Source of the DNA: Vicinamibacterales bacterium
GTDB taxonomy: Bacteria; Acidobacteriota; Vicinamibacteria; Vicinamibacterales; UBA8438
Direction of reading: 5' to 3'
DNA length: 64,000 bases
Assembly: GCA_965116765.1 (NCBI GenBank)
Contig: OZ220718.1
Span: 3,904,848 to 3,968,847, forward strand
Shown piece after piece: positions 1 through 64,000 of the stretch (the stretch's first letter is position 1; every line of letters starts with the position of its first letter). The notes under the pieces are model-generated. The model ran no database searches and was not told where the DNA came from. It saw nothing but the letters and a program-made list of their open reading frames with translations. The translations under genes were made by a program, and so were the position numbers.

Positions 1-1527
1 GACGACGCGGATGGGGCCGACGACCTCGACCGGGGCCTCGAGCGGCCCGGTCTGGAAGACGACCACGTCGGGCCGCGTCTTGAGCGGCAGGTACGGGGGC
101 CGCGAGCCGTAGAAGCCGTTCTCCGAGCCGCCGCCGAGGCGCCTGAACTCGCGCTCGCGCTGGTCGTAGGCGCCGCGCTTCAGCACCCCCGAGAACGACC
201 CGCCGATGGTCGGCACCGGGTGCTCGGGGTCGTAGGTGTAGGTGGTCGGCGGCGCCTCGGCGGGCGGGCGTGGGCTCAGGGCGCCGTCGGCGTGGAAGTA
301 GTACGGCGTGGGCTCGGCCTCGGGCAGGGGCCAGGCCGGGGCGTCGCGCCAGTAGCCGCCGTGCACCAGCCGGCCGTCGGCGTCGCGGCGGCCGTCGCCG
401 GTGCCCATGACGAAGAGGCGGATGGGCGGCCAGTCGTCGACCGCGGTGGGCGTCTGCTTGAGGTGGCGGTCGAACCACTGCCGGTGGAACCCGGTCGCGA
501 AGTCGGGGATCGCCGCGTCGGGGCCGAACTCGACGTCGCCCGCGTAGGACCGCGTGTTGGCGCCGTGGGTCCAGGGACCGACGAGCAGATGGATGGGCGA
601 GGTCTTGGCCCGCGTCAGGCCGAGGAAGTTCTCGAACATGCTGCCGACGTAGGGGTCGTACCAGCCGGCGACGTGCAGCATGGGGACGTCGGCGGTGCGG
701 CCGTAGTAGGCGCTCCAGTTGACGCCGAGGCGCGTCCAGTGCCGGACGTCGGCGTTCGGCCGGTCGTGGTCGGCGCGGGTGAGCTGGTCGAGCACGTAGT
801 CCTCGAACTCGGGCGCCGCCGCGAGCGGGCTGAGGCCGCGCCGGAGGGGCATCGCCGCGAACCAGTCGGCCACGCGCTCGGCCTCGAAGGCGGCCCGCAC
901 CACGGGGTCGGGCGACAGGCGGAGCTGGTCGAAGGCCCAGCCGAGCTGCTGCCCCAGCTCGAACGCGCCGTGGTTGCGCACCTTGTGAAGCCAGGGGTCG
1001 GAGATGCCCCCCTGGTTGAGGAGCAGGGCCCCGAGGTTCGGCGGGCTCATCTTGGCCGCGTCGGCCTGGGTGTGGGCCCCGTACGAGGTGCCGAACATGC
1101 CGACGCCGCCGGTGGTGTAGGGCAGGTCGGCGATCCACTCGACGGTGTCGTAGCCGTCCGTGGCGTCGAAGTCGTGGTACTTCGAGAACGAGCCCTCCGA
1201 CTCGTAGCGGCCCCGCGTGTCCTGCAGCACGACGACGTAGCCGTGCCTGACGAAGTAGCCGGCGCGCTCGACGAGCCCGCGCCCCTCCTTGCCGTAGGGG
1301 GTGCGCTGCAGCAGGACCGGGAGCGGGGCGTCGACGGGGACGCCCCCGCGGGCCGGGCGGTAGACGTCGGTGGCGAGGCGGACGCCGTCGCGCATCGGCA
1401 CCATGACGTCGCCGGCGTGCAGCACGACCTCGTAGGGGTCGGGGTCCTGGGCCGGTGCGCCGGCGGCGGTCAGCGCCAGCGCGGCCAGCGCCGGCAGCGC
1501 CGCCGTTCCGAGCGTGCGTGTCTTCAT
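1..1527 (-). CDS. CocE/NonD (S15 X-Pro dipeptidyl-peptidase-like) alpha/beta hydrolase; C-terminus runs off the window start
   Basis: Own minus-strand translation from ATG at 1525-1527 gives MKTRTLGTAALPALAALALTAAGAPAQ (signal peptide), then DGVRLATDVYRP, QRTPYGK and GMFGTSYGA (nucleophile elbow). It is absent from the ORF track because it is open at the window edge. The overlapping + ORF 220..1722 is an Arg/Gly-rich artefact. Confidence 0.8.
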   Translation of the reverse strand, partial: MKTRTLGTAALPALAALALTAAGAPAQDPDPYEVVLHAGDVMVPMRDGVRLATDVYRPARGGVPVDAPLPVLLQRTPYGKEGRGLVERAGYFVRHGYVVVLQDTRGRYESEGSFSKYHDFDATDGYDTVEWIADLPYTTGGVGMFGTSYGAHTQADAAKMSPPNLGALLLNQGGISDPWLHKVRNHGAFELGQQLGWAFDQLRLSPDPVVRAAFEAERVADWFAAMPLRRGLSPLAAAPEFEDYVLDQLTRADHDRPNADVRHWTRLGVNWSAYYGRTADVPMLHVAGWYDPYVGSMFENFLGLTRAKTSPIHLLVGPWTHGANTRSYAGDVEFGPDAAIPDFATGFHRQWFDRHLKQTPTAVDDWPPIRLFVMGTGDGRRDADGRLVHGGYWRDAPAWPLPEAEPTPYYFHADGALSPRPPAEAPPTTYTYDPEHPVPTIGGSFSGVLKRGAYDQREREFRRLGGGSENGFYGSRPPYLPLKTRPDVVVFQTGPLEAPVEVVGPIRVV

Positions 1528-1606
1528 GGTCGTCACCCGTGTCCGCGTGGTCCCGGTGTGGCCGTGTCCGTCCCCCGCGAGGCCCCTTTCGGCCCGGCCC
1601 GCCCGC

Positions 1607-3001
1607 TCACGGCGTGTAGACGCGGCCGTCCTTCACCACCGCGACCACGTGACGCAAGTCCCGCATGGTCAGCAGCGGATTGCCGTCGACCACGATCAGG
1701 TCGGCGAGCTTGCCCCGCGTGACGGTGCCCAGCTCGCCGCCGCGGCCCAGGTACTCGGCGTTGCGGCGGGTGGCCATGGCCAGCACCTCCATCGGCGGGT
1801 AGCCGTACGACACCATCAGGTCCATCTCCTGCCAGAGGGCGTCGGTGTGGAAGTTGAGCGGGGTGCCGCTGTCGGTGCCGACGAGCACGCGCACGCCGGC
1901 GTCGCGCAGCTGGCGCAGCTTCGCCCCCATCTCGGCCATGCGCCGCACCCGCAGGCTGCCGCCGAAGTAGCCGAAGCGGCGCGGGTTCTCGATGCTGCGC
2001 CGGATGTCGGCCCAGATGTCGGGCGGGGTCAGGGCGCGCGCCCGCGGGTTGTCCCGCCAGTCGGGCCACTCGACGGCCCGGCCCTGGATCGCCGTCTGGA
2101 TCATGGTGGGGATGACGTAGGTGCCCTCGTCCACCAGGCCCTGGAGCACCTCGGGCGCGATGACGGGGCTGGCCCCCGCGCCGAGCGACAGGTGCTCGAT
2201 GCCGTCCTGGCCGGTGCGGATGCGCATGAGGAGGTCGTCGCGGGTCCCGACGTGGCCGGTGATGCGGATGCCCGCGGCGTCGGCCTCCTCGCGGATGGCC
2301 CGCAACTGGGCCTCGGTCAGCCCCGTGTGCACCTTGACGATGCCGGCCCCCTGGGCGATGGCGGTCCGGGCCGCGGCGCGCGCCTCGTCGACCGTGCGCA
2401 CGTTGACGGTGTGCGACCGGCGGTGATGCCGGGCCACCTGCCCGTCGGTCCAGTTCGTAATCCACCCCATGCTGGCGATCACGCGCGGCCCCGGCTGCTC
2501 GCCGCTCTCGATGCCCTTCTGAATCTGCCCGAGGGCGTCCGGCTGCCCGGCCAGGTCGACCACGGTGGTGACGCCGCTCATGAGGAGCTGCCGGGTCGAG
2601 ATGGCCATGATCTCGGCGTAGCGGCCGTCGCGGTACCGGCCGTGCCAGTGCTGGTAGTCGGAGTGGCCGAGGATGTCGAGGTGCACGTGGGCGTCGATGA
2701 GGCCGGGCAGGATGGTCATGCCGCGGGCGTCGACGACCTCGGCCCCGTCCGGCACCGTCAGCGCGTCGCGGCTGCCGACGGCGACGATGCGGTCGCCCTC
2801 GACCAGCACCACCGCGCCCGGCAGCGGCGGCCCCTCGTGCCCGTCGATGAGCAGCCCCCCGACGATGGCGAGATCGGCCGCCGCCGGCTGGGGGTCGGGC
2901 TCGCCGTCGAAGGTCTGCGCGCCCGGGACGGCGACGGCGGCCGCGGCCAGCGCCGCCGCGAACAGGAACCGGAGGCGGGTGCGGAAACGGGTCGTGATCA
3001 T
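1607..3001 (-). CDS. amidohydrolase-family metal-dependent hydrolase, secreted
   Basis: Track ORF 1607..3076, trimmed to the internal ATG (MITTRFRTRLRFLFAAALAAAAVA signal). Motifs LPGLIDAHVHL, ITGHV, GTDSG and KLADLIVVDGNPL are typical of the amidohydrolase fold. Confidence 0.85.
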   Translation of the reverse strand: MITTRFRTRLRFLFAAALAAAAVAVPGAQTFDGEPDPQPAAADLAIVGGLLIDGHEGPPLPGAVVLVEGDRIVAVGSRDALTVPDGAEVVDARGMTILPGLIDAHVHLDILGHSDYQHWHGRYRDGRYAEIMAISTRQLLMSGVTTVVDLAGQPDALGQIQKGIESGEQPGPRVIASMGWITNWTDGQVARHHRRSHTVNVRTVDEARAAARTAIAQGAGIVKVHTGLTEAQLRAIREEADAAGIRITGHVGTRDDLLMRIRTGQDGIEHLSLGAGASPVIAPEVLQGLVDEGTYVIPTMIQTAIQGRAVEWPDWRDNPRARALTPPDIWADIRRSIENPRRFGYFGGSLRVRRMAEMGAKLRQLRDAGVRVLVGTDSGTPLNFHTDALWQEMDLMVSYGYPPMEVLAMATRRNAEYLGRGGELGTVTRGKLADLIVVDGNPLLTMRDLRHVVAVVKDGRVYTP

Positions 3002-3040
3002 CGGATCGCTCCTGGCCGGCCAAGCGTCGCCGAACGCGAT

Positions 3041-3117
3041 CGCCATGTCGCGCTGCGGCCTCCGCCTGGCGCCCAACCCTCCAGGGGTCCGCGCCGCTCT
3101 ACCGCGCAGACTCCCGG
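3041..3117 (-). repeat. copy of the dispersed ~80-bp structured intergenic repeat (reverse orientation)
   Basis: CGCCATGTCGCGCTGCGGCCTCCGCCTGGCGCCCAACC...CGCGCAGACTCCCGG aligns by eye to the reverse complement of the 57.45 kb unit. Confidence 0.6.
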
Positions 3118-3399
3118 CTGACTTCGGCGTGCCTGAGAAGATACCACCGCGCCGGCCGGCTTGGCGGTCATTCGCCGCCGACCGGCCGCATCCGCGAGCG
3201 GGCCCGGGGGCCGCGAGGGGACGGCGGCCGTCCCGGCTCCCGTGGCGTCAGGAACGGGAACGGGTGTATAAGTGGTCCGATCCAGGCAGCCGGCCGGGGC
3301 AAGGAATCCGGGACCGGAGCCTCCGCCGGCCGGCAAGAGCGGTCGCGGCGGCGGCAGGGAACGCGCCGTCCGGGGAGGCGCCGCGGGAGGAGATTGAAC

Positions 3400-3966
3400 A
3401 TGAGCGCAAAGTCACGGGCCGCCGGCCTGTCGTCGAAGTCCGTCCGGCAGATCGTCCTGGGCGTCGCGATTGCCCTGGGGGTGGTCGTCGTCGCCGGGGG
3501 GGTCGTGTGGACCGTGAACTGCCCCTGCGAGACCACCCCGGGCTTCGTGCTGCTGGGTGACGCCCACGAGGAGCCGGTCGACGACTGGAGCTTCGCGAAC
3601 GACGTCTCGCTGTGCGCGATCCAGATCGGCATCTGGGGGAGGCCCCATTCGGTGAACGTCAACTGCATGGCGACGCCGGAGGGCGAGCTCTTCATCAGCT
3701 GCTCGGTCGGCGACCAGAAGTACTGGTGCCCGCGGGTGGGCGAGGACCACCCGGGCCGCCTCCGGCTCGACGGCGTCGTCTACCCCGTCGTCCTGAACCG
3801 CGAGATGGACCCGGCCATGCTCGACCACGTCTGGGCCTCGCGAATCCGCAAGCTGCAGAAGCCCGCGGTGCAGGCGCGGCAGCCGGGCGGCGGCGGCGAG
3901 CCGCCTCCGCTCGACACGCCTCGACCCGAGAGCTGGTGGACGTTCCGCGTCGAGTCGCGAGGGTAG
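3400..3966 (+). CDS. membrane-anchored hypothetical protein (paralog of 10657..11163)
   Basis: GGGAGGAG lies 7 nt upstream of ATG 3400. There is an N-terminal TM helix (IVLGVAIALGVVVVAGGVVW) and coding-like composition. Shared pattern with 10657..11163: PG.V..G...DW..ND...YW..RV...G.LRL.G..Y. Confidence 0.65.
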   Translation: MSAKSRAAGLSSKSVRQIVLGVAIALGVVVVAGGVVWTVNCPCETTPGFVLLGDAHEEPVDDWSFANDVSLCAIQIGIWGRPHSVNVNCMATPEGELFISCSVGDQKYWCPRVGEDHPGRLRLDGVVYPVVLNREMDPAMLDHVWASRIRKLQKPAVQARQPGGGGEPPPLDTPRPESWWTFRVESRG

Positions 3967-4095
3967 CGCGCACGCAGAGGAAGTCGAGCGATGGAGTGGG
4001 TGCGGCCCGATACGCCGAGGGAGCTACGGGAGGGCCTTGCGTTTCTGCGGCTCTCTCTGCGGTCCGCGTACCAGCTTCATGGCGCTCAGCGATCC

Positions 4096-5517
4096 ATGGG
4101 CATGCGCATGACTCGATCGACAAGCAGGAACCGTGCCCGGCGGCGCGCCGTGGGGCTGGTGGTGCTCGCGCTCCTGACGGGCATCCCGCGGGGTGCGGAC
4201 GGCCAACCGCCGGATCCCACCGCCTCGACCCCGGCGCTCCGCGTGTTCACCGGTGCGCGCGTGATCGTCGGGGACGGCCGCGTCATCGACGAGGCCGCGT
4301 TCCTCGTCCGCGGCGGCGTGATCGTTCGCGTCGGCAGCGCCGGCGAGGTGACGGCGCCGCCCGACGCGCCGGTCGTCGACCTGTCCGGGCGCACGGTGAT
4401 GCCGGCCCTCGTCAACACCCACGCGCACCTCGGCTGGGAGGCGTACTCGAGCTGGGGCTCGGAGAACTTCACGCGCGAGAACCTCGTCGACCACCTGCAC
4501 CGCCACGCCTGGTACGGCGTCGGCACCGTCATCTCGACCGGCAGCGACCTCGAGGAGATCGCCCTCGAGGTGCGGCTGGCGCAGCGGGTGGGCGAGGTCG
4601 GCGGCGCGCGCTACCTGGTGTCGCCGGGGGTCGGGACGCCCGGCGGCGGGCCCAACCCCCGGTTCACGGACGACGCGGGATGGTGGGGGCTGCACGCGGT
4701 CACGACCCCCGCAGAGGCGCGCGAGGTGGTGCGGGCGGAGGCCGCGCGCGGCATCGGCATCCTGAAGATCTGGGTGGACTCGCGCGACGAGCGGCGGGGC
4801 GCGCGGGTGAAGCTCCATCCCGACATCTACGCGGCCGCCCTCGACGAGGCCCGGGTGCAGGACGTCCGGGTCATTGCGCACGCGACCACCCTGGAGGACC
4901 ACAAGCGGCTGCTCCGGGCCGGCAACCGGCGCTTCATCCACATGCCCTACGACACGCCGGTCGACGACGAGTATCTCGAGCTCGTCGCGGCGCGCAACGC
5001 CTTCATCGTGCCGACCATCGGCATGGTCACCCGGCGCGAGCCGTTCCGCCGGCCGGTGTACGAGGACCCCTTCTTCCAGGAGCAGGTGCCCGACGAGGTC
5101 GTCGCGATGCTGCGGGACGCCGCGGCCGGCGACGACGCCGCCCCGCGCACCGCCGCGGACGAGGCGCGGGCCCGGGTCATCCGGAACAACTTCATGCGGC
5201 TGCGCGACCACGTCATCCTCGGTACCGACGCCGGCGCCGTGGGCGACTTCTTCGGCTACGCCGATCACCTGGAGCTGGAGCTCTTCGTGCGGCTGGGGAT
5301 GACGCCGGCCGAGGCCATCGTGGCCGCCACGTCGCGGGCGGCGCGGGCGTTCGGGCTGACCGGGACCGGGAGCATCGAGGCGGGACGGAACGCCGACTTC
5401 GTGGTGCTCGAGGCCGACCCGCTCGACGACATCATGAACACGCGGCAGATCGCCGCCGTGTATCTTCGGGGCGTCGAGATCGACCGCGCGGCCCTGCGCG
5501 CACGCTGGACGAACTGA
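4096..5517 (+). CDS. amidohydrolase-family hydrolase, secreted
   Basis: Track ORF 3991..5517, trimmed to MGMRMTRSTSRNRARRRAVGLVVLALL. Motifs MPALVNTHAHLGWE, RVIAHA, GTDAG and GRNADFVVLEADPL. Confidence 0.85.
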   Translation: MGMRMTRSTSRNRARRRAVGLVVLALLTGIPRGADGQPPDPTASTPALRVFTGARVIVGDGRVIDEAAFLVRGGVIVRVGSAGEVTAPPDAPVVDLSGRTVMPALVNTHAHLGWEAYSSWGSENFTRENLVDHLHRHAWYGVGTVISTGSDLEEIALEVRLAQRVGEVGGARYLVSPGVGTPGGGPNPRFTDDAGWWGLHAVTTPAEAREVVRAEAARGIGILKIWVDSRDERRGARVKLHPDIYAAALDEARVQDVRVIAHATTLEDHKRLLRAGNRRFIHMPYDTPVDDEYLELVAARNAFIVPTIGMVTRREPFRRPVYEDPFFQEQVPDEVVAMLRDAAAGDDAAPRTAADEARARVIRNNFMRLRDHVILGTDAGAVGDFFGYADHLELELFVRLGMTPAEAIVAATSRAARAFGLTGTGSIEAGRNADFVVLEADPLDDIMNTRQIAAVYLRGVEIDRAALRARWTN

Positions 5518-5852
5518 TCACGGGGAACGGTCGGGTCGGCCGACTCCGGTTTCCGGCTCGACGCCCTACCCCCGGCCCGGGGTCGGGGTGCCGCTCGTCC
5601 CGCCGGTAACCCGGCAGAATCCCGCCATCGCGGCCCGCGGCGGGGCGCGGGACGCCGCCGGCAGGCGGGATTGTGGGTTCCGGCGACTCGTGCTACCGTT
5701 TGCGCCGGGCGTCCGCCGGAGGCGCTCGAGGTCACCGGGCGCAGTGAAGCGACGAATCGCACGAAGGGCGCGGCCCTCGCGCTCGGCGGCCTTCGTGCTC
5801 GGGCCGGTACCGCAACCGCCGGCTCATCGGTCTATCGAGGAGGAACGACGAC

Positions 5853-6512
5853 ATGAAGTACCGACTGCCCGTTCTGTTCACTTTGGCTGCCGCAGTCGTG
5901 ATGGTCCCGATCGGTGCGGACGCGCACTTCCAACTGCTGGAGCCGGCGCCCTGGATCGTCCTGGACCGCCTCGGCAATCCCCAGAAGGTCGGCCCCTGCG
6001 GCGGAAACCCGAACGGCGACAACGCCGAGATTCTGTCCGGCATCGTCACCGAGGTCACCGGCGGGTCCAAGCTGCACCTGAAGATCCAGGAGACGGTCTT
6101 CCACTCGGGTCACTACCGCGTCGCGCTCTCGGTGAACTCGCGCAACGAGCTGCCGGCGGATACGACCGCGGTCGAGAAGTGGACGGACCGGGGCCTCTAT
6201 TCCGTCTGGGGCGTGATCCAGAGCCCGCCGCAGATCCCCGTTCTCGCCGACGGCCTGTTCCCGCATTATCCCGTGGGGGACCAGCGCGCCTCGTTCCGGC
6301 CCGAGACCCCGATGGACCCCTGGGAGGCCGACATCGACATCCCGAACATCAACTGCGAGAAGTGCACGCTGCAGGTCATCCAGTTCATGGCCGATCACGT
6401 GTACAACACGCCGGGCGGCTATTCCTACCATCACTGCGCCGACCTGAGGATCACCGCCGACCCGTCGAAGCCGATCGATGACCGCTGGCCGGCGTCGCAG
6501 ATGACCAACTGA
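5853..6512 (+). CDS. secreted LPMO-like (histidine-brace) protein, SCE4755-like family by recollection
   Basis: AGGAGG RBS before ATG 5853. Signal peptide MKYRLPVLFTLAAAVVMVPIGADA is followed directly by His (HFQLLEP), so His would be mature residue 1. Later His pairs (HSGHY, YHHC) and paired cysteines are present. Confidence 0.7.
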   Translation: MKYRLPVLFTLAAAVVMVPIGADAHFQLLEPAPWIVLDRLGNPQKVGPCGGNPNGDNAEILSGIVTEVTGGSKLHLKIQETVFHSGHYRVALSVNSRNELPADTTAVEKWTDRGLYSVWGVIQSPPQIPVLADGLFPHYPVGDQRASFRPETPMDPWEADIDIPNINCEKCTLQVIQFMADHVYNTPGGYSYHHCADLRITADPSKPIDDRWPASQMTN

Positions 6513-6806
6513 GTCGGCGACCGCCGACCCGAGGCCGGCCACGCCCGTGCGTGGCCGCCTCGACACATGACCCCGGGGCCGCCGGCAATTGCGGCCCCGG
6601 TCGCGTCGTCCTTCTGAACACGACCCGGGCAACAGCTCGCCGGCCCGCGGCCGGGCGAACGCGCCGTCCCCTCCCCCCGGACGAGCCCTGACCCGCGCCT
6701 ATCGCGATGTTGTTCAGCGAATCGGGCGCCGAACCGCGCGGCCTGGAAGCACGACCGAATGGGCGTCTCTTCTCTCCCCCGCCGCCGCAGGCGCCGAACC
6801 GGAGAG

Positions 6807-6880
6807 CGTCGCCCGGGGCTCCGCTCGCCGCCCGACCACCTGCCAGGAGTCGGCGCCGCTCTACGACGCGGACTGCTGGC
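6807..6880 (-). repeat. copy of the dispersed structured repeat (reverse orientation)
   Basis: CGTCGCCCGGGGCTCCGCTCGCCGCCCGACCACCTGCCAGGAGTCGGCGCCGCTCTACGACGCGGACTGC aligns to the reverse complement of the 57.45 kb unit. Confidence 0.55.
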
Positions 6881-6903
6881 CCGGTATCACGTGAGGAGCA
6901 CGC

Positions 6904-7300
6904 CATGAAGCTGGCGCTGAGCACGACGCTGCTGATGCTGAGCCTGGGCGCGACGGCCGCGGGCCAGACCGCCGGGGACCGCGGGGCGGAGGCCGAGCCG
7001 GTGGTGTTCCGCTGGGTGGGCACCACCGCGCACGCCTGGGGAGCCTGGGTCACGCCGGGGGCCGCGGTCGACGACTGGGTCGACGAGGCCGTGGCGCTCT
7101 GCGCCGGAGAGGACCTCTGCGAGATCAACGTGTTCGAGGGGCCGGAGCACGCGACGCACGAGATTCCGGTGCCCGAGGCGAACCGGGCGGGCCTGAAGTG
7201 GGTGCTGCGCTACCGGCACGCCGAGACGCCTCGCGTCGTGGTCGAAGAGGTTCGGGCGGAGCCGGGACGCGAGCCCCGCACATGGACCTTCGATCGGTGA
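6904..7300 (+). CDS. small secreted hypothetical protein
   Basis: GAGGAG lies 6 nt before ATG 6904. Signal peptide MKLALSTTLLMLSLGATAAG and non-biased composition afterwards. The upstream part of track ORF 6707..7300 is Pro/Arg-rich junk. Confidence 0.6.
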
Positions 7301-7582
7301 GGACGGGGCCCCGGGGAGGCCTTCCCTGTCGTCCGGCCCCGTGCTGCGTCACAGCTGCCGATCCGTCTCGATCCACCGGGCCTGCGAGTCGGTCGCCCTC
7401 CCTGCCCCATGCGGGGGCGGCCAATCGCCACCACGGCCAGGGCCCCCACGGAGGAATGGCGCTCTGCCCCACGCGGGCGCGTCCATCGCGGTCGAGAGCC
7501 TGCTCCCCTGATTCCCGGCCCGTGCGCCCATGCCGCTGCCGCCGCAACGCGACCCTCCGGGGCCTCGCGGTATGATGGGTCC

Positions 7583-7930
7583 ATGCGCCGTCTGGTGATG
7601 GTCGCGACGGTCGTCGCGCTCTGCGGCTCGCTGCCGACGGCGCTCGAGCCCGTGCCGGCGGCGGACCTGGCCGGGCGGCAGGCAGCGGACGTCGGTTCGG
7701 CGCCCGCGACGTCCGACGACCACTCCAGCACCAGCACCGATCCGCCGGCGCCCGCCAGCCGCGCCTGGCGGGCGGTCCTCGTGGACGGCGCGCAGGCCGG
7801 CGGCGCGCTCCGGGCGGCTGCGCGCATCCACCCGGCGCGGCCGCGGCCCGTCTCGTCCGAGCCCTCGCGCTACCCGGACCCCCGTTCCCGCCAGCACATC
7901 TCCCCGCTGACCGTCAGTCTCCGGATCTAG
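7583..7930 (+). CDS. hypothetical lipoprotein-like protein (weak)
   Basis: ATG 7583 follows TATGAT by 6 nt. MRRLVMVATVVALCGS resembles a lipobox. The remainder is low-complexity Ala/Pro/Ser. Confidence 0.3.
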   Translation: MRRLVMVATVVALCGSLPTALEPVPAADLAGRQAADVGSAPATSDDHSSTSTDPPAPASRAWRAVLVDGAQAGGALRAAARIHPARPRPVSSEPSRYPDPRSRQHISPLTVSLRI

Positions 7931-8164
7931 CTGCTCGACGGGGTTTCGCCAACCAGCCGCGAGCTCGGGGGGCCCGTGCGCCCACGTCGCCCCGTGGCCG
8001 CGCCATGCGGGCGGCCGGGCGGGGAACGCCTCTCCGGTCCGCCGTCTCGACAGGCTTCGTTGCGAACCCCACCCCCACGCCTGAAGACGACCACCGGGCC
8101 GCGCGCGAATGCGCGATCCGGCTGGTCCGGCACGTCCGGCGGGAGCAGAAGACAGGGGACAGCG

Positions 8165-9721
8165 ATGAAGAAGCAGCTTCGATGGCGGATGCTGGCGGTG
8201 CTGGTCGTGGTGAGCGTCGCGGCGGGCGTGCTATGGCCCCCGGGTGAGACCATACGGCTCGGTCTGGACCTGCGCGGCGGGGTCCACCTCGTCCTGCGGG
8301 TCCACACCGACGAGGGTTTGCAGGTCGAGGCGGAAGTGGAGGCTCGGCGGCTGAGCGAGCGGGCCGGGCTCGACGGCATCGCGCTCGGATCGATCCGGGT
8401 CGCCTCGCCGACGGAGATCCTGGTCGACGGCGTGCCCCCCGACCGCGACGCCGAGCTCCGCCGCCTGGCCGACGACCAGCTCGCCGGCTACGACCGGGTC
8501 TCGGCCGCGGGCGGCACCCACCGCTATCGGCTGCGGGCGGACGTCGCGCAGGCCCGCCGGGACGAGACGGTCCGCCAGGCGCGCCTGACCATCGCACGCC
8601 GGGTCGAGGCGTTCGGGGTCACCGAGCCGGTCATCGCGCGGCACGGCGCCGCGGGCGACCAGATACTGGTCCAGTTGCCGGGGGTGGAGGACGTCGCGGG
8701 CGCGAAGGCGGTCATCCGCTCGACCGGGGTCCTCGAGCTCAACCTCATCGAGGCGGGGCCGGCGCCGTCCCGGGCCCGTCTCCTCGAGCCGACCCGGGGG
8801 GTGCCGCGATCCGGGCTCGAGGTCGTGCCGGGGGACGCCCCGACCGGCGACGGGCCCGACGTCTTCTACCTCGTGCCCCGGGCCGCGCCGATCTCCGGCC
8901 GCGATCTGCGACACGCCCGGGCGACGGTCGACGAGCTCAACCGGCCGGCCATCGGGTTCTCCCTGAACCGCGACGGCGCGCGGGCCTTCGCGGCCCTCAC
9001 CCGGGCGAACGTCGGCCGCGACCTCGCCATCGTCCTCGACGGCCGCGTGCAGTCGGTCGCCGTCATCGAGGAGCCGATCACCGGCGGCGAGGGGCGGATA
9101 CGCGGCGACTTCACCTCGCAGGAGGCGTCCGACCTCGCCCTGATCCTGCGGTCGGGGGCCCTGCCGGCCTCGCTCGACTACCTCGAGGAGCGCACCATCG
9201 GCGCGAGCCTGGGGGCCGACTCGATCCGCGCCGGGCTCGCCGCGTCGATGGCCGGCCTGATGGCGGTGGCCGTCTTCATGCTGCTCTACTACCGCGCCTC
9301 GGGCGTCAACGCGGTGGTGGCGGTGGCCCTCAACCTGCTGATCCTGCTCGCGGGCGTCGCCGCCGCCGGCGCCGAGCTGACGCTGCCGGGCATCGCCGGG
9401 CTGATTCTGACGATCGGCATCGGCGTCGATTCGAACGTCCTCATCTTCGAGCGCATCAAGGAAGAGCTGCCGACCGCCAAGGGGGCGCGGGCCGCCGTGG
9501 CGGCCGGGTTCGACCGGGTGTTCGTGACCATTCTCGACACGCACGTCGCGTCGCTGATCGCTGCCGCCTTCCTGTACCAGTTCGGGTCGGGGCCGATCCA
9601 GGGCTTCGCGACGACGCTGTTCTTCGGGCTGGTCTCGAACGTGTTCACGGCGGTGTTCGTGTCGCGCACGCTGTTCGGTCTCGTCCTGGCGCGGAAGCAG
9701 GGGTCGACCCTGAGCATCTGA
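8165..9721 (+). CDS. secD: protein translocase subunit SecD
   Basis: MKKQLRWRMLAVLVVVSVAAG, LGLDLRGGVHLVL, a periplasmic domain and six C-terminal TM segments (GIAGLILTIGIGVDSNVLIFERIKEE). Confidence 0.9.
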   Translation: MKKQLRWRMLAVLVVVSVAAGVLWPPGETIRLGLDLRGGVHLVLRVHTDEGLQVEAEVEARRLSERAGLDGIALGSIRVASPTEILVDGVPPDRDAELRRLADDQLAGYDRVSAAGGTHRYRLRADVAQARRDETVRQARLTIARRVEAFGVTEPVIARHGAAGDQILVQLPGVEDVAGAKAVIRSTGVLELNLIEAGPAPSRARLLEPTRGVPRSGLEVVPGDAPTGDGPDVFYLVPRAAPISGRDLRHARATVDELNRPAIGFSLNRDGARAFAALTRANVGRDLAIVLDGRVQSVAVIEEPITGGEGRIRGDFTSQEASDLALILRSGALPASLDYLEERTIGASLGADSIRAGLAASMAGLMAVAVFMLLYYRASGVNAVVAVALNLLILLAGVAAAGAELTLPGIAGLILTIGIGVDSNVLIFERIKEELPTAKGARAAVAAGFDRVFVTILDTHVASLIAAAFLYQFGSGPIQGFATTLFFGLVSNVFTAVFVSRTLFGLVLARKQGSTLSI

Positions 9722-9856
9722 CCCGTGGCGACGAAGAGGGAGCTCCGATGGTGACGTGACCTCGAACGCCCCGCGGCGCATGGGGCACGAAACCGCAAGT
9801 GGCGGCAAAGAGGAGCTTCTCGCGTGACGCGACCGCGCGGGCCGGCTCGTGGCCGG

Positions 9857-10213
9857 TCACTTCCGACGGCCTGTCCGCGGCCGCCGGGCTCTTGCGTTCT
9901 TCTCGAGGCGGAGCTTCCACGCGGTGCGGAGCGCGCCGGCCAGGGTCTCCTCGTCGGCCGCTTCCAGGCGGACGTGCGTCATGCCCATGCGTCCCCAGCC
10001 GCCGGCGATGGGCACGAAGACCTCGGGCGCATCGCCGACGAACATCGCCTGCACCTCGGGCGTGAGCATGAGATTGCCGCAGCCCTGCGCCTCGTGGGCG
10101 AGGGTGGCGAAGATGCGGCCGCCGACGCGGAAGTCGGGCGCGCCCATGTGCGAGCGCTCCTCCGCCCCGTCGAGGCCGAGCGCGAGCCGGCGGAAGTCGT
10201 CGGCGGTCGCCAT
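9857..10213 (-). CDS. MmcQ/YjbR-family DNA-binding protein
   Basis: C-terminal 118 aa of track ORF 9857..10555: MATADDFRRLALGLDGAEERSHMGAPDFRVGGRIFATL...WGRMGMTHVRL, the typical YjbR pattern. The upstream part of that ORF is junk. Confidence 0.7.
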   Translation of the reverse strand: MATADDFRRLALGLDGAEERSHMGAPDFRVGGRIFATLAHEAQGCGNLMLTPEVQAMFVGDAPEVFVPIAGGWGRMGMTHVRLEAADEETLAGALRTAWKLRLEKNARARRPRTGRRK

Positions 10214-10439
10214 GCAGCCCATCCTCGCAGGTTGGAGGCGGCCCGTCCAGGGTGTCGGCGCGCTACGGTCAGCGAAGACGAGAGCGAGCCCCGGACACGG
10301 CGTTGCGGCTGGCGCGGTGTTCGGGACCACGCCGCAGGTGTGGCTGAACCTGCAACAGACCAACGAGCTGCGGCGGGCCGAAATCGCGGTGGGCAACCGG
10401 ATCGCCGAGAGCGTGCAGTCCCCGCGATACCGCGGCGTA

Positions 10440-10519
10440 GCCCGCCATCGTCGCCTGCGGGCTCCGCCTGGCGCCCAACCTGCGCTCCAGGAGTCCACGA
10501 CGTTCTGCGGTGCAGACCC
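10440..10519 (-). repeat. copy of the dispersed structured repeat (reverse orientation)
   Basis: GCCCGCCATCGTCGCCTGCGGGCTCCGCCTGGCGCCCAACC...CTGCGGTGCAGACCC. Confidence 0.65.
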
Positions 10520-10656
10520 TGGGCGGGCCGCCAGCGGCCCTCCACGACGCGACACACAGGTCGGCGTATGATCGGGCCTGACGGCGCCGGGGCCGACGCG
10601 CCGAACCCGGTCGGGGCACGGCGCCGATCGTTCCGTATCGTCCCTGCGAGGGCTGC

Positions 10657-11163
10657 ATGTCGAAGAACACCCTGTCGAAGAACACGTGGTACTTCGTTGT
10701 CGGTGCGCTGGTCGGTCTGGCCGCGGCGGCGTACGCGGCCACGGCGCCCTACGAGCGGTTCCCGGGCGTGGTGATCGGCGGCGAGCCGACGCCGCCGCCC
10801 GCGGACTGGAACACCGTCAACGACCACGGCGAGGTGCTGATGAAGCTCGCCGGGTTCCCCCCGTTCGTCATCCGCATCGTGTACTCGACCGACGAGGGCG
10901 GGGTCATCACCGCCACCCGGCCCGACGGCGGCTACTGGGCGGCGCGCGTGCGGGGCGGGCGGCAGGACGGGTGGATCCGGCTCGGCGACGCGACCTACGC
11001 GCTGAGGGCGACCGAGATCGTCGGCGACGAGCGCATCCCGTATCTCGAGAGCTATGCCGGGAAGAACGGGATGGGCATGGGGTACGACTTCGAGGGCGAG
11101 ATCATCCCCAGCGTGAACGAGCCCGTCCACACGTGGGAAGTGTTCTACTGGACCCCGCGGTAG
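10657..11163 (+). CDS. membrane-anchored hypothetical protein (paralog of 3400..3966)
   Basis: ATG start, one TM helix (WYFVVGALVGLAAAAYA), and conserved blocks shared with 3400..3966. Confidence 0.65.
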   Translation: MSKNTLSKNTWYFVVGALVGLAAAAYAATAPYERFPGVVIGGEPTPPPADWNTVNDHGEVLMKLAGFPPFVIRIVYSTDEGGVITATRPDGGYWAARVRGGRQDGWIRLGDATYALRATEIVGDERIPYLESYAGKNGMGMGYDFEGEIIPSVNEPVHTWEVFYWTPR

Positions 11164-11199
11164 AGGCCCCGGGTAGGGGCCCCTCCGCCCCGCGACAGT

Positions 11200-12259
11200 C
11201 TACCGAGCCGCTTCGGCCTCCTGGCGCTCCATGTTGCGGTAGACCTCCTGAATGTGCCGGATGTCGTGGTTGCCCTCGTGGCAGGCGTACTCGTACATCG
11301 GCCCCTCGGTGGCCATCATCGGAACCTCGGCGCTCCACGGCCGGTCCCAGGTTGCGGGGTCCTCGACCGTGAACGTGTAGTGGATCGCGTCGTCGGCGAC
11401 CCGGGTGAACCGCTCCACCACCTTGAGGTCGCGGCTCGAGCCCTGCCACCGGTTCTTGTCGTTGAAGTGGCCGCTCTCGACGACGAGGGTGTCGCCCTCC
11501 CAGCGCGCGCGCCCGTCGCCCGGCCACTGGCGGATCTTCTCGGACATGGGCGGCGTCCCGATGGGGACGATGCGCGGCCCGTTGGTGCTCTGCTCGGTGA
11601 AGATGACGACGTGGGTCGGCGTCTGCAGGATGTGGTGGATGTCGTTGTACGAGGGCGGCTGCAGCGGCGGTGCGTTGTAGCGGTAGTTGAGGCAGCGCTC
11701 GCTGTGCGGGCGCAGCTCGTAGCCGTCGAAGGCCCCCCGGTCGCCGCGCTCCGCGCGAATCGCCGCCGCCCGCGCCCGGGCCTGCTCGTTGAGGGCCGGG
11801 ATGCGGCCGTTCGGCGGGTCGACGATCAGCGACGTCCGCCGGGTCGACAGCCCCTTGGGCACCGGGTGCCGAGCCAGATGGCGTTGTCGTAGTGCACGTA
11901 GGACTCTCGTCGCGGTGGCTCTGGTCGAGCACCCGCGCGCGCTCCTCGGGATCGTCGATCTCGATGACGAAGCGGGCCAGGGGGTCGGCCCCGTCGACGG
12001 TGAGCTGCGACTCGAGCAGCGCGAACTCCTCCTCGCTGTAGAACGCCTGGTCGCCCAGGTACTCGGGCCGCTCCATCGGCGTGAAGGTCTGGGTGGTCCA
12101 GTAGCCCTGCAGGTCGGGCTGGCCGTCGGGCAGGCGGGGCATCTCCCAGTTGGCGTCGCCCTCGGGGGCGCTCTGCGACTGGCTCTGGGCGAGGGCCGGC
12201 GCGGACGCCAGCAGGGCGACCGCGAGCAACGCGGCGACGGTTCGCAGACGATGGTCCAT
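11200..12259 (-). pseudogene. third copy of the secreted CHEGN-motif family (see 27223..29320), broken by two frame changes
   Basis: The N-terminal part (MDHRLRTVAALLAVALLASAPALAQ...PDLQGYW) is in the frame of ORF 11102..12316. YVHYDNAIWLGT is in the frame of ORF 11826..12404. PKGLSTRRTSLIVDPPNGRIP...YEYACHEGNHD is in ORF 11200..11862. All three pieces align to the intact paralogs. Confidence 0.75.
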
Positions 12260-12430
12260 GCTCAAACCCTCCGTGGAGGCTGTCGTCGTTGTCCGGAAAG
12301 GGCCATGATCGCTCATGTGCCTGCCGGCCGCAAGCCCGGCGGCCCCGGCCGCCCCCGGGCACCCCGGGCACTCCCGGGCACGGCCGAGGTGCTAGGATCG
12401 GCAACCACGCAGAAACCTGGAGAAGGACCC

Positions 12431-13495
12431 ATGACCAACGAACGCCACGTCGCCCGCACGGGCATCGCGCTCACCCTCGCCGCCATGCTGGCCCTCGCCC
12501 TGCCCGGCGCCGCCTCGGCCCAGTCGCACCAGCCGCCGCCCGAGCCGCCGGCCGACTGGGGGCCGATCTCGATCAACCTCGAGGGGTACGAGTACCCGCA
12601 CCCCGTCGAGTTCATGAACTTCCGCGTCGATCAACCTTCGTACCCGCACCCCCAGGACGTGTTCGGCCAGGACGTGCGCATCGCCTACATGGACGTCGCC
12701 CCGACGGGGCCCGCGAACGGCCGCACCGTCCTCTTCAAGCACGGGGGCAGCTACTACGGCTGGTACTGGGCGAGCCAGATCGAGGCCCTCGCCGCCGACG
12801 GCTACCGGGTCGTCGTGAAGGACCGCCTCGGTTGGGGCAAGTCGTCGAAGCCCATCCTGCCCTACAGCATGAGCCTGCACGCCTCGAACACGGCCCGGCT
12901 CCTGGACCACCTCGGCATCGAGCGGGCGGCCATCGTCGGGCACTCCATCGGCGGGCAGATGGCGACCCGGTTCGCCTTCCTCTACCCCGAGCGGACCACG
13001 CACCTCGTCACCGTCAACCAGGTCGGCCTGACCGACCGGCGCGCGGGGCGCGGCTACGCCCCGTTCGACGGCGAGATCGACGCCGACCCCGACCTGCAGG
13101 CCGCCTACGAGCGGGACGTGCGGACCGACGTGAACCGCTACGTCGAGTGGAAGCCCGAGCTCATCGAGCACCTGCGCATCCGCCACGGCCAGCGGCTGAG
13201 CGGCGACTGGCCGCGCCTCGCCTACGTGCGCCGGCTCGGCGGCAACCTGCGCTCGATGGACACGGTGGTCGACGACTGGGCCCACATCCAGACCCCGACG
13301 CTGATCCTGGGCGGCGAGATCGACGGGCCCGGCTTCCCCGACAACGTGCGGCGGGCGGCCGAGATTCTGCCCAACGGCGAGGCGTTCCTCATCCCCAACG
13401 TGGGGCACAACCCCCACGAGGAGGTGCCGGACATCGTCAACGCCGAGCTGATCCGCTTCCTCGCGACCGGCGCCGCCACGACGGACGGGCAGTAA
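12431..13495 (+). CDS. secreted alpha/beta hydrolase
   Basis: GGAGAAGGA RBS before ATG 12431. Signal peptide, GHSIGG nucleophile elbow, and C-terminal NVGHNPHEE. Confidence 0.85.
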   Translation: MTNERHVARTGIALTLAAMLALALPGAASAQSHQPPPEPPADWGPISINLEGYEYPHPVEFMNFRVDQPSYPHPQDVFGQDVRIAYMDVAPTGPANGRTVLFKHGGSYYGWYWASQIEALAADGYRVVVKDRLGWGKSSKPILPYSMSLHASNTARLLDHLGIERAAIVGHSIGGQMATRFAFLYPERTTHLVTVNQVGLTDRRAGRGYAPFDGEIDADPDLQAAYERDVRTDVNRYVEWKPELIEHLRIRHGQRLSGDWPRLAYVRRLGGNLRSMDTVVDDWAHIQTPTLILGGEIDGPGFPDNVRRAAEILPNGEAFLIPNVGHNPHEEVPDIVNAELIRFLATGAATTDGQ

Positions 13496-13507
13496 CGGAC
13501 TCGAATC

Positions 13508-13545
13508 GGGCGCCGCCGGTCGAGCGAGGCTCACCGGCGGCGCCC
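13508..13545 (+). terminator. 13-bp perfect hairpin downstream of the hydrolase gene (no U-tract)
   Basis: GGGCGCCGCCGGT-12 nt-ACCGGCGGCGCCC starts 13 nt after the stop codon. Confidence 0.5.
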
Positions 13546-13912
13546 TGCTCCCGCTCGGCCCCACCCGCGGTGGCGCCGGCGGTCGGTCGACGCCGAGCCG
13601 AGCCGGTTTCTCGCCACCGAGTCGACCGGTACCACCGCACGGCACTGAGAGCTCGCGAGGAGCCATGCCGGATGCTCTCGCCGAGAGGGTGCTGGCCCGC
13701 ATCGCCGCCGCCGAGGCGCTGTACCACCGGCTGATGGACGAAGCCGAGGTGCGGATCGTGATCGAGCGACCGCCGACTGCGCATGGCCGGGACGGTGCCT
13801 GCGGCCCTGGCCATCGCCCGACCGCCAGGCCCTCCATGCCGTTCACCCGCCCAGGGACGGCGGGACCGCGGCCGCGAGAGAAACCGGGACGGAGGGACGA
13901 GACGAGCGACAC

Positions 13913-15664
13913 ATGCCAATCGACGCCTCGCATCTCTGGCGGCAGGTCTCACTCGGCGAGGACACGGAGCTCGAGCTGAAGGAGGCTCGCTTTCGCGGCG
14001 ACCGGGTCGTCGGCCCGAGACGGGACGACCTGGCCGACGGGCTGGCGGCGTTGGCCAACGGCCGGGGCGGACGGCTCGTCCTCGGTGTGACCGACGAGCG
14101 CCAGCCGCAGGGGCTCGACCCCGCGCAACTGGATGCGCTGGCCGACCTCGTGACCGAGATCTGTTCGGACAGCGTGAAGCCGCCCCTGGACTTCAGTCTG
14201 TTCCGCGTGGCGGCGCCGGGGCCGCCGGGCGGAGGCGCGCTGGTCGTCGAGGTGCCGGAGGGCGCGACCGTGCATCGGTCGCCCGGCGGGCATTTCCGCC
14301 GTCGGGGAAACCGGAAACACCTGATGGATGCGGCGGAAGTCCGCCGGCTGGCGCAGGCGCGCGGGCAGTCGGACGTCGCGTCCACCGATACGCAGGTAGT
14401 CCAGAGCACCGGCGTCAACAGCCTGAAGCCGGAGCTGTGGCGGCAGTACACAAGCTCGCGGGCGGACGGGCCTGCCGAGGTGACGTTGTCGAAGCTGAAG
14501 TTCGTCGAGGACGACCGGCACGGGGCGCTCCGGGCTACCGTCGGGGGCGTGCTGCTGGCGGCGGATGATCCGCGGGAATGGCTGCCGAACGCCTGGATTC
14601 AGGCCGTCTGCTACCGCGGCTTCGGGATGGACGCCGGTCGGCAGATCGACGCGCAGGACATTGCGGGCCCACTCGACCGGCAGATACGCGACGCCGTGCG
14701 CTTCGTGGTCCGCAACCGGCGCGTGGCCGCGTTCAAGGACCCGGCCCGCACCGACGTGCCGCAGTTCAGCGAACGCGCGGTCTTCGAGGCGGTGGTCAAC
14801 GCCGTTGTACACCGCGACTATGCGGTGTCGGGGTCGCGCATACGGCTGTTCATGTTCGACGACCGGCTGGAGCTGTACTCGCCCGGCGGGCTGTGCAACT
14901 CGATGACGACCGACGACCTCCGCACCAGCCAGTTCACGCGCAACGAGCTGCTGGCGTCGCGGCTCGGACAGTGCCCGGTCGGCGACGTGCCCGGCGCCGG
15001 CGGGCGGCGGTGCTTCATCGAGCGGCGGGGCGAGGGCATCGCCGTCATCGAGGACGAGACGTTCGCGCTGGCCGGCGAGCGGCCCGTCTTCGAGCTGATC
15101 GGCGAGCGCGAGCTCAAGGTCGTTCTGCCGGCGGCCAGCCCGCCGCAGGCGGAAGGAGTGGCGGCCCGCGTCACGGTTCGGCACGGCGCCACGGGCCGGC
15201 CGCTGCCCGACGTCAACGTGCTGATGCTCTACCCCAACCGGACGTATCGCGAGGCGCGCACCGACGCGGCGGGGCGCGCCGACTTCGTGCTCTACGCGAA
15301 GCTGCCGATGACCGTGCTGTGCGCGGCGAAGGGGCTCGCGGCGCACGTGACGCGCGATCATCGGCCCGACGAGCCGCTGGAAGTCCGCATGGAGCCGGTC
15401 GCAGACGGGGGCTCGCTCATTATCGCGGACCGAACGGGACGTCTGCCGGGCATCCAGGGGCGGCTGAACCCAATCATCGACACGCTGGATCGCACATACC
15501 TCTACGCGGACAACGTCGCCGTCAACGACGGCCAGACCCAGCCGGTGCGCTTCGCGCTGAACGAACCGGTCCGGCTGACGGACTCGCTCGGGGCGAGCGC
15601 CACCGTGTGGTTCCGCGAGATGGCGGGCGCCTCGTGCGTGTTCGACTACCGCTACGCTGGGTGA
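13913..15664 (+). CDS. Schlafen-like AlbA_2 DNA-binding domain plus HATPase_c_4 protein with a ~190-aa C-terminal extension
   Basis: GEDTELELKEARF and GGRLVLGVTDE match the AlbA_2 signature. FEAVVNAVVHRDY...RIRLFMFDDRLELYSPGG matches the RecG-C-terminal-like HATPase_c_4. The C-terminal segment VTVRHGATGRPLPDVNVLMLYPNRTYREARTDAAGRADFVLY looks like a carboxypeptidase-regulatory beta-sandwich. Confidence 0.8.
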   Translation: MPIDASHLWRQVSLGEDTELELKEARFRGDRVVGPRRDDLADGLAALANGRGGRLVLGVTDERQPQGLDPAQLDALADLVTEICSDSVKPPLDFSLFRVAAPGPPGGGALVVEVPEGATVHRSPGGHFRRRGNRKHLMDAAEVRRLAQARGQSDVASTDTQVVQSTGVNSLKPELWRQYTSSRADGPAEVTLSKLKFVEDDRHGALRATVGGVLLAADDPREWLPNAWIQAVCYRGFGMDAGRQIDAQDIAGPLDRQIRDAVRFVVRNRRVAAFKDPARTDVPQFSERAVFEAVVNAVVHRDYAVSGSRIRLFMFDDRLELYSPGGLCNSMTTDDLRTSQFTRNELLASRLGQCPVGDVPGAGGRRCFIERRGEGIAVIEDETFALAGERPVFELIGERELKVVLPAASPPQAEGVAARVTVRHGATGRPLPDVNVLMLYPNRTYREARTDAAGRADFVLYAKLPMTVLCAAKGLAAHVTRDHRPDEPLEVRMEPVADGGSLIIADRTGRLPGIQGRLNPIIDTLDRTYLYADNVAVNDGQTQPVRFALNEPVRLTDSLGASATVWFREMAGASCVFDYRYAG

Positions 15665-15947
15665 TGCGGAAAGACGACAGATTGCCGAGCTCGTCGAACC
15701 CTGGTCTTCACGACCCACTTGACGACGAGGCTGGCATCGACCGTCGGCGTCACCGGTCGCGGTCCGCACGCAGGAGGATGGCGCTGTCCGACCAGTTCAG
15801 GACGCGGAAGTTCGTGCTTCGCCACGTCTTCGGCATCACGCCCGAGACGATCAAGCGGGTGTCGGACCTGCTCGGCGTCCTGCTGCGACTGCACTACGGC
15901 CGGCTGCGACTGCCGTGGAACATGGAGCGCCATCTTGCTGAGCACCT

Positions 15948-16157
15948 TCAGGCGAACGGATTGACGATGGTCAGTCCGGCGATGCGCCGCCCGGCCTGGA
16001 AGTCCTCGGTCAGCAGGGTGTCGCAACCGGCGGCGTGCGCAGACGCCACGATCAGGGCGTCGTGGAAGCTGAAATCGTGCGACCGAGCGAGGTCGACGGC
16101 GCGCAGGTGGGTGTCGATCGCGTGACGCTGGACCGGATCGGCCGGAAGTTCGGGGAC
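15948..16157 (-). pseudogene. C-terminal remnant of a PIN-domain toxin
   Basis: VPELPADPVQRHAIDTHLRAVDLARSHDFSFHDALIVASAHAAGCDTLLTEDFQAGRRIAGLTIVNPFA matches only the last half of PIN proteins. The N-terminal half, which carries the first acidic residues, is missing. The upstream ATPase gene ends at 16214. Confidence 0.6.
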
Positions 16158-16213
16158 GCTTGAACGGTGGCGTTTCGCGCCGCTGCCGGGACGGCCCGTG
16201 GACGCGCCAGGTC

Positions 16214-17377
16214 TCACCGGACCGGCATGGCTCTCAGGAGGAACTGATCGAAGAGCGGAACCGTGAACGCCGTATCCCCGTGCGCGGGGCTGTAGATCAT
16301 GCCCTTGGCGATGAGACCGGACCGGCGCGGAGCGACGGACTCGACCTTGACCCCGAGCGCCGCCGCGATATCGCCTGAGCGGTGGCGGCCGGGCCCGAGA
16401 ACCGCCATCGCGCGCAGGTACTCCTTCTCCTTGGGGGTCAACCTGTCGAACCGGACGCGGAAGAAGTCGCGGTCGAGCGTATCGATGACGCTCGATCTGG
16501 CCGCGTTGACGTCGTCGTCGGTAATCGGGTTCGCCGGCGCCGCGTTCCAGACGTGATGGCCCCATTCCTGCAGGAAGTAGGGGTAGCCGCCCGATTCCGT
16601 CACGACACGGTCCACCGCGGCGGAGGTCAGCTCGACGCCGAGATCCTCGGCGGGAACGACGATGGCGGCGGCGGCCTCGCCGGGCGGCAGCGAACCCACG
16701 GCCGGGAACTCGAAGAGACGCTCGGCGTACGACCGGGCGGCGCCGACCAGAGCCGGCAGTTGAGGCAGCCCCGCCCCGGTCAGGAGGACCGGCAGTCCGA
16801 GCTGCGTCGTCCGGTGGATGGCCGTGACGAGAGCCGCGAGCTCTTCGCCGGACAGGTACTGGACCTCGTCGACCGCCACCATCATCCCGGAATCGCACGC
16901 GGCGGCGGCCTCGCCGGCCGCAACGAGGAGATCGGTCAGGTCCTCCGCCAGCAGCCCCGAATCGGCGCGCCCGGCCAGGGCGTCCACGCCGACGGCGATC
17001 GAGGCCCCGCCCGGCAGCTTCAGCGTGAACGACTTGAGCACGCCCAGCGCGGTGGTGACCGCCCGGCTGACACGGCCGTTCCACTCCAGCAGGATCCTCC
17101 GCAGCCGAACCGCCAGCAGCGTGCGGAAGTCCCCGTTCTCGGGCGCCTCGATGAACCCGACCTTCACCCCCTCGGCTTCCGCGATCTCCGCGAAACGGTT
17201 CAGCAGGACCGTCTTGCCGACGCCCCGCAGGCCGACGAGCATGCAGCTCTTGCCCGACCTGCCGGTCAACGTCCGCCGCAGGGTCACGCCGAACCCGTCG
17301 ATCAGCTCGTCGCGACCGATCAACGCAGGCGGGCGCGTGCCTGCTCCCGGCTGGTACGGGTTCTGGAGACGGTCCAT
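16214..17377 (-). CDS. STAND/Orc1-Cdc6-like AAA ATPase with C-terminal winged helix
   Basis: Start at MDRLQNPYQPG. Walker A is GLRGVGKT and Walker B is MMVAVDEVQYL. The C-terminal LTPKEKEYLRAMAVLG...IAAALGV resembles a wHTH. Confidence 0.8.
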   Translation of the reverse strand: MDRLQNPYQPGAGTRPPALIGRDELIDGFGVTLRRTLTGRSGKSCMLVGLRGVGKTVLLNRFAEIAEAEGVKVGFIEAPENGDFRTLLAVRLRRILLEWNGRVSRAVTTALGVLKSFTLKLPGGASIAVGVDALAGRADSGLLAEDLTDLLVAAGEAAAACDSGMMVAVDEVQYLSGEELAALVTAIHRTTQLGLPVLLTGAGLPQLPALVGAARSYAERLFEFPAVGSLPPGEAAAAIVVPAEDLGVELTSAAVDRVVTESGGYPYFLQEWGHHVWNAAPANPITDDDVNAARSSVIDTLDRDFFRVRFDRLTPKEKEYLRAMAVLGPGRHRSGDIAAALGVKVESVAPRRSGLIAKGMIYSPAHGDTAFTVPLFDQFLLRAMPVR

Positions 17378-17565
17378 GGATTGACAAATCTTACCATGTC
17401 TTATCCGTGCACGGACCACGATTGCCGGTCCGTCATAAACCGCGACCGCACACATGGGGCGTTCACCGCCGGACAAGCCCACCACGAGCCGTGGAGTATG
17501 CTACGCGCTGGTTCCGGAGCACTTGATGACAGTCGCCCGCCATACCGAGAGAGGAGCACATCGCC

Positions 17566-18684
17566 TTGGCTGATCAGAGCCGCACCCGCATGGACCGGAC
17601 CGCCGCCCCCGGCGCTGCTTCCCGGCGCCGCTTTCTCGGCCGGACCGCCGCCGCGCTCGCCGCGGCGCCCTTCGTCCGGCCCCTGGCCCTGCTCGGCCAG
17701 CCCGCGGTGCGGCCGGCGCCGGGCATGCCCGAGCCGCAGCTCGTGAGCACCAACGGCATCCGGATGGCGGTGTACGAGCAGGGCGAGGGCCTTCCCGTCG
17801 TGTTCGTCCACGGCTTCCCCGAGCTCGCCTACTCGTGGCGCAACCAGATGCGCTCGTACCCGGCGGCGGGCCTGCGCGCCATCGCCCCCGACATGCGCGG
17901 CTACGGCCTGACCGACCGCCCGGCGGACGTCGCGGGCTACGCCATTCCCAACCTCTGCGCCGACCTCGTCGGGCTGCTCGACGCCCTCGACGTCGAGCGG
18001 GCCCTCTTCTGCGGCCACGACTGGGGCGGGGCGGCGGTGTGGGCGATGCCCCGGCTCTACCCCGACCGGGTGCTCGGCGTCATCGGCGTCAACACGCCCG
18101 CGTCGGGCGGTCCGCCGCCGAGCGAGCCGCCCGAAGAGCCGCTGATCGTCTTCACCGAGAACTACTACGCCCGGACGTTTCTCGAGCCTGGCCGGGCCGA
18201 GGCGGTCATGTCGCGCGACGTGCGGCGGGCGCTCGAGATGATCTTCCGGCGGGGCTGGTACTGGGACGTCGAGAACATGCGCGGCTACCCGCCCGACTCG
18301 GCCGAGAAGACGATGGACATGCTGCGGATGATCGAGGAGGGCAACTACCAGGGCGAGCTCATCATGCCCCCGGACGTCCTCGACTACTGGGTGGAGACGT
18401 TCGAGGCGACCGGATTCACCGGGGGCCTCAGCTACTACCGGGCGAACATGGGCGGCGGCGGCGCGGCGGCGCCGGGCGGCGACATCGACGTGCCGTGCCT
18501 CTACGTGGGGGCCGAGAACGACACCATCCTGCGCCCGTCCTCGTCCGACCGCATGCCGTCGTTCATCCCCGACCTCGAGCGCCACGTCATCGCCGACTGC
18601 GGCCACTGGACGCAGCAGGAGAAGCCCGAGGAATTCGACCGCGTGACGCTGGACTGGATCCGCCGGAAGCTCCGGGACGCGTGA
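17566..18684 (+). CDS. epoxide hydrolase-like alpha/beta hydrolase with a Tat-type signal
   Basis: GAGAGGAG RBS before TTG 17566. SRRRFLGRTAAALAAAPF twin-arginine signal, VFVHGFPELAYSWRNQM, and GHDWGG (Asp nucleophile). Confidence 0.85.
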   Translation: MADQSRTRMDRTAAPGAASRRRFLGRTAAALAAAPFVRPLALLGQPAVRPAPGMPEPQLVSTNGIRMAVYEQGEGLPVVFVHGFPELAYSWRNQMRSYPAAGLRAIAPDMRGYGLTDRPADVAGYAIPNLCADLVGLLDALDVERALFCGHDWGGAAVWAMPRLYPDRVLGVIGVNTPASGGPPPSEPPEEPLIVFTENYYARTFLEPGRAEAVMSRDVRRALEMIFRRGWYWDVENMRGYPPDSAEKTMDMLRMIEEGNYQGELIMPPDVLDYWVETFEATGFTGGLSYYRANMGGGGAAAPGGDIDVPCLYVGAENDTILRPSSSDRMPSFIPDLERHVIADCGHWTQQEKPEEFDRVTLDWIRRKLRDA

Positions 18685-18718
18685 GCGGCGTAGGGTGACG
18701 TGAGCGGCGTAGGGTGAC
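18681..18718 (+). repeat. perfect tandem 19-mer x2 (GTGAGCGGCGTAGGGTGAC) overlapping the hydrolase stop codon
   Basis: Read directly from the sequence. Confidence 0.8.
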
Positions 18719-18961
18719 GTGCGCGCCGGCCGGGGTCTGGTGTCGAGCAGCGACGTCAGAGGTCGACGTCCCGGCCGAAGTCGCGGGGTCGTGTGAGGTC
18801 GACACCTTCGAGCGGACAGGCGGCGAGCAGCTCCTTGAACCCGCGGGCGGCGGGGGAGCGAAGCGCTCGCGCAGCGCGGCGATCAACCGAGACATCTTCA
18901 CCAGCAACCTCACCTCTTCAGGATACACCCGACTGGCGTGGCGAGAGGACGAACGAAGGAG

Positions 18962-19564
18962 ATGGCGGCGGTCGGCGTCGCCGAGCACGGCAACTCGGCA
19001 GTGCTCGTCACCGTCGCGCCGGGCGGCGAGCTCCTCGATCGCCGCAGCATCGACCTGACGAGCGGACTGCCGACTCATCCGCACCACCACGAGGGGTCGT
19101 GGGCGGTGGGGCGCTACCGGGACAGCCCCTGGGCGCGGGAGATCTCGCTCGCCGAGGCCGTCGAGCTCGTCGAGCGCGTGCGCGCAGCCGCGGCGCGCGG
19201 GGCGCGCGAGGGGCTCGAGGCGCTGGCCGCGGCGGTGCCCGTGCCGATTGCCGCCATCGCCATCCGCGTCTGCCCCGCGCTTCCGCCGACGACCGAGGAA
19301 CGCATCGCCGACAACCGCGCGCAGGCCGTCGCCGACTCCGTCATGTATCGCGAGGCCCTCGCGGCCGCGGCCGAAACCCGCGGATGGTCCGTGCGCTGGT
19401 ACGACCGTGCGCGCGTGCTCCGCGACGCGGCGGCGGCGCTCGGCCGCGAGGACGTCGACGCGGCGCTCGCGGCGATGGGTCGATCGGTCGGGCCGCCCTG
19501 GCAGGCCCGCCACAAGCTCGCGGCGGCGGCGGCCCTCGCCGCGTTGGCGCGGCCCGCTCCTTGA
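18962..19564 (+). CDS. hypothetical protein
   Basis: Track ORF 18938..19564. Coding-like composition (MAAVGVAEHGNSAVLVTVAPGGELLDRRSIDL...). No family recognised. Confidence 0.5.
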   Translation: MAAVGVAEHGNSAVLVTVAPGGELLDRRSIDLTSGLPTHPHHHEGSWAVGRYRDSPWAREISLAEAVELVERVRAAAARGAREGLEALAAAVPVPIAAIAIRVCPALPPTTEERIADNRAQAVADSVMYREALAAAAETRGWSVRWYDRARVLRDAAAALGREDVDAALAAMGRSVGPPWQARHKLAAAAALAALARPAP

Positions 19565-19573
19565 GCGACTCCC

Positions 19574-20237
19574 CTACCGCGGAAACGCCGGCAGGCCCGG
19601 CTCCACCCCGTCCGGCAGCGGCGTCCGCGCGGTGTTCATCACCATCGCCAGCATCTGGTAGTAGCCCAGGATGCCGATGGCGTCGATGACGCCCTTCTCG
19701 CCGAGGTGCGACACCATGCGCGCATAGGTCGGGTCGCTGACCTCGTGGTTGCGCAGCAGCTCCATGCAGAAGTCGTAGACCGCGGCCTCGTCGGCGGCGA
19801 GGCTCCTCGGGGCGGCGCCCGTCGGCGACCGCCTCGATGATGGCGGCGTCGAGCCCCTCGCGCTCGGCGATCGGCGCGTGCACGTACCACTCGTAGTTCT
19901 GCGTCCAGTGGCGCGCCGTCAGCAGGATGACGAACTCGCTGAGGCGCGGCGGCAGCGCGCTCCGGAAGCGCACGTAGTCGCCGACGTTGCGCGCCCGGTT
20001 CATCATCTCGGGGCTGCGCAGCATCACCATGAACGGGCCGCCGACGCGGTCGGTGTTGCGCGCCTCCTTGAACACCTCGACGGCGGCCTTCTGCTCGGGG
20101 GTCATCTCGGCCTCCGTCAGCGGAGGCATGCGGTTCTGGGCGGTGGCGGTCATGGCGTGTGTCAGGGTCAGCAGTACGGCGGTCACGAGTGCGCCGGCGG
20201 CGGCGCGGGGCGGCTGCGATCGGTTCGGAATCTGCAT
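19574..20237 (-). pseudogene. carboxymuconolactone decarboxylase (AhpD-like) family protein with one frame disruption
   Basis: The N-terminal part is in ORF 19341..20237 up to ...AIIEAVADGRRPEE. The C-terminal part (AADEAAVYDFCMELLRNHEVSDPTYARMVSHLGEKGVIDAIGILGYYQMLAMV) is in ORF 19574..19765. The junction is near 19795-19806. Confidence 0.7.
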
Positions 20238-20327
20238 GGCTGTGTCCTCAAGTCTTCGGCCTCGGCCGGGCGCGCCGCCGGGTGCGCGGTGGCGTCTTCG
20301 GCCGGCCGACCCGGCGTCACCACCGGA

Positions 20328-20627
20328 TCAACTCGCACGCAGGATGGGCTTCGGCAACTCCACGACGTCGCGCGACGCGCGGTGGATGTCGACAGCCCTT
20401 TGGGCGTTCAACCAGAACTCGGGTGTCGTTCGAAGGGCGGCGCCCAGCTTCAGGGCCATCCCCACGCCCACCGACGTCCTGCCGTTCACGATGCGGTTGA
20501 CCACCTTGACGTCGCAGCCGAGGTGGTCGGCAAATCGCTTCTGCGTCATGCCGAGCGGCAGGAGAAACTCTTCTCGGAGGATTTCCCCCGGGCTCGTCGG
20601 TCGACGTCGTCCGCGACGGATCGTCAT
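20328..20627 (-). CDS. higA: HigA-type HTH (XRE) antitoxin
   Basis: PGEILREEFLLPLGMTQKRFADHLGCDVKVVNRIVNGRTSV...TTPEFWLNAQ is the classic HigA pattern. Confidence 0.85.
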   Translation of the reverse strand: MTIRRGRRRPTSPGEILREEFLLPLGMTQKRFADHLGCDVKVVNRIVNGRTSVGVGMALKLGAALRTTPEFWLNAQRAVDIHRASRDVVELPKPILRAS

Positions 20628-20646
20628 GGGGTCCTCCGTTCCGGTC

Positions 20647-20937
20647 TCAGTGGTAGTCGACAATGTCGACGTCCGTCGGCCCGGACGCCTTCCAGCGGAA
20701 GACGACGCGCCACCGCTCGTTGATCCGGATGCTGTGCAGACCGGCCAGCCGGCCCTTCAGTCGTTCCAGTCGATTCCCGGGCGGCGACCTCAGGTCGCTC
20801 AGCGCACCTGCATAGTCGAGCATGTCGAGCTTCCGGGAAGCGAGCGGGGCTACGCGCGCCCAGCCGGCGCCGCGCGGTACGACGCCATCCGCGAAGAACC
20901 GTTCGACGGACCGACGGGTGAATCCCCGAATCGCCAC
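20647..20937 (-). CDS. higB: HigB-type (RelE/ParE superfamily) toxin
   Basis: The protein has the small HigB (killer protein) layout, e.g. LKGRLAGLHSIRINERWRVVFRW...DVDIVDYH. It lies directly upstream of higA. Confidence 0.8.
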   Translation of the reverse strand: MAIRGFTRRSVERFFADGVVPRGAGWARVAPLASRKLDMLDYAGALSDLRSPPGNRLERLKGRLAGLHSIRINERWRVVFRWKASGPTDVDIVDYH

Positions 20938-20991
20938 GACGCGCTGACAGTATACCTGGTACAGGTATGCCCGGATGGCCGGCGCCCTCGC

Positions 20992-23043
20992 TCACAGCAC
21001 CGTCGTGAGCTTCACGAACAGGGTGTGGCCCTGCTCGGAGCGCTGGCCGAACTCGGCCGTGCCGCGCTGGTAGGCGACCTGCAGGGTCCCGAACGGGGGG
21101 CGGTAGCGGTAGACGAAGACCGCCTGCACGTTTCGCCGGTCGATGGCCGAGTTGGTCTGGAGGAACAGGCGCAGGAACAGGTCGGGCGTGAAGAACTGGT
21201 TCGCGCGCACCACGTGGATCCACGTGCCGGCGCCGCCCGGGTCGGGGTCGAGGGTCAGCCGCTGCAGCTCGTACTCGGTCGAGGTGCGGTCGGTCGGCTT
21301 GAACTGGGCCACGGCGCTCGCGAGCACGAAGTCGGCGTCGAAGTTGCGGCCGGTGGAGACGCCGCCGCGGAAGGACTGGTACGAGCGGGTGTTCCAGCCG
21401 ATCTCGAGGCCGGTCTGCCGGTTGCGGAAGTCGCGCTCGAAGCGCTTGAACTCTTCGGTGTGCCGCGCGGTGGCGGTCCAGCGGTTCCGGAAGTCGACGG
21501 CGACCGACTCGTCCACCTGCCAGCTCCGGAGCACGCCGGTCTGCCCCCAGTAGACGTCGTAGGCCGAGTCGTACTGGACCCGCTCGACGGGGCCGTCCGC
21601 CGGCCACACGGTCTTGTTCAGGGCCGAGTCGAGCTGCCGCCGGTCGTCGTCGAAGATGAACCCGATGGCGTTGACGTTGTCGGCGAGGCGGTCGCCGAGG
21701 TGCGTGTAGCCGACGTGGAAGTGGGCCGTCGCCGAGTCGTAGGCGGGCCGGGCGAAGAACGCGGTGGCCCCCTCGTCGAACCGCCCGTAGCTGTGGACGA
21801 GCTGGCCGGTCAGGCCCCAGTTCTCGGTGAAGTAGAGGCTGGTGTCGGCGCCGATCGAGCCCTGGTTCAGGCCGTCCAGGGTGCGGTTCGCGAAGAGGAC
21901 CCCGACGGTGGACCGCGACCCGACGTCGCGCTGCGCCCGGGCCACCGCGTAGCCGGCGCGGCTGCCGGCGAGGAGCGGCTCGGCCCGCGCCGCCAGCACG
22001 TGCATCGCCCACGGCCCCTGCTTGCCGAGCAGCTTGCCGCCGCCCTCGATGTCGCTGATGCGCCGCGAGTAGAAGGTGCGGATGCCCTGCCCGAACTGCT
22101 CGCCGCCCTCGAGGAAGAACTGCCGCTTCTCGGTCAGCGAGACCTCGAAGCGCGTCAGGTTGACGAGCTCCTGGTCGGCCTCGACGGTGGCGAAGTCGGG
22201 GTTGACGGTGCCGTACGCCGACAGGTGCGGGGTCAGGGCGTAGCGCACGTCGAGCCCGACCGCGCCGATCGGCGACTCGCGCTCCTGGGCGCGCGACAGC
22301 GCGTAGGGGATGACCTGGTGGCGGCGCGACTGCCGCGGCACGTCGAGCCCGACGAGGGTGCCGGCCATCGACAGCCGGGCCCAGTAGTCGACCGGCCCCG
22401 CCCAGAAGGTGCGCTCGAGCGACCGGCGCCGGCTGCGGCCGAAGTTGATGCCCCAGGTGACGTCGTCGCCCGCCCGGTACTGGATCGAGGCGAGGGGGAT
22501 GGCGATCTCGGCCGACCAGCCGTAGTCGGTCCGTTGCGCCCGGGACCGCCACGGGGCGTCCCACGCGCCGTCGCTGCTGCCGCCGTCCTCGGCGATGCGC
22601 CCGTCGGTCTGGGTCCCGAGCCGGTTGACCATGAAGTAGTAGCCGGTCCGCCGGTCGTGGAACGTGTCGAGGAAGACCTGCACCGAGTCGTCGTTCCAGA
22701 TGGGGTCGTCGCGCTCGATCATCTGCGACAGCGGCGGCTCGGGGTCCCACGCCTGGAAGCCGGCGTACAGGAACTGGTCGTCGTAGAGGACGTGGACCAC
22801 CGTCGGCAGCTCGGCGGGGGCGCCCCGTTGCGGCTGAAACTGCAGGAAATTCTCGGCGCGCGCCGCGCCCCGCCATTCCGGTTCCCTGACGTGGCCGTCG
22901 ATCACGGGCGGCGGCTCGGCCCGGCGGGCGGGAATGCTGAACTCGCCGTCCGCCGCCAGCGCCGGGGTGGGTCCCGCCGCGGGGTCCGCCAGCAGGACGG
23001 CGAGCGTTGTCGTGAGCCGCAGACCCCGGCTGCTGCATCGCAC
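20992..23043 (-). CDS. DUF5916 / carbohydrate-binding family 9-like outer-envelope protein
   Basis: The N-terminal region has a CBM9-like pattern (IDGHVREPEWRGAARAENF..., DDQFLYAGF, NDDSVQVFLDTF). The C-terminal region is long and beta-rich. Confidence 0.75.
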   Translation of the reverse strand: MRCSSRGLRLTTTLAVLLADPAAGPTPALAADGEFSIPARRAEPPPVIDGHVREPEWRGAARAENFLQFQPQRGAPAELPTVVHVLYDDQFLYAGFQAWDPEPPLSQMIERDDPIWNDDSVQVFLDTFHDRRTGYYFMVNRLGTQTDGRIAEDGGSSDGAWDAPWRSRAQRTDYGWSAEIAIPLASIQYRAGDDVTWGINFGRSRRRSLERTFWAGPVDYWARLSMAGTLVGLDVPRQSRRHQVIPYALSRAQERESPIGAVGLDVRYALTPHLSAYGTVNPDFATVEADQELVNLTRFEVSLTEKRQFFLEGGEQFGQGIRTFYSRRISDIEGGGKLLGKQGPWAMHVLAARAEPLLAGSRAGYAVARAQRDVGSRSTVGVLFANRTLDGLNQGSIGADTSLYFTENWGLTGQLVHSYGRFDEGATAFFARPAYDSATAHFHVGYTHLGDRLADNVNAIGFIFDDDRRQLDSALNKTVWPADGPVERVQYDSAYDVYWGQTGVLRSWQVDESVAVDFRNRWTATARHTEEFKRFERDFRNRQTGLEIGWNTRSYQSFRGGVSTGRNFDADFVLASAVAQFKPTDRTSTEYELQRLTLDPDPGGAGTWIHVVRANQFFTPDLFLRLFLQTNSAIDRRNVQAVFVYRYRPPFGTLQVAYQRGTAEFGQRSEQGHTLFVKLTTVL

Positions 23044-23521
23044 CGGGGGATGATCTCATTCGTGTCGAGGGTGACGCTGAAACACGGGCCGACGTTTACG
23101 GCGGGCCGTCCTCGCCGGAGCCGAGTGTCCCGCGAAGCGCCTGCGCGAAGTCAACCTGCGCCCATCCGCTCGACCGCAGGCGCTCGACCTCGCGTCCGGC
23201 CTGGCGGCGGAGCTTCGAGGCGGCGGCCCGCATGTGGGCGTCGCGAGCGCCGCTCGGGCGCTCGGTTCCACGTACGGAGGACACAGAATCGGTCCCTCCA
23301 CCGGCTGGACGGCGATCTGCCCTTCCCGGCATGGTTCACCGATTCTCCGACGCCAAGCGCACGGAAGTCAACGGATCGCCCGTGCACTCCGGCTCTCCTC
23401 TGTTCGCCGCCATCGCGCCGGACCGTCATGAGTTCCTCCGAAGCGGGTCCGCGCGAGCCGAGAATGTCGCCGCCCTCCGGCCTGACCGGCCACCGAGAGA
23501 CTACGGGAAACAGCCATCACC

Positions 23522-24088
23522 TCACCGACCCTGGAGATACGCCACGATTCGATCTCGCAGGTGTTTCGTCTCGGGACACAATCGGTACAACAGCGGCAGA
23601 TTCTTGAGCGTCATCTCGATCATCGCTCTTCTGCCCCCACCCACCTCGCCCCTGTCACCCCGACGTTCGACGAGCGGCTGGAAGATATCCTCCTTCATCC
23701 GCCGATGCTCGCGGACTTCATTCCAGGATTCCTTCAGATCGTTGCGGTACGCGACGCAGGCGAAGATCTCCACTTCCGGCTGTGCTGGACAACAGAACAG
23801 CTTGATCCGCCGTGCGGCGAGATTCTCCTCCAACTGTCGCGCCGCGTCCGGCGTCGCGCGATCGGCGTCGGGAAAGAAGAGCCACAGGTCGAAGAAGTCG
23901 TAGCGGCCGGGAAGCTCCTTCCGGATGACTGTCAGAGCACGGTCGTAGCCCTGAACCCGCGGATTGGTCAGCAATTCCACGTGAGCCGCGGGCTTTCCCG
24001 CATCGGCCACAAGGGCCTTCGTCAACGGCTTGAGGATGTACCCGTTCCAGGTCGGATCTTCCGCGATGACGAGAACCCTGAAGCTCAC
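23522..24088 (-). CDS. small TOPRIM/DUF4276-like protein, partner of the upstream ATPase
   Basis: The GTG start overlaps the ATPase stop (GTGA at 24085-24088). A beta-strand plus acidic residue (FRVLVIAED), a later FFPDAD acidic pair and PEVEIFACVAY give a spacing reminiscent of TOPRIM-like DUF4276/DUF4435 proteins. The region has lower GC. Confidence 0.7.
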   Translation of the reverse strand: MSFRVLVIAEDPTWNGYILKPLTKALVADAGKPAAHVELLTNPRVQGYDRALTVIRKELPGRYDFFDLWLFFPDADRATPDAARQLEENLAARRIKLFCCPAQPEVEIFACVAYRNDLKESWNEVREHRRMKEDIFQPLVERRGDRGEVGGGRRAMIEMTLKNLPLLYRLCPETKHLRDRIVAYLQGR

Positions 24089-25392
24089 AGTGCCGCTTCC
24101 AGCCAGCCTTCCGAGAACAGGTCCGCGATGTGTTGTCCCGGTCTCCTGAGAATGTCCATCAGGCGAGGCACTTCGGTCAACGGCAGGATATGCGACTCAC
24201 CCGTCTGCTCGTTGCGCCGGCAGAAGAACGTCGTTTCGTATTCCTCCTCCTGAAGCCATGCCAGCACGAGCGGCGAATGCGTGGTGGCGAAGACTTGGGT
24301 GCCGGTTCGTTCCGCCTGGCTCCGGAACAGCTCCAGGATCAGCCGCAGGCGGTTGGGATGCACTGCGTTCTCAATGTCCTCGATCGTCATGACCTGCGGC
24401 ATGTCGGGTTGAAAGAAGGCGGCGGCCAACGCCGCGAACCGCAACGTACCGTCGCTCAGAACGGGGGCCGGAACCTCCCGATCGCCCTCGTGCAGCTTGA
24501 ACAGCGGCTCCTTGACCGCCCCGTGAAGCACGCCGACGTTGCTCACTTCCTCGGGGCGCAGCTCTTGGAGCCAAGACAGGTACGCTTTCCGTGTCTCGTC
24601 CTCCCCGCACAGCAGTTCGACCAGCGCGGCAAAGTTCTCCCCGTGCTCGCCCATGCGCCGCGCGCGAGCATCCGCCGCGTAGTTCCGCAGACGCGCCGGT
24701 ATCGGGTCGAGACACTGCACGCTCGCCAGCAAGGCCGCCATCCTGCTCGCACGGTCGGTCTGCCACTTGACATCGTCCACCCTGGTCAGGGTGCTAAGGG
24801 ATACCGTGTCCCACAAGCCACCGCCGGCAACCTGCCCGAGTACGGGTCGCGCACGCTCGAAGGTCGCGACAACCGGATCCCCCGATTCCTTCGGATAGCA
24901 CCGCACCTCGAGACCGGGGCCGCCCCGGGGCGAATACACGTTCAAGGCGTGGTCGCAGCCCGAGTCGTAGACGACCGTTCCGACACTGAGCCGTTCGCCC
25001 GCCACCCGTCCGGCATCGGGCGAAAACGCGATCGAGAACTCCCAGGCTCCGGCGACCACGCCTTGCAGACCCCCGCGCGCCTCGACTGTCACTTGACCAA
25101 CCGACGTTGCGGATGCCGGGTCGCCGGTCCCGCCGGCCCCCGCGAAGCAGGCATTGCCGGTCCCGCCGCGAATGCCGTCCCATACTTCGCTGGTCGCGCT
25201 CCGGGCCTTTCCGTCGAGGATCTCGCCGATGGTGAAACCGTTGCCGATACCCTGCAGTACCCGGAGCGCATCGAGGAAGTTCGACTTCCCGCTGGCGTTC
25301 GCGCCGATGAACAGGTTCAGCCGGCCCAGGGACAGATCGACCTTGCGCAGGCTCTTGAAGTTCTCGATGACGATGCGGTCGATCACGCCCAC
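24085..25392 (-). CDS. ABC/SMC-like AAA_21-type ATPase
   Basis: IENFKSLRKVDL...LNLFIGANASGKSNFLDAL (Walker A), LSDGTLRFAALAAAF (signature), VMTIEDIENAVHP (Walker B/D-loop) and FATTHSP (H-loop). A GGAGG RBS precedes the GTG start. Confidence 0.85.
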   Translation of the reverse strand: MGVIDRIVIENFKSLRKVDLSLGRLNLFIGANASGKSNFLDALRVLQGIGNGFTIGEILDGKARSATSEVWDGIRGGTGNACFAGAGGTGDPASATSVGQVTVEARGGLQGVVAGAWEFSIAFSPDAGRVAGERLSVGTVVYDSGCDHALNVYSPRGGPGLEVRCYPKESGDPVVATFERARPVLGQVAGGGLWDTVSLSTLTRVDDVKWQTDRASRMAALLASVQCLDPIPARLRNYAADARARRMGEHGENFAALVELLCGEDETRKAYLSWLQELRPEEVSNVGVLHGAVKEPLFKLHEGDREVPAPVLSDGTLRFAALAAAFFQPDMPQVMTIEDIENAVHPNRLRLILELFRSQAERTGTQVFATTHSPLVLAWLQEEEYETTFFCRRNEQTGESHILPLTEVPRLMDILRRPGQHIADLFSEGWLEAAL

Positions 25393-25405
25393 CGCCCTCC
25401 TTCGG

Positions 25406-25621
25406 TCAGGACCCGGAGGCCTCGTTGCCGTGAGGATCGGACGAATCCACGAGTTGCGCCAACGGGAACTCCTCGCGGTACAGCCAGCTCAACAGATCGA
25501 GATAGGGACGTGCGAACTCGTCGGGGTCGGCACCGCTTCGCGACGCCAAGGCCCGGGCCGCGGCGGCTTGGTCGCGGATGATCCGCGCCCGAGCTTCCAC
25601 GGAATCCACCCAGACGCCCAC
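25406..25621 (-). CDS. 71-aa hypothetical protein immediately upstream of the ATPase
   Basis: GTG start with coding-like third positions. The stop lies 13 nt before the ATPase start, with the ATPase RBS in between. No recognisable family. Confidence 0.4.
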   Translation of the reverse strand: MGVWVDSVEARARIIRDQAAAARALASRSGADPDEFARPYLDLLSWLYREEFPLAQLVDSSDPHGNEASGS

Positions 25622-25796
25622 TACGGAAGCCTCAGGATGCCCTGGCGGTGCGCCGAGTCGAGGCCCCTGTACCGAGCGATCTCGACGCCAAGCGCGCTCC
25701 TCGCACCGGAAACTCGCCCGCGCAACAACAATCGGACGATAACACGGTCATCGGGGTCGAATGGCCCGCCGTCAGCCGGCGGAGACGCGGCGGAAG

Positions 25797-26240
25797 TCAC
25801 GGCCGGTGATCTTCCCGGAACTTCGCGGCATAGCGCCGCGCCGCGTCCATCTTGTCGAGCTGGGGCAGGAAGTCGAAGTAGCGCGAGAGGGTCTGGCCGG
25901 CGCGGGTGGTCGTGGCCCGCAGGTCGCGCGAGAGCAGGCGAACGCCGTCGCGCAGCACGCGGTGATACAGCAGGATCGACGCCCGGTTGAGGACGACGAC
26001 GTCGACGTCGTTGGTGCCGAGCGCGACCATGAGATCGGTCGTCAGATCCGCCTCGTAGCCCCACTTGCTGGTGCGGACGCGAGCTTGGTCGACGTACACG
26101 GCGACGTCGACATCGCTGTCAGGGCGCGCCTGCCCGCGGGCGCGGGAGCCGAAGAGGTAGGCTTCGAGGATCTCCTCGCGCGGCGACAGCGCGCGGGTCA
26201 ACCGCGCGACGAGCTGTCGGTCCACGTTCTCTCGTGCCAC
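25797..26240 (-). CDS. MntA-like minimal nucleotidyltransferase (MNT)
   Basis: GGAG lies 5 nt before GTG 26240. LFGSRARGQARPDSDVDVAVYV is the GS...DxD NTase motif. The C-terminal VVVLNRASILLYHRVLRDGVRLL...YFDFLP is typical of MntA antitoxins. Confidence 0.8.
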   Translation of the reverse strand: MARENVDRQLVARLTRALSPREEILEAYLFGSRARGQARPDSDVDVAVYVDQARVRTSKWGYEADLTTDLMVALGTNDVDVVVLNRASILLYHRVLRDGVRLLSRDLRATTTRAGQTLSRYFDFLPQLDKMDAARRYAAKFREDHRP

Positions 26241-26351
26241 CCCGACTCCAGGCGGGCGGTCGCAGGGCCAGTCCGGCAGCCCCGGATCGCCGACCGGTTC
26301 TATCGGTCGAACCACCCGGGGCTGCGTGCGCTTCCGATTCGGGGGCGGCGA

Positions 26352-26936
26352 CTACAGCCCCCGGATCATCACGTTGCGGAACTTCACGACGCCGAAGCCG
26401 TACTGCAGGGCAATCGGCCCCGAGGCGAACTGCTCGTCCTCGACGTCGACCATCTGCTCGCCGTTCAGCCAGACGCGCAGCCGGGGCCCCTCGGCCCTGA
26501 TCTCGTAGGTGTTCCAGCGGCCGGGGCTGTCGACCTGGCTGGCCGGGGCGGCGATGTGGACGATGCCGCCGGTCCGGTAGGTCTGGTCCGGGCGGGTGTC
26601 GAAGATGTTGACCTCGTACGAGTTGCGGTCGTTGACGCTCTCGGGGTCGGCGCAACGGATGAAGATGCCGCTGTTGGCGGGCTCCTCGACCGCGTACTGC
26701 AGGACGAGCTCGAAGTCGCCGTACGACTCGGGGGTCACGAGGAACCCGGCCCCGCTGTCGGCCTGGGCCGCGCCGTCGACGATCGACCAGTTGGCGTCGC
26801 CGATCTGGTTCCAGCCGTCGAGGGACGAGCCGTCGAGCAGCGTGGTCCAGCCCGCGTCCTGGGCCGATGCCGGGGCGGAGAGCCCGAGGGTGGCGGCGGT
26901 GAAGAGGGCAAGGGCGAAAACGGTGGTGCGCTTCAT
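26352..26936 (-). CDS. DUF1080 (3-keto-disaccharide hydrolase-like) secreted protein
   Basis: MKRTTVFALALFTAATLGLSAPASAQ signal, then GWTTLLDGSSLDGWNQIG...FELVLQY...GPIALQY...FRNVMIRGL. Confidence 0.8.
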   Translation of the reverse strand: MKRTTVFALALFTAATLGLSAPASAQDAGWTTLLDGSSLDGWNQIGDANWSIVDGAAQADSGAGFLVTPESYGDFELVLQYAVEEPANSGIFIRCADPESVNDRNSYEVNIFDTRPDQTYRTGGIVHIAAPASQVDSPGRWNTYEIRAEGPRLRVWLNGEQMVDVEDEQFASGPIALQYGFGVVKFRNVMIRGL

Positions 26937-27222
26937 GGAATGGTCTCCCTGTTGGCATGGGTGACGCCCCTCGACGGGACGCCGGTTGCTCCGTTCACGA
27001 GCCGGACCGTCCGGTCCGGCAATCGTCGCCCGGCGGCTCTTCCCGCCGCTCGAACGACACTTCCGGGCTGCCCCTTTCGACGGCACAGCCCACGCCATGG
27101 CCGGCGGCAACCGCGATGGGGTTTGCTCGCCCAACCCCGGTGAGGACGACGTGCCGACCCGTCGTGCAAGGTGTCATCGGCGCACCGATGGCCCGCCGGG
27201 CAGGTTCCCGCGGGCCCACCGG

Positions 27223-28248
27223 CTACTGCCCCGATTCCGCCAGCTCCTCCGCGCGGGCGCCCGACAGCAGGTTCTGCATGCCGTAGTTGCCCTCGTGGCA
27301 CGCGTACTCGAACATCGCCGACCCGCGTTTCATCGGCAGCGCCACGGTGAACGGCCGCGTGAAGGTGGCCGGGTCGTCGACGGTGTACTCGTACAGCAGC
27401 GTGTCCTCGTCGATGCGGCTGAACCGCTCTACGAGGTGCAGCGTCTCGCCCGAGCCGATGGCCACCCGGGTGGACGGCGCGAAGCTGGCGGTGTTGGCGG
27501 TGAAGTTGGTGGTCTCGACGACGAGCGTGTCGCCCTCCCAGCGCCCGCGCGAGCTGCCCAGCCACTGCCGCAGGTCGCCGGGGAGCGGCGCGCGGCCGTC
27601 GAGGGGCACGATGCGCGAGTCGTGGACCATCTCGTTGAGAATGACCACGTGGTCGGCGGTCTGGAAGATCTGGATGTTCTGGTTGTAGCCGCCGGGCACG
27701 ATGGGCGGACCGGTGTTGAACCCGAGCAGGCACCGCTCGGCGACCCCGCGGTCCTCGGGACCGTCGGCGCCGATGCCGCCGACGCGGATGCGCACCGGCC
27801 ACGCGGGGTCGGCGCCGTCGCCCTGCCGCTCCACGCCCGGCCGCGTCTCGGGCAGCCGGCCGTCGGGGGGATCGACGATGAGCGAGGTCCGGCGGTCGTC
27901 GACGACCCCGGCCCCCCGGTCGAACCAGAAGTTGTTGTAGCCGCCGACGTTGCCGCCCACCGGCAGGGGCTCGGTGCGGATCTCGCTGGGCCGGTCCGCG
28001 TCGATGGCGCGCTGCACGGCCGCGGCCTCGATCTCGGCCGCCTCCTCCGCCGTCAGCTCGGCCTGATCCGCCCGGTCGTCGGGGCGCTGCAGCGGGGTCA
28101 GGGTCCGGAAGTCCCACACCCCCTGGAGGTCGGGGGCGCCGTCGGGCAGGCGGGGCACGTCGGACGCCGGCTGGGCGCCGGCGGGGACGGACAGGACCGC
28201 GGCCAGCGCGGTCAGCGCCAGCACGGCGCCGAAAGATCGTCTCTGCAT
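27223..28248 (-). CDS. secreted protein of an uncharacterised family (YEYACHEGNY motif), tandem copy 1
   Basis: AGGAG lies 8 nt before ATG (MQRRSFGAVLALTALAAVLSVPAGAQ). Conserved blocks are PDLQGVWDF, RRTSLIVDPPDGRLP, WEGDTLVVETTNF and YEYACHEGNYGMQN. Confidence 0.8.
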   Translation of the reverse strand: MQRRSFGAVLALTALAAVLSVPAGAQPASDVPRLPDGAPDLQGVWDFRTLTPLQRPDDRADQAELTAEEAAEIEAAAVQRAIDADRPSEIRTEPLPVGGNVGGYNNFWFDRGAGVVDDRRTSLIVDPPDGRLPETRPGVERQGDGADPAWPVRIRVGGIGADGPEDRGVAERCLLGFNTGPPIVPGGYNQNIQIFQTADHVVILNEMVHDSRIVPLDGRAPLPGDLRQWLGSSRGRWEGDTLVVETTNFTANTASFAPSTRVAIGSGETLHLVERFSRIDEDTLLYEYTVDDPATFTRPFTVALPMKRGSAMFEYACHEGNYGMQNLLSGARAEELAESGQ

Positions 28249-28297
28249 CTCGTACACTCCTGACTGCCTCTCACTACCGGCGGACCAGTGGCCCTCG

Positions 28298-29320
28298 CTA
28301 CTGCTGCCCCGATTCGGCCAGCTCTTCCGCCCGGGCGCCCGACAGCAGGTTCATCATGCCGTAGTTGCCCTCGTGGCACGCGTACTCGAACATTTCGGAA
28401 CCGCGCTTCATCGGCAGCGCCACCGTGAACGGCCGCGTGAAGGTCGCCGGGTCGTCGACGGTGTACTCGTAGAGCAGCGTGTCGGCGTCGAGGCGGCTGA
28501 ACCGCTCTACGAGGTGCAGCGTCTCGCCCGAGCCGATGGACTGCACGACGGACGGGTTGAAGCTGGCGGTGTTGGCGGTGAAGTTGGTGGTCTCGACGAC
28601 GAGGGTGTCGCCCTCCCAGCGCCCGCGCGAGCTGCCCAGCCACTGGCGCAGGTCGTCGGGGAGCGGCGGCCGATCGTCGAGGGGCACGATGCGCGAGTCG
28701 TGCACCATCTCGTTGAGGATGACCACGTGGTCGCCGGTCTGGAAGATCTGGATGTTCTGGTTGTAGCCGCCCGGCGTGATGGGCGGCCCGGTGTTGAAGC
28801 CGAGCAGGCACCGCTCGGCGATGCCGCGGTCCTCGGGGCCGTCGCTGCCGATGCCGCCGACGCGGAACCGGACCGGCCGCGTCGCCCCGGGGCCGGGGCC
28901 TTGCCGGTCGGCGCCGGGCTGCGCCTCGGGCACGCGGCCGTCGGGAGGGTCGACGATGAGCGAGGTCCGGCGGTCGTCGACGACCCCCGCCCCGCGGTCG
29001 AACCAGAAGTTGTTGTAGGCGCCCACGTCGCCGCCCGCCGGCAGCGGCTCGGTGCGGACCTCGCTCGGCCGGTCGGCCTCGACCGCGCGCTGCACCGCCG
29101 CGGCCTCGACCTCGGCCGCTTCCTCGGCCGTGAGCTCCGCCGCCGCGTCCTCGGGGCGCTGCAGCGGGGTCAGGGTCCGGAAGTCCCAGACGCCCTGGAG
29201 GTCCGGGGTGCCGTCGGGGAGGCGGGGCACGCCCGGCGCCGGCTGGGCGCCGGCGGGGACGGACAGGACCATGGCCAGCGCGGCCAGCACCAGCACGGCG
29301 CCGAAAGATCGTCTCTGCAT
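28298..29320 (-). CDS. secreted protein of the same family, tandem copy 2
   Basis: The RBS/start context is the same as copy 1. Long runs of residues are identical to copy 1. Confidence 0.8.
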   Translation of the reverse strand: MQRRSFGAVLVLAALAMVLSVPAGAQPAPGVPRLPDGTPDLQGVWDFRTLTPLQRPEDAAAELTAEEAAEVEAAAVQRAVEADRPSEVRTEPLPAGGDVGAYNNFWFDRGAGVVDDRRTSLIVDPPDGRVPEAQPGADRQGPGPGATRPVRFRVGGIGSDGPEDRGIAERCLLGFNTGPPITPGGYNQNIQIFQTGDHVVILNEMVHDSRIVPLDDRPPLPDDLRQWLGSSRGRWEGDTLVVETTNFTANTASFNPSVVQSIGSGETLHLVERFSRLDADTLLYEYTVDDPATFTRPFTVALPMKRGSEMFEYACHEGNYGMMNLLSGARAEELAESGQQ

Positions 29321-29440
29321 CTCGTTCACTCCTGACTGTCTTCTCACGAACCTGGAAACCGTCGCCCGGGCCGGGCCGCCGCCGCGAGGCCCTGCCCCAC
29401 CGCGTCTCGCGCGTCGCGGGCGTTCAGCCGAATCGAGCCC

Positions 29441-31189
29441 TCAGTCGGGCGCGACGCACGCGAAGCTCGCGGCATCGTCGACGCTGCCGCTGCCCATGTA
29501 CCGCGCCACCTGCGGGTACGGGCAAAGCGGCCGCGTGCGCGTCACCTCGCCGTCCGTCACCTTCGACGCCACCATCCGGTCCGGGGCCACGCCGTCCTCG
29601 ACCCAGCGCTCGAGCGCGGTCACCGCGTCGAAGCGGTCGGGCCCCGGCCCGCCCCGGCAGTGGGCGACGCCCGGGGCCATGAACAGGCGGTAGAAGTCGG
29701 CCGTCTCGGCCAGGCCGCCCAGCTCCGCCATCACGCTCTCGTAGTACTCGACGGCGTAGTAGCCGGTGATGAGGGCGTCGGCCCAGCCGTGATAGCTGAT
29801 CAGCTTGCCCCCGCGGGCCTTGAACGCCGAGAGGTCGGGGTCGACGGCGTTCAGGGCCGAGCCCAGCGTGTCGTCGGCGCCGGCCCCGAGGGGCCGGTTG
29901 TTGGCGAGCACCCAGTCGTCGTCGAAGTCGAACCCGGCGATGTCGTAGTCGGGGTCCTCGAAGACGCTGTAGCGCATGAAGTCGGCGGTGCTGCCGCCCG
30001 GGCGCTCGATGCCGGCCCAGTAGCGCCCCCAGCCGCCGCGGCCGTCGGGCGCCTCGAACCACTCGCTGCCCGGCGGATAGCCGGGGAAGATCTGCTCGCC
30101 GGTGCTCGGGCGCACCGGCCCCGCGTAGATGGCGCGGGCCGCCGCGACCTGCCCCGCGGTGAGGCAGTCGTCGCCGTCCGCGCCGGCGCACTCGAGCACG
30201 CCGGGGTCGAAGTCGCAGGCCCGGGGGTCGTCGATCAGGCCGTCCTCGAGCCCGTCGAGGGCGTCGCAGACCTCGAGCACGGCGTTGCCCAGCAGGGGCA
30301 GCTTCTCGCGCGGCAGGTCCTGCCCGGGGGTCCTCGTGGTGGCGAGCCCCGCCCACAGCTCGCCCGTCATCAGGCCGACCCAATAGTTGGCGGGGGCCCC
30401 GGCGACGATGCCGTCGTAGTCGTCGGGGTACCGCTGCGCCTCCATCAGGGCGTGGTGGCCGCCCTGCGAGCAGCCCACGAAGTAGGCGTAGTCGGCGGGG
30501 CGGCCGTAGTAGGCGCGGGTCGCCGCCTTGCCGGCCACCGTGGCCTCGTGCTGCGCCCGGTAGCCGAAGTCGACGAGGCGGACGGGGTGCCCCAGCGACC
30601 AGCTTCCGTCGAAGCCGCTCGTGCTGGTGTGGCCGTTGTCGGTGGCCACCGCCGCGTAGCCGTTCCGGACCGCGTCGGCGAGCTGGGGATAGCGGATGGC
30701 GCCGGCAGAGCCGCCCGACCCGATGCCCTGGAAGCGCCCGTTCCACGCGTCGGCCGGCGGCAGCCACACCTCGAACCGGATCTCCGAACCGGCCTCGGGG
30801 CTCGACGTCCCCGCGACCCGGCAGAACGAGACGTCGTCGACGGTGAAGCCGCGCGACGAGAAGGTCTCGGGCGGGGTGAACGGCGGGGCGACCGCCTCGG
30901 CGACGGTGATGGTGGTGTGCGGCAGGCCGAGCCCTGCCTCGGCAATGCGGGCGCACGCGTCGCCCGCCTGGGCCGGCCGAGCGCCGGGTGCTCCTCCGCC
31001 CGCGGGCGCTTCGCCCGCCGCGGCGAGAATGCCGACACCGCCCAGAACGGCGGCGGTCGCCGCCGACAGCAGGACGGACCGAAGGCGACGAGGGGTCCGG
31101 GCCGTGGAACGGAGCAAGCTCCTGCCAGCCACGGCAGGGGGCCGAGCGGAGCCTCCGGCGACGCTCTCGGGGCTGGTCATGGGCCCCAA
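29441..31189 (-). CDS. tannase/feruloyl esterase-family alpha/beta hydrolase
   Basis: YFVGCSQGGHHALMEAQRYPDDYDGIVAGAPANYW is the family hallmark. A signal region is present. Confidence 0.85.
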   Translation of the reverse strand: MGPMTSPESVAGGSARPPAVAGRSLLRSTARTPRRLRSVLLSAATAAVLGGVGILAAAGEAPAGGGAPGARPAQAGDACARIAEAGLGLPHTTITVAEAVAPPFTPPETFSSRGFTVDDVSFCRVAGTSSPEAGSEIRFEVWLPPADAWNGRFQGIGSGGSAGAIRYPQLADAVRNGYAAVATDNGHTSTSGFDGSWSLGHPVRLVDFGYRAQHEATVAGKAATRAYYGRPADYAYFVGCSQGGHHALMEAQRYPDDYDGIVAGAPANYWVGLMTGELWAGLATTRTPGQDLPREKLPLLGNAVLEVCDALDGLEDGLIDDPRACDFDPGVLECAGADGDDCLTAGQVAAARAIYAGPVRPSTGEQIFPGYPPGSEWFEAPDGRGGWGRYWAGIERPGGSTADFMRYSVFEDPDYDIAGFDFDDDWVLANNRPLGAGADDTLGSALNAVDPDLSAFKARGGKLISYHGWADALITGYYAVEYYESVMAELGGLAETADFYRLFMAPGVAHCRGGPGPDRFDAVTALERWVEDGVAPDRMVASKVTDGEVTRTRPLCPYPQVARYMGSGSVDDAASFACVAPD

Positions 31190-31347
31190 GGATACCGCAC
31201 GGGCGGCCGGGCCGGCGACTCCCCTCCCCTACTACGGCCTGCGCCTGCTCGGTCTCGAAGCGTTGGCCTCGAAGATGGGGATTCGTTCGGAACCTCATCG
31301 CGGTGGCGTAGAGCCATCGCGAGGAGCGTCGTCTGTTCAGTTGGTGG

Positions 31348-32511
31348 CTAAACCTCTGACTGTGCGGTGTCTCGCTGGTCGGCTCTGAAACCGCCGGGGG
31401 GTTCGCCCTCTCCTCGTACAGGGTTGTTGACCTCGTCTTCGGCGAGGTCCCCTCCACTCGGCGGGGGCGGCGGTCCTCCGTCTCCTCCGCTTCCGCCTCC
31501 GGGGGTCGGTGGCGACATCGTGTCCGGGCCTCGTGCCGCGGGCTCGTTGGGTCTCGTCCATCCGGCGGGGGGCCTCACGGGGTCGGGCGTCCAGTCGGCG
31601 ATTGTTCTTGACTCGTTCGTGCTCATCGCCTCGAGTATGGCTTCCAGTCGGGGTTGATCGCCGATGTCGCCCGGCTCGACCGTGCGCCACAGCTGGCTCT
31701 GCGCGGTCTCGGACCACCACCTTGTGACCTCGGCGGGGTCGGACATCCGCGCCCGTTTCGTGGTTTCTCCCCGGGACGTCTCGATGACTGTCACGCCTCT
31801 CTCAATGCGGATTGAGACGTTGTCGTGGACGTTGTCCATCACCGCGGCTATCGCGTGGCGTGCCGGCTCCCTGGCCGCGGCGGCCCACCGGCCGTTGGGC
31901 TTGATGATCTCTTCGGGGTCTTCGGGGTGCTCGTTGCGGCGGGTCCACCAGCTTTCCATCGCGGCCTCGGCGTGCCACCGGGGATACCCGTTGACGGCGA
32001 CCTGAAGCGCTGCCGGGTCGAGCTCGGCCGCTACGGCGAAGTCGTACAGATCGCGGCCGGGCGCGGTCCCGCTTCGGCCCCAGTACTTCCCTGCGAGTAT
32101 CTGGGCGTTGCTGAGCAGCGTCAGCCGGTCCCCTTGGACCGTGCCGGCCGCGTGGCCGGCCGGCAGTGACAGCACGTTCGTCGATACGTCGATCTTCCCG
32201 TTCTCGAAGATGAACGCCATCACCGCCGGCGCGGCGCCCGGCGTGAGCCCGTCGTCTGCGGTTCGGTGCTTTCTGCACCCGGCCTGCGCCATTGCGTCTG
32301 TCACGCGCCGCCACCATGCTCTGGTCGGCGTTGTCGACACCGTGAGGTCGAGGTCCTCGCTGGCCCGGTGCCTCCATCGCAGCGCCAGTACGGTTCCGCC
32401 GCCGATCTTCACGCCCCATCCGTCGTCTGCGGCCTCTTGGATCGGTCCCAGAACGACTTGTCTCGTCGTTCTGTACAGCGTAGCCGCCGGTTCCGGCCAG
32501 GTGCGCGTCAC
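31348..32511 (-). CDS. AbiEii/AbiGii-like nucleotidyltransferase toxin with an extra C-terminal domain and a Pro/Gly-rich tail
   Basis: The GTG start overlaps the upstream stop (GTGA). KIGGGTVLALRWRHRASEDLDLTV matches the AbiEii GGTAL...R.S.DLD motif. About 150 further residues follow, ending PPTPGGGSGGDGGPPPPPSGG. Confidence 0.7.
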   Translation of the reverse strand: MTRTWPEPAATLYRTTRQVVLGPIQEAADDGWGVKIGGGTVLALRWRHRASEDLDLTVSTTPTRAWWRRVTDAMAQAGCRKHRTADDGLTPGAAPAVMAFIFENGKIDVSTNVLSLPAGHAAGTVQGDRLTLLSNAQILAGKYWGRSGTAPGRDLYDFAVAAELDPAALQVAVNGYPRWHAEAAMESWWTRRNEHPEDPEEIIKPNGRWAAAAREPARHAIAAVMDNVHDNVSIRIERGVTVIETSRGETTKRARMSDPAEVTRWWSETAQSQLWRTVEPGDIGDQPRLEAILEAMSTNESRTIADWTPDPVRPPAGWTRPNEPAARGPDTMSPPTPGGGSGGDGGPPPPPSGGDLAEDEVNNPVRGEGEPPGGFRADQRDTAQSEV

Positions 32512-33044
32512 GGTCGAGTCTCGGGGGTCTCCGCGTAGCAGCGGTGGGCCCACGTGTTGATGGTCTGGATGCGGGGCCCGTGTTCGAGCCCCTGCGTGTG
32601 CAGGGCTCTTGCGAGGCGGCGCATGGTGAATGCCCCGTCTCTCACGGCGTCGTCGATCTCGTCTGCCGTGGTCTCGAGGAGCCACGCGAGGAGGATCCGG
32701 CGGTGGGCGGGCTCCCGCCGGTCGGCATCGAGCGCGGCCTGGAAGTCGGCTTCCGTGATATGCCGCGGTCTCCCGGCGCTGAGACGCGCCAGTCGGACTC
32801 CCAGGGCGGTGCTCGACGCCGGGGGCTCGCGCTTGCCCCGCCGGCTGTCGAAGAGCTCGGCCGGCGCCAGGACGTTGGGCTCGAGCAGCGGCCCCCAGTC
32901 CCGGTGGTGGCGTGGTCGCAGCTTCAGCCATGCCGTCGCGTCGAGTCCGGCCCGGTCGCGCGGCAGGGGTACGGGTTTGCCCGTCTCCTCGTCGAGCCGG
33001 TAGACGGCCGCCTGCGGGCTCCACGGATTCCACTTCGTCATCAT
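32508..33044 (-). CDS. hypothetical protein, putative cognate partner of the AbiEii-like gene
   Basis: MMTKWNPWSPQAAVYRLDEETGKPV... has coding-like composition. The ATG overlaps the stop of the upstream dehydrogenase gene (ATGA). It does not look like canonical AbiEi. Confidence 0.55.
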   Translation of the reverse strand: MMTKWNPWSPQAAVYRLDEETGKPVPLPRDRAGLDATAWLKLRPRHHRDWGPLLEPNVLAPAELFDSRRGKREPPASSTALGVRLARLSAGRPRHITEADFQAALDADRREPAHRRILLAWLLETTADEIDDAVRDGAFTMRRLARALHTQGLEHGPRIQTINTWAHRCYAETPETRP

Positions 33045-33949
33045 TGCGGCGTCGTCCCGGGGATCTGCAAGGGGCGGACGGCGCCGCTCATCTCCTCGAC
33101 GAGGGTGATCAGCGCCGACAGGTCGTCGCGGCCGCGGTCGCGCCCCATCAGGGCGTTGACGAACTGCATGGTCAGGGACGCGGCGGGCAGGGCGGCGCCG
33201 CGGTCGTGGGCGAGGCGGAGGGCGATGTCGAGGTCCTTGTGGTACAGCCGCGACTCGATGCCGGCGCTGAAGTCGCGCGACGCCATGCGCGCGCCGAACA
33301 CGTCGAGCACGCGGCTCGAGGCCATGCCCCCCATCATCACTTGGCGCACGCGCTCGACGTCGAGCCCGCAGCGGCCGGCGAGGGCCAGGGCCTCGGCCGC
33401 GCCCAGCGCGTTGACCAGCAGCGCGAGCTGGTGGCACGCCTTGGTGGTCTGGCCGGTGCCGGACTCGCCGACGTGGATCACCTTCGGCCCCAGCAGCGCG
33501 AACAGGGGCTTCGCGCGGTCCACCGCGGCCGCCGGTCCTCCCACCATCATGGTCAGCGTCGCGTCGCGCGCGCCCTGCGGCCCGCCCGACACCGGCGAGT
33601 CGAGCATGTCGACCCCGCGCTCGCCGAGCCGGGCCGCGATGTCCCGGGTGGCGGTGGGATCGATGGTGCTCATGTCGACGACGAGGCTGCCGGGGCGCGC
33701 GCCGTGGACGACGCCCTCCGGGCCGAGCAGCACCTGCTCGACGTCGCGGGTCCCCGTCACCATGGTGAAGACGACCTCGCTGCGCCCGGCCACCGCGGCG
33801 GGGGTGGGGCAGACGGCCGCTCCCGCGTCGGCGAGGGGGCGCGTCGACTCGGCGCGCCGGGCGAACACCGCCATGGCGTGGCCGCCGTTCATCAGGTGGA
33901 GCGCCATCGGGCGCCCCATGGTCCCGAGTCCGATGAAGCCGAGCTGCAT
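33041..33949 (-). CDS. NAD(P)-dependent 3-hydroxyisobutyrate dehydrogenase / 2-hydroxy-3-oxopropionate reductase family
   Basis: MQLGFIGLGTMGRPMALHL Rossmann motif, with a beta-HAD family pattern throughout. Confidence 0.85.
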   Translation of the reverse strand: MQLGFIGLGTMGRPMALHLMNGGHAMAVFARRAESTRPLADAGAAVCPTPAAVAGRSEVVFTMVTGTRDVEQVLLGPEGVVHGARPGSLVVDMSTIDPTATRDIAARLGERGVDMLDSPVSGGPQGARDATLTMMVGGPAAAVDRAKPLFALLGPKVIHVGESGTGQTTKACHQLALLVNALGAAEALALAGRCGLDVERVRQVMMGGMASSRVLDVFGARMASRDFSAGIESRLYHKDLDIALRLAHDRGAALPAASLTMQFVNALMGRDRGRDDLSALITLVEEMSGAVRPLQIPGTTPQ

Positions 33950-34089
33950 CTGTCGTCCGTTTCTGCCGTGCGGTGAGCGGCCGGGTCGGCGGCGGCGGCT
34001 GGTTGCGCCCGCCGGGCCGGCGTCCGCGTCGGCACGTTCTCGCGGTTGTCGGCGGGATCAGCGGGAATCGGCCTGTCCGACCGCCGCGG

Positions 34090-35013
34090 TCAGCGCGCGC
34101 CGAGGCCCTGCTTCTTCCAGTAGCGCGCGAGCCCGAGCCAGCACATCGAGAACGGGGCGGCCATGTCGTAGAGCGCCGCCTGCGCCTCGGGCATGTGACG
34201 CATCAGGTAGCGCCGGGTGTCGGCGACGAAGCGGTCCGCGCGCTCCTCGGCGGGGACGTCCTCCTCGATGATGGCGCGCGCGAGGGCGGCCAGTCCGTCG
34301 AGATGCTCGCTCATCCCCGCGAGCTGGTCGGCGGCGTCCTCGTGGGGGCCGAAGTGGGTGACGAACAGGGTATCCGCCTGCCACTCGGCGATGCGCCGGA
34401 GGCTCTCCTTCCACACGTCGAGGTCGATGTCGGGCGGCGGCGTCGGCGGCAGGACGAAGCGCTCGGGGCCGACCCGCACCCCCGCGGTATCGCCGACGAA
34501 CGCCACCCCGCTCGCGCGGTCGAGGAAGCTGACGTGATGGGACGCGTGCCCCGGCGTGTACAGGACCTCCAGCTCGCGGTCGCCCACCGCGAGGCGCTCG
34601 CCGCCGGCGAGGACGTGCACGTTCCCCTCGGGCACCGGCAGAAACTCGCCCCACAACCGGTCCATGTCGTCGCCGTAGAGCCGGCCCGCGCTGTGCAGCA
34701 GCTTGGCCGGGTCGACCATGTGCGGCGCCCCCGCCTCGTGCACGCAGACCCGGATGTCGGGGTTCTCGCGCACCAGGGTGCCGGTGGCCCCGGCGTGGTC
34801 GAGGTGGATGTGGGTGAGGAGAATCGTCCGCACGTCGGCCATCCCGATGCCCTGCTCGCGGAGCGACGAGCGCAGGGTGTCGAGGCACGTCGACGGCCCG
34901 GGGTCCACGAGGGCGGCCCCGCCGGCGTCCTCGAGGACGGCGGTGGCGATGACCCGGGGCTGGCCGAGGAAGTTCAGGTCGGTGTAGGTGATGCCGCGCG
35001 CGATCGTTGGCAT
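34090..35013 (-). CDS. MBL-fold metallo-hydrolase
   Basis: LLTHIHLDHAG (HxHxDH), PGHASHH. Confidence 0.85.
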   Translation of the reverse strand: MPTIARGITYTDLNFLGQPRVIATAVLEDAGGAALVDPGPSTCLDTLRSSLREQGIGMADVRTILLTHIHLDHAGATGTLVRENPDIRVCVHEAGAPHMVDPAKLLHSAGRLYGDDMDRLWGEFLPVPEGNVHVLAGGERLAVGDRELEVLYTPGHASHHVSFLDRASGVAFVGDTAGVRVGPERFVLPPTPPPDIDLDVWKESLRRIAEWQADTLFVTHFGPHEDAADQLAGMSEHLDGLAALARAIIEEDVPAEERADRFVADTRRYLMRHMPEAQAALYDMAAPFSMCWLGLARYWKKQGLGAR

Positions 35014-35143
35014 GGGAGCGGGATCTTACTATGCCGCCGGGCGGGGGAACCCGCGGCCGAGACCCGCAACACGTCGATCGAGGGCCTCCGGTCCGGCGCC
35101 CGCCTTGACGCCGCCGCCGTCTCCATAGTCTGATGGCAGCAGG

Positions 35144-35455
35144 ATGGCCCACGATCCACGGTCCGAGCACGGCGTCCTCGACGAGACCCGCCGGAAGACC
35201 CGCGAGCCGACCCGGTACCACGTCACCCTGCTGAACGACGACTACACGACGATGGAGTTCGTCGTGCAGGTGCTGGAGTCGGTCTTCGACAAGAGCCCGG
35301 CCCAGGCCTACGGCATCATGATGCAGGTCCACACGCAGGGCCGCGGGCGTTGCGGCACCTACACCCACGAGATCGCCGAGACCAAGGTCGCCACCACCCG
35401 GGCGCTGGCCAAGCGCGAGGGGTTCCCCCTGCAGGCGGTCCTCGAGGAGGAGTGA
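35144..35455 (+). CDS. clpS: ATP-dependent Clp protease adaptor ClpS
   Basis: YHVTLLNDDYTTMEFVVQVLESVFDKS...MMQVHTQGRGRCG. Confidence 0.9.
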   Translation: MAHDPRSEHGVLDETRRKTREPTRYHVTLLNDDYTTMEFVVQVLESVFDKSPAQAYGIMMQVHTQGRGRCGTYTHEIAETKVATTRALAKREGFPLQAVLEEE

Positions 35456-35467
35456 CGGGACCGGCCC

Positions 35468-38137
<2,670 letters not shown>

Positions 38138-38253
38138 GGCGCCTCACGCCACCGGTACCCGCATCCGCGGGGGCACCCTTCGACCGCATCAGGCACCGAT
38201 GGGCGGGAAGCTGGTATGATGAATTCACACTTGGTTCAAGGGTGCGAGTCACC

Positions 38254-38490
38254 ATGGCGACCGCTGTCAAGAAGACCATCTCCCTCCCGCCGGAGCTCGC
38301 TCGCGCCGCCGAGCGGATGGCGCAGGACGACGGAAAGACACTGAGCGCCGTCGTTCAGGACGCCCTGCGCGCAGCGCGGGCCGTCCGTTTACGCAATGAC
38401 CTGGAGGCGCTGCAAGGGTACTGGAGCCGCCGGGCGAAGGAACGCGGCATCCTCACCGAAGAAGATCTCGAGAGATACCTCCGGTCGTGA
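38254..38490 (+). CDS. ribbon-helix-helix (CopG-like) antitoxin
   Basis: MATAVKKTISLPPELARAAERMAQDDGKTLSAVVQDALR. The stop overlaps the start of the PIN gene. Confidence 0.75.
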   Translation: MATAVKKTISLPPELARAAERMAQDDGKTLSAVVQDALRAARAVRLRNDLEALQGYWSRRAKERGILTEEDLERYLRS

Positions 38491-38876
38491 AGGTCGTCTT
38501 CGACACCAACGTCTTCGTTTCCGCGTTGACGCTGCGCGGCGGCCGCGCCGAACATGCACTCGGCAGGATCGTCGCAGGTGAAGACTCCATCGCGATCTCC
38601 AGGCCGATCATCGACGAGCTTCTGTCGGTGCTCGCCCGCAAGTTCGCCCGCGACCCGGAAGAACTTGCCAGAATCGCCCTCTTCCTGTCCGACCTCGCGG
38701 AATTCGTCGAACCGTCGGACCCGGTTTCCGTTTTCTCCGACGAGCCCGACAACCGTATCCTGGAATGCGCACTCGCGGCTCGCGCGGACATCATCGTGAC
38801 CGGAGACCGCGCGATGCTGGCGGCGGGTGAGTTCGAGGGCATACGCATCGTCTCGCTCAGGGACTACTTGGCGTGA
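38487..38876 (+). CDS. PIN-domain toxin
   Basis: MKVVFDTNVFVSAL...DNRILECALAARADIIVTGD is the PIN acidic-residue pattern. Confidence 0.85.
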   Translation: MKVVFDTNVFVSALTLRGGRAEHALGRIVAGEDSIAISRPIIDELLSVLARKFARDPEELARIALFLSDLAEFVEPSDPVSVFSDEPDNRILECALAARADIIVTGDRAMLAAGEFEGIRIVSLRDYLA

Positions 38877-38916
38877 GAACAAACCGCGGAGAAGCGAGCG
38901 CCGGCGCTTGGAAGCC

Positions 38917-40608
38917 CTACTCGCCTGCCGGTACCGTCCCGCCGAGACGGCGCTGCTCAGCAAGACCCGCGGTGCGGGCCTGGGCGCGTTCGACGAGGCG
39001 CGGCGGAGCGCCGCACACCTCGAGCAGGGCTATCGCGTTCCAGGACCGCGCGGGCCCTCGGCGCAAGCGATAGTCGAACGAGAGCCCGTTCGCATCGACA
39101 CCATCCGCGAAATGGAACGAAGCGTACGTCCGTTCGAGAAGGGCGACGAGCTCGCGGTCGTGGGTCGCCGCGACCACGATATGTGGTGACGGGGTGCGGC
39201 CGTCTTCGTGGATCAGCTCCGCGAGCGTCGCCTCGGCGGCCGCGATGCGCTCGATCGTGCTCGTGCCGCGGAAGAGCTCGTCGAACAGGAAGAGGTGTGG
39301 GCGGGTGCTTCGGCTCGCCCTCACGAGCGACAGAACGGCTTCAACCTCGTCTCGGTAGTAGCTCCGGCCCGCGGTCAGATCGTCGCTCCGGCCGATCAGG
39401 CTTCGCACCAGGAAGACGGGCGCACGATAGCTGGTCGCCAGACAGGTGTTGATGGTCTGCGCGAGAATCACGTTCACGCCGACGGTCCTGAGAAACGTGG
39501 ACTTGCCGGACATGTTCGATCCGGTGACGAGCACTCCCCGCGGCGGCCCCAGCTCGACGGAGTTCGGCACGGCCTCCGGCAGCAGCGGGTGACGCAACCC
39601 GAGCATCGTCGAGGCGCCGGAAGGGGACTCGAAGACGGGGCGGGTCCAACCCGCGGCGCCCACGCGGTACGACGCGACGCTGATGGCCGCGTCGACCGTT
39701 CCCACCGAAGCGACCGTGCGGACCAGGGCCGGGCCATGCGCTCCGATCTCCCTCGACGCCAGGAAGAGCAGAGCGAGGTCCAGCAGGAACAGCATGTTCG
39801 CGGCCTCGTGAATCACATTGGTCAGGTCGTCCGACGTCATCGGGTCGTGGCCCACCCAACGGGCGATCCGGCGGAGGCGGCGCATCTCCGCCAGATCGGA
39901 GGAAAGGGTGGAACCGCAAGGCAGTCCGCAAGTCGCGACCAGGGGACGGAGGGCTTCGGCGGCGGCGAGCAGCGGGGCCACTTGTCGAAAAGGGCCCAAC
40001 GGTGGGCCCAGCCGTAGCGCTGTCACGTACCGCACGATCATGTTCGCGATCACCCCGAGGATCACCGCCACGAGCGCCACCGGCCAGACGATGGTGAGCA
40101 TCAGGGCGACGGGAACGACCAGCCCGATGACCGGGAACATCACGTCCCGCCGTCTGGTCTCGAGGATGCCGGGCTGTGTGAGCCACCACACCTGGCCGGG
40201 ATGCCCGCGCAGGCCGGACAGCGACACCAGGATGCTCTCCCGCGACGCGGCGTCCTCCGAGAGGCGGGTCGTCAGCGCTTCGAACGCCGCAAGATCGTCC
40301 GGGGTGGGCGTCGTACGGAGCCGGTGATAGAGCAGTTGCTGGCCGATGTCGCTTTCCGTCCGGTCGAGAACCGCGAACACCGCGTCGAGGTCCAGATCCT
40401 CCCCCGTGCGCGCATCGAGCGGGGACTCTCGGTCGACCGCGAAGACACGGTGATAGTGCGAGATCTCCGGCAGGTCCCGCGTCCGTTCCGCCGGGCGGCC
40501 CCACTCGGCGCGCAGTCGCTCCAGGAGCCTTCGTCGGCGGCGACGCGCCAGCAGGTCGAAGCCCGCCAGAATGACGACGACCAGTCCGACGGGCAGCCAG
40601 AACGTCAT
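38917..40608 (-). CDS. membrane-associated MutS-related ATPase (MutS domain V only)
   Basis: N-terminal and central TM helices, then GSNMSGKSTFLRTVG (Walker A), LFLFDELFRGTS (Walker B) and ATHD. The start could be at 40608 or 40659. Confidence 0.75.
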   Translation of the reverse strand: MTFWLPVGLVVVILAGFDLLARRRRRRLLERLRAEWGRPAERTRDLPEISHYHRVFAVDRESPLDARTGEDLDLDAVFAVLDRTESDIGQQLLYHRLRTTPTPDDLAAFEALTTRLSEDAASRESILVSLSGLRGHPGQVWWLTQPGILETRRRDVMFPVIGLVVPVALMLTIVWPVALVAVILGVIANMIVRYVTALRLGPPLGPFRQVAPLLAAAEALRPLVATCGLPCGSTLSSDLAEMRRLRRIARWVGHDPMTSDDLTNVIHEAANMLFLLDLALLFLASREIGAHGPALVRTVASVGTVDAAISVASYRVGAAGWTRPVFESPSGASTMLGLRHPLLPEAVPNSVELGPPRGVLVTGSNMSGKSTFLRTVGVNVILAQTINTCLATSYRAPVFLVRSLIGRSDDLTAGRSYYRDEVEAVLSLVRASRSTRPHLFLFDELFRGTSTIERIAAAEATLAELIHEDGRTPSPHIVVAATHDRELVALLERTYASFHFADGVDANGLSFDYRLRRGPARSWNAIALLEVCGAPPRLVERAQARTAGLAEQRRLGGTVPAGE

Positions 40609-40720
40609 TCCGTTGACAGATTCCCCGAGGACTCGATCCCACCACCGGCCCGCCGACAAGGCGCGGGTCGGCGTAACGGGCCTGGTATCCCGTCAGGAGG
40701 GCGGCGTTCGGTCTCCCGCG

Positions 40721-41116
40721 TCAGGGTACCGCCACGAGATCGGTGTGCGTGAAGTCGTCTCCCTTGAACAGGAGGGGCGATCCCGTCGCCTTCGCCAGCG
40801 CATAGGAGAAGCAGTCGCCCAGGTTGAGCTTCGCCTTCCCCCCGCGACCCTTCCCGTACCTGTCGTAGGCATCGATGGCGAGCTCGGCGTGCTCCTCGGT
40901 CACGCTTTCCACCTGGAACCTGCCTTCCTGGAGGAGCGTGCGAACCTTGTCCGCCCCTTCCCGGCCGTGCCGCCCCAGCATGACGATGCCGGTCTCAGCA
41001 ACGGTGGCGGCCGAGACGAGCGCGGGGTCGGCGTCGGCGACGGCCGCCGCGAAACGCCCGGCGTCGGCCTCGCCCCGCAGGATCGCGACGAGCGCAGATG
41101 TATCCACGACGATCAT
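40721..41116 (-). CDS. vapC: VapC-type PIN toxin
   Basis: MIVVDTSALVAIL...LNLGDCFSYALAKATGSPLLFKGDDF. Confidence 0.9.
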   Translation of the reverse strand: MIVVDTSALVAILRGEADAGRFAAAVADADPALVSAATVAETGIVMLGRHGREGADKVRTLLQEGRFQVESVTEEHAELAIDAYDRYGKGRGGKAKLNLGDCFSYALAKATGSPLLFKGDDFTHTDLVAVP

Positions 41117-41364
41117 CGCGGCAGGCCCCGTTCGTCGTACAGCATGTCTTCCGGGGTCCGCTCGTCCAGCACGGGCAGCGCCGCGCATTCGCGGCCGATC
41201 TGCAGAAGCCGGTCCACCCTCTGCGCTCGATTGCTTGCCCTCGCCAGCCGATCGAGGCGCTCGGTCACGGCCCGGTCGACGGCCTGCGTCATCGTCTCGC
41301 CCGCCAGACCGGCCAGCTCGCGGACGCGCCGGTGTGTTTCCTCGTTCTTGATGTTCAGGCTCAC
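41113..41364 (-). CDS. vapB: VapB-type antitoxin
   Basis: The GTG start is preceded by AAGGGG. SLNIKNEETHRRVRELAGLAGETMTQAV is the FitA/VapB-like pattern. There is an ATGA overlap with vapC. Confidence 0.8.
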   Translation of the reverse strand: MSLNIKNEETHRRVRELAGLAGETMTQAVDRAVTERLDRLARASNRAQRVDRLLQIGRECAALPVLDERTPEDMLYDERGLPR

Positions 41365-41532
41365 GCTGACCCCTTGGGTAGAAATCAGCCTGCATTCTAC
41401 CACGCGGTTGACCCGCCGCCGACGGACGACCGCGCGTGCGCGTGGCCGCCGTTGTTCAGGCGGGAAACGCTCCGGCGGTGTCGTTCGAAGCGTTGACCGG
41501 GCCCGCGGACATGCGCAAGTGGGCTCGGCGTG

Positions 41533-44081
41533 TCATTCCACGCGGAGGGCCTGCATGGGGTCGATGCGGGTGGCGCGGCGGCCCGGCAGCCAGCAGGCGG
41601 CGAGTCCCGCCGCGACCAGCACGAGGGGGGCGGCGGCGAAGGTCAGCCCGTCGCTGGCGGCGATGCCGAAGAGGAAGCGCTCGAGGACGCGGGCCGACGC
41701 GGCGGCCGCGAGCAGGCCGAGGGCGGCGCCCGCGGCGACGAGCGCGCCGCCCTGCCGGACGACGAGGGCCAGGATGTCGGCGCGCCGGGCGCCGAGGGCC
41801 ATGCGGACGCCGATCTCGCGGCGCCGCTCGGAGACGGTGTAGCTGAGCAGGCCGTAGACGCCGAACGCGGCGAGGAAGAGGGCGAGGGCCGCGAAGGACC
41901 CGACGAAGACGGCGTAGAAGCGCGGCTGCGCGACCGCCGCCGACAGCCGGTCCGCCATCGTCATCACGCTGCCGAGCGCCGCGCGCGGGTGGGCCTCGGT
42001 CACCGCCTCGGCGAGGAAGGGGACGACGGCCAGCGGATCGCCGGCGGTCCGGACCGCGATCATCGGGAGCGCGACGGCGCCGCCCATCCCCGCCGCCTCG
42101 GCCTGATCGAGGGGAATGAACGCCTCGGCCTGCGACTCCTCGATGGCGAGCCCGCGGTACTTGACGTCGGCCACGACGCCCACCACTTCCGCCGGTTCGG
42201 CCGCCTGGGCGAACAGCACCCGCTCGCCCACCGCCCGCCCGGCGCCGAAGAGCTGCCGCGCGAGGGTCTCGTTGACGACGACGACGGGGGGCCGTCGGCG
42301 CGGTCGAGGCGCGTCAGGAGGCGGCCGGCGCGGAGGCGCAGGCGCATCGCCTCGAGGTACCCGGGGCTGACGAGCTGCACCTGCGCCTGGGGGATGTCGG
42401 CGGGGTTGCTCGCCACCGGGCGGCCGGCCACGCGGAACTGCACGCGCACCTGCGCGGCGTCGGTGACCGCAAGGGGGACGCGCGACGTCACCCCCACCGC
42501 CTCGACGTCCGGCAGCCGCTCGAGCCCCGTCACCGCCTCGACCAGCGCGTCCTGGAAGCGCTGGTTCGCGGCCCGGGCCTCGGCCATCTCCGCGGGGGTC
42601 ATCCCGGCCGGCCGCAGGCGGAAGTCGGGGTTTCGGGTGACGGCGGTGACGACGTTCGCCGCATCGTAGCCGCGGTCGGCGGTCACGAGCCCCACGAAGC
42701 TGCGCAGGAGCAGCCCCGCCCCGACGAGCAGCACGAGCGCGAGGGCGACCTGCCCCGTCGCCAGGGCCGCGCGGACACGGTTCGAGCGCAGCAGCCGGAA
42801 GCCGCCGGCCGACTGCCCGCTCCCCTCGTTGAGGGTGCGCACGAGGTGGAGCCGCGACCACTGCAGGGCGGGGGCGGCCCCGAACAGCAGCCCGACCGCC
42901 ACCGACAGCCCGAGGTTGAACGCGAGGGCGACGCCGTCGACGGCCACCTGGTCGAGCCGCGCGATGTTGCCGGGCACGAGGGCCGGCACCGCGCGCACGA
43001 CGCCGGCCGCCGCCGCCAGCCCGAGCGCGCCGCCGAGCAGGCCGAGCACCACGCTCTCGGTCAGGAGCTGCCGCACGAGCCGGCCGCGGCCGGCGCCGAG
43101 GGCCGCGCTCACGGCCAGCGCGCGCCGGCGCGTCACCCCGCGCGCGAGCAGCAGGCCGGCGACGTTGCTGCACGCGATGAGCAGCACGAGCAGGGTGGCC
43201 CCGGTCAGGGCCAGCAGGGCCGGCCGGTAGCCGCCGACCATCTGCTCGAGCAGGGGGACCACCCGGGCCTCGACGGCGGGCGCGCCGTCGGCGGGCCGGT
43301 TCGCGCCGCCGGCCCGCGCGGCCAGGAACCCGTCGTCGCGCTGCAGGATGGCGCCGGCCTCGGTGGCCGCCTGCGTGGGCGACACCCCCGGGGCGAGCCG
43401 TCCGAGGGCGCTGAAGGCGACCACCGAGACCGTGAACCGCCCCGAGGGATCGAGGGTCGGCGGGGTGAACGGCGGCACCACGAACGGCATCCAGAACTCG
43501 CCGTCCGGGTTGGGGAAGTAGAACCCCTCGGGGAGCACGCCGACCACCGTGTAGGGGTCGCCGCCGAGGTCGACGGCGGCGCCGACGACGTCGGGGTCGG
43601 CCGCGAAGCGGTTGGTCCAGGCGCGGTGGCTGAGCAGCACCACCCGGTCGGCCCCGGCCCGGCCCTCCTCCTCGGTGAAGAGGCGGCCCAGGTGCGGCGC
43701 CGCCCGCAGCAGCGGGAAGAGCGACGGCGACACCCGCGCGCCGCGCAGGGTGACGGCGCCGTCGGGGCCGGCCCAGTCGACCGCGGCGGCCCGGTAGGCG
43801 GCGAGCTGCTCGAACGACCGGGCGTCTTCCTGCAGCAGGGCCATCGATCGGTTCGAGAGAAACGCGCCCCGGCCGCGTCCCCCGAACGACTCGCCGACGC
43901 GCACGATCGTCCCGGCGTCCGGCCAGGGCAGCGGCCGCAGCAGGATGCCGTAGACGATGCTGAACATGGCGGTGTTGGCGCCGATGCCCAGCGCGAGGGT
44001 CGCGACCGCGGTGAGGGTGAACGCGCGCTGCCGCGCGAGCTGGCGAAGGGCGTAGCGGAGGTCGCGAAAGAGAGTGTCCAT
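41533..44081 (-). pseudogene. ADOP-type duplicated MacB/FtsX permease, reading frame broken at a G6 run
   Basis: The N-terminal part (MDTLFRDLRYALRQLARQRAFTLTAVATLALGIGANTAMFS...) is in ORF 42060..44144. The C-terminal part (VVVNETLARQLFG...RATRIDPMQALRVE) is in ORF 41533..43173. The junction is at GGGGGG 42286-42291. Confidence 0.8.
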
Positions 44082-44156
44082 GACGCCCGGCCTCTTCGTG
44101 GCGACGTCGAAGTCACGCGGCCCGGCCCCCGCGGCGAAACGCACCGGGGCCCGCCG

Positions 44157-44398
44157 TCAATCGCCGGTCTCGTCCTCGAACGCGAGCACGAGGTCCTGCA
44201 GCCGCTCGATCTCCGTCTGCGCGGCGTGCAGAGTCGCCCGGCGCTCCTGCAACGTCGGCGGCGACCAGCCTTCGCCGTCAGTCGCCGGCCTCGCCCTCGA
44301 GCGCGAGCACGAGGTCCTGCAGCCGCTCGATCTCCATCTGCGCGGCATGCAGAATCGCCCGGCGCTCCTGCAGCGTCGGCGACGACCAGCCCTCGCCG
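44157..44398 (-). repeat. 121-bp tandem direct duplication (2 copies) covering the 3' two-thirds of the small ORF
   Basis: 44157-44277 and 44278-44398 align end to end with about a dozen mismatches. Each copy carries its own stop codon. Confidence 0.85.
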
Positions 44399-44469
44399 TC
44401 CAGCTCGACCCGGCCGTCGTGGTCGTAATCGACGAGCACCGCGTCCATCGTCTCTATGTAGAGGCGCAT
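44278..44469 (-). CDS. 63-aa hypothetical protein upstream of the permease
   Basis: MRLYIETMDAVLVDYDHDGRVELDGEGWSSPTLQERRAILHAAQMEIERLQDLVLALEGEAGD. Coding-like, with a helical C-terminus. Confidence 0.5.
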   Translation of the reverse strand: MRLYIETMDAVLVDYDHDGRVELDGEGWSSPTLQERRAILHAAQMEIERLQDLVLALEGEAGD

Positions 44470-44528
44470 CTCTCGACCGCTCCCTCACCGCACACGCCGG
44501 GGCGGCGCCGCCGCTTCCCGGCCCGGGC

Positions 44529-44912
44529 TCACATGCCCGCCGCCGTCGAGGCGCGCTGCGCGTCGTCGACGCCGACCACGACCGCGGTCATGTCGTGATC
44601 GGCGAGGGCCGACGCGAAGGCGTAGTCGATGTTGACGGCGGCGGCGCTCAGCATGCGGGCGGCCGAGGCCAGCGCGCCGGGGCCGTTGGGCACCGTGACG
44701 TACAGCACTTCCCGCTCGCCGACCGCGTAGTCGCGCCCGCGCAGCAGCCCGGCCGCGTGGACCGGATTGTCGGGGACGAGGTGCAGGACACCGGAGGCGT
44801 CGAGGCTCAGGGCGAGGATGTTGACCTTCTCGTCGCGCAGGGCCTGGCACAGCCGCGCCAGCGCCCCGGGGGAGTTCTCCAGCCGCAGGGTGAGCTCGGT
44901 ACGAATCGCCAT
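44529..44912 (-). CDS. ACT domain-containing protein (two ACT-like repeats)
   Basis: MAIRTELTLRLENSPGALARLCQALRDEKVNILAL...VTVPNGPGALASAARMLSAAAVNIDY. Confidence 0.75.
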   Translation of the reverse strand: MAIRTELTLRLENSPGALARLCQALRDEKVNILALSLDASGVLHLVPDNPVHAAGLLRGRDYAVGEREVLYVTVPNGPGALASAARMLSAAAVNIDYAFASALADHDMTAVVVGVDDAQRASTAAGM

Positions 44913-45142
44913 GCCCGGGAGCATATCACCGCGATCGCGGCCCACGGGCCGTGGCCGCGCGGCCCGGCCCGGAGCGCCGCGACCGGCCTCGCGGGCCGCC
45001 CCGACGCCCTGCCGCGACGACCACGTCGACCGGCCGTCGGGGCGCATGGGGGTCGACCGGCGGTGCATCCGGCCGGGCACGACCCGGCCCGCGGGTGCCC
45101 GGCGCCATTCGGTTATAAGATGGGGCGTGGGGTGAACCAGCC

Positions 45143-47905
45143 ATGAACTCCTGTCGACTGCTCGGCGCGGCGGCGCTCCTGCTTCTGCTCTCGCATCCGG
45201 GCGGCGCCCAACCGCTCGACGACGACGCAGGAGCGCCCGCCGGCTACCAACCGCTCGTCGAGGCGCTGGAGGCGGCGATGCTGTCCGGCGATCCCGGCGC
45301 CTACGCCGCCCTGGCGTCACCGGCCGCCGACCGCGACGCCACGGCGCAGTTCGCGCGAGAGCACGTGCGGCCCGGCGTCGACCGGGTCACCGCGACGCCC
45401 CGTTTCGAGACCCCGCTCGACGGCCGCGCCGAGGGCGACGGCTTTCGGGTGATGGTCGAGCTGTTCCTCGAGTCGGGCCCGCGCGGCCGGCTCGAGACCT
45501 GGCAGCTCGACGTGGTGCGGGAGGACGCGGGCCGGGGATGGCGCATCCTCGACCAGGACGCCGTCGACTCGATCGACAGCCTGCGCCACCTGCGCATCAC
45601 CCCCACCACGCAGTACGCCGCCGACGACCTGGTCGTCAGGGCCGAGGACCTGACCCTGACGCTCGCCGAGGGTTCCGCGTTCGTGGCGGAGACCGAGAAC
45701 GGGGTCACCGGCCTCGTTCTCCTCGGCGACGGGGTCATGCGCTTCGCGCCGCAGCCGGAGGCGGAGCGCGGGCAGGTGGAGATCTTCAGCGGACGCGAGG
45801 CGCTGGAGGCGGAGTTCGAGACGGCCTTCGTGCGGCTGCACCCCGACGCGTTCCGGTCCCGGGTGTCGACCGGCGCGTTGCGGGCGCGCGAGGTCGACCG
45901 GGGCACCCTGCGCGACGCCGAGGCGGTGCTCGACGAGTTCGTCGCGTTGTCGTTCACCCTCGACCTCTCGGACATCAGCGACCGCGTCTGGTCCCTCCCG
46001 CCGGGGCGCGGCGATCTTCTCGCCGAGATCCGCACCGAGGACCACGGCACCCTGACCTACATCCAGTCGGTCCGGCAGCCGGAAGACATCTCGCTGTTCG
46101 AGCGGGAAACCAACCGCATCATCTCGTTGTACCCGTCGGCCCGGAAGCGGGCGACCCGGGGACGCTACTTCGGGGACGACGACTCGGTGTCGCTCGACAT
46201 CCTCGACTACGAGATCAGCGCGTCGTTCGAGCCCCTGGGCTTCACCCAGCAGCGGCTGCGGGCGAGGCGCGAGTTCGTCGAGTGCCGCATCGTGGGCACC
46301 ACCCGCCTCGCGGCGCGGGTGAAGGGACTGCCGATCACGTCGTTCAGCCTGCGCCTGGCCGACGAGCTCGCGGTGCGCTCGGTCACCTCGAACGAGTTCG
46401 GCCCCCTGCTCTTCTTCCGGATGAACGGGCAGAACAACCTCGTGGTCAACCTGCCCGAGGAGGTCGGCGGCGGCACCGAGTTCACGGTGACGGTGACCTA
46501 CGAGGGCGATCTCGCGACGCAGGAGCTCGACGAGAACTGGATCGGGAGGCAGCGCGTCCTCCTCGAGCTCGAGCCGTTGTTCGGCCTCGGAGAGCCCCGC
46601 TACGTCTACAGCAACCGCAGCTACTGGTATCCGCAGTCGCTGGTCACCGACTACGCCACGGCGACCATCGATCTGTCGGTCCCGCCGGGGTGGGGCGTCG
46701 TGGCGAGCGGCGCCCCGGCCGGCACCAACCCGCCGCTGGCGGACGGCGGTGCGGACGGCGGGCCCCGCGAGTTCTCGTTCACGGCCCTCCAGCCCGCGCG
46801 CTACCTGTCGGCGGTCATCTCCAGGTTCGACGATCACCCCTCGCCGGTTCGGCAGGTCCGCCTCGACGACTCCGCGCCCCGGCCGGCGTCCGCGCAGGCC
46901 GAGGGGGGGGTCTTCTACGGCACCCTCGCGATCAGCGCCCACGGCACGCCGCGGAGCGCGGGCGACATCGACGAGACGGCCGAGCGCGCCGCGGACATCG
47001 CCGCCTTCTACGCGTCGGTCCTCGGAGACATCCCGTACCCGTCGATGGCGGTGGCCCTGACCGACAGCCGCCTGCCCGGCGGGCACAGCCCCGCCTACTT
47101 CGCCCTGATGAACCACGAGCTGCCCCGGCAGCCGGGCACCGTCGTCACCTGGCAGACCGATCCGGCGGTCTTCACCGGCTTCCCGCCCTTCTTTCTCGCC
47201 CACGAGATCGCGCACCAGTGGTGGGGACAGGCGGTCGGCTGGAAGAACTACCACGAGCAGTGGCTGAGCGAGGGGCTGGCGCAGTACTTCGCGGCCCTCT
47301 ACGCCGAGCACGACGAGGGGCCGGAGGTCTTCCAGGACATCATCGAGCGGATGCGGAGCTGGGCGATGCGGCACTCCGACGAGGGGCCGGTCTATCTCGG
47401 CTACCGCCTCGGCCACCTCGAGCGCGAGCCGCGGATCTTCCGGGCCCTGGTCTACAACAAGGGCGCGATGGTGCTGCACATGCTGCGCCGGCTGGTGGGA
47501 GACGACGCCTTCTTCGCGGGGCTGCGCCGCTTCTACCACGAGTGGCGCTTCCGGAAGGCGGGCACCGACGCGCTGCAGCTGGCGTTCGAGATCGAGGCGG
47601 GGCGATCGCTGAGCCGTTTCTTCGACCGGTGGATCCACGAGGCGGCCCTGCCGGACGTGCGGTTCTCGTCGCGTACCGAGAGGACGGGGAGCGGCGAAGA
47701 GGTGGTGCTGCGTTTCGAGCAGCGGAGCGAGCGGCTCTTCGAGCTGCCGGTCACCGTGACGGTGCAGTACCGGTCGGGCGAGGAGCAATCGGTGGTGGTT
47801 CCCGTGAGCGAGCGCGTGACCGAGCACCGCTTGCCGGCGCGGGGTCGCGTGCGCCGCGTGTCGGTGAACCGCGACCGCATGGCGCTGGCGAACATCGACC
47901 AGTAG
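45143..47905 (+). CDS. M1-family zinc metallopeptidase (aminopeptidase N-like), secreted
   Basis: A signal peptide is present. HEIAHQWWG...WLSEGLAQYF is the HEXXH-18-E motif. Confidence 0.9.
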   Translation: MNSCRLLGAAALLLLLSHPGGAQPLDDDAGAPAGYQPLVEALEAAMLSGDPGAYAALASPAADRDATAQFAREHVRPGVDRVTATPRFETPLDGRAEGDGFRVMVELFLESGPRGRLETWQLDVVREDAGRGWRILDQDAVDSIDSLRHLRITPTTQYAADDLVVRAEDLTLTLAEGSAFVAETENGVTGLVLLGDGVMRFAPQPEAERGQVEIFSGREALEAEFETAFVRLHPDAFRSRVSTGALRAREVDRGTLRDAEAVLDEFVALSFTLDLSDISDRVWSLPPGRGDLLAEIRTEDHGTLTYIQSVRQPEDISLFERETNRIISLYPSARKRATRGRYFGDDDSVSLDILDYEISASFEPLGFTQQRLRARREFVECRIVGTTRLAARVKGLPITSFSLRLADELAVRSVTSNEFGPLLFFRMNGQNNLVVNLPEEVGGGTEFTVTVTYEGDLATQELDENWIGRQRVLLELEPLFGLGEPRYVYSNRSYWYPQSLVTDYATATIDLSVPPGWGVVASGAPAGTNPPLADGGADGGPREFSFTALQPARYLSAVISRFDDHPSPVRQVRLDDSAPRPASAQAEGGVFYGTLAISAHGTPRSAGDIDETAERAADIAAFYASVLGDIPYPSMAVALTDSRLPGGHSPAYFALMNHELPRQPGTVVTWQTDPAVFTGFPPFFLAHEIAHQWWGQAVGWKNYHEQWLSEGLAQYFAALYAEHDEGPEVFQDIIERMRSWAMRHSDEGPVYLGYRLGHLEREPRIFRALVYNKGAMVLHMLRRLVGDDAFFAGLRRFYHEWRFRKAGTDALQLAFEIEAGRSLSRFFDRWIHEAALPDVRFSSRTERTGSGEEVVLRFEQRSERLFELPVTVTVQYRSGEEQSVVVPVSERVTEHRLPARGRVRRVSVNRDRMALANIDQ

Positions 47906-47958
47906 GCGGCCTGCGCGGCTCCGAGGCGCCGCCCGGCCACGCGAGGCGCGGACGCCGG

Positions 47959-48058
47959 GTCAGGGGGCCGCGCCGCGGAGCCCGCGGCCCCCTCGAGGGC
48001 TGGCTGCGCGCCCCGGCGGAGCCGTCGGGGCGACGATGGGCGGGCGGGGTCGCTCGCG
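47959..48058 (+). repeat. copy of the dispersed structured repeat, with a 10-bp GC hairpin (47963-47992) that could also act as the peptidase terminator
   Basis: GGGGGCCGCG-10 nt-CGCGGCCCCC, then ...GCGCGCCCCGGCGGAGCCGTCGGGGCGACGATGGGCGGGCGGGG. Confidence 0.6.
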
Positions 48059-48164
48059 CCCCGATCGACGGACGCCGGACCGGGGCGGTTTCCGGCCGGG
48101 CGACCGGCCGCGCCGTCCACGGCGATATGATTACGGTGCGCCCCCGGGCGCATGGGAGGCAACC

Positions 48165-49931
48165 TTGAGCTCGACAACCTCGTTCCGCGGCTGGACCGGG
48201 CCCGTGCTGACGCTGATTCTCTCGGGGCTGGCGACGTCCGGCCTCGCCCAGCCGCCCCAGGTGCTGATAGACCCGGTCGCCGAGACCGATGCGGTCCACC
48301 CGGACAGCACGGCCCGGGTGGGCCTCGACATCGCCCTCGACCCGGGCTATCACGTCAACTCCGACGCGCCCCTGGACGATCTCCTGATTCCGACGGTGCT
48401 GAGGCTCGATCCGCCCGAGGGGTTCACCCTCGAGGGGGTGGCCTTCCCCGAGGCGATCCTGCTCGAGCAGGTCGGCGTGGACGAACCCCTCGCGGTGTTC
48501 GAGGAAGAGTTCACGATCGGGGCGGCGTTGCGCGTCGACGCGTCCGTGGCCCCCGGCGCCTACACGGTGCCCGGCACGCTGCGCTACCAGGCGTGCAACG
48601 ACCGGATGTGCTTCAACCCCGTGAACGCCTCCGTCGACTTCGCGGTGGAGGTGGCGCCGGACAGCCGGCCGCTGACGACGGTGCGGCCGGACCTGTTCGC
48701 CGGCCTGACCATGGCCGACCCCGGCGGCGACGCGCCGGCGACGCCGCCGGCGGCGCCCGCCCCGGTCCTCGACGACCTGTCGGTGATGGCCGACCTCGAG
48801 GACTTCGAGGTGCTCGGCAGCACCGGGGGGTACCTCGGCACCGAGGCGTTCCTCGATTTCATGGCGGCCTCGGAGTCGGGCGAGGGCGAGCGCGGCTGGT
48901 TCGAGGGCCGCGGGCCGCTGGCGATCCTGCTGCTGATACTCGTCGGCGGCCTCGCCCTGAACCTGACCCCCTGCGTGCTGCCGATGATCCCCATCAACCT
49001 CGCCATCATCGGCGCCGGCGCCAGGGCCGGCTCGCGCCTGCGGGGATTCGCCCTCGGCGGCGCCTACGGCGCGGCGATGGCCCTCGTCTACGGGGGCCTC
49101 GGCCTCGCCGTCATCCTGACCGCCGGGTCGTTCGGCACCATCAACTCGTCGCCGTGGTTCAACGTCGGGATCGCGGCCCTCTTCGTCGTCCTCGGGCTCG
49201 CGATGTTCGACGTCCTCGCCATCGACTTCTCGCGGCTGCAGTCGCGGTTCGCGGGCGGGGGCAACCGGGCCGGGTCGTTCCTGGTCGCGTTCGGCATGGG
49301 CGCGGTCGCCGCCCTGCTCGCGGGCGCGTGCGTGGCGCCGGTGGTCATCCAGGTCATCGTGTTCTCGAGCAACCTCTACGGCACCGGCACCACCATCGCC
49401 CTCGCGCTGCCGTTCGTCCTCGGCATCGGCATGGCCCTGCCGTGGCCCGTCGCGGGGGCGGGGCTCTCGTGGATGCCGAAGCCGGGGGCCTGGATGGTCC
49501 ACGTCAAGCACGCCTTCGGCGTGTTCATCCTCGGCACCGCGGTGTACTACGGCTACGTCGGCTACGGGTTGTTCGCGCAGCGCTGGGTCGACCCCGACGA
49601 GGTCGCGAGCAGCGTCCAGGCGCTGCTGGAGGAGGGCTGGCATGCCTCGCTCGGCCAGGGGCTGGCCACGGCGAAGGCCGAGGACAAGCTGGTGCTCGTC
49701 GACATGTGGGCCACGTGGTGCAAGAACTGCCTCACCATGGACCGCACCACCCTCAAGGCCCCGGAGGTCGAGGCCGGGCTCGAGGACTACGTGAAGGTGA
49801 AGTTCCAGGCGGAGGATCTCGACGCCTCGCCCGCCGGGGACGTGCTGAGGCACCTCGACGGCATCGGCCTGCCCACGTACGCGATTCTGCGGCCCCGGCC
49901 TGACGCCCGGACCGCCGATGCCGGCGACTAG
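48165..49931 (+). CDS. dsbD: DsbD-like thiol:disulfide interchange protein (N-terminal domain, CcdA-type membrane core, C-terminal thioredoxin)
   Basis: GGGAGG lies 6 nt before TTG 48165. YQACNDRMCF, LTPCVLPMIP and WATWCKNC are present. Confidence 0.8.
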   Translation: MSSTTSFRGWTGPVLTLILSGLATSGLAQPPQVLIDPVAETDAVHPDSTARVGLDIALDPGYHVNSDAPLDDLLIPTVLRLDPPEGFTLEGVAFPEAILLEQVGVDEPLAVFEEEFTIGAALRVDASVAPGAYTVPGTLRYQACNDRMCFNPVNASVDFAVEVAPDSRPLTTVRPDLFAGLTMADPGGDAPATPPAAPAPVLDDLSVMADLEDFEVLGSTGGYLGTEAFLDFMAASESGEGERGWFEGRGPLAILLLILVGGLALNLTPCVLPMIPINLAIIGAGARAGSRLRGFALGGAYGAAMALVYGGLGLAVILTAGSFGTINSSPWFNVGIAALFVVLGLAMFDVLAIDFSRLQSRFAGGGNRAGSFLVAFGMGAVAALLAGACVAPVVIQVIVFSSNLYGTGTTIALALPFVLGIGMALPWPVAGAGLSWMPKPGAWMVHVKHAFGVFILGTAVYYGYVGYGLFAQRWVDPDEVASSVQALLEEGWHASLGQGLATAKAEDKLVLVDMWATWCKNCLTMDRTTLKAPEVEAGLEDYVKVKFQAEDLDASPAGDVLRHLDGIGLPTYAILRPRPDARTADAGD

Positions 49932-50012
49932 GGGTCTGCGCCGTAGAACGGTGCAGATTCCTGGCAGGGTTGGTTGGGCGCCCAGCGGAGCCGCAGGCGA
50001 CGATGGGCGGGC
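49931..50012 (+). repeat. copy of the dispersed structured repeat
   Basis: GGGGTCTGCGCCGTAGAACGGTGCAGATTCCTGGCAGGGTTGGTTGGGCGCCCAGCGGAGCCGCAGGCGACGATGGGCGGGC begins at the dsbD stop codon. Confidence 0.75.
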
Positions 50013-50032
50013 TAGCGAGAAGGGACAGGACC

Positions 50033-50434
50033 GTGATTGAACGCCTTCGGAGCCTGCTGCTCGTCGCGGTCCCGGTGCTGGCGGCGTGCGCCATGCAGCC
50101 GGGCGAGGTCAACCTCGTGAGCTCCTTCGGGGAGCAGATCGCGGCGGTCGACGGTGTCACCGACTTCGAGCACGACGGCGACGAGATCACCTTCATGGGC
50201 CCGGACGGCCGGGACGGGATCGCCGCGTGGCGGATACGGATCGAGTCGACCGAGCTGGTCGAGAACGACGGGCGGCCGCTCGAGGGTCACGTGGTGTCGT
50301 CCTGGTATCGGGACGGAGAGCTGGTCGAGATGATGGGCTCGATGTACACGCTCCCCGAGGCGTTCTTCGACACGGGCCTCGCGCAGGAGTGCTACGCGCT
50401 CTGGGACGAGGCGTCGAACGCCTGGGACTGGTAG
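50033..50434 (+). CDS. small lipoprotein, hypothetical
   Basis: GTG 50033. The lipobox is LLLVAVPVLAAC. The earlier part of track ORF 49970..50434 is encoded by the repeat element. Confidence 0.55.
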   Translation: MIERLRSLLLVAVPVLAACAMQPGEVNLVSSFGEQIAAVDGVTDFEHDGDEITFMGPDGRDGIAAWRIRIESTELVENDGRPLEGHVVSSWYRDGELVEMMGSMYTLPEAFFDTGLAQECYALWDEASNAWDW

Positions 50435-50455
50435 CCGGCCCGCCGCGACCGCGGA

Positions 50456-51358
50456 TCATCCGCCGGCGGCCGCCGGCACCCTGACCCGCAGCGCCTTCGG
50501 ATGGACCGCGGCGGACAGCGTGCGTCCGCCCTGCACCGCTTCTCCGTCGACGTGGAACCGGAGCGGCCGGTCCGCGGAGATCGTCACCTCGCCGACCCGT
50601 GAGCAGTGCACGTAGGGGTGGCGGTCGACGGTGCCGTTGAAGAGGCGCCAGAGGCCCCGGACGGCCCGCGCGCGGCCGATCGGGTCGACCGACACGAGGT
50701 CGAGCAGGCCGTCGTCGAGCCGGGCGCGCGGCGCGATCACCGCCCCGTTGCCGTACTGCCGGCCGTTGGCCACCTCGATCAACAGGGCCCTCCGCTCGAC
50801 CGCGCGCCCCTCGATCGCGAGGGTGTACCGCTGGCTCCGGTAGCTGACCAGCCGGCGCGCCGTGGCCAGGGCGTAGCCGGCCAGTCCGCGGCCGGCCAGG
50901 CCGGCGAACAGGTCGGCCACCGATGCGGGCAGCCCCACCCCGGCGAGGTTCACGAAGGGTCGGCCGGCCAGCTCCCCCACGTCGATGACGCGGTCGCGGC
51001 CGCGCAACGCGGTGTCGATCGCCTCCTCGGGCCGGAGGCTGATGCCGAGCTCGCGCGCCAGGCCGTTGCCCGAGCCCGCCGGCACGATGCCCAGCACCGC
51101 GTCCCGGCGCATCAGGGCCGAGGCCACCTCGTTGACGGTGCCGTCCCCTCCCCAGGCGACCACCGGGGAGAAGCCGCGTCCCGCGAGGGCCGCCGCGAGC
51201 TCGCGGCCGTGGCCCCGCCGCTCCGTGAAGGCCACCTCGTGGTCGGCGCCGGCGGCGGCGCAGCGCCGTCGGATCGCGTCGACGAGATCGGCCGGCCCGC
51301 TCCGGCGCGCCGACGATCCCGCAACCGGATTGATGATGAACGCAAGCCGAGACCGCAC
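50456..51358 (-). CDS. diacylglycerol/lipid kinase (YegS/BmrU family)
   Basis: RLAFIINPVAGSS...VVAWGGDGTVNEVASAL...IVPAGSGNGLAREL. The start is assigned to the GTG just before the conserved N-terminus and is uncertain. Confidence 0.8.
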   Translation of the reverse strand: MRSRLAFIINPVAGSSARRSGPADLVDAIRRRCAAAGADHEVAFTERRGHGRELAAALAGRGFSPVVAWGGDGTVNEVASALMRRDAVLGIVPAGSGNGLARELGISLRPEEAIDTALRGRDRVIDVGELAGRPFVNLAGVGLPASVADLFAGLAGRGLAGYALATARRLVSYRSQRYTLAIEGRAVERRALLIEVANGRQYGNGAVIAPRARLDDGLLDLVSVDPIGRARAVRGLWRLFNGTVDRHPYVHCSRVGEVTISADRPLRFHVDGEAVQGGRTLSAAVHPKALRVRVPAAAGG

Positions 51359-51474
51359 CGTCAGAGCCTGTTCCGCGCCGACCCCGCCGGCACGGCGAGC
51401 GAAGGACCGCCGGCCGTGGCGTGCGGCGATGCGCACGACTCGCGCGCCAACGGTGGTATAGTAGCCTCCCAATT

Positions 51475-52812
51475 ATGGGGAGCCGCTGGGTTCGCACCGT
51501 CGTCGTCATCGTAGCACTCGCGACGCTGGGTTTCGCGGGTAACCAGATCCGCCTCTTGAACGCCGCCCTCGCCGACGAGCAGGGCGGAGAGCGGGTCTTC
51601 ACCGACCTCGGCTGGACGCTCAAGCTCACGCTCGCCGAGCTGAGGAGCGCCCAGCAGGCCTATGTCGCGGACGGACAGGACCGCGAGTACTGGGCCTCCC
51701 GGGTCGAGACTCATCTCCAGGCGGTCCTCGGCAGCCTCGACAACCTCAAGCGCCAGGTCTCGAACCCGGACACCCTCGCGGCCCTCGACGACGCGGTCGC
51801 GGCGGTCGGCGACATCCGGGACCTGGATGAAGACGCCCGCGAGTACATCGGCTCCGATCAACCGCTGCAGGCATCGGACCTGATCTTCACCCAGGGGTTC
51901 GATCTGGTCGATCGCGCCCACGCGCACGTGCAGGCGGCCCAGCAGGAAGAGCGCACGTCGCGTCTCGACCTGATGAGCACCGCACGGGCGAACCAGTCGC
52001 GGATGATGTGGACGGCCGTGGCCGTCATCATCCTGTCGATGCTCGTGCTCGCGCCGGCGGGCGCCTCCTCGGACCGGGACGATCCGTCGCCCGACGACGG
52101 CGAGTACCACGTCCCCGAGACCAACGGACTGTCGCTGTTGTCGCTCGACGGCGACTCGGGCGACGACGAGCTCGATCTGCCGCCGGTCGACCGCGGGGAC
52201 CCGGCGGCGGCGCCCGCCTCCCCGGCGGCCGGCGCCGGCGAGGAACCGGCGCGGAAGCCGTCCGCACCGGCGGCGGCGCCGGATCTCGCGGCCACCGCGG
52301 CGCTGTGCACGGATTTCAGCAACCTGACGACCCGGGACCAGCTGCCCGGCCTGCTGGCGCGGACCGCGGCGCTGATGAACGCCAGCGGCATCATCATCTG
52401 GGTCAGCAACGAGAACGCGCGGGCGCTGCAGCCCGCCCTCGGGCACGGATACGCCCAGGGGACCCTGGAGCGCATCGGCTCGATTCCGCACGTCGGGACC
52501 AACCCGACGTCCGCCGCGTTCACGAGCAGGCGCATTCAGGTCGTCGAATCGGAAGGGTCGGACGGGGGCGCCCTGGCCGCGCCGCTGATGGTGTCGGAGC
52601 GGTGCATCGGCGTGCTCTCGGCCGAGCTGCGCGAGGGTTGGGAGTCGAGCGACGCGGTTCAGGCGACCGCCTCGATCGTCGCTGCACAGCTGGCGCCGCT
52701 GCTGCCTGCCGACGCCGCGGCGGCGGAACCGGTCGCCGCCTCCGCCACCGGCACCCACGACACGAGCGGTTCCGCCACGGGGACGGAGACCGTCAAGCCG
52801 GCGTCGTCCTGA
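51475..52812 (+). CDS. membrane protein with a periplasmic helical region and a C-terminal GAF-like domain
   Basis: TATAGT lies 13 nt before ATG 51475. Two TM helices are present. The C-terminal GIIIWVSNENARALQPALGHGY...LMVSERCIGVLSAEL is GAF-like. Confidence 0.65.
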   Translation: MGSRWVRTVVVIVALATLGFAGNQIRLLNAALADEQGGERVFTDLGWTLKLTLAELRSAQQAYVADGQDREYWASRVETHLQAVLGSLDNLKRQVSNPDTLAALDDAVAAVGDIRDLDEDAREYIGSDQPLQASDLIFTQGFDLVDRAHAHVQAAQQEERTSRLDLMSTARANQSRMMWTAVAVIILSMLVLAPAGASSDRDDPSPDDGEYHVPETNGLSLLSLDGDSGDDELDLPPVDRGDPAAAPASPAAGAGEEPARKPSAPAAAPDLAATAALCTDFSNLTTRDQLPGLLARTAALMNASGIIIWVSNENARALQPALGHGYAQGTLERIGSIPHVGTNPTSAAFTSRRIQVVESEGSDGGALAAPLMVSERCIGVLSAELREGWESSDAVQATASIVAAQLAPLLPADAAAAEPVAASATGTHDTSGSATGTETVKPASS

Positions 52813-52824
52813 CGCGACGCCCCG

Positions 52825-53277
52825 ATGGAGCCGTTGAGCCTGCCGCTCGACTACGCCGCCATCGAGCGGATTCTTCCCCATCGCTATCCGTTCCTCCTCG
52901 TCGATCGCATCACCGAGTTCGAGGTCGACAAGCGCATCGTCGGCATCAAGAACGTCTCCCTGAACGAACGCTACCTCACGCGCCGGCCCCGCGAGCGCCC
53001 GGTGCTGCCGCCGACCATCCTGACCGAGGCGGTCGCCCAGGTGGGCGCCATCCTGATACTCTCGAAGCCGGAGAACCGCGAGAAGCTCATCTACATCGTC
53101 GGTATCGAGCGGGTGCGTTATCGCCACCCGGCCCGTCCCGGCGACGTCGTCCACATCGAGGTCAACGTGAAGCGCCTGCGCAGCCGCATGGGCCAGCTGC
53201 ACGGCATCGCGAAGACCGACGACGGCAGGATCGCGCTCGACGGCCGCATGACCTTCGCCCTCGGCCCCGCGCAGTGA
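52825..53277 (+). CDS. fabZ: 3-hydroxyacyl-ACP dehydratase FabZ
   Basis: ILPHRYPFLLVDRITEFE...GIKNVSLNE...PPTILTEAVAQVG. Confidence 0.9.
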   Translation: MEPLSLPLDYAAIERILPHRYPFLLVDRITEFEVDKRIVGIKNVSLNERYLTRRPRERPVLPPTILTEAVAQVGAILILSKPENREKLIYIVGIERVRYRHPARPGDVVHIEVNVKRLRSRMGQLHGIAKTDDGRIALDGRMTFALGPAQ

Positions 53278-53307
53278 CGGCGCATCTCCTTCTGATAGAA
53301 TGCGCCA

Positions 53308-53961
53308 ATGGCTTCCAAGCAACGTCGCAAGCTGCCCAGGCAGCGACCTCCGGCCCCTCCTCCGGCCGAGCCCCGCTCGAGCGGCGGGCGGTGGGGGCTG
53401 ATCGCTCTCGCCGTCGTCGCGGTCGCCGGCGCCGGGGCACTCCTGCTGTTGGGGGGTGACCGGACCGCGGTGGCCCCCGAGCAGGCCGGCGAGGCGTCGA
53501 CGGCCCCTGCGTCCTCCACCGCGACGGCCGGGACCGCCGCCAGACCGGCGTCGGCGGCCCCGCAGTTCGACAGCGAGGACCTCGAGGGACTGCCGATGCC
53601 GCCGCTCCCCTACGTACCGCAGACCGCCGGCCCCGCCGACCTGATGAGGCAGGCCTACGTGTTCGCGGCCCGGAACCCGGACGTGCTCGATTACGTGCCC
53701 TGCTATTGCGGCTGCGGCCAGACCGACGGGCACGTGGGGAACACGGACTGTTTCGTCGAGTCGCGGGCCCCGAACGGGGCCGTGACCGAGTGGGACATCC
53801 ACGGCATGACCTGATCGCACTGCCTTGCTGTCGCGCGTGACGCGATGCAGATGCATGCCCTCGGCGCCTCGCCCTCGGACATCCAGGACGCGGTCATGAA
53901 CAAGTACGCGTCCCAGTCGGCCTATGCCACGCCGACGCCGCCCGCGCCGCGCGGCAACTGA
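53308..53961 (+). CDS. PCYCGC-motif membrane-anchored protein with an in-frame TGA at 53812-53814 (Sec candidate, or a disrupted gene)
   Basis: Track ORF 53308..53814 ends ...YVPCYCGCGQTDGHVGNTDCFVE...EWDIHGMT*. The same frame continues as SHCLAVARDAMQMHALGASPSDIQDAVMNKYASQSAYATPTPPAPRGN*, with GC-rich third positions. Confidence 0.65.
53825..53850 (+). promoter_or_regulatory. candidate bacterial SECIS-like hairpin
   Basis: The stem UUG(C)UGUCGCG / CGCGAUGCAG has a CGUGA loop and begins 10-11 nt after the UGA. Confidence 0.35.
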
Positions 53962-54035
53962 AGAAGACGTGGCTGCCCGGGTACGTCGGCGGTCCGAGTG
54001 ACCCGTGCCCGGGGAGCCCGCCGTGACCATCCCGA

Positions 54036-55562
54036 ATGGGTCCGCGCGGTTCCCCACCCCCGCCGGCGGAGCTGCTCGCCGGGCTGTACGAGTCCATCCC
54101 CGAGGGCATCTACGTCGGCGCCCTCGAAGCCGCCGGCGTCGAGACGCTGGGCGCCAACCCGCACCTGAAGCTCATGTTCGGGTTCGACCCGGACGAGCCC
54201 GACGACCGGGTGCGGCCGTTCGAGGCCGAACGGTTCCTCGACGACCGGGCCCGCGCCGACTTCATCGCGCGGCTGCGCCGCGACGGCGCCGTCACCAACT
54301 ACCTCGTCCGTCTCCGGCGGGTCGACGGCAGCTCGATGTGGGTCGAGGTCACCGCCGCCCTGCGCGCGGGGGAAGGCTCGCGCCCGCCGCGCCTCGACGC
54401 TCTCGTGCGCGACGTCAGCGAGCGGCGGAAGCTCGAGGCGCAGGGGCGCGACCCGGGTCACGAGCTGGTGCAGTCGGAGAAGATGGCGGCCCTCGGCCAG
54501 ACCATCTCGGGCGTGGCCCACGAGCTCAACAACCCGCTGGCGACCATCCTGACGTGCGCCGAACGACTGGCCGCGCGCCCCGTCGAACCCGAGACGAAGC
54601 GCGGCGTCGAGACCATTCTCGGCGAGGCCGAGCGGGCGGCCAAGATCGTGCGCAACCTGCTGACGTTCGCCCGCAAGCGCAACACCACGCGAGCGTTCGT
54701 CGACATGAACGAGATCGTGCACGACACGCTGGCCTCGCGCGCCTACGAGCAGCGGGTGTCGAACATCTCGACCCTCGACGCCCTCGCCGCCGGGCTGCCC
54801 CCCATCTTCTCCGACCCCCACCAGGTGAAGCAGGTGCTGCTGAACCTGGTCATCAACGCCGAGCACGCGATGCTCGCCGCCAACGGCCGCGGGTCGCTCG
54901 TCGCCCGAAGCTGGTACGACGAGGCCCGGGACATGGTCACGCTGGAGATCAACGACGACGGGCCGGGGATTCCGGAGGAGGTCCGGAACCGGATCTTCGA
55001 TCCCTTCTTCACCACCAAGGCGGTCGGCAAGGGCACCGGGCTCGGGCTGACCGTGGCCTACGCCATCGTTCAGGAGCACGGCGGGCGGATTCGGGTGGAC
55101 TCGACGCCCGGCGCCGGCGCGTCGTTCTTCGTGTCGTTTCCCGCCCGCGCGGGGTTGTCCCGCGCGGCCCCGGCGCCGACCCTTCCCGCGCCCACCGCCG
55201 GCGCCAGCATCCTGCTCGTGGAGGACGAGCCGGCCCTCGCGGCGGCGGTGGCCGACTCGCTGGGCGACGCCGGCTACCGCGTGGAACGCGCCGCCGACGG
55301 CGAAGAGGCGCTCGCGCGGGTCGAGGCCCGGCCCTTCGACCTCGTCATCTGCGACCTCAAGATGCCGCGGCTCGACGGTCGCGCGTTCTACCGGTGGCTG
55401 TGCGAGGAGAATCCGTCGCTCGCCCGCCGCATGATCTTCGTCACCGGCGACGTGGCGGGCACCGACGCCGAGCGCTTTCTCGTCGAGAGCGGATGCCGAT
55501 GGCTGGCCAAGCCGTTCCGGCTCCGCGACCTGCTCCGCATGGCCAACGAGGTGATGAGGTAG
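54036..55562 (+). CDS. hybrid sensor histidine kinase (PAS-HisKA-HATPase-REC)
   Basis: SEKMAALGQTISGVAHELNNPLATI is the H-box. NDDGPGIP and GKGTGLGL are the N and G boxes. ILLVEDEPAL...DLVICDLKMPRLDG is the receiver domain. Confidence 0.9.
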   Translation: MGPRGSPPPPAELLAGLYESIPEGIYVGALEAAGVETLGANPHLKLMFGFDPDEPDDRVRPFEAERFLDDRARADFIARLRRDGAVTNYLVRLRRVDGSSMWVEVTAALRAGEGSRPPRLDALVRDVSERRKLEAQGRDPGHELVQSEKMAALGQTISGVAHELNNPLATILTCAERLAARPVEPETKRGVETILGEAERAAKIVRNLLTFARKRNTTRAFVDMNEIVHDTLASRAYEQRVSNISTLDALAAGLPPIFSDPHQVKQVLLNLVINAEHAMLAANGRGSLVARSWYDEARDMVTLEINDDGPGIPEEVRNRIFDPFFTTKAVGKGTGLGLTVAYAIVQEHGGRIRVDSTPGAGASFFVSFPARAGLSRAAPAPTLPAPTAGASILLVEDEPALAAAVADSLGDAGYRVERAADGEEALARVEARPFDLVICDLKMPRLDGRAFYRWLCEENPSLARRMIFVTGDVAGTDAERFLVESGCRWLAKPFRLRDLLRMANEVMR

Positions 55563-55672
55563 ACGTCTGCGACATCGCGCGGCGCGGGCGGGAGGGTCGG
55601 TTCGGCGGCGAGCGGAGCCGGGACTCCGCTCGCCGGGCCGGGAATCGGCGCGCCCGGGGGACGGGCGGGAGG

Positions 55673-56527
55673 TCACGCGGCGTTCGACCTGGGGGCGGCG
55701 GCGACGCGCGATGGGGCCGCTTCCGCGACCGCGGGCACGCGGGCCTTCGCCATGTTCAGGCGGCGGCGGCCCGCCGGTCCCCCGCCGGTCGTCGTCGCGG
55801 CCATCGCCCTCGGATCGAGGTCCGGACCCAGCTCCTTGCGGAGCCGCTGCACCGCGCGGGCGTGCAGTTGCGACACGCGGGACTCGTTGACCCCGATCTC
55901 GCTGCCGATCTCCTTCATCGTCACGTCGCCGTAGTAGTAGAGCCCGATGACCTTCCGCTCGCGGGCCGGCAGCGACTTGATGGCATCGCGCACCCGCCTG
56001 GCGACGTCGCCCTGCTCGCACACGCGATCGGGTCTCGGCTGCTCCGCCGGCATCATGACCGGAGGCAGGTTGGCGCTCTGCCCGGGGTCGACGGAGGCGA
56101 GGGGCGACGTCGATTCGATCGCCTTGATGCGGACGATGGTCCGGCTCAGCGCCGCCTCGTCGTATCCCATGTGCTGCGCGAGGTTCGCCAGCGACGGCTC
56201 GTCTCCGAGCTCGTGGCGCAGCTTCTCGCGGGCCGCCTCGAGCTCGCGCCTGACCTTGCGGACCCCGCGGGGCCACGCGTCGCGGCGCAGGGCGTCGATC
56301 ATCGCGCCGCGGACACGGCGCTCCGCGAAGGTCTCGAACTTGATGCCGCGCCCCTCGTCGAACCGGTGGGCCGCGTCGATGAGCCCGATCATGCCGTCCT
56401 GCACGAGGTCGCCGAGGTCTATCGAGTGCGGCATGGAAGCCGCCATGCGCCGGGCCATCGCCTCCACGAACGGCACGCCCGCGGCGATGCGGTCGTGACC
56501 CTTGCCGTCGGTTGCTTGCGCCTTCAT
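55673..56527 (-). CDS. FliA/WhiG-type (group 3) RNA polymerase sigma factor with an Ala/Pro-rich tail
   Basis: GGAGG lies 8 nt before ATG 56527. DLVQDGMIGLIDAAHRFDEGRGIKFETFAERRVRGAMIDALR is region 2. LPARERKVIGLYYYGDVTMKEIGSEIGVNESRVSQLHARAV is region 4. Confidence 0.85.
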   Translation of the reverse strand: MKAQATDGKGHDRIAAGVPFVEAMARRMAASMPHSIDLGDLVQDGMIGLIDAAHRFDEGRGIKFETFAERRVRGAMIDALRRDAWPRGVRKVRRELEAAREKLRHELGDEPSLANLAQHMGYDEAALSRTIVRIKAIESTSPLASVDPGQSANLPPVMMPAEQPRPDRVCEQGDVARRVRDAIKSLPARERKVIGLYYYGDVTMKEIGSEIGVNESRVSQLHARAVQRLRKELGPDLDPRAMAATTTGGGPAGRRRLNMAKARVPAVAEAAPSRVAAAPRSNAA

Positions 56528-56608
56528 GATGGTCGCCTCCAGGACATCGGTCAACCGCGGCGCGCTGCCTGCCGGAGAGAGACAGCCGCCGCGCATGGAG
56601 ACGATTAA

Positions 56609-56625
56609 AGCAAGTGACGTGCCAG
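56609..56625 (-). promoter_or_regulatory. sigma-54 (-24/-12) promoter directed into the sigma factor gene
   Basis: The minus strand reads CTGGCACGTCACTTGCT, an exact match to TGGCAC-N5-TTGC. It lies about 70-80 nt upstream of ATG 56527. Confidence 0.75.
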
Positions 56626-56757
56626 CTCATGACGAGCGCCGTCGACGAAGGCCCCCGTGAAGCCGTGATTTCTGTAACCTGCTGTTGAAGAGTGAGTTAT
56701 GCGCCCGATCCCGCGAAGGTCCATCGAGCTTCCTCGCGGGCCGAACTCGACCTGGCC

Positions 56758-56802
56758 GTCATGGAATTGACGTGTCGCGCTCCGGCGTGTCATCGTATTG
56801 AC
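56758..56802 (-). promoter_or_regulatory. two GTCA-N6-TGAC dyads 31 bp apart, candidate enhancer (UAS) for the sigma-54 promoter
   Basis: GTCATGGAATTGAC (56758-56771) and GTCATCGTATTGAC (56789-56802) lie roughly 135-180 bp upstream of the -24 element. Confidence 0.45.
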
Positions 56803-56869
56803 GCCTGGGCCGGGCGGGACGATGGGCGTGGAGGGGGAGGACCGGCCGGGCGCCGGGGGGCCGGCGGAG

Positions 56870-57079
56870 TCAGTCGCGGAAGCGTTGCTGGATGTAGCGG
56901 GCGGCGCTGATCGCTTCGACGACGCTCGTCACGATCTGGGATGCCCGGGCGCGGCTCGCGTCGTCCTCGAGCTGCGCGTCGAGGAGCTCGGCGTTCGCGA
57001 GAATGATGCCGAGCTGGTTGTTCAACCGATGGAAGAGATCGCCGAGTTCGGTCGGCTGGTCCATCTGGGGAAGGTCCAT
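56870..57079 (-). CDS. 69-aa stand-alone DHp-like (HisKA_2/HWE H-box-like) protein
   Basis: ELGDLFHRLNNQLGIILANAELL resembles the E..HR.KN.L..I..LL H-box. No ATPase domain follows. Confidence 0.55.
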   Translation of the reverse strand: MDLPQMDQPTELGDLFHRLNNQLGIILANAELLDAQLEDDASRARASQIVTSVVEAISAARYIQQRFRD

Positions 57080-57121
57080 CGTTGCCGGGACACGGGAGCG
57101 TTGTGCGGGACCGGCCCGCCG

Positions 57122-57325
57122 TCAATCCGCGTGCGGCGGCTCCGTCGGGGCGGCTCCGGCGCGCGGGTCGCGCCACAGCGTATCGACGAATATCCGCACC
57201 GAACCGCCGGCCGTCCGCACGTACTCGACCTTGCCGCCGGCGATCCAGTTGTAGATCGTGCGGCGGCTGACTCCCACCAACTCGCACGCCTGCGCGATCG
57301 AGAGGGTTTTTCTATCGCCAATCAT
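57122..57325 (-). CDS. excisionase/MerR-like helix-turn-helix DNA-binding protein
   Basis: MIGDRKTLSIAQACELVGVSRRTIYNWIAGGKVEYVRTAGGSVRI. Confidence 0.75.
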   Translation of the reverse strand: MIGDRKTLSIAQACELVGVSRRTIYNWIAGGKVEYVRTAGGSVRIFVDTLWRDPRAGAAPTEPPHAD

Positions 57326-57450
57326 GACAGACGCTCGCGTTTCGCCCGGCCCGGTCTCGCCTTCGCCTTCACTCCCGGCCCGGCTCAAGGATGGTATCGG
57401 CAGCTGGCGACCCTTCCATTAGCCGGTCCGCGCCGGCGTCGCCGCCGCCC

Positions 57451-57623
57451 GGGAGTCTGCGGCGTCGAACGGTGCAGACTCCCGGCAGGGTCGGTCGGGC
57501 GCCCGGCGGAGCCGAAGGCGACGATGGGCGGGCCCGGGGTCTGCGGCGTCGAACGGTGCAGACTCCCGGCAGGGTCGGTTGGGCGCCCGGCGGAGCCGAA
57601 GGCGACGATGGGCGGGCCGGGGG
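57451..57623 (+). repeat. two tandem copies (84-85 bp period) of the dispersed structured repeat
   Basis: The two copies span 57451-57535 and 57536-57623 and are nearly identical. Each has an 8-9 bp hairpin (GAGTCTGC-13 nt-GCAGACTC) followed by GGGCGCCCGGCGGAGCCGAAGGCGACGATGGGCGGGCC. Confidence 0.9.
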
Positions 57624-57644
57624 TGTCGAGAGAGGCCGGCGCCC

Positions 57645-59063
<1,419 letters not shown>

Positions 59064-59163
59064 GCAGGGCCTCCGGCGAAAGACGGTCGGAGCCGCAACG
59101 GAACGCCACGGCCCCTGACCCGCCCGGCTTGCCCAATCGGCCCCGAACGCGACCGCAAGGTCG

Positions 59164-59315
59164 CGCTACGGCCTCCGCCCGGCGCCCGGCCAACCTTGCA
59201 GAAGCCCGTACCGCTTCTACGGCGCCGACACCTCGCCCGCCGAATCGTCGACAGCGGCCCCGCCTGGCGCCCCGCCGACCGTCGAGGAGTCGGCCGCTCT
59301 ACGTCACCGACGCCT
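59164..59315 (-). repeat. two adjacent copies of the dispersed structured repeat (reverse orientation)
   Basis: 59164-59229 contains CTACGGCCTCCGCCCGGCGCCCGGCCAACC plus the hairpin GCAGAAGC/GCTTCTAC. 59238-59315 contains CGAATCGTCGACAGCGGCCCCGCCTGGCGCCCCGCCGACC.... Confidence 0.55.
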
Positions 59316-59578
59316 ACCAGCCCGTGGCGAAAGTCCCCGCTGCATTCGAGCGGCGATGCATCCCGCGCCGAGGTGTTCGGGGAAGAGAACGATCGAGGGT
59401 CGTGGCCCCTCCAGGTCTATTCCCCCAAGAGCATGCACTCTCGGTGCAACGCGGGGTTTGTAGAGTCGACGACTGGCGCGGTGGCGGTAGGCGGACGGGG
59501 GTAGCTGTTCCCGGCGGCTTTCGCCCGCTGTCGGTGCCTCACTCCTCGCCATGGCTCCGTTTCCAGTCGCCGCTCATC

Positions 59579-59611
59579 GAACCGGACGAGCGGATTTCCC
59601 GCATCCGGCTC
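59579..59611 (-). ncRNA. group II intron domain V
   Basis: GAGCCGGAUGCGG-GAAA-UCCGCUCGUCCGGUUC has the AGC triad, a 9-bp lower helix, a 2-nt bulge on the 3' strand and a GAAA loop. Confidence 0.85.
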
Positions 59612-59621
59612 TCGGACGAGA

Positions 59622-60902
59622 TCATGCCTTCGCCCACGGAAAGCTCGCCGTTCGCAACCCAAGGCGCGTGAGCCCGTAGTCGGACCAGAGCCGCATGGCC
59701 GGGAATCGCACCTCCTTCCCGGTCCGCACCTGGTGCTTGCGACAGAGCCATTGGCGCAGCCGCCGGGTCGCGTGCCGGTCGACCGCCTCGTAGGCCGGGC
59801 TGACCTGCCCCAGGGTGAAGTAGTTCGCCCATCCCGTCAACAGACGGTTCAGGCGCGCCACCACAACGCCCGGCGGCAGGTGCCCACTACGCGGCGTCGT
59901 CAGTTCGCTCACGCGGCGGCAGATGCTCTGGACGCTCGCCGAGCTCGGGCGCGTGCCGATGTAGGCGGCTCCCGTGGTCGGTCGATAGTTGCGCCCAATC
60001 CGGTAGCCGAGGAACGTCATCGGTTCCTCCGGCACCCGGCAGCAGCGGGTCTTCTCGGCGTTCATCGGCAGCTTCAGTCGCTTCATCAGTCCCTCGACTG
60101 CCGCCAGCATCATCGATGCCGGCGCTCGGCCGAGCACCGCGAAGTCGTCCGCATAGTTGACGATTTCCGCTCCGAAGCACCGGGCGTACCCCAGCACCTT
60201 CCAGCCCCGGATGAAGCGACGCATGTAGACGTTGCTGAACAGCGGCGAAATCGGCGCCCCTTGCGGGGTACCCTTCCGCTCGCGTCGCGCACGGTTCGTC
60301 CGGCGGCGTCCGCCCCGACCGTCGTCCTCCTCGACCGCCATCTCCAGCCACGCCTTGACCCACCCCAACAGCCGACCGTCGCTCACGCGACGGGCGACCG
60401 ATTTCAGCAGGTCCGCGTGCGGGATTTCGCCGAAGTAGTTCGTCAGGTCGGCGTCCACCACCTCCCGGTGCCCGGTGTTCAGCAGCCGGTGTACGCGTCT
60501 GACCGCGTCATTCGCGCTCCGGCCCGGCCGGTAGGCGTATTGCTCCGGTTCCAGGTCCGCTTCGAAAATCGGCGACAACACCAGCATCGCCGCCGTCTGC
60601 GCCACCCGGTCCCGGAGACACGGTATGCCCAACGGCCGGAACTTCCCGCGCTGCTTCTTCGGGATGAGCACCTGCCGAACCGCACGCGGCCGGTAGGTCC
60701 CCTCCTTCAGGTCCCGCGCCAGTGCGCCCAACCACCCGTCCACCCCCTGCGATTCGACGTCCGCGACCGTCTCGCCGTCCACCCCGGCCGCGCCGCCGTT
60801 GCGGCGGACGGTCTGCCAGGCGACCGCAAGCACGTCGTCGCGCCACACCTTGTCGCTCAGCGAGTAGAACCGGAAGTCGGCGAGCTTCCTTCGCTTTCGC
60901 AT
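59622..60902 (-). CDS. group II intron reverse transcriptase/maturase (no endonuclease domain)
   Basis: GGAAGVDG, RPLGIPCLRDRVAQ, the YADD box (VNYADDFAVL), and the maturase X domain (LNRLLTGWANYF). Confidence 0.9.
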   Translation of the reverse strand: MRKRRKLADFRFYSLSDKVWRDDVLAVAWQTVRRNGGAAGVDGETVADVESQGVDGWLGALARDLKEGTYRPRAVRQVLIPKKQRGKFRPLGIPCLRDRVAQTAAMLVLSPIFEADLEPEQYAYRPGRSANDAVRRVHRLLNTGHREVVDADLTNYFGEIPHADLLKSVARRVSDGRLLGWVKAWLEMAVEEDDGRGGRRRTNRARRERKGTPQGAPISPLFSNVYMRRFIRGWKVLGYARCFGAEIVNYADDFAVLGRAPASMMLAAVEGLMKRLKLPMNAEKTRCCRVPEEPMTFLGYRIGRNYRPTTGAAYIGTRPSSASVQSICRRVSELTTPRSGHLPPGVVVARLNRLLTGWANYFTLGQVSPAYEAVDRHATRRLRQWLCRKHQVRTGKEVRFPAMRLWSDYGLTRLGLRTASFPWAKA

Positions 60903-61436
60903 GTAGCACCGTCTGGAGTCGCTGAACACGTTCTGAGGCTGCTAGGCCTTCGCCAGTCCCCACGTCCCTTCCTCCGTCATGCGCTGCTCTCGAACCGAGG
61001 CCCCTTCCCTCCACCGGCGTTACCCGGCTTCCCCGGTACTACAGGCCTCTCCGCCACCCTCGCCGGCCCAACCTGACCCTCGCGGGCTGTCGGTTGGCGC
61101 GTGCCACGCCACCGGCAGGGCTTCCCGTGTTGCGTCCATTCCCCTCTTCCATGCGTGCTGTCGCCAATACCCCGGCGGAAACGGTCGGTGCTCCCGTCGC
61201 TCGCTTCCCGACCGCTGGCAGCCTTCCCCGTGTGGCAGGCGGGTCGGCTTCCGCATCACAGGTTTCGGGGCCTGCTCGGCGTTCAGTCGCGTTACGGCCC
61301 GCATGGTCGCTGAACCGCCCACGGCGGCCCTTGTCGTCGGAGTGCTTCGGGCGATATCGTTGCCTCCATCGTCCGCTCCGATTGCTACCGGCTGGAGCGA
61401 CAGTTGCCGGGCGGGATTCGCACCCGCTGAGGAATG

Positions 61437-61451
61437 GCGCCGTCACGGCGC
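61437..61451 (-). terminator. short hairpin between the DUF1501 stop and the intron 5' end
   Basis: GCGCCG-TGA-CGGCGC on the minus strand lies about 15 nt after the stop and 13 nt before the intron GTGCG. Confidence 0.4.
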
Positions 61452-61465
61452 ACCACCACGGGCTG

Positions 61466-62725
61466 CTACGCGAACAGCCGCATCGGCTCGAACGAGCCCT
61501 TGAGAATCGACGCGCTGTCGTCGAACCCGAGCCACCCCTCGATCATCGACGCGTAGACGCGCCTGAAGTCGGTGGTCATCTTCAGGTTGCCGTCGTCGAG
61601 ATCGGTCAGGCTGGGGTGCCGGCCGTGCAGGCCGCCGGCGACGCCGGGGCCGACGACGAACATCGGGGTCGCGGTGCCGTGGTCGGTGCCGAGGCTGGCG
61701 TTCTCCTCGACGCGGCGGCCGAACTCGGTGAACACCATCATCGCCACGTCGCCGGCGCGGCCGATGCGCTGCAGGTCGTCCATGAACCCCCGGATCGCGT
61801 CGGCGGTGTACGCGAGCAGGCGCGAGTGCGGGTCGGCCTGGTGCACGTGGGTGTCGAACGAGTTGCCCTGGTAGGCGACGTAGTAGAGCCGCGTCGGCAT
61901 GTCGGCGTGGATCAGCGCCGCCACCTGCCGGAGCTGCGGCGAGAGGCCGCCGATGCCGTAGTCGACGGGGGTGCGGTAGGCGGCGGACGCCTCGCGGACG
62001 AGCTGCGCGCTCTCGACCGCGTTGGCCGCCGTCGACGCCAGGAACTCCAGGGCGGGGTTGTCGGCCGCCGTCGGCCGCAGCCGCTCGATGGCCTGCTTCT
62101 CCGTCTCGGTGCCCACCCGGCGGAAGCCGCGGGGATTGTTGAAGACGAGGGGCTGGTGGTGGCGCGCCTGCACCGCCAGCGACTGGCGGGTCCCGATGTT
62201 GACGATCCTGTTGCCCTGGGCGTCGTGGTCATAGACGCCGTCGGCGAGGCGGCCCAGCCACCCGAGGGGCTCGCCGCCGTTGGGCACCCCGGTGTGCCAG
62301 AACCCCATCGACGAGAAGTGCGACAGGCTGGGGTTGTCGTAGCCGCAGCCGTGCACGACGCCGAGCATGCCCTCCTTGTAGAGGCGCTCGAAGCCGGTCA
62401 TCGACGGGTGCAGCCCGTAGCCGTCGGCGATGGGGATGACGTCGCGGGGCCGGACGCCGAGGTTCGGCCGCACGCGGTAGTACTCGTCGTCGCCGTAGGG
62501 GACGACGGTGTTCAGGCCGTCGTTGCCGCCGGACAGCTCGACGACGACGAGGATGCGCTCGGGACGGCTCTCGGCGCTCGTGCCCTCGAGGGCCTGCGCG
62601 GTCAGCGCCGCCGACGTCCGGTCGAGCAGCACCGGCAGCCCGGCGGTGAGCCCGATGCCGTACAGCCCCTTCCGCAGGAAGTCGCGCCGCGAGCAACCAC
62701 AGCCGTTGAGTTGGCGGATAGTCAT
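61466..62725 (-). CDS. DUF1501 (sulfatase-like) protein with a Tat signal
   Basis: MTIRQLNGCGCSRRDFLRKGLYGIGLTAGLPVLL. Conserved GGNDGLN, FDTH and TEFGRR blocks. Confidence 0.85.
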   Translation of the reverse strand: MTIRQLNGCGCSRRDFLRKGLYGIGLTAGLPVLLDRTSAALTAQALEGTSAESRPERILVVVELSGGNDGLNTVVPYGDDEYYRVRPNLGVRPRDVIPIADGYGLHPSMTGFERLYKEGMLGVVHGCGYDNPSLSHFSSMGFWHTGVPNGGEPLGWLGRLADGVYDHDAQGNRIVNIGTRQSLAVQARHHQPLVFNNPRGFRRVGTETEKQAIERLRPTAADNPALEFLASTAANAVESAQLVREASAAYRTPVDYGIGGLSPQLRQVAALIHADMPTRLYYVAYQGNSFDTHVHQADPHSRLLAYTADAIRGFMDDLQRIGRAGDVAMMVFTEFGRRVEENASLGTDHGTATPMFVVGPGVAGGLHGRHPSLTDLDDGNLKMTTDFRRVYASMIEGWLGFDDSASILKGSFEPMRLFA

Positions 62726-62946
62726 CGTTCCTCTCTCCACTACACCCGAAGTGTCTGCGCCTCGGACGACGGGGACTCCTGCGGGGTCGGGGGGCGAAGC
62801 CGCGGCGCGGTGACCCGACCGCCGGGCGACGAGTTGCCGCGCCAGGTACGGCCATCGACGCGAGCTTGCCAACCTTGCACCCGGACGCAGCCCGTTCTCG
62901 CGGTTCCGGCGCCTGGCGCGTGACGCGGTCGGTCCCCGTCACCGCG

Positions 62947-64000
62947 CTACGCGAGCTGGTACTCCGGCGCGCTCAGCACGAGATAGAGCAGCGAGCGCAA
63001 CGCCCCTTCCACCCGCGGCCCCGGCCCCGGCAGGCGGTCGCCGCCCAGGTCCTCCCGCAGCCGCTCGACGAGCACCGCGCGGGCCGCGTCCTCGACGGGA
63101 ACGCGGAGGAACCGCCGCACGAAGTGGTCGACGACGTCCCCGGCCGTCGTGGCCCCGGCCGCCGTCACCATGGCGAACAGATCGAGGTCGGCGGTGGCCC
63201 TCGGAATCGGAATCAGCCGGTCGAAGGCCATGACGTAGCCCATGTAGCCGCCGTAGCGGGTGTTGTACTCCTCGTCGCGGTCGACGAGCCGGCTCGACTC
63301 GGCGTCGCCGCCCTCCTGGGTGGCGGCGGTGATGTTCATGCCCTGCTCGATGCGCCGGCCGACCCGCGCGTAGATGCCGGGGACGTTCCGGTCGGGCGCC
63401 CAGAAGCCGTCGCGGTCGGGGAACAGGACGCCGCGGAACAGGTTGCCGCGCTCGAGGAGCAGGGCCGGCGTGATCCACGTCCGGCCGCCGGCCCACCCCG
63501 CCACGTTGGGCGGATTGAACAGCGTCTGGCCCAGGCCCGCCGTCAGCCGGTTGAAGTCGGGGATGGTGGGCAGCCGGGTCAGGCCGAGCTTCCGGTAGGT
63601 CGAGACCACGAGCTGCACGGGGCTCTTGATCTGCGTCGCCACCGAGGCCGGGCTGTAGAAGTCCCTCGACAGGAAGATCCGCCGCAGCAGGGGCCGCAGC
63701 TCGTAGCCGGCCTCGCGGAACGTGTCGCCGAGCTCGGCGCGGGTCGCCGGGTCGAGCTCCTCGCGCACCAGGAACCGGTAGAGCTTGCCGGCGATGAACT
63801 CGGCCGTCACCGGCGTCTCGAGGATGATGTCGATGATGTCCTCGCCGTCGAAGGGGCCGGTGCGCCCGAGGAAGGTCTTCTCGCCGAAGTCGTGGTTGCC
63901 GGCGTCGAACCGGAACTCCACGCCGTCGTTCGTCCATCCCGTGAACGCGCGGGAGGCCTCGCGGATGTCCCGCTCGCTGTAGTTGCCCACCCCCATCGTG
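62947..64000 (-). CDS. DUF1800 protein; N-terminus lies beyond the window end
   Basis: ERDIREASRAFTGWT...NPPNVAGWAGG is the DUF1800 pattern. It shows the usual pairing with DUF1501. The frame is open to the window edge. Confidence 0.8.
   Translation of the reverse strand, partial: TMGVGNYSERDIREASRAFTGWTNDGVEFRFDAGNHDFGEKTFLGRTGPFDGEDIIDIILETPVTAEFIAGKLYRFLVREELDPATRAELGDTFREAGYELRPLLRRIFLSRDFYSPASVATQIKSPVQLVVSTYRKLGLTRLPTIPDFNRLTAGLGQTLFNPPNVAGWAGGRTWITPALLLERGNLFRGVLFPDRDGFWAPDRNVPGIYARVGRRIEQGMNITAATQEGGDAESSRLVDRDEEYNTRYGGYMGYVMAFDRLIPIPRATADLDLFAMVTAAGATTAGDVVDHFVRRFLRVPVEDAARAVLVERLREDLGGDRLPGPGPRVEGALRSLLYLVLSAPEYQLA

Follow-up and report, generated by a model that had tools for sequence, protein, structure and literature searches.

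A coupled ABC ATPase and small TOPRIM-like protein in Vicinamibacterales, a probable anti-phage defence pair of known design

ABC ATPase and TOPRIM pairs in bacterial defence

[quoted passage not shown] The design has been catalogued in PARIS, AbiL and MADS3-4, and in the PADLOC candidates HEC-01, PDC-M31 and PDC-M38. PARIS is the mechanistic template for its split form, in which the ABC ATPase AriA and the TOPRIM nuclease AriB are separate proteins: a phage protein is sensed, the ATPase scaffold frees the nuclease, and AriB, a 35-kDa DUF4435 protein of ~300 aa, cuts tRNA. OLD proteins and Gabija GajA (class 1/2) employ the same two domains with the same catalytic logic, fused in one polypeptide. 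AbiL (AbiLi/AbiLii, RloB family) joins an ABC ATPase to a small RloB-type TOPRIM protein. MADS has eight genes, among them Mad3 and Mad4, which bring an AAA15/21 ABC ATPase and a DUF4276-type TOPRIM protein into a methylation-associated defence.

Two PADLOC candidates are particularly relevant to the locus described here. HEC-01 pairs the gene for an ABC ATPase with another for a small TOPRIM-like protein, and has been found inside defence systems that contain a methylase. It is the nearest relative with experimental data, and in E. coli it stopped none of the phages used (Payne et al. 2024, bioRxiv 10.1101/2024.01.29.577857), so that it serves as a reference without proven function. PDC-M07 (FAM_00005>>FAM_01367) was itself found by its embedding in R-M-type systems, and its B component is identified in the supplements of that paper by family codes only. 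On the plasmid pAQU1, a homologue of the ATPase considered here lies inside a type I R-M system with an unrelated partner of 161 aa (hhalign probability 2.8%), and this plasmid system may represent PDC-M07.

The pair of genes analysed here is most likely a previously unannotated member of this known ABC ATPase and TOPRIM class (PARIS, AbiL, HEC-01, MADS3-4); as such it extends the class and overturns nothing in it. The new part is the family of the putative 188-aa effector, which no HMM library covers, and the pair is invisible to current annotation tools for that reason. A preliminary description of the same DNA had called the locus undescribed, which holds for the effector family but not for the ATPase and TOPRIM design, already catalogued and represented in PADLOC by a close ATPase model.

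The locus and its conserved unit

The locus lies in a 64-kb stretch of Vicinamibacterales DNA (the window), where four minus-strand ORFs occupy positions 23522-26240. From upstream to downstream these encode an MntA-like nucleotidyltransferase (MNT; 25797..26240, 147 aa with the GTG at 26240 as start; the ORF at its longest extends to 26315), a 71-aa product (25406..25621), an ABC-type ATPase (24085..25386, 433 aa), the putative sensor or scaffold component, and the 188-aa TOPRIM-like protein (23522..24088), a putative metal-dependent nuclease effector. An alternative GTG start at 25392 gives the ATPase 435 aa (24085-25392), the length of the listed ORF and the one previously quoted; the second GTG, at 25386, is the start used by gene callers on near-identical contigs and is preferred here. 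The locus is flanked by a DUF5916/CBM9 gene and a 3keto-disac_hyd (formerly DUF1080) gene, and the preliminary description had these flanks, the four ORFs, their motifs and the overlap between the last two genes right. The patch of lower GC that it noted is real (0.61-0.67 across 23250-25750 versus 0.69-0.73 either side) but excludes the MNT gene, the GC of which is at flank level. A search for flanking repeats, promoters and terminators that might mark an island or operon boundary gave nothing convincing. HigBA, MntA-like and AbiEii-like genes are present within 8 kb of the ATPase and 188-aa genes.

It is clear that these two genes belong together. Each has hundreds of full-length homologues, so both are real genes rather than chance ORFs of high-GC DNA, and a survey of neighbouring genes, as the preliminary description had proposed, placed an ATPase homologue directly upstream of the 188-aa homologue in 79 of 80 loci. 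These span Acidobacteriota, Verrucomicrobiota, Gammaproteobacteria, Spirochaetia, Binatia, Planctomycetota, Cyanobacteria and Burkholderiales, an adjacency and co-inheritance such as characterise the split ABC ATPase and TOPRIM class. In the window the ATPase stop and the start of the small gene share the GTGA at 24085..24088 (read as ctGTGAgc, minus strand), an overlap that couples their translation, and the same 4-base arrangement, in which the small gene begins with the base that completes the last sense codon of the ATPase, recurs in at least 51 of the 79 related loci. The ATPase has its own Shine-Dalgarno-like sequence, AAGGAGGG (25395..25402, minus strand), with GGAGG 9 nt before the start codon and 5 nt past the stop of the 71-aa ORF, and this element is invariant across the alignment of the lineage.

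The conserved unit consists of these two genes only, and the MNT and 71-aa genes are lineage-specific neighbours outside it. That all four form a single operonic system, as was originally supposed, is very improbable. All four run in the same direction at short spacing, with 19 nt between the stop of the 71-aa ORF and the ATPase start, and their order is retained in the near relatives L081, L082, L092 and L093. Against this, the 71-aa ORF accompanies the pair in none of the 80 loci and is confined to one lineage, an MNT gene does so in one, on the opposite strand, and the MNT gene lies beyond the low-GC patch; furthermore, the related locus L094 has lost the ATPase and 188-aa genes and still retains the other two.

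The two neighbours have identities of their own. Homologues of the 71-aa ORF form only 4 clusters, 83-100% identical and restricted to the lineage of the window, and it matches no family in Pfam, PADLOC, NCBIfam or PHROGs. Their alignment contains no indels and retains the start (GTG to ATG), with ~13 synonymous versus ~14 non-synonymous changes by hand count, and the ORF is probably a lineage-specific coding gene. The MNT matches the NCBIfam MntA_antitoxin model at 6.5e-25 (87.1 bits, above the cut-off of 60) and Pfam Polbeta at 2.3e-19. It is an orphan, as the preliminary description held, since no HEPN match that would indicate an adjoining HepT toxin gene was obtained, including in the three downstream frames. 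A 59-aa frame that opens at a GTG overlapping the MNT stop, and whose TAG overlaps the start of the 71-aa ORF, was considered as a frameshifted HepT and rejected, as it has no HEPN signal and no homologue in the 80 loci; the stretch between the MNT and 71-aa genes carries indels and a ~100-nt deletion in relatives, and is deleted in L094.

The ATPase component

The translation of the ATPase contains a complete ABC set of motifs, GANASGKSN, LSDGTLR, TIEDIENAVHP and ATTHSP (Walker A, signature, Walker B and H-loop), and its Pfam matches are AAA_21 (1.2e-32), AAA_15 (4.9e-18) and SMC_N. An AlphaFold2 (AF2) model (pLDDT 79) retrieved from the PDB, by Foldseek, the retron-IA ATPase (2.6e-12), Rad50, PtuA, SMC heads and Ts OLD as top matches, with Rad50, PtuA, SMC and OLD folds at 1e-9 to 1e-12; by sequence, the only PDB matches were Ts OLD and the retron-IA ATPase. 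The 50 top-ranked Foldseek matches listed include no AriA structure. In both its motif set and its SMC/Rad50-like fold, then, the protein is the ATPase expected of the split class.

Its assignment within that class is less direct, and the PADLOC scan that the preliminary description had recommended gave no clean mapping to a named system. The best PADLOC match, over the full length, is PDC-M07A (6.6e-56; relatives 1e-57 to 1e-62), followed in order by HEC-01A (2.1e-36), AriA, AbiLi (2.5e-24) and mad3. The A component of HEC-01 is thus recognised, but the window ATPase is closer to PDC-M07A, and neither candidate supplies the partner: the 188-aa protein matches no HEC-01B model, and no PDC-M07B match was found for it or for any of 87 relatives scanned. 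The NCBIfam MAD3 score (116.7 bits) falls short of the equivalog cut-off of 420, the 188-aa protein is unmatched by the mad4 model, and the window copy, unlike MADS, is without a methylase.

The small TOPRIM-like protein

The 188-aa protein carries VLVIAED, FFPDAD and PEVEIF in its translation. With the threshold relaxed to E=10, it still matches no model of Pfam, PADLOC, NCBIfam or PHROGs. Its family is large, with 546 clusters at 50% identity whose members come from many phyla, most of them uncultured, and defence censuses overlook it because it is absent from those four libraries. The family keeps E10, D11, D74, D76, E105, E107, R126, K132, R153, C171 and E173 invariant or nearly so, the acidic ones being retained down to 27% identity. 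The AF2 model (pLDDT 92.4) has the order b1-a1-b2-a2-b3-a3-b4-a4 followed by a helical C-terminal domain, and the acidic motifs are placed after strands 1, 3 and 4, with the Glu after strand 1 and the DxD after strand 3. DUF4276 and RloB are described as Toprim-superfamily nucleases with the same Glu plus DxD layout (PMC12065111).

Remote kinship with those families appears among the relatives of the protein. DUF4276 (PF14103) was matched by 34 of 84 relatives, with a best E of 5.7e-6 and scores of ~15 bits that remain below the gathering cut-off of 30.2, and HEC-01B models were matched by 28 of the 84, these being the more distant members (best 4e-7). AbiLii was matched by 4, Pfam RloB by 3 and mad4 by 3. 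In BFVD, a collection of viral structures, the top match of the model is an RloB-like protein (probability 1.00, TM 0.50). The link to AbiL accordingly runs through these few relatives and the one structural match, the 188-aa protein itself being unmatched by the AbiLii and RloB models. From the PDB, Foldseek returned no TOPRIM structure for the model and nothing significant, its matches being of a generic flavodoxin-like kind and the best of them at an E of 6e-3. The family alignments, used as profiles to search the PDB by sequence, found nothing, and comparison of the family with P2 Old by hhalign, which as a single sequence gives low power, had a probability of 0.1%. Judged from the predicted structure and these distant similarities, the 188-aa protein most likely comprises a TOPRIM-like domain at its N-terminus and a helical one at its C-terminus, and is a remote relative of DUF4276, HEC-01B and RloB. 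The preliminary description had likened its layout to TOPRIM-like domains, DUF4276 among them, and it was also correct that the partner is not AriB: the protein, 21 kDa and 188 aa in contrast to ~300 aa, has no DUF4435 match, nor is DUF4435 one of the 25 families listed as matched by the 84 relatives. The pair also differs from OLD and GajA, as its two domains are on separate genes, and no UvrD-like helicase, the partner of class 2 OLD, adjoins it in the window.

Distribution of the pair

The pair is distributed patchily across phyla, at 50-66% identity, with two copies in some genomes. It decays in places, in the manner of accessory genes: the ATPase is split in L082, both genes are deleted in L094, and L068 carries an inserted IS. 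It is also found on plasmids of Rathayibacter and Brasilonema, where transfer genes and an integrase are its neighbours. No copy was detected among 50,697 phage genomes. Most stand-alone copies, including that of the window, reside among ordinary metabolic or envelope genes and not in clear defence islands.

Such surroundings invite the question of whether the pair has a housekeeping function outside defence, in repair of the RecF/RecR or SbcCD kind or in the cell cycle. RecF and RecR are also an ABC ATPase and a small Toprim protein, the ATPase has a weak N-terminal match to RecF (TIGR00611), and a non-defence role has a precedent in Cran1, an archaeal OLD-family ATPase (PMC12796447). The RecF score, however, reaches 37.2 bits where the cut-off is 172, and no RecR-type partner was matched, one relative of the 188-aa protein giving an insignificant hit to Toprim_4 (E 0.13). 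A family that is patchy, plasmid-borne, nested in R-M systems, duplicated in some genomes and often broken is also not what housekeeping would predict, and this explanation is considered improbable. Plasmid carriage could point instead to a selfish addiction module resembling a toxin-antitoxin system, in which a nuclease toxin would be restrained by the ATPase and the pair kept by post-segregational killing rather than by benefit to the host. The copies beside transfer genes and an integrase, the toxin-antitoxin genes nearby and the tight coupling, typical of toxin-antitoxin pairs, would all suit such a module, but these data are equally compatible with defence by abortive infection, and the R-M nesting favours defence; addiction is accordingly rated a slender prospect.

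Association with type III-like restriction-modification

The loci L086, L091, L006, L011 and L017 have a type III-like MTase (E 1e-158 to 1e-173) on one side of the pair and a Res-like helicase-nuclease on the other. Across the 80 loci an MTase is upstream of the pair in at least 19 and Res downstream in at least 15, both counts being lower bounds from back-translated motif searches. The resulting Mod-ATPase-TOPRIM-Res cassette, in which starts overlap, is present in about a quarter of loci, and the inference of defence is better grounded for this nesting. The cassette proteins are themselves alike (MTases 68-69% identical to one another, Res proteins 72-73%), and the four-gene order is paralleled by the arrangement of Mad3 and Mad4 in MADS.

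The pair may on this evidence be an accessory of a methylation-based system, type III-like or MADS-like, that needs Mod and Res to act and would provide a nuclease arm or a back-up when restriction is inhibited. The recurrence and coherence of the cassette speak for it, as do the precedents of Mad3/Mad4 in MADS and PrrC in type I R-M; moreover, the closest relatives of the window ATPase among the loci (L007 and L079, 58.7%) both have an MTase upstream. Conversely, about 60 of the 80 loci, both plasmid copies and the window have no cassette, and the two genes nevertheless remain intact there, their catalytic residues complete. The window pair stands alone, with no MTase or Res motif of the cassette type anywhere in the 64 kb, and would have to be a detached remnant or rely on R-M genes located outside the window. 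Obligate dependence on restriction is therefore regarded as doubtful. It is also possible, and put forward here tentatively, that the 188-aa family is the effector of an unnamed functional defence that occurs in two forms, the stand-alone pair and the Mod-ATPase-TOPRIM-Res cassette, with a trigger and target unlike those of PARIS, OLD and Gabija; the pair might then guard or complete type III-like restriction, for example by firing once restriction is blocked. The recurrent nesting between Mod and Res offers a concrete, testable instance of an ATPase-nuclease module coupled to restriction.

Proposed mode of action

The reading favoured here is that of a coupled two-gene module, an SMC/Rad50/OLD-class ABC ATPase with a small TOPRIM-like protein, which works in the manner of the split OLD-type defences (PARIS, AbiL, MADS3-4, HEC-01), and it is given a probability of roughly 0.6. 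From its genomic associations we infer that the pair is probably an anti-phage defence of known design. In such a module an oligomer of the ATPase would bind the 188-aa protein in a complex, holding and controlling it. A signal of invasion by phage or foreign DNA, the presumed trigger, would alter the nucleotide state of the ATPase, and the freed TOPRIM site (Glu10/Asp11, Asp74-x-Asp76, Glu105/Glu107) would then act as a nuclease, cutting its target, DNA or tRNA, with Mg2+. The defence phenotype would follow if this cutting halts either the cell or the infection. A search of the 64-kb window found no second copy, and P0102 may be one elsewhere in the same genome. With a profile made from the family alignments, annotation tools would be able to detect the pair.

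Locus organisation and the conserved unit

As the preliminary description proposed, four co-directional open reading frames (ORFs) can be read on the minus strand: a 188-aa ORF (23522-24088), an ATPase ORF of 435 aa (24085-25392), a 71-aa ORF (25406-25621) and a 147-aa nucleotidyltransferase, MNT, with its GTG at 26240 and its stop at 25797. Every peptide motif quoted from them was found in the translations, the GTGA overlap between the ATPase stop and the small gene start is directly visible, and the flanking genes are the expected DUF5916/CBM9 gene and 3keto-disac_hyd (formerly DUF1080) gene. A GGAGG lies 9 nt ahead of the ATPase start, for which gene callers on near-identical contigs take the second GTG (25386), giving 433 aa. 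GC content is 0.61-0.67 across 23250-25750 versus 0.69-0.73 outside; the low-GC patch is thus real, but the MNT, said to lie within it, falls outside.

The proposal that these four genes form an operon did not survive comparison with other genomes. The four window proteins were used as queries against 80 genomic loci encoding relatives of the small protein. In 79 of the 80 the gene immediately upstream of the small gene is an ATPase homologue (42-63% identical), and in at least 51 of these 79 the small gene begins on the last base of the ATPase's final sense codon, the arrangement seen in the window. Neither the 71-aa ORF nor the 59-aa frame ahead of it occurs in any of the 80 loci, and the MNT occurs in one, on the opposite strand and 1 kb away. 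A further locus, L094, retains the MNT and 71-aa ORF with most of the ATPase and the whole small gene deleted, leaving a 63-aa ATPase remnant (L094 847-1273) of which only the first 19 aa match. The conserved unit is therefore a two-gene pair of ATPase and small protein.

The 71-aa ORF is nonetheless probably a real, if lineage-specific, small gene. Searches of Pfam, PADLOC, NCBIfam and PHROGs with its product found no match up to E=10, and just three other clusters contain it (83-90% identity), each in an MNT-71-ATPase context. Within this lineage the ORF has no indels and keeps its start (GTG to ATG), with roughly 13 synonymous and 14 non-synonymous changes by hand count; the non-coding stretch preceding it does carry indels. 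A segment of 45 nt (25460-25504, minus strand) encoding ADPDEFARPYLDLLS shows no change among the lineage copies, including at third codon positions, while the remainder of the ORF varies; this may point to constraint acting on the nucleotide sequence.

The ATPase and its small partner

Pfam families matched by the ATPase are AAA_21 (1.2e-32), AAA_15 and SMC_N. Of the PADLOC models, PDC-M07A scores best (6.6e-56, full length), ahead of HEC-01A, AriA, AbiLi, mad3, GajA and Old; the NCBIfam MAD3 model scores 116.7 bits, far under its 420-bit cut-off. Among the matches listed for the AlphaFold model (pLDDT 79), the nearest folds are the retron-IA ATPase, Rad50, PtuA, SMC heads and Thermus OLD. 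Taken together, these family and fold matches make it an ABC ATPase of the SMC/Rad50/OLD class. By sequence and alignment, both it and the 188-aa protein keep every catalytic residue.

For the 188-aa protein itself, Pfam, PADLOC, NCBIfam and PHROGs gave no match up to E=10, and yet it belongs to a real, large and unnamed family. A word-indexed search returned 316 proteins, the best 120 of which are nearly all ~185-200 aa long, 58-91% identical, and without exception unnamed or 'hypothetical'; searching 1.84 billion representatives with a profile recovered 546 clusters at E<=1e-3, of which 298 reach E<=1e-10. Across 84 members, with identity down to 27%, E10 and D74 are invariant, and conservation is 90% or higher at D11, D76, E105, E107, R126, K132, G152, R153, C171 and E173. 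In the AlphaFold model (pLDDT 92.4, pTM 0.89) the order is b1(4-9)-a1-b2(36-39)-a2-b3(68-72)-a3-b4(97-99)-a4 and then a helical domain (122-187), which places a Glu/Asp pair after strand 1, DxD after strand 3 and ExE after strand 4, the TOPRIM layout of DUF4276, RloB, RNase M5 and OLD (PMC12065111).

When the 84 members were scanned individually against family models, DUF4276 was matched by 34 (best 5.7e-6, with scores of ~15 bits lying under the Pfam cut-off of 30.2), HEC-01B by 28 (best 4.2e-7), RloB by three, DUF3226 and Toprim_4 by one each, and PDC-M31B, AbiLii and mad4 each by a few. In the structural comparison with viral proteins, an RloB-like protein ranked first (E 4.4e-3, probability 1.00, TM 0.50). 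Foldseek against the PDB returned generic three-layer alpha/beta folds only, PDB profile searches with the family found nothing, and hhalign gave no match to P2 Old. Placement of the acidic motifs and the remote matches to DUF4276, HEC-01B and RloB thus give good but not conclusive support to the TOPRIM-like layout first noticed by eye, and to the protein being a divergent sister of DUF4276 in the Toprim superfamily.

Relation to described systems

The combination of an AAA15/21 ABC ATPase with a TOPRIM protein is already known, being common to PARIS (AriA with the DUF4435 protein AriB), AbiL and MADS3-4. [quoted passage not shown] What was put forward as an undescribed system is so far unannotated as a pair, within this known class. 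PDC-M07, another PADLOC candidate, shares the ATPase superfamily (FAM_00005) but has a partner from a different family. All scanned ATPases of the pair family match PDC-M07A best, and no PADLOC model matched their partners; the window pair is therefore a PDC-M07A-like ATPase with a DUF4276/HEC-01B-like effector, a combination that current tools would miss. On plasmid pAQU1 (L097 3202-11073) a homologous ATPase lies inside a type I restriction-modification locus, hsdM-hsdS-[ATP-binding protein + 161-aa hypothetical]-hsdR; its 161-aa partner is unrelated to the small protein.

Restriction-modification cassettes and a possible mechanism

In loci L086 and L091 a 1050-aa N6_N4 methyltransferase and a 1020-aa ResIII protein flank the pair, and the gene starts overlap. 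L006, L011 and L017 share this layout, their upstream proteins matching PADLOC MTase_III (1e-158 to 1e-173) and their downstream proteins, weakly, REase_III. Cassette methyltransferases are 68-69% and Res proteins 72-73% identical to one another, and the latter have a helicase motif, DEGHH, as well as a C-terminal consensus, EPDFIV...EIKG, which looks like a PD-(D/E)xK nuclease motif. Counted from back-translated motifs, and hence as lower bounds, the methyltransferase is just upstream of the ATPase in at least 19 of the 80 loci, Res just downstream in at least 15, and both in at least 14. Cassette motifs for methyltransferase or Res were not found anywhere in the 64-kb window, where the pair is a stand-alone copy.

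The nesting of the pair in restriction-modification loci suggests that some members work together with a restriction system or as a back-up to one, like PrrC and PARIS. If PARIS and OLD are taken as models, the ATPase most likely forms an oligomer that restrains the small nuclease, and a phage-derived signal would cause it to let the nuclease cut DNA or tRNA; complex formation, nuclease activity, trigger and target are all drawn from such comparisons. A role outside defence is conceivable, with the archaeal OLD-family ATPase Cran1 (PMC12796447) as precedent.

Distribution, mobility and genomic neighbourhood

Hosts of the pair include Acidobacteriota, Verrucomicrobiota, Gammaproteobacteria, Spirochaetia, Binatia, Planctomycetota, Cyanobacteria and Burkholderiales, with small proteins 46-66% identical to that of the window, and this patchy spread across phyla suggests horizontal transfer. 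The pair lies between relaxase and transfer genes on a Rathayibacter plasmid and near an integrase on a Brasilonema plasmid (small protein hhalign probability 100%, E 1.7e-57); a search of 50,697 phage records found no copy. Further stand-alone copies are surrounded by ordinary genes, at times with a ParE/RHH pair or a DruA gene nearby. One Spirochaetia contig (OZ251575; L018 and L029) holds two copies ~9 kb apart with two type III-like methyltransferase genes between them, and the source genome of the window may have a second copy elsewhere, represented by P0102, a small-protein relative 61% identical. At L068 (3354-6001) a 2.6-kb insertion, encoding a methyltransferase-HNH fusion and a probable transposase with a zinc-ribbon-like N-terminus, splits the small gene. 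In a near-identical strain (L082 5670-6972) the ATPase is called in two pieces of 338 and 101 aa, from either a frameshift or an assembly error.

Within 8 kb of the window pair lie a HigB/HigA pair, an MntA-like gene and an AbiEii-like gene. The HigB-like toxin (20647-20937, minus; Pfam 7.5e-19) and HTH antitoxin (20328-20663, minus) form a type II toxin-antitoxin pair (20328-20937) just past the DUF5916 gene, and the MNT, at 87.1 bits, exceeds the cut-off of 60 set for the NCBIfam MntA model. An AbiEii-like nucleotidyltransferase toxin domain (31348-~32534, minus; Pfam 3.4e-9) lies inside an ORF at 31348-33033; on near-identical contigs this gene is called with a length of 394 aa, and the 178-aa gene before it may encode its antitoxin. 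Two very similar tandem paralogues with signal-peptide-like N-termini occupy 27223-28257 (344 aa) and 28298-29347 (349 aa) on the minus strand; the former, the one scanned, matched no Pfam family.

Follow-up and report, generated by a model that had tools for sequence, protein, structure and literature searches.

A predicted selenocysteine codon within a PCYCGC/CYCXC-family gene of Vicinamibacterales

Does a TGA codon in the middle of a long coding frame end the protein, or is it decoded, and if so, as which residue? The question is raised by an ORF in the window analysed here (the whole stretch of 64,000 nucleotides from a Vicinamibacterales bacterium), which starts with ATG at 53308 and runs to 53814, where it closes with ...EWDIHGMT and a TGA (53812-53814); the same frame then continues for 48 further codons, SHCLAVARDAMQMHALGASPSDIQDAVMNKYASQSAYATPTPPAPRGN, before a second TGA (53959-53961) closes it. 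The sequence-only reading had drawn attention to exactly this stop and its same-frame continuation, both of which are borne out by the sequence and its translation, and had proposed that the TGA occupies the first Cys position of a CxxC motif. Since long open frames are common in DNA of 72% GC, the continuation alone does not go beyond chance, and the answer has to come from homologues, from orthologous loci, and from the RNA that follows the TGA.

The reading frame and its homologues

The complete predicted selenoprotein gene spans 53308..53961 (+) and comprises 217 sense codons, including the UGA as putative selenocysteine (Sec) codon 169 (53812..53814, +), plus the terminal TGA at 53959..53961 (+), which is read from the sequence as the true stop. 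The fabZ-like gene upstream is likewise closed by TGA (53275-53277); UGA is thus a normal terminator in this genome where no SECIS element follows. A scan of the window for in-frame TGA codons with coding-like flanks (GC3 > 0.85, moderate GC2) returned only 53812 and 35453; the latter is taken as the junction of two adjacent genes in the same frame. The GC3-based in-frame TGA scan of 80 related loci gave no convincing second selenoprotein.

Homology extends across the TGA. When the frame is read through, the protein matches the PF13798 (PCYCGC) profile with 94.1 bits over positions 51-149 of 153, versus 54.8 bits over positions 51-107 for the truncated product, a gain of 39 bits; both the score, relative to the gathering threshold of 25 bits, and the PCYCGC motif at residues 131-136 place the protein in this family, and the extended coverage shows the 48 downstream codons to be the C-terminal third that the truncated domain lacks. 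In the protein database, about 100 homologues of 160-176 aa, with identities down to 44%, all end at the same HGMT or HGLT; a smaller set of 211-222 aa runs on past HGMT as ...THGMACIVCIDVARDAMQM.... The full-length homologues (P0087-P0111) read ..THGMACIVCIDVARDAMQ.. at this point, so that the TGA column of the window corresponds to the first Cys of a CxxC motif and the UGA occupies the first position of U-S-H-C (53812..53823), just as had been proposed. The family consensus that the sequence-only reading gave for the region after WD.HG.. was also essentially right, the Cys-type orthologues reading HGMACIVCIDVARDAMQ...SG.S..DIR.AV..KY....TPTP. One further database entry, the 288-aa protein P0039 (from a 299-kb ENA contig), passes in shifting frames through the 3' end of fabZ, the PCYCGC gene and the part after the TGA, with the correct C-terminus ...AVMNKYASQSAYATPTPPAPRGN; this suggests that indel errors in its assembly bypass the TGA by accident.

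The protein begins with a Lys/Arg/Pro-rich N-terminus (residues 1-27), followed by a transmembrane helix of the signal-anchor type at residues 28-50 (RWGLIALAVVAVAGAGALLLLGG; 53389..53457, +), which was read from the sequence and has no lipobox Cys; alignments A1-A3 show conservation of W29 and of the hydrophobic segment, and AF2 predicts a helix at 27-39 for the Cys-type orthologue P0093. A low-complexity linker rich in Ala, Ser, Thr and Pro, up to ~60 residues long, leads from residue ~51 to ~95, where the Cys/His domain begins (residues ~95-217). Within this domain, the PCYCGC motif (P131, C132, Y133, C134, G135, C136; 53698..53715, +) does not vary in alignments A1 and A2; the residues that are invariant in the protein include its three cysteines, C132, C134 and C136, along with C148, H142, H165, W162 and G166, to which U/C169 and C172 are added. 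In its AF2 model, the P0093 domain (pLDDT about 85-96) is mostly helical, with one β-hairpin; it has no significant fold relative in the PDB by Foldseek (best E 1.5), nor has the protein any significant sequence relative there. The weak matches to CopZ/HMA, CueR and CcmH are not evidence of a function. The literature gives the function of the PF13798 family as unknown (PMC13068155). To judge from the predicted sequence features, the Cys/Sec domain probably faces the periplasm, outside the cytoplasm; with low confidence, a putative extracytoplasmic role in selenol/thiol redox chemistry or in the binding of soft metals may be proposed for it.

The gene lies 30 nt downstream of a FabA/FabZ-like dehydratase gene (52825..53277, +; PF07977, 70 bits), which keeps this position in nearly all 80 loci, and upstream of a gene for a hybrid histidine kinase with PAS, HisKA, HATPase and receiver domains (54036..55562, +; assigned by Pfam, in conserved synteny). 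Also part of the conserved neighbourhood, 3.4 kb upstream and on the same strand, is a gene for a thiol:disulfide interchange protein of the DsbD type (DsbD_N, DsbD_TM and a thioredoxin-like domain; 48165..49931, +; assigned by Pfam and synteny), which could be a source of reducing power for the periplasm and a possible partner of the selenoprotein. The conserved order, at 45143..56596 in the window and in loci L001-L079, is peptidase M1, DsbD, a small ORF, DAG kinase (-), a GAF protein, FabZ, the Sec gene, the hybrid histidine kinase and a sigma factor (-); it is common to genomes with a Sec-type and with a Cys-type gene, the GAF protein being detectable only in the closest relatives. Further along the window, at 59622..61429 (-), lies a group II intron, recognized by an Rfam match to group-II-D1D4-4 (61287..61429, -; 93.6 bits); just downstream on the intron strand, an ORF at 59622..60929 (-) encodes a reverse transcriptase with a group II maturase domain (RVT_1, 110.9 bits; GIIM, 59.2 bits).

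Orthologous loci and the hairpin after the UGA

Whether relatives carry the same TGA, a check proposed together with the sequence-only reading, is answered by a set of 80 loci from a scan of species-representative genomes, nearly all of them MAGs of Vicinamibacterales/Acidobacteriota and many of them complete chromosomes of 5-7 Mb. The motif could be located in 78 loci, all from different species-level genomes, and the orthologous codon is TGA in 45 of these, TGC in 27 and TGT in 6; the 33 Cys-type orthologues (TGC or TGT) are single ORFs at the syntenic locus. At every TGA locus the frame past this codon is uninterrupted, and its translation follows x-x-C-L-x-[VI]-ARDAMQM...TPTP.... In a neighbour-joining tree of the domain, the TGA-type genes occupy three or more clades with Cys-type clades in between, and pairwise identity among TGA-type domains goes as low as 48%.

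Two positions close to the site differ between the types. Codon -1 (53809..53811) is always Thr in the Sec-type and mostly Ala in the Cys-type; codon +4 (53824..53826) is always Leu (CTN, with C13 and U14 invariant) in the Sec-type and mostly Ile in the Cys-type. The fixed CU at codon +4 may be part of the SECIS stem base, where U14 pairs with G/A39, rather than a constraint on the protein. Two of the loci sit on short MAG contigs with foreign labels, L012 (JAKZYK010000104.1, 'Gammaproteobacteria bacterium') and L025 (PBPL01000069.1, 'Deltaproteobacteria bacterium'); both have a Sec gene of the Vicinamibacterales type, an identical SECIS and the same downstream neighbours (histidine kinase and sigma factor), and the downstream peptide of L012 is identical to that of L002 and L009. 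Their labels are probably binning or taxonomy errors.

The RNA after the UGA can form the bulged hairpin with a CGUGA loop that had been claimed to start 10-11 nt past this codon, and its position and features are SECIS-like. The predicted bacterial SECIS hairpin occupies 53825..53850 (+), that is, +14..+39 counted from the T of the TGA, after a spacer of 10 nt. Its lower stem has 4 bp and is separated by a single bulged nucleotide (U18, or C17 in the alternative drawing) from an upper stem-loop at 53830..53846 (+), in which a 6-bp stem, GUCGCG/CGCGAU, carries the loop CGUGA (53836..53840); the predicted energy of +14..+39 is -11.0 kcal/mol. The consensus model for bacterial SECIS elements (bSECIS) of Zhang & Gladyshev 2005, as summarised in PMC13188914, describes an apical loop of 3-9 nt with a G in its first two positions, an upper stem of 4-16 bp, a distance of 16-37 nt from UGA to loop, and an MFE of -7.5 kcal/mol or lower. 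The hairpin agrees with the model on each point: the loop has 5 nt, with G at position 2 followed by U, the upper stem 6 bp, the distance from UGA to loop is 21 nt, and the MFE is below the limit. Searched against Rfam, the window and the segment 53780-53900 gave no SECIS or tRNA-Sec family, only noise.

As a fold of a single sequence, the hairpin is unremarkable for DNA of 72% GC (z = -1.0; 38 of 200 shuffles fold equally well). What sets it apart is its conservation in the TGA-type. The block +20..+38 (53831..53849, 19 nt, UCGCGCGUGACGCGAUGCA) is 100% invariant in 43 distinct TGA-type sequences, and codons +6..+10 are always GTC GCG CGT GAC GCG, with a synonymous diversity of 0.00; in 32 distinct Cys-type genes, the same Val-Ala-Arg-Asp-Ala codons have a synonymous diversity of 0.42-0.63. 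All other degenerate codons of the TGA-type, from -15 to +26, vary (synonymous diversity 0.06-0.71), so that the invariance of 5 of 5 degenerate third positions in the block gives a Fisher p of ~2e-6, the number of positions outside being approximated as 33. The Arg codon, a mixture of CGC and CGT in the Cys-type, is always CGT in the Sec-type, and this fixed choice places a U in the hairpin loop.

Covariation adds little to this. Only one substitution touches the upper stem: two sequences have A for G19, so that A·U takes the place of a G·U pair. The lower stem, which can pair in just 12-26 of 30 distinct sequences, is partly maintained. Shuffle and slide controls are unremarkable, except for the percentage of cells paired. 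Because the upper stem is invariant, covariation neither supports nor refutes the fold, and the evidence for the predicted SECIS is the TGA-specific freeze of synonymous sites, not fold energy or covariation. Elsewhere in the window, a 15-mer at 9818..9832 (+), TCTCGCGTGACGCGA, is one mismatch away from the SECIS core; it sits past the end of a long + strand ORF (7976..9721), beside another GC-rich inverted repeat, and an in-frame TGA at a suitable distance was not identified for it. With ~0.11 such matches expected by chance, it is regarded as a coincidence.

The decoding of the UGA

Our reading is that 53308..53961 is one gene, encoding a selenoprotein of 217 residues that belongs to the PCYCGC/CYCXC family (PF13798); we put its probability at about 0.88. 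Selenocysteine would be inserted at the UGA (53812) in the way usual for bacteria: the hairpin that begins 10 nt past it would act as a SECIS and recruit SelB-GTP-Sec-tRNA(Sec) to the ribosome, termination would be avoided, and translation would then continue until the regular stop, the TGA at 53959. The product would be anchored in the membrane by its N-terminus and carry, behind a flexible linker, a small domain, mostly helical and rich in Cys and His, in which Sec169 and Cys172 would form GMT-U-x-x-C beside the invariant C132/C134/C136/C148/H142/H165. Comparison of the orthologous sequences establishes a single homologous ORF, a syntenic Sec/Cys pair, purifying selection downstream of the TGA and a hairpin that is invariant in the TGA-type only; from these we infer that the decoded residue is Sec, i.e., that the genome carries selA, selB, selC and selD.

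The searches that could bear on this machinery covered the window and its orthologous loci. No match to E. coli SelA, SelB or SelD was obtained by tblastn (E <= 1e-3) in the window and in ±10 kb around the locus in 80 relatives, and ARAGORN found no tRNA-Sec in the 64-kb window and 38 TGA-type loci, nor a tRNA gene of any kind in the window; as both searches cover only ~1% of a genome, they are uninformative rather than negative. A 98-nt 'tRNA-Gly(ccc)' called by ARAGORN in L017 (18390..18487, +), Sec-like by its length, is likely a false positive, having no Rfam match and lying in GC-rich sequence. In the Acidobacteriota, Sec use has been described for Occallatibacter riparius (PMC12013277) and for [NiFeSe] hydrogenase variants (PMC13582414); we found no literature on Sec use specific to Vicinamibacterales.

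Among the alternatives, the one that survives best, itself unlikely, is that the UGA is read through without Sec, either by a near-cognate tRNA (for Cys, Trp or another residue), stimulated by the hairpin, or as a minor product beside a protein that mainly terminates at 168 aa. It draws on the fact that comparative data prove decoding, not the identity of the inserted residue, and on the putative status of the Sec machinery in the source genome; the combination of a UGA at the first Cys of a CxxC motif with a hairpin that agrees with the bSECIS model throughout is, however, the classic signature of Sec, and the homologous family is already catalogued among the UxxC selenoproteins. We know, moreover, of no established bacterial mechanism for a hairpin-dependent read-through of UGA without Sec, which we count against this alternative.

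Less probable still is a split gene, in which a 168-aa protein ends at the TGA and a separate 38-aa peptide starts from an ATG at 53845, 11 codons past it. Both ORFs do appear in the public gene calls, on three further contigs that encode the identical 168-aa product. The 10 codons between TGA and ATG are, however, conserved at the protein level, with the Cys at +3 invariant in TGA-type genes while its codon alternates between TGC and TGT, and the supposed start is a Met inside the conserved DAMQM motif; the Cys-type orthologues encode the two parts as single ORFs at the same locus, and both the Pfam and the NF041379 profiles are continuous across the junction. Weakest of all, with a probability close to nil, is the explanation as a nonsense pseudogene or as a base-call error of TGC/TGT with a decaying remnant behind it, for which it can be said that gene callers stop at the TGA and that the window yielded no Sec machinery, but against which stand a TGA at the same codon in 45 assemblies that are independent, come from different species and are too divergent to share one erroneous reference, and on the three further contigs with the identical 168-aa product; a downstream frame that is intact everywhere and is under the same selection (codons +1..+26 of the TGA-type without the hairpin: pS 0.517, pN 0.190, ratio 0.37) as the 30 codons upstream of the TGA (pS 0.488, pN 0.184, ratio 0.38); and a hairpin block invariant in TGA-type genes only. 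The conserved downstream coding frame thus rules out pseudogene, base-call error and split gene alike.

Known families and significance

The sequence-only reading had taken the family not to be a listed selenoprotein, which proved mistaken: two reviews and NCBIfam NF041379, 'CYCXC family (seleno)protein', list it, and its selenoprotein status rests on these three sources. A 2022 review has 'hypothetical protein OS_HP4', with UxxC (PMC9312934), and the selenoprotein list of PMC13188914 has CYCXC family protein / OS_HP4, with PF13798 and UxxC; in these lists, OS_HP4 is credited to Zhang & Gladyshev 2007 and to an Olavius symbiont metagenome (PMC13188914, PMC9312934), and a description of it is absent from the main text of the 2007 and 2008 papers. 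As the domain has one CxxC only, the UxxC listed for OS_HP4 should be the same site as U169.

The window protein shares with NF041379/OS_HP4 the PF13798 domain, the CYCxC motif and, in the C-terminal half, a UxxC/CxxC. It matches the NF041379 profile over positions 13-89 of 90; positions 14-89 align with its residues 112-200, and its HGMT-[U/C]-SHC fragment corresponds to positions 52-89. It scores 66.4 bits, however, and the Cys-type orthologues P0093 and P0097 score 62-63 bits, all short of the equivalog cutoff of 90 bits; it also differs in its length of 217 aa, with membrane anchor and linker, against a model of 90 positions, and in its origin from Vicinamibacterales (Acidobacteriota). The Vicinamibacterales proteins thus add a new clade to a known selenoprotein family, outside the NF041379 equivalog. 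That the clade is missed by NF041379 is the likely reason for its NCBI name, 'PCYCGC motif-containing (lipo)protein', and for its truncation.

More distant are the PF13798 'PCYCGC' lipoproteins of Firmicutes (e.g., Parageobacillus AOT13_14730), which have the same domain with extra conserved Cys and are extracytoplasmic (PMC13068155); they are Cys-only and have a lipobox, whereas the window protein has Sec, a signal-anchor helix and no lipobox Cys. HMA metallochaperones (CopZ/MerP, with GMTCxxC) and the 'UxxU metal-binding (seleno)protein' NF041115 contain the identical local motif GMT-[C/U]-x-x-C. Membership in an HMA/CopZ-type domain was considered and rejected: HMA/CopZ models match locally over ~20 residues with 12-20 bits against cutoffs of 85-95, Pfam HMA has no match in the window protein, the PDB sequence search gives E of about 1, and the predicted fold is mostly helical, not ferredoxin-like βαββαβ, so that the resemblance is one of motif only.

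On the side of the RNA, the hairpin resembles the E. coli fdhF SECIS, and the bSECIS model, in lying inside the coding region, in starting ~10-11 nt past the UGA, and in having a bulged nucleotide under the upper stem and a small apical loop whose positions 2-3 are G and U. The fdhF SECIS has the loop GGUC. Here the loop is CGUGA and the sequences of stem and loop are unrelated to those of fdhF; recognition by SelB is a prediction only.

For annotation, the consequence is a mis-annotated orthologous group that takes in no fewer than 45 species-level genomes and some 100 protein clusters. It is at present recorded as a 'PCYCGC motif-containing (lipo)protein' of 160-176 aa and an orphan ORF of 38 aa, where the correct product would be ~217 aa long and contain a UxxC motif with Sec; the repair needs a model that covers the clade, as NF041379 fails to reach it (66 bits against its cutoff of 90). 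The general understanding of recoding is unchanged: the result is an annotation fix and not a new kind of recoding, and will not surprise a specialist.

For the biology of the lineage, the finding implies Sec decoding in many Vicinamibacterales, an abundant soil lineage, and offers a clean natural experiment, with Sec-type and Cys-type orthologues at one syntenic locus and a SECIS frozen in the Sec-type only, a contrast that could be used to study Sec/Cys exchange and the recognition by SelB in this lineage. Taken jointly, the observations may describe a distinct subfamily of CYCXC proteins, membrane-anchored, facing the periplasm, outside NF041379 and truncated in every public record examined, in which Sec would be ancestral, the 19-nt SECIS would have been frozen across an order-level radiation (mostly soil and marine), and replacement by Cys would have occurred several times, making the gene a marker of an unrecognised, widespread Sec trait of Vicinamibacterales. 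We hold this joint reading tentatively, at slightly worse than even odds; if it is true, these genes would form a natural Sec/Cys series on the benefit of selenium to an extracytoplasmic CxxC protein.
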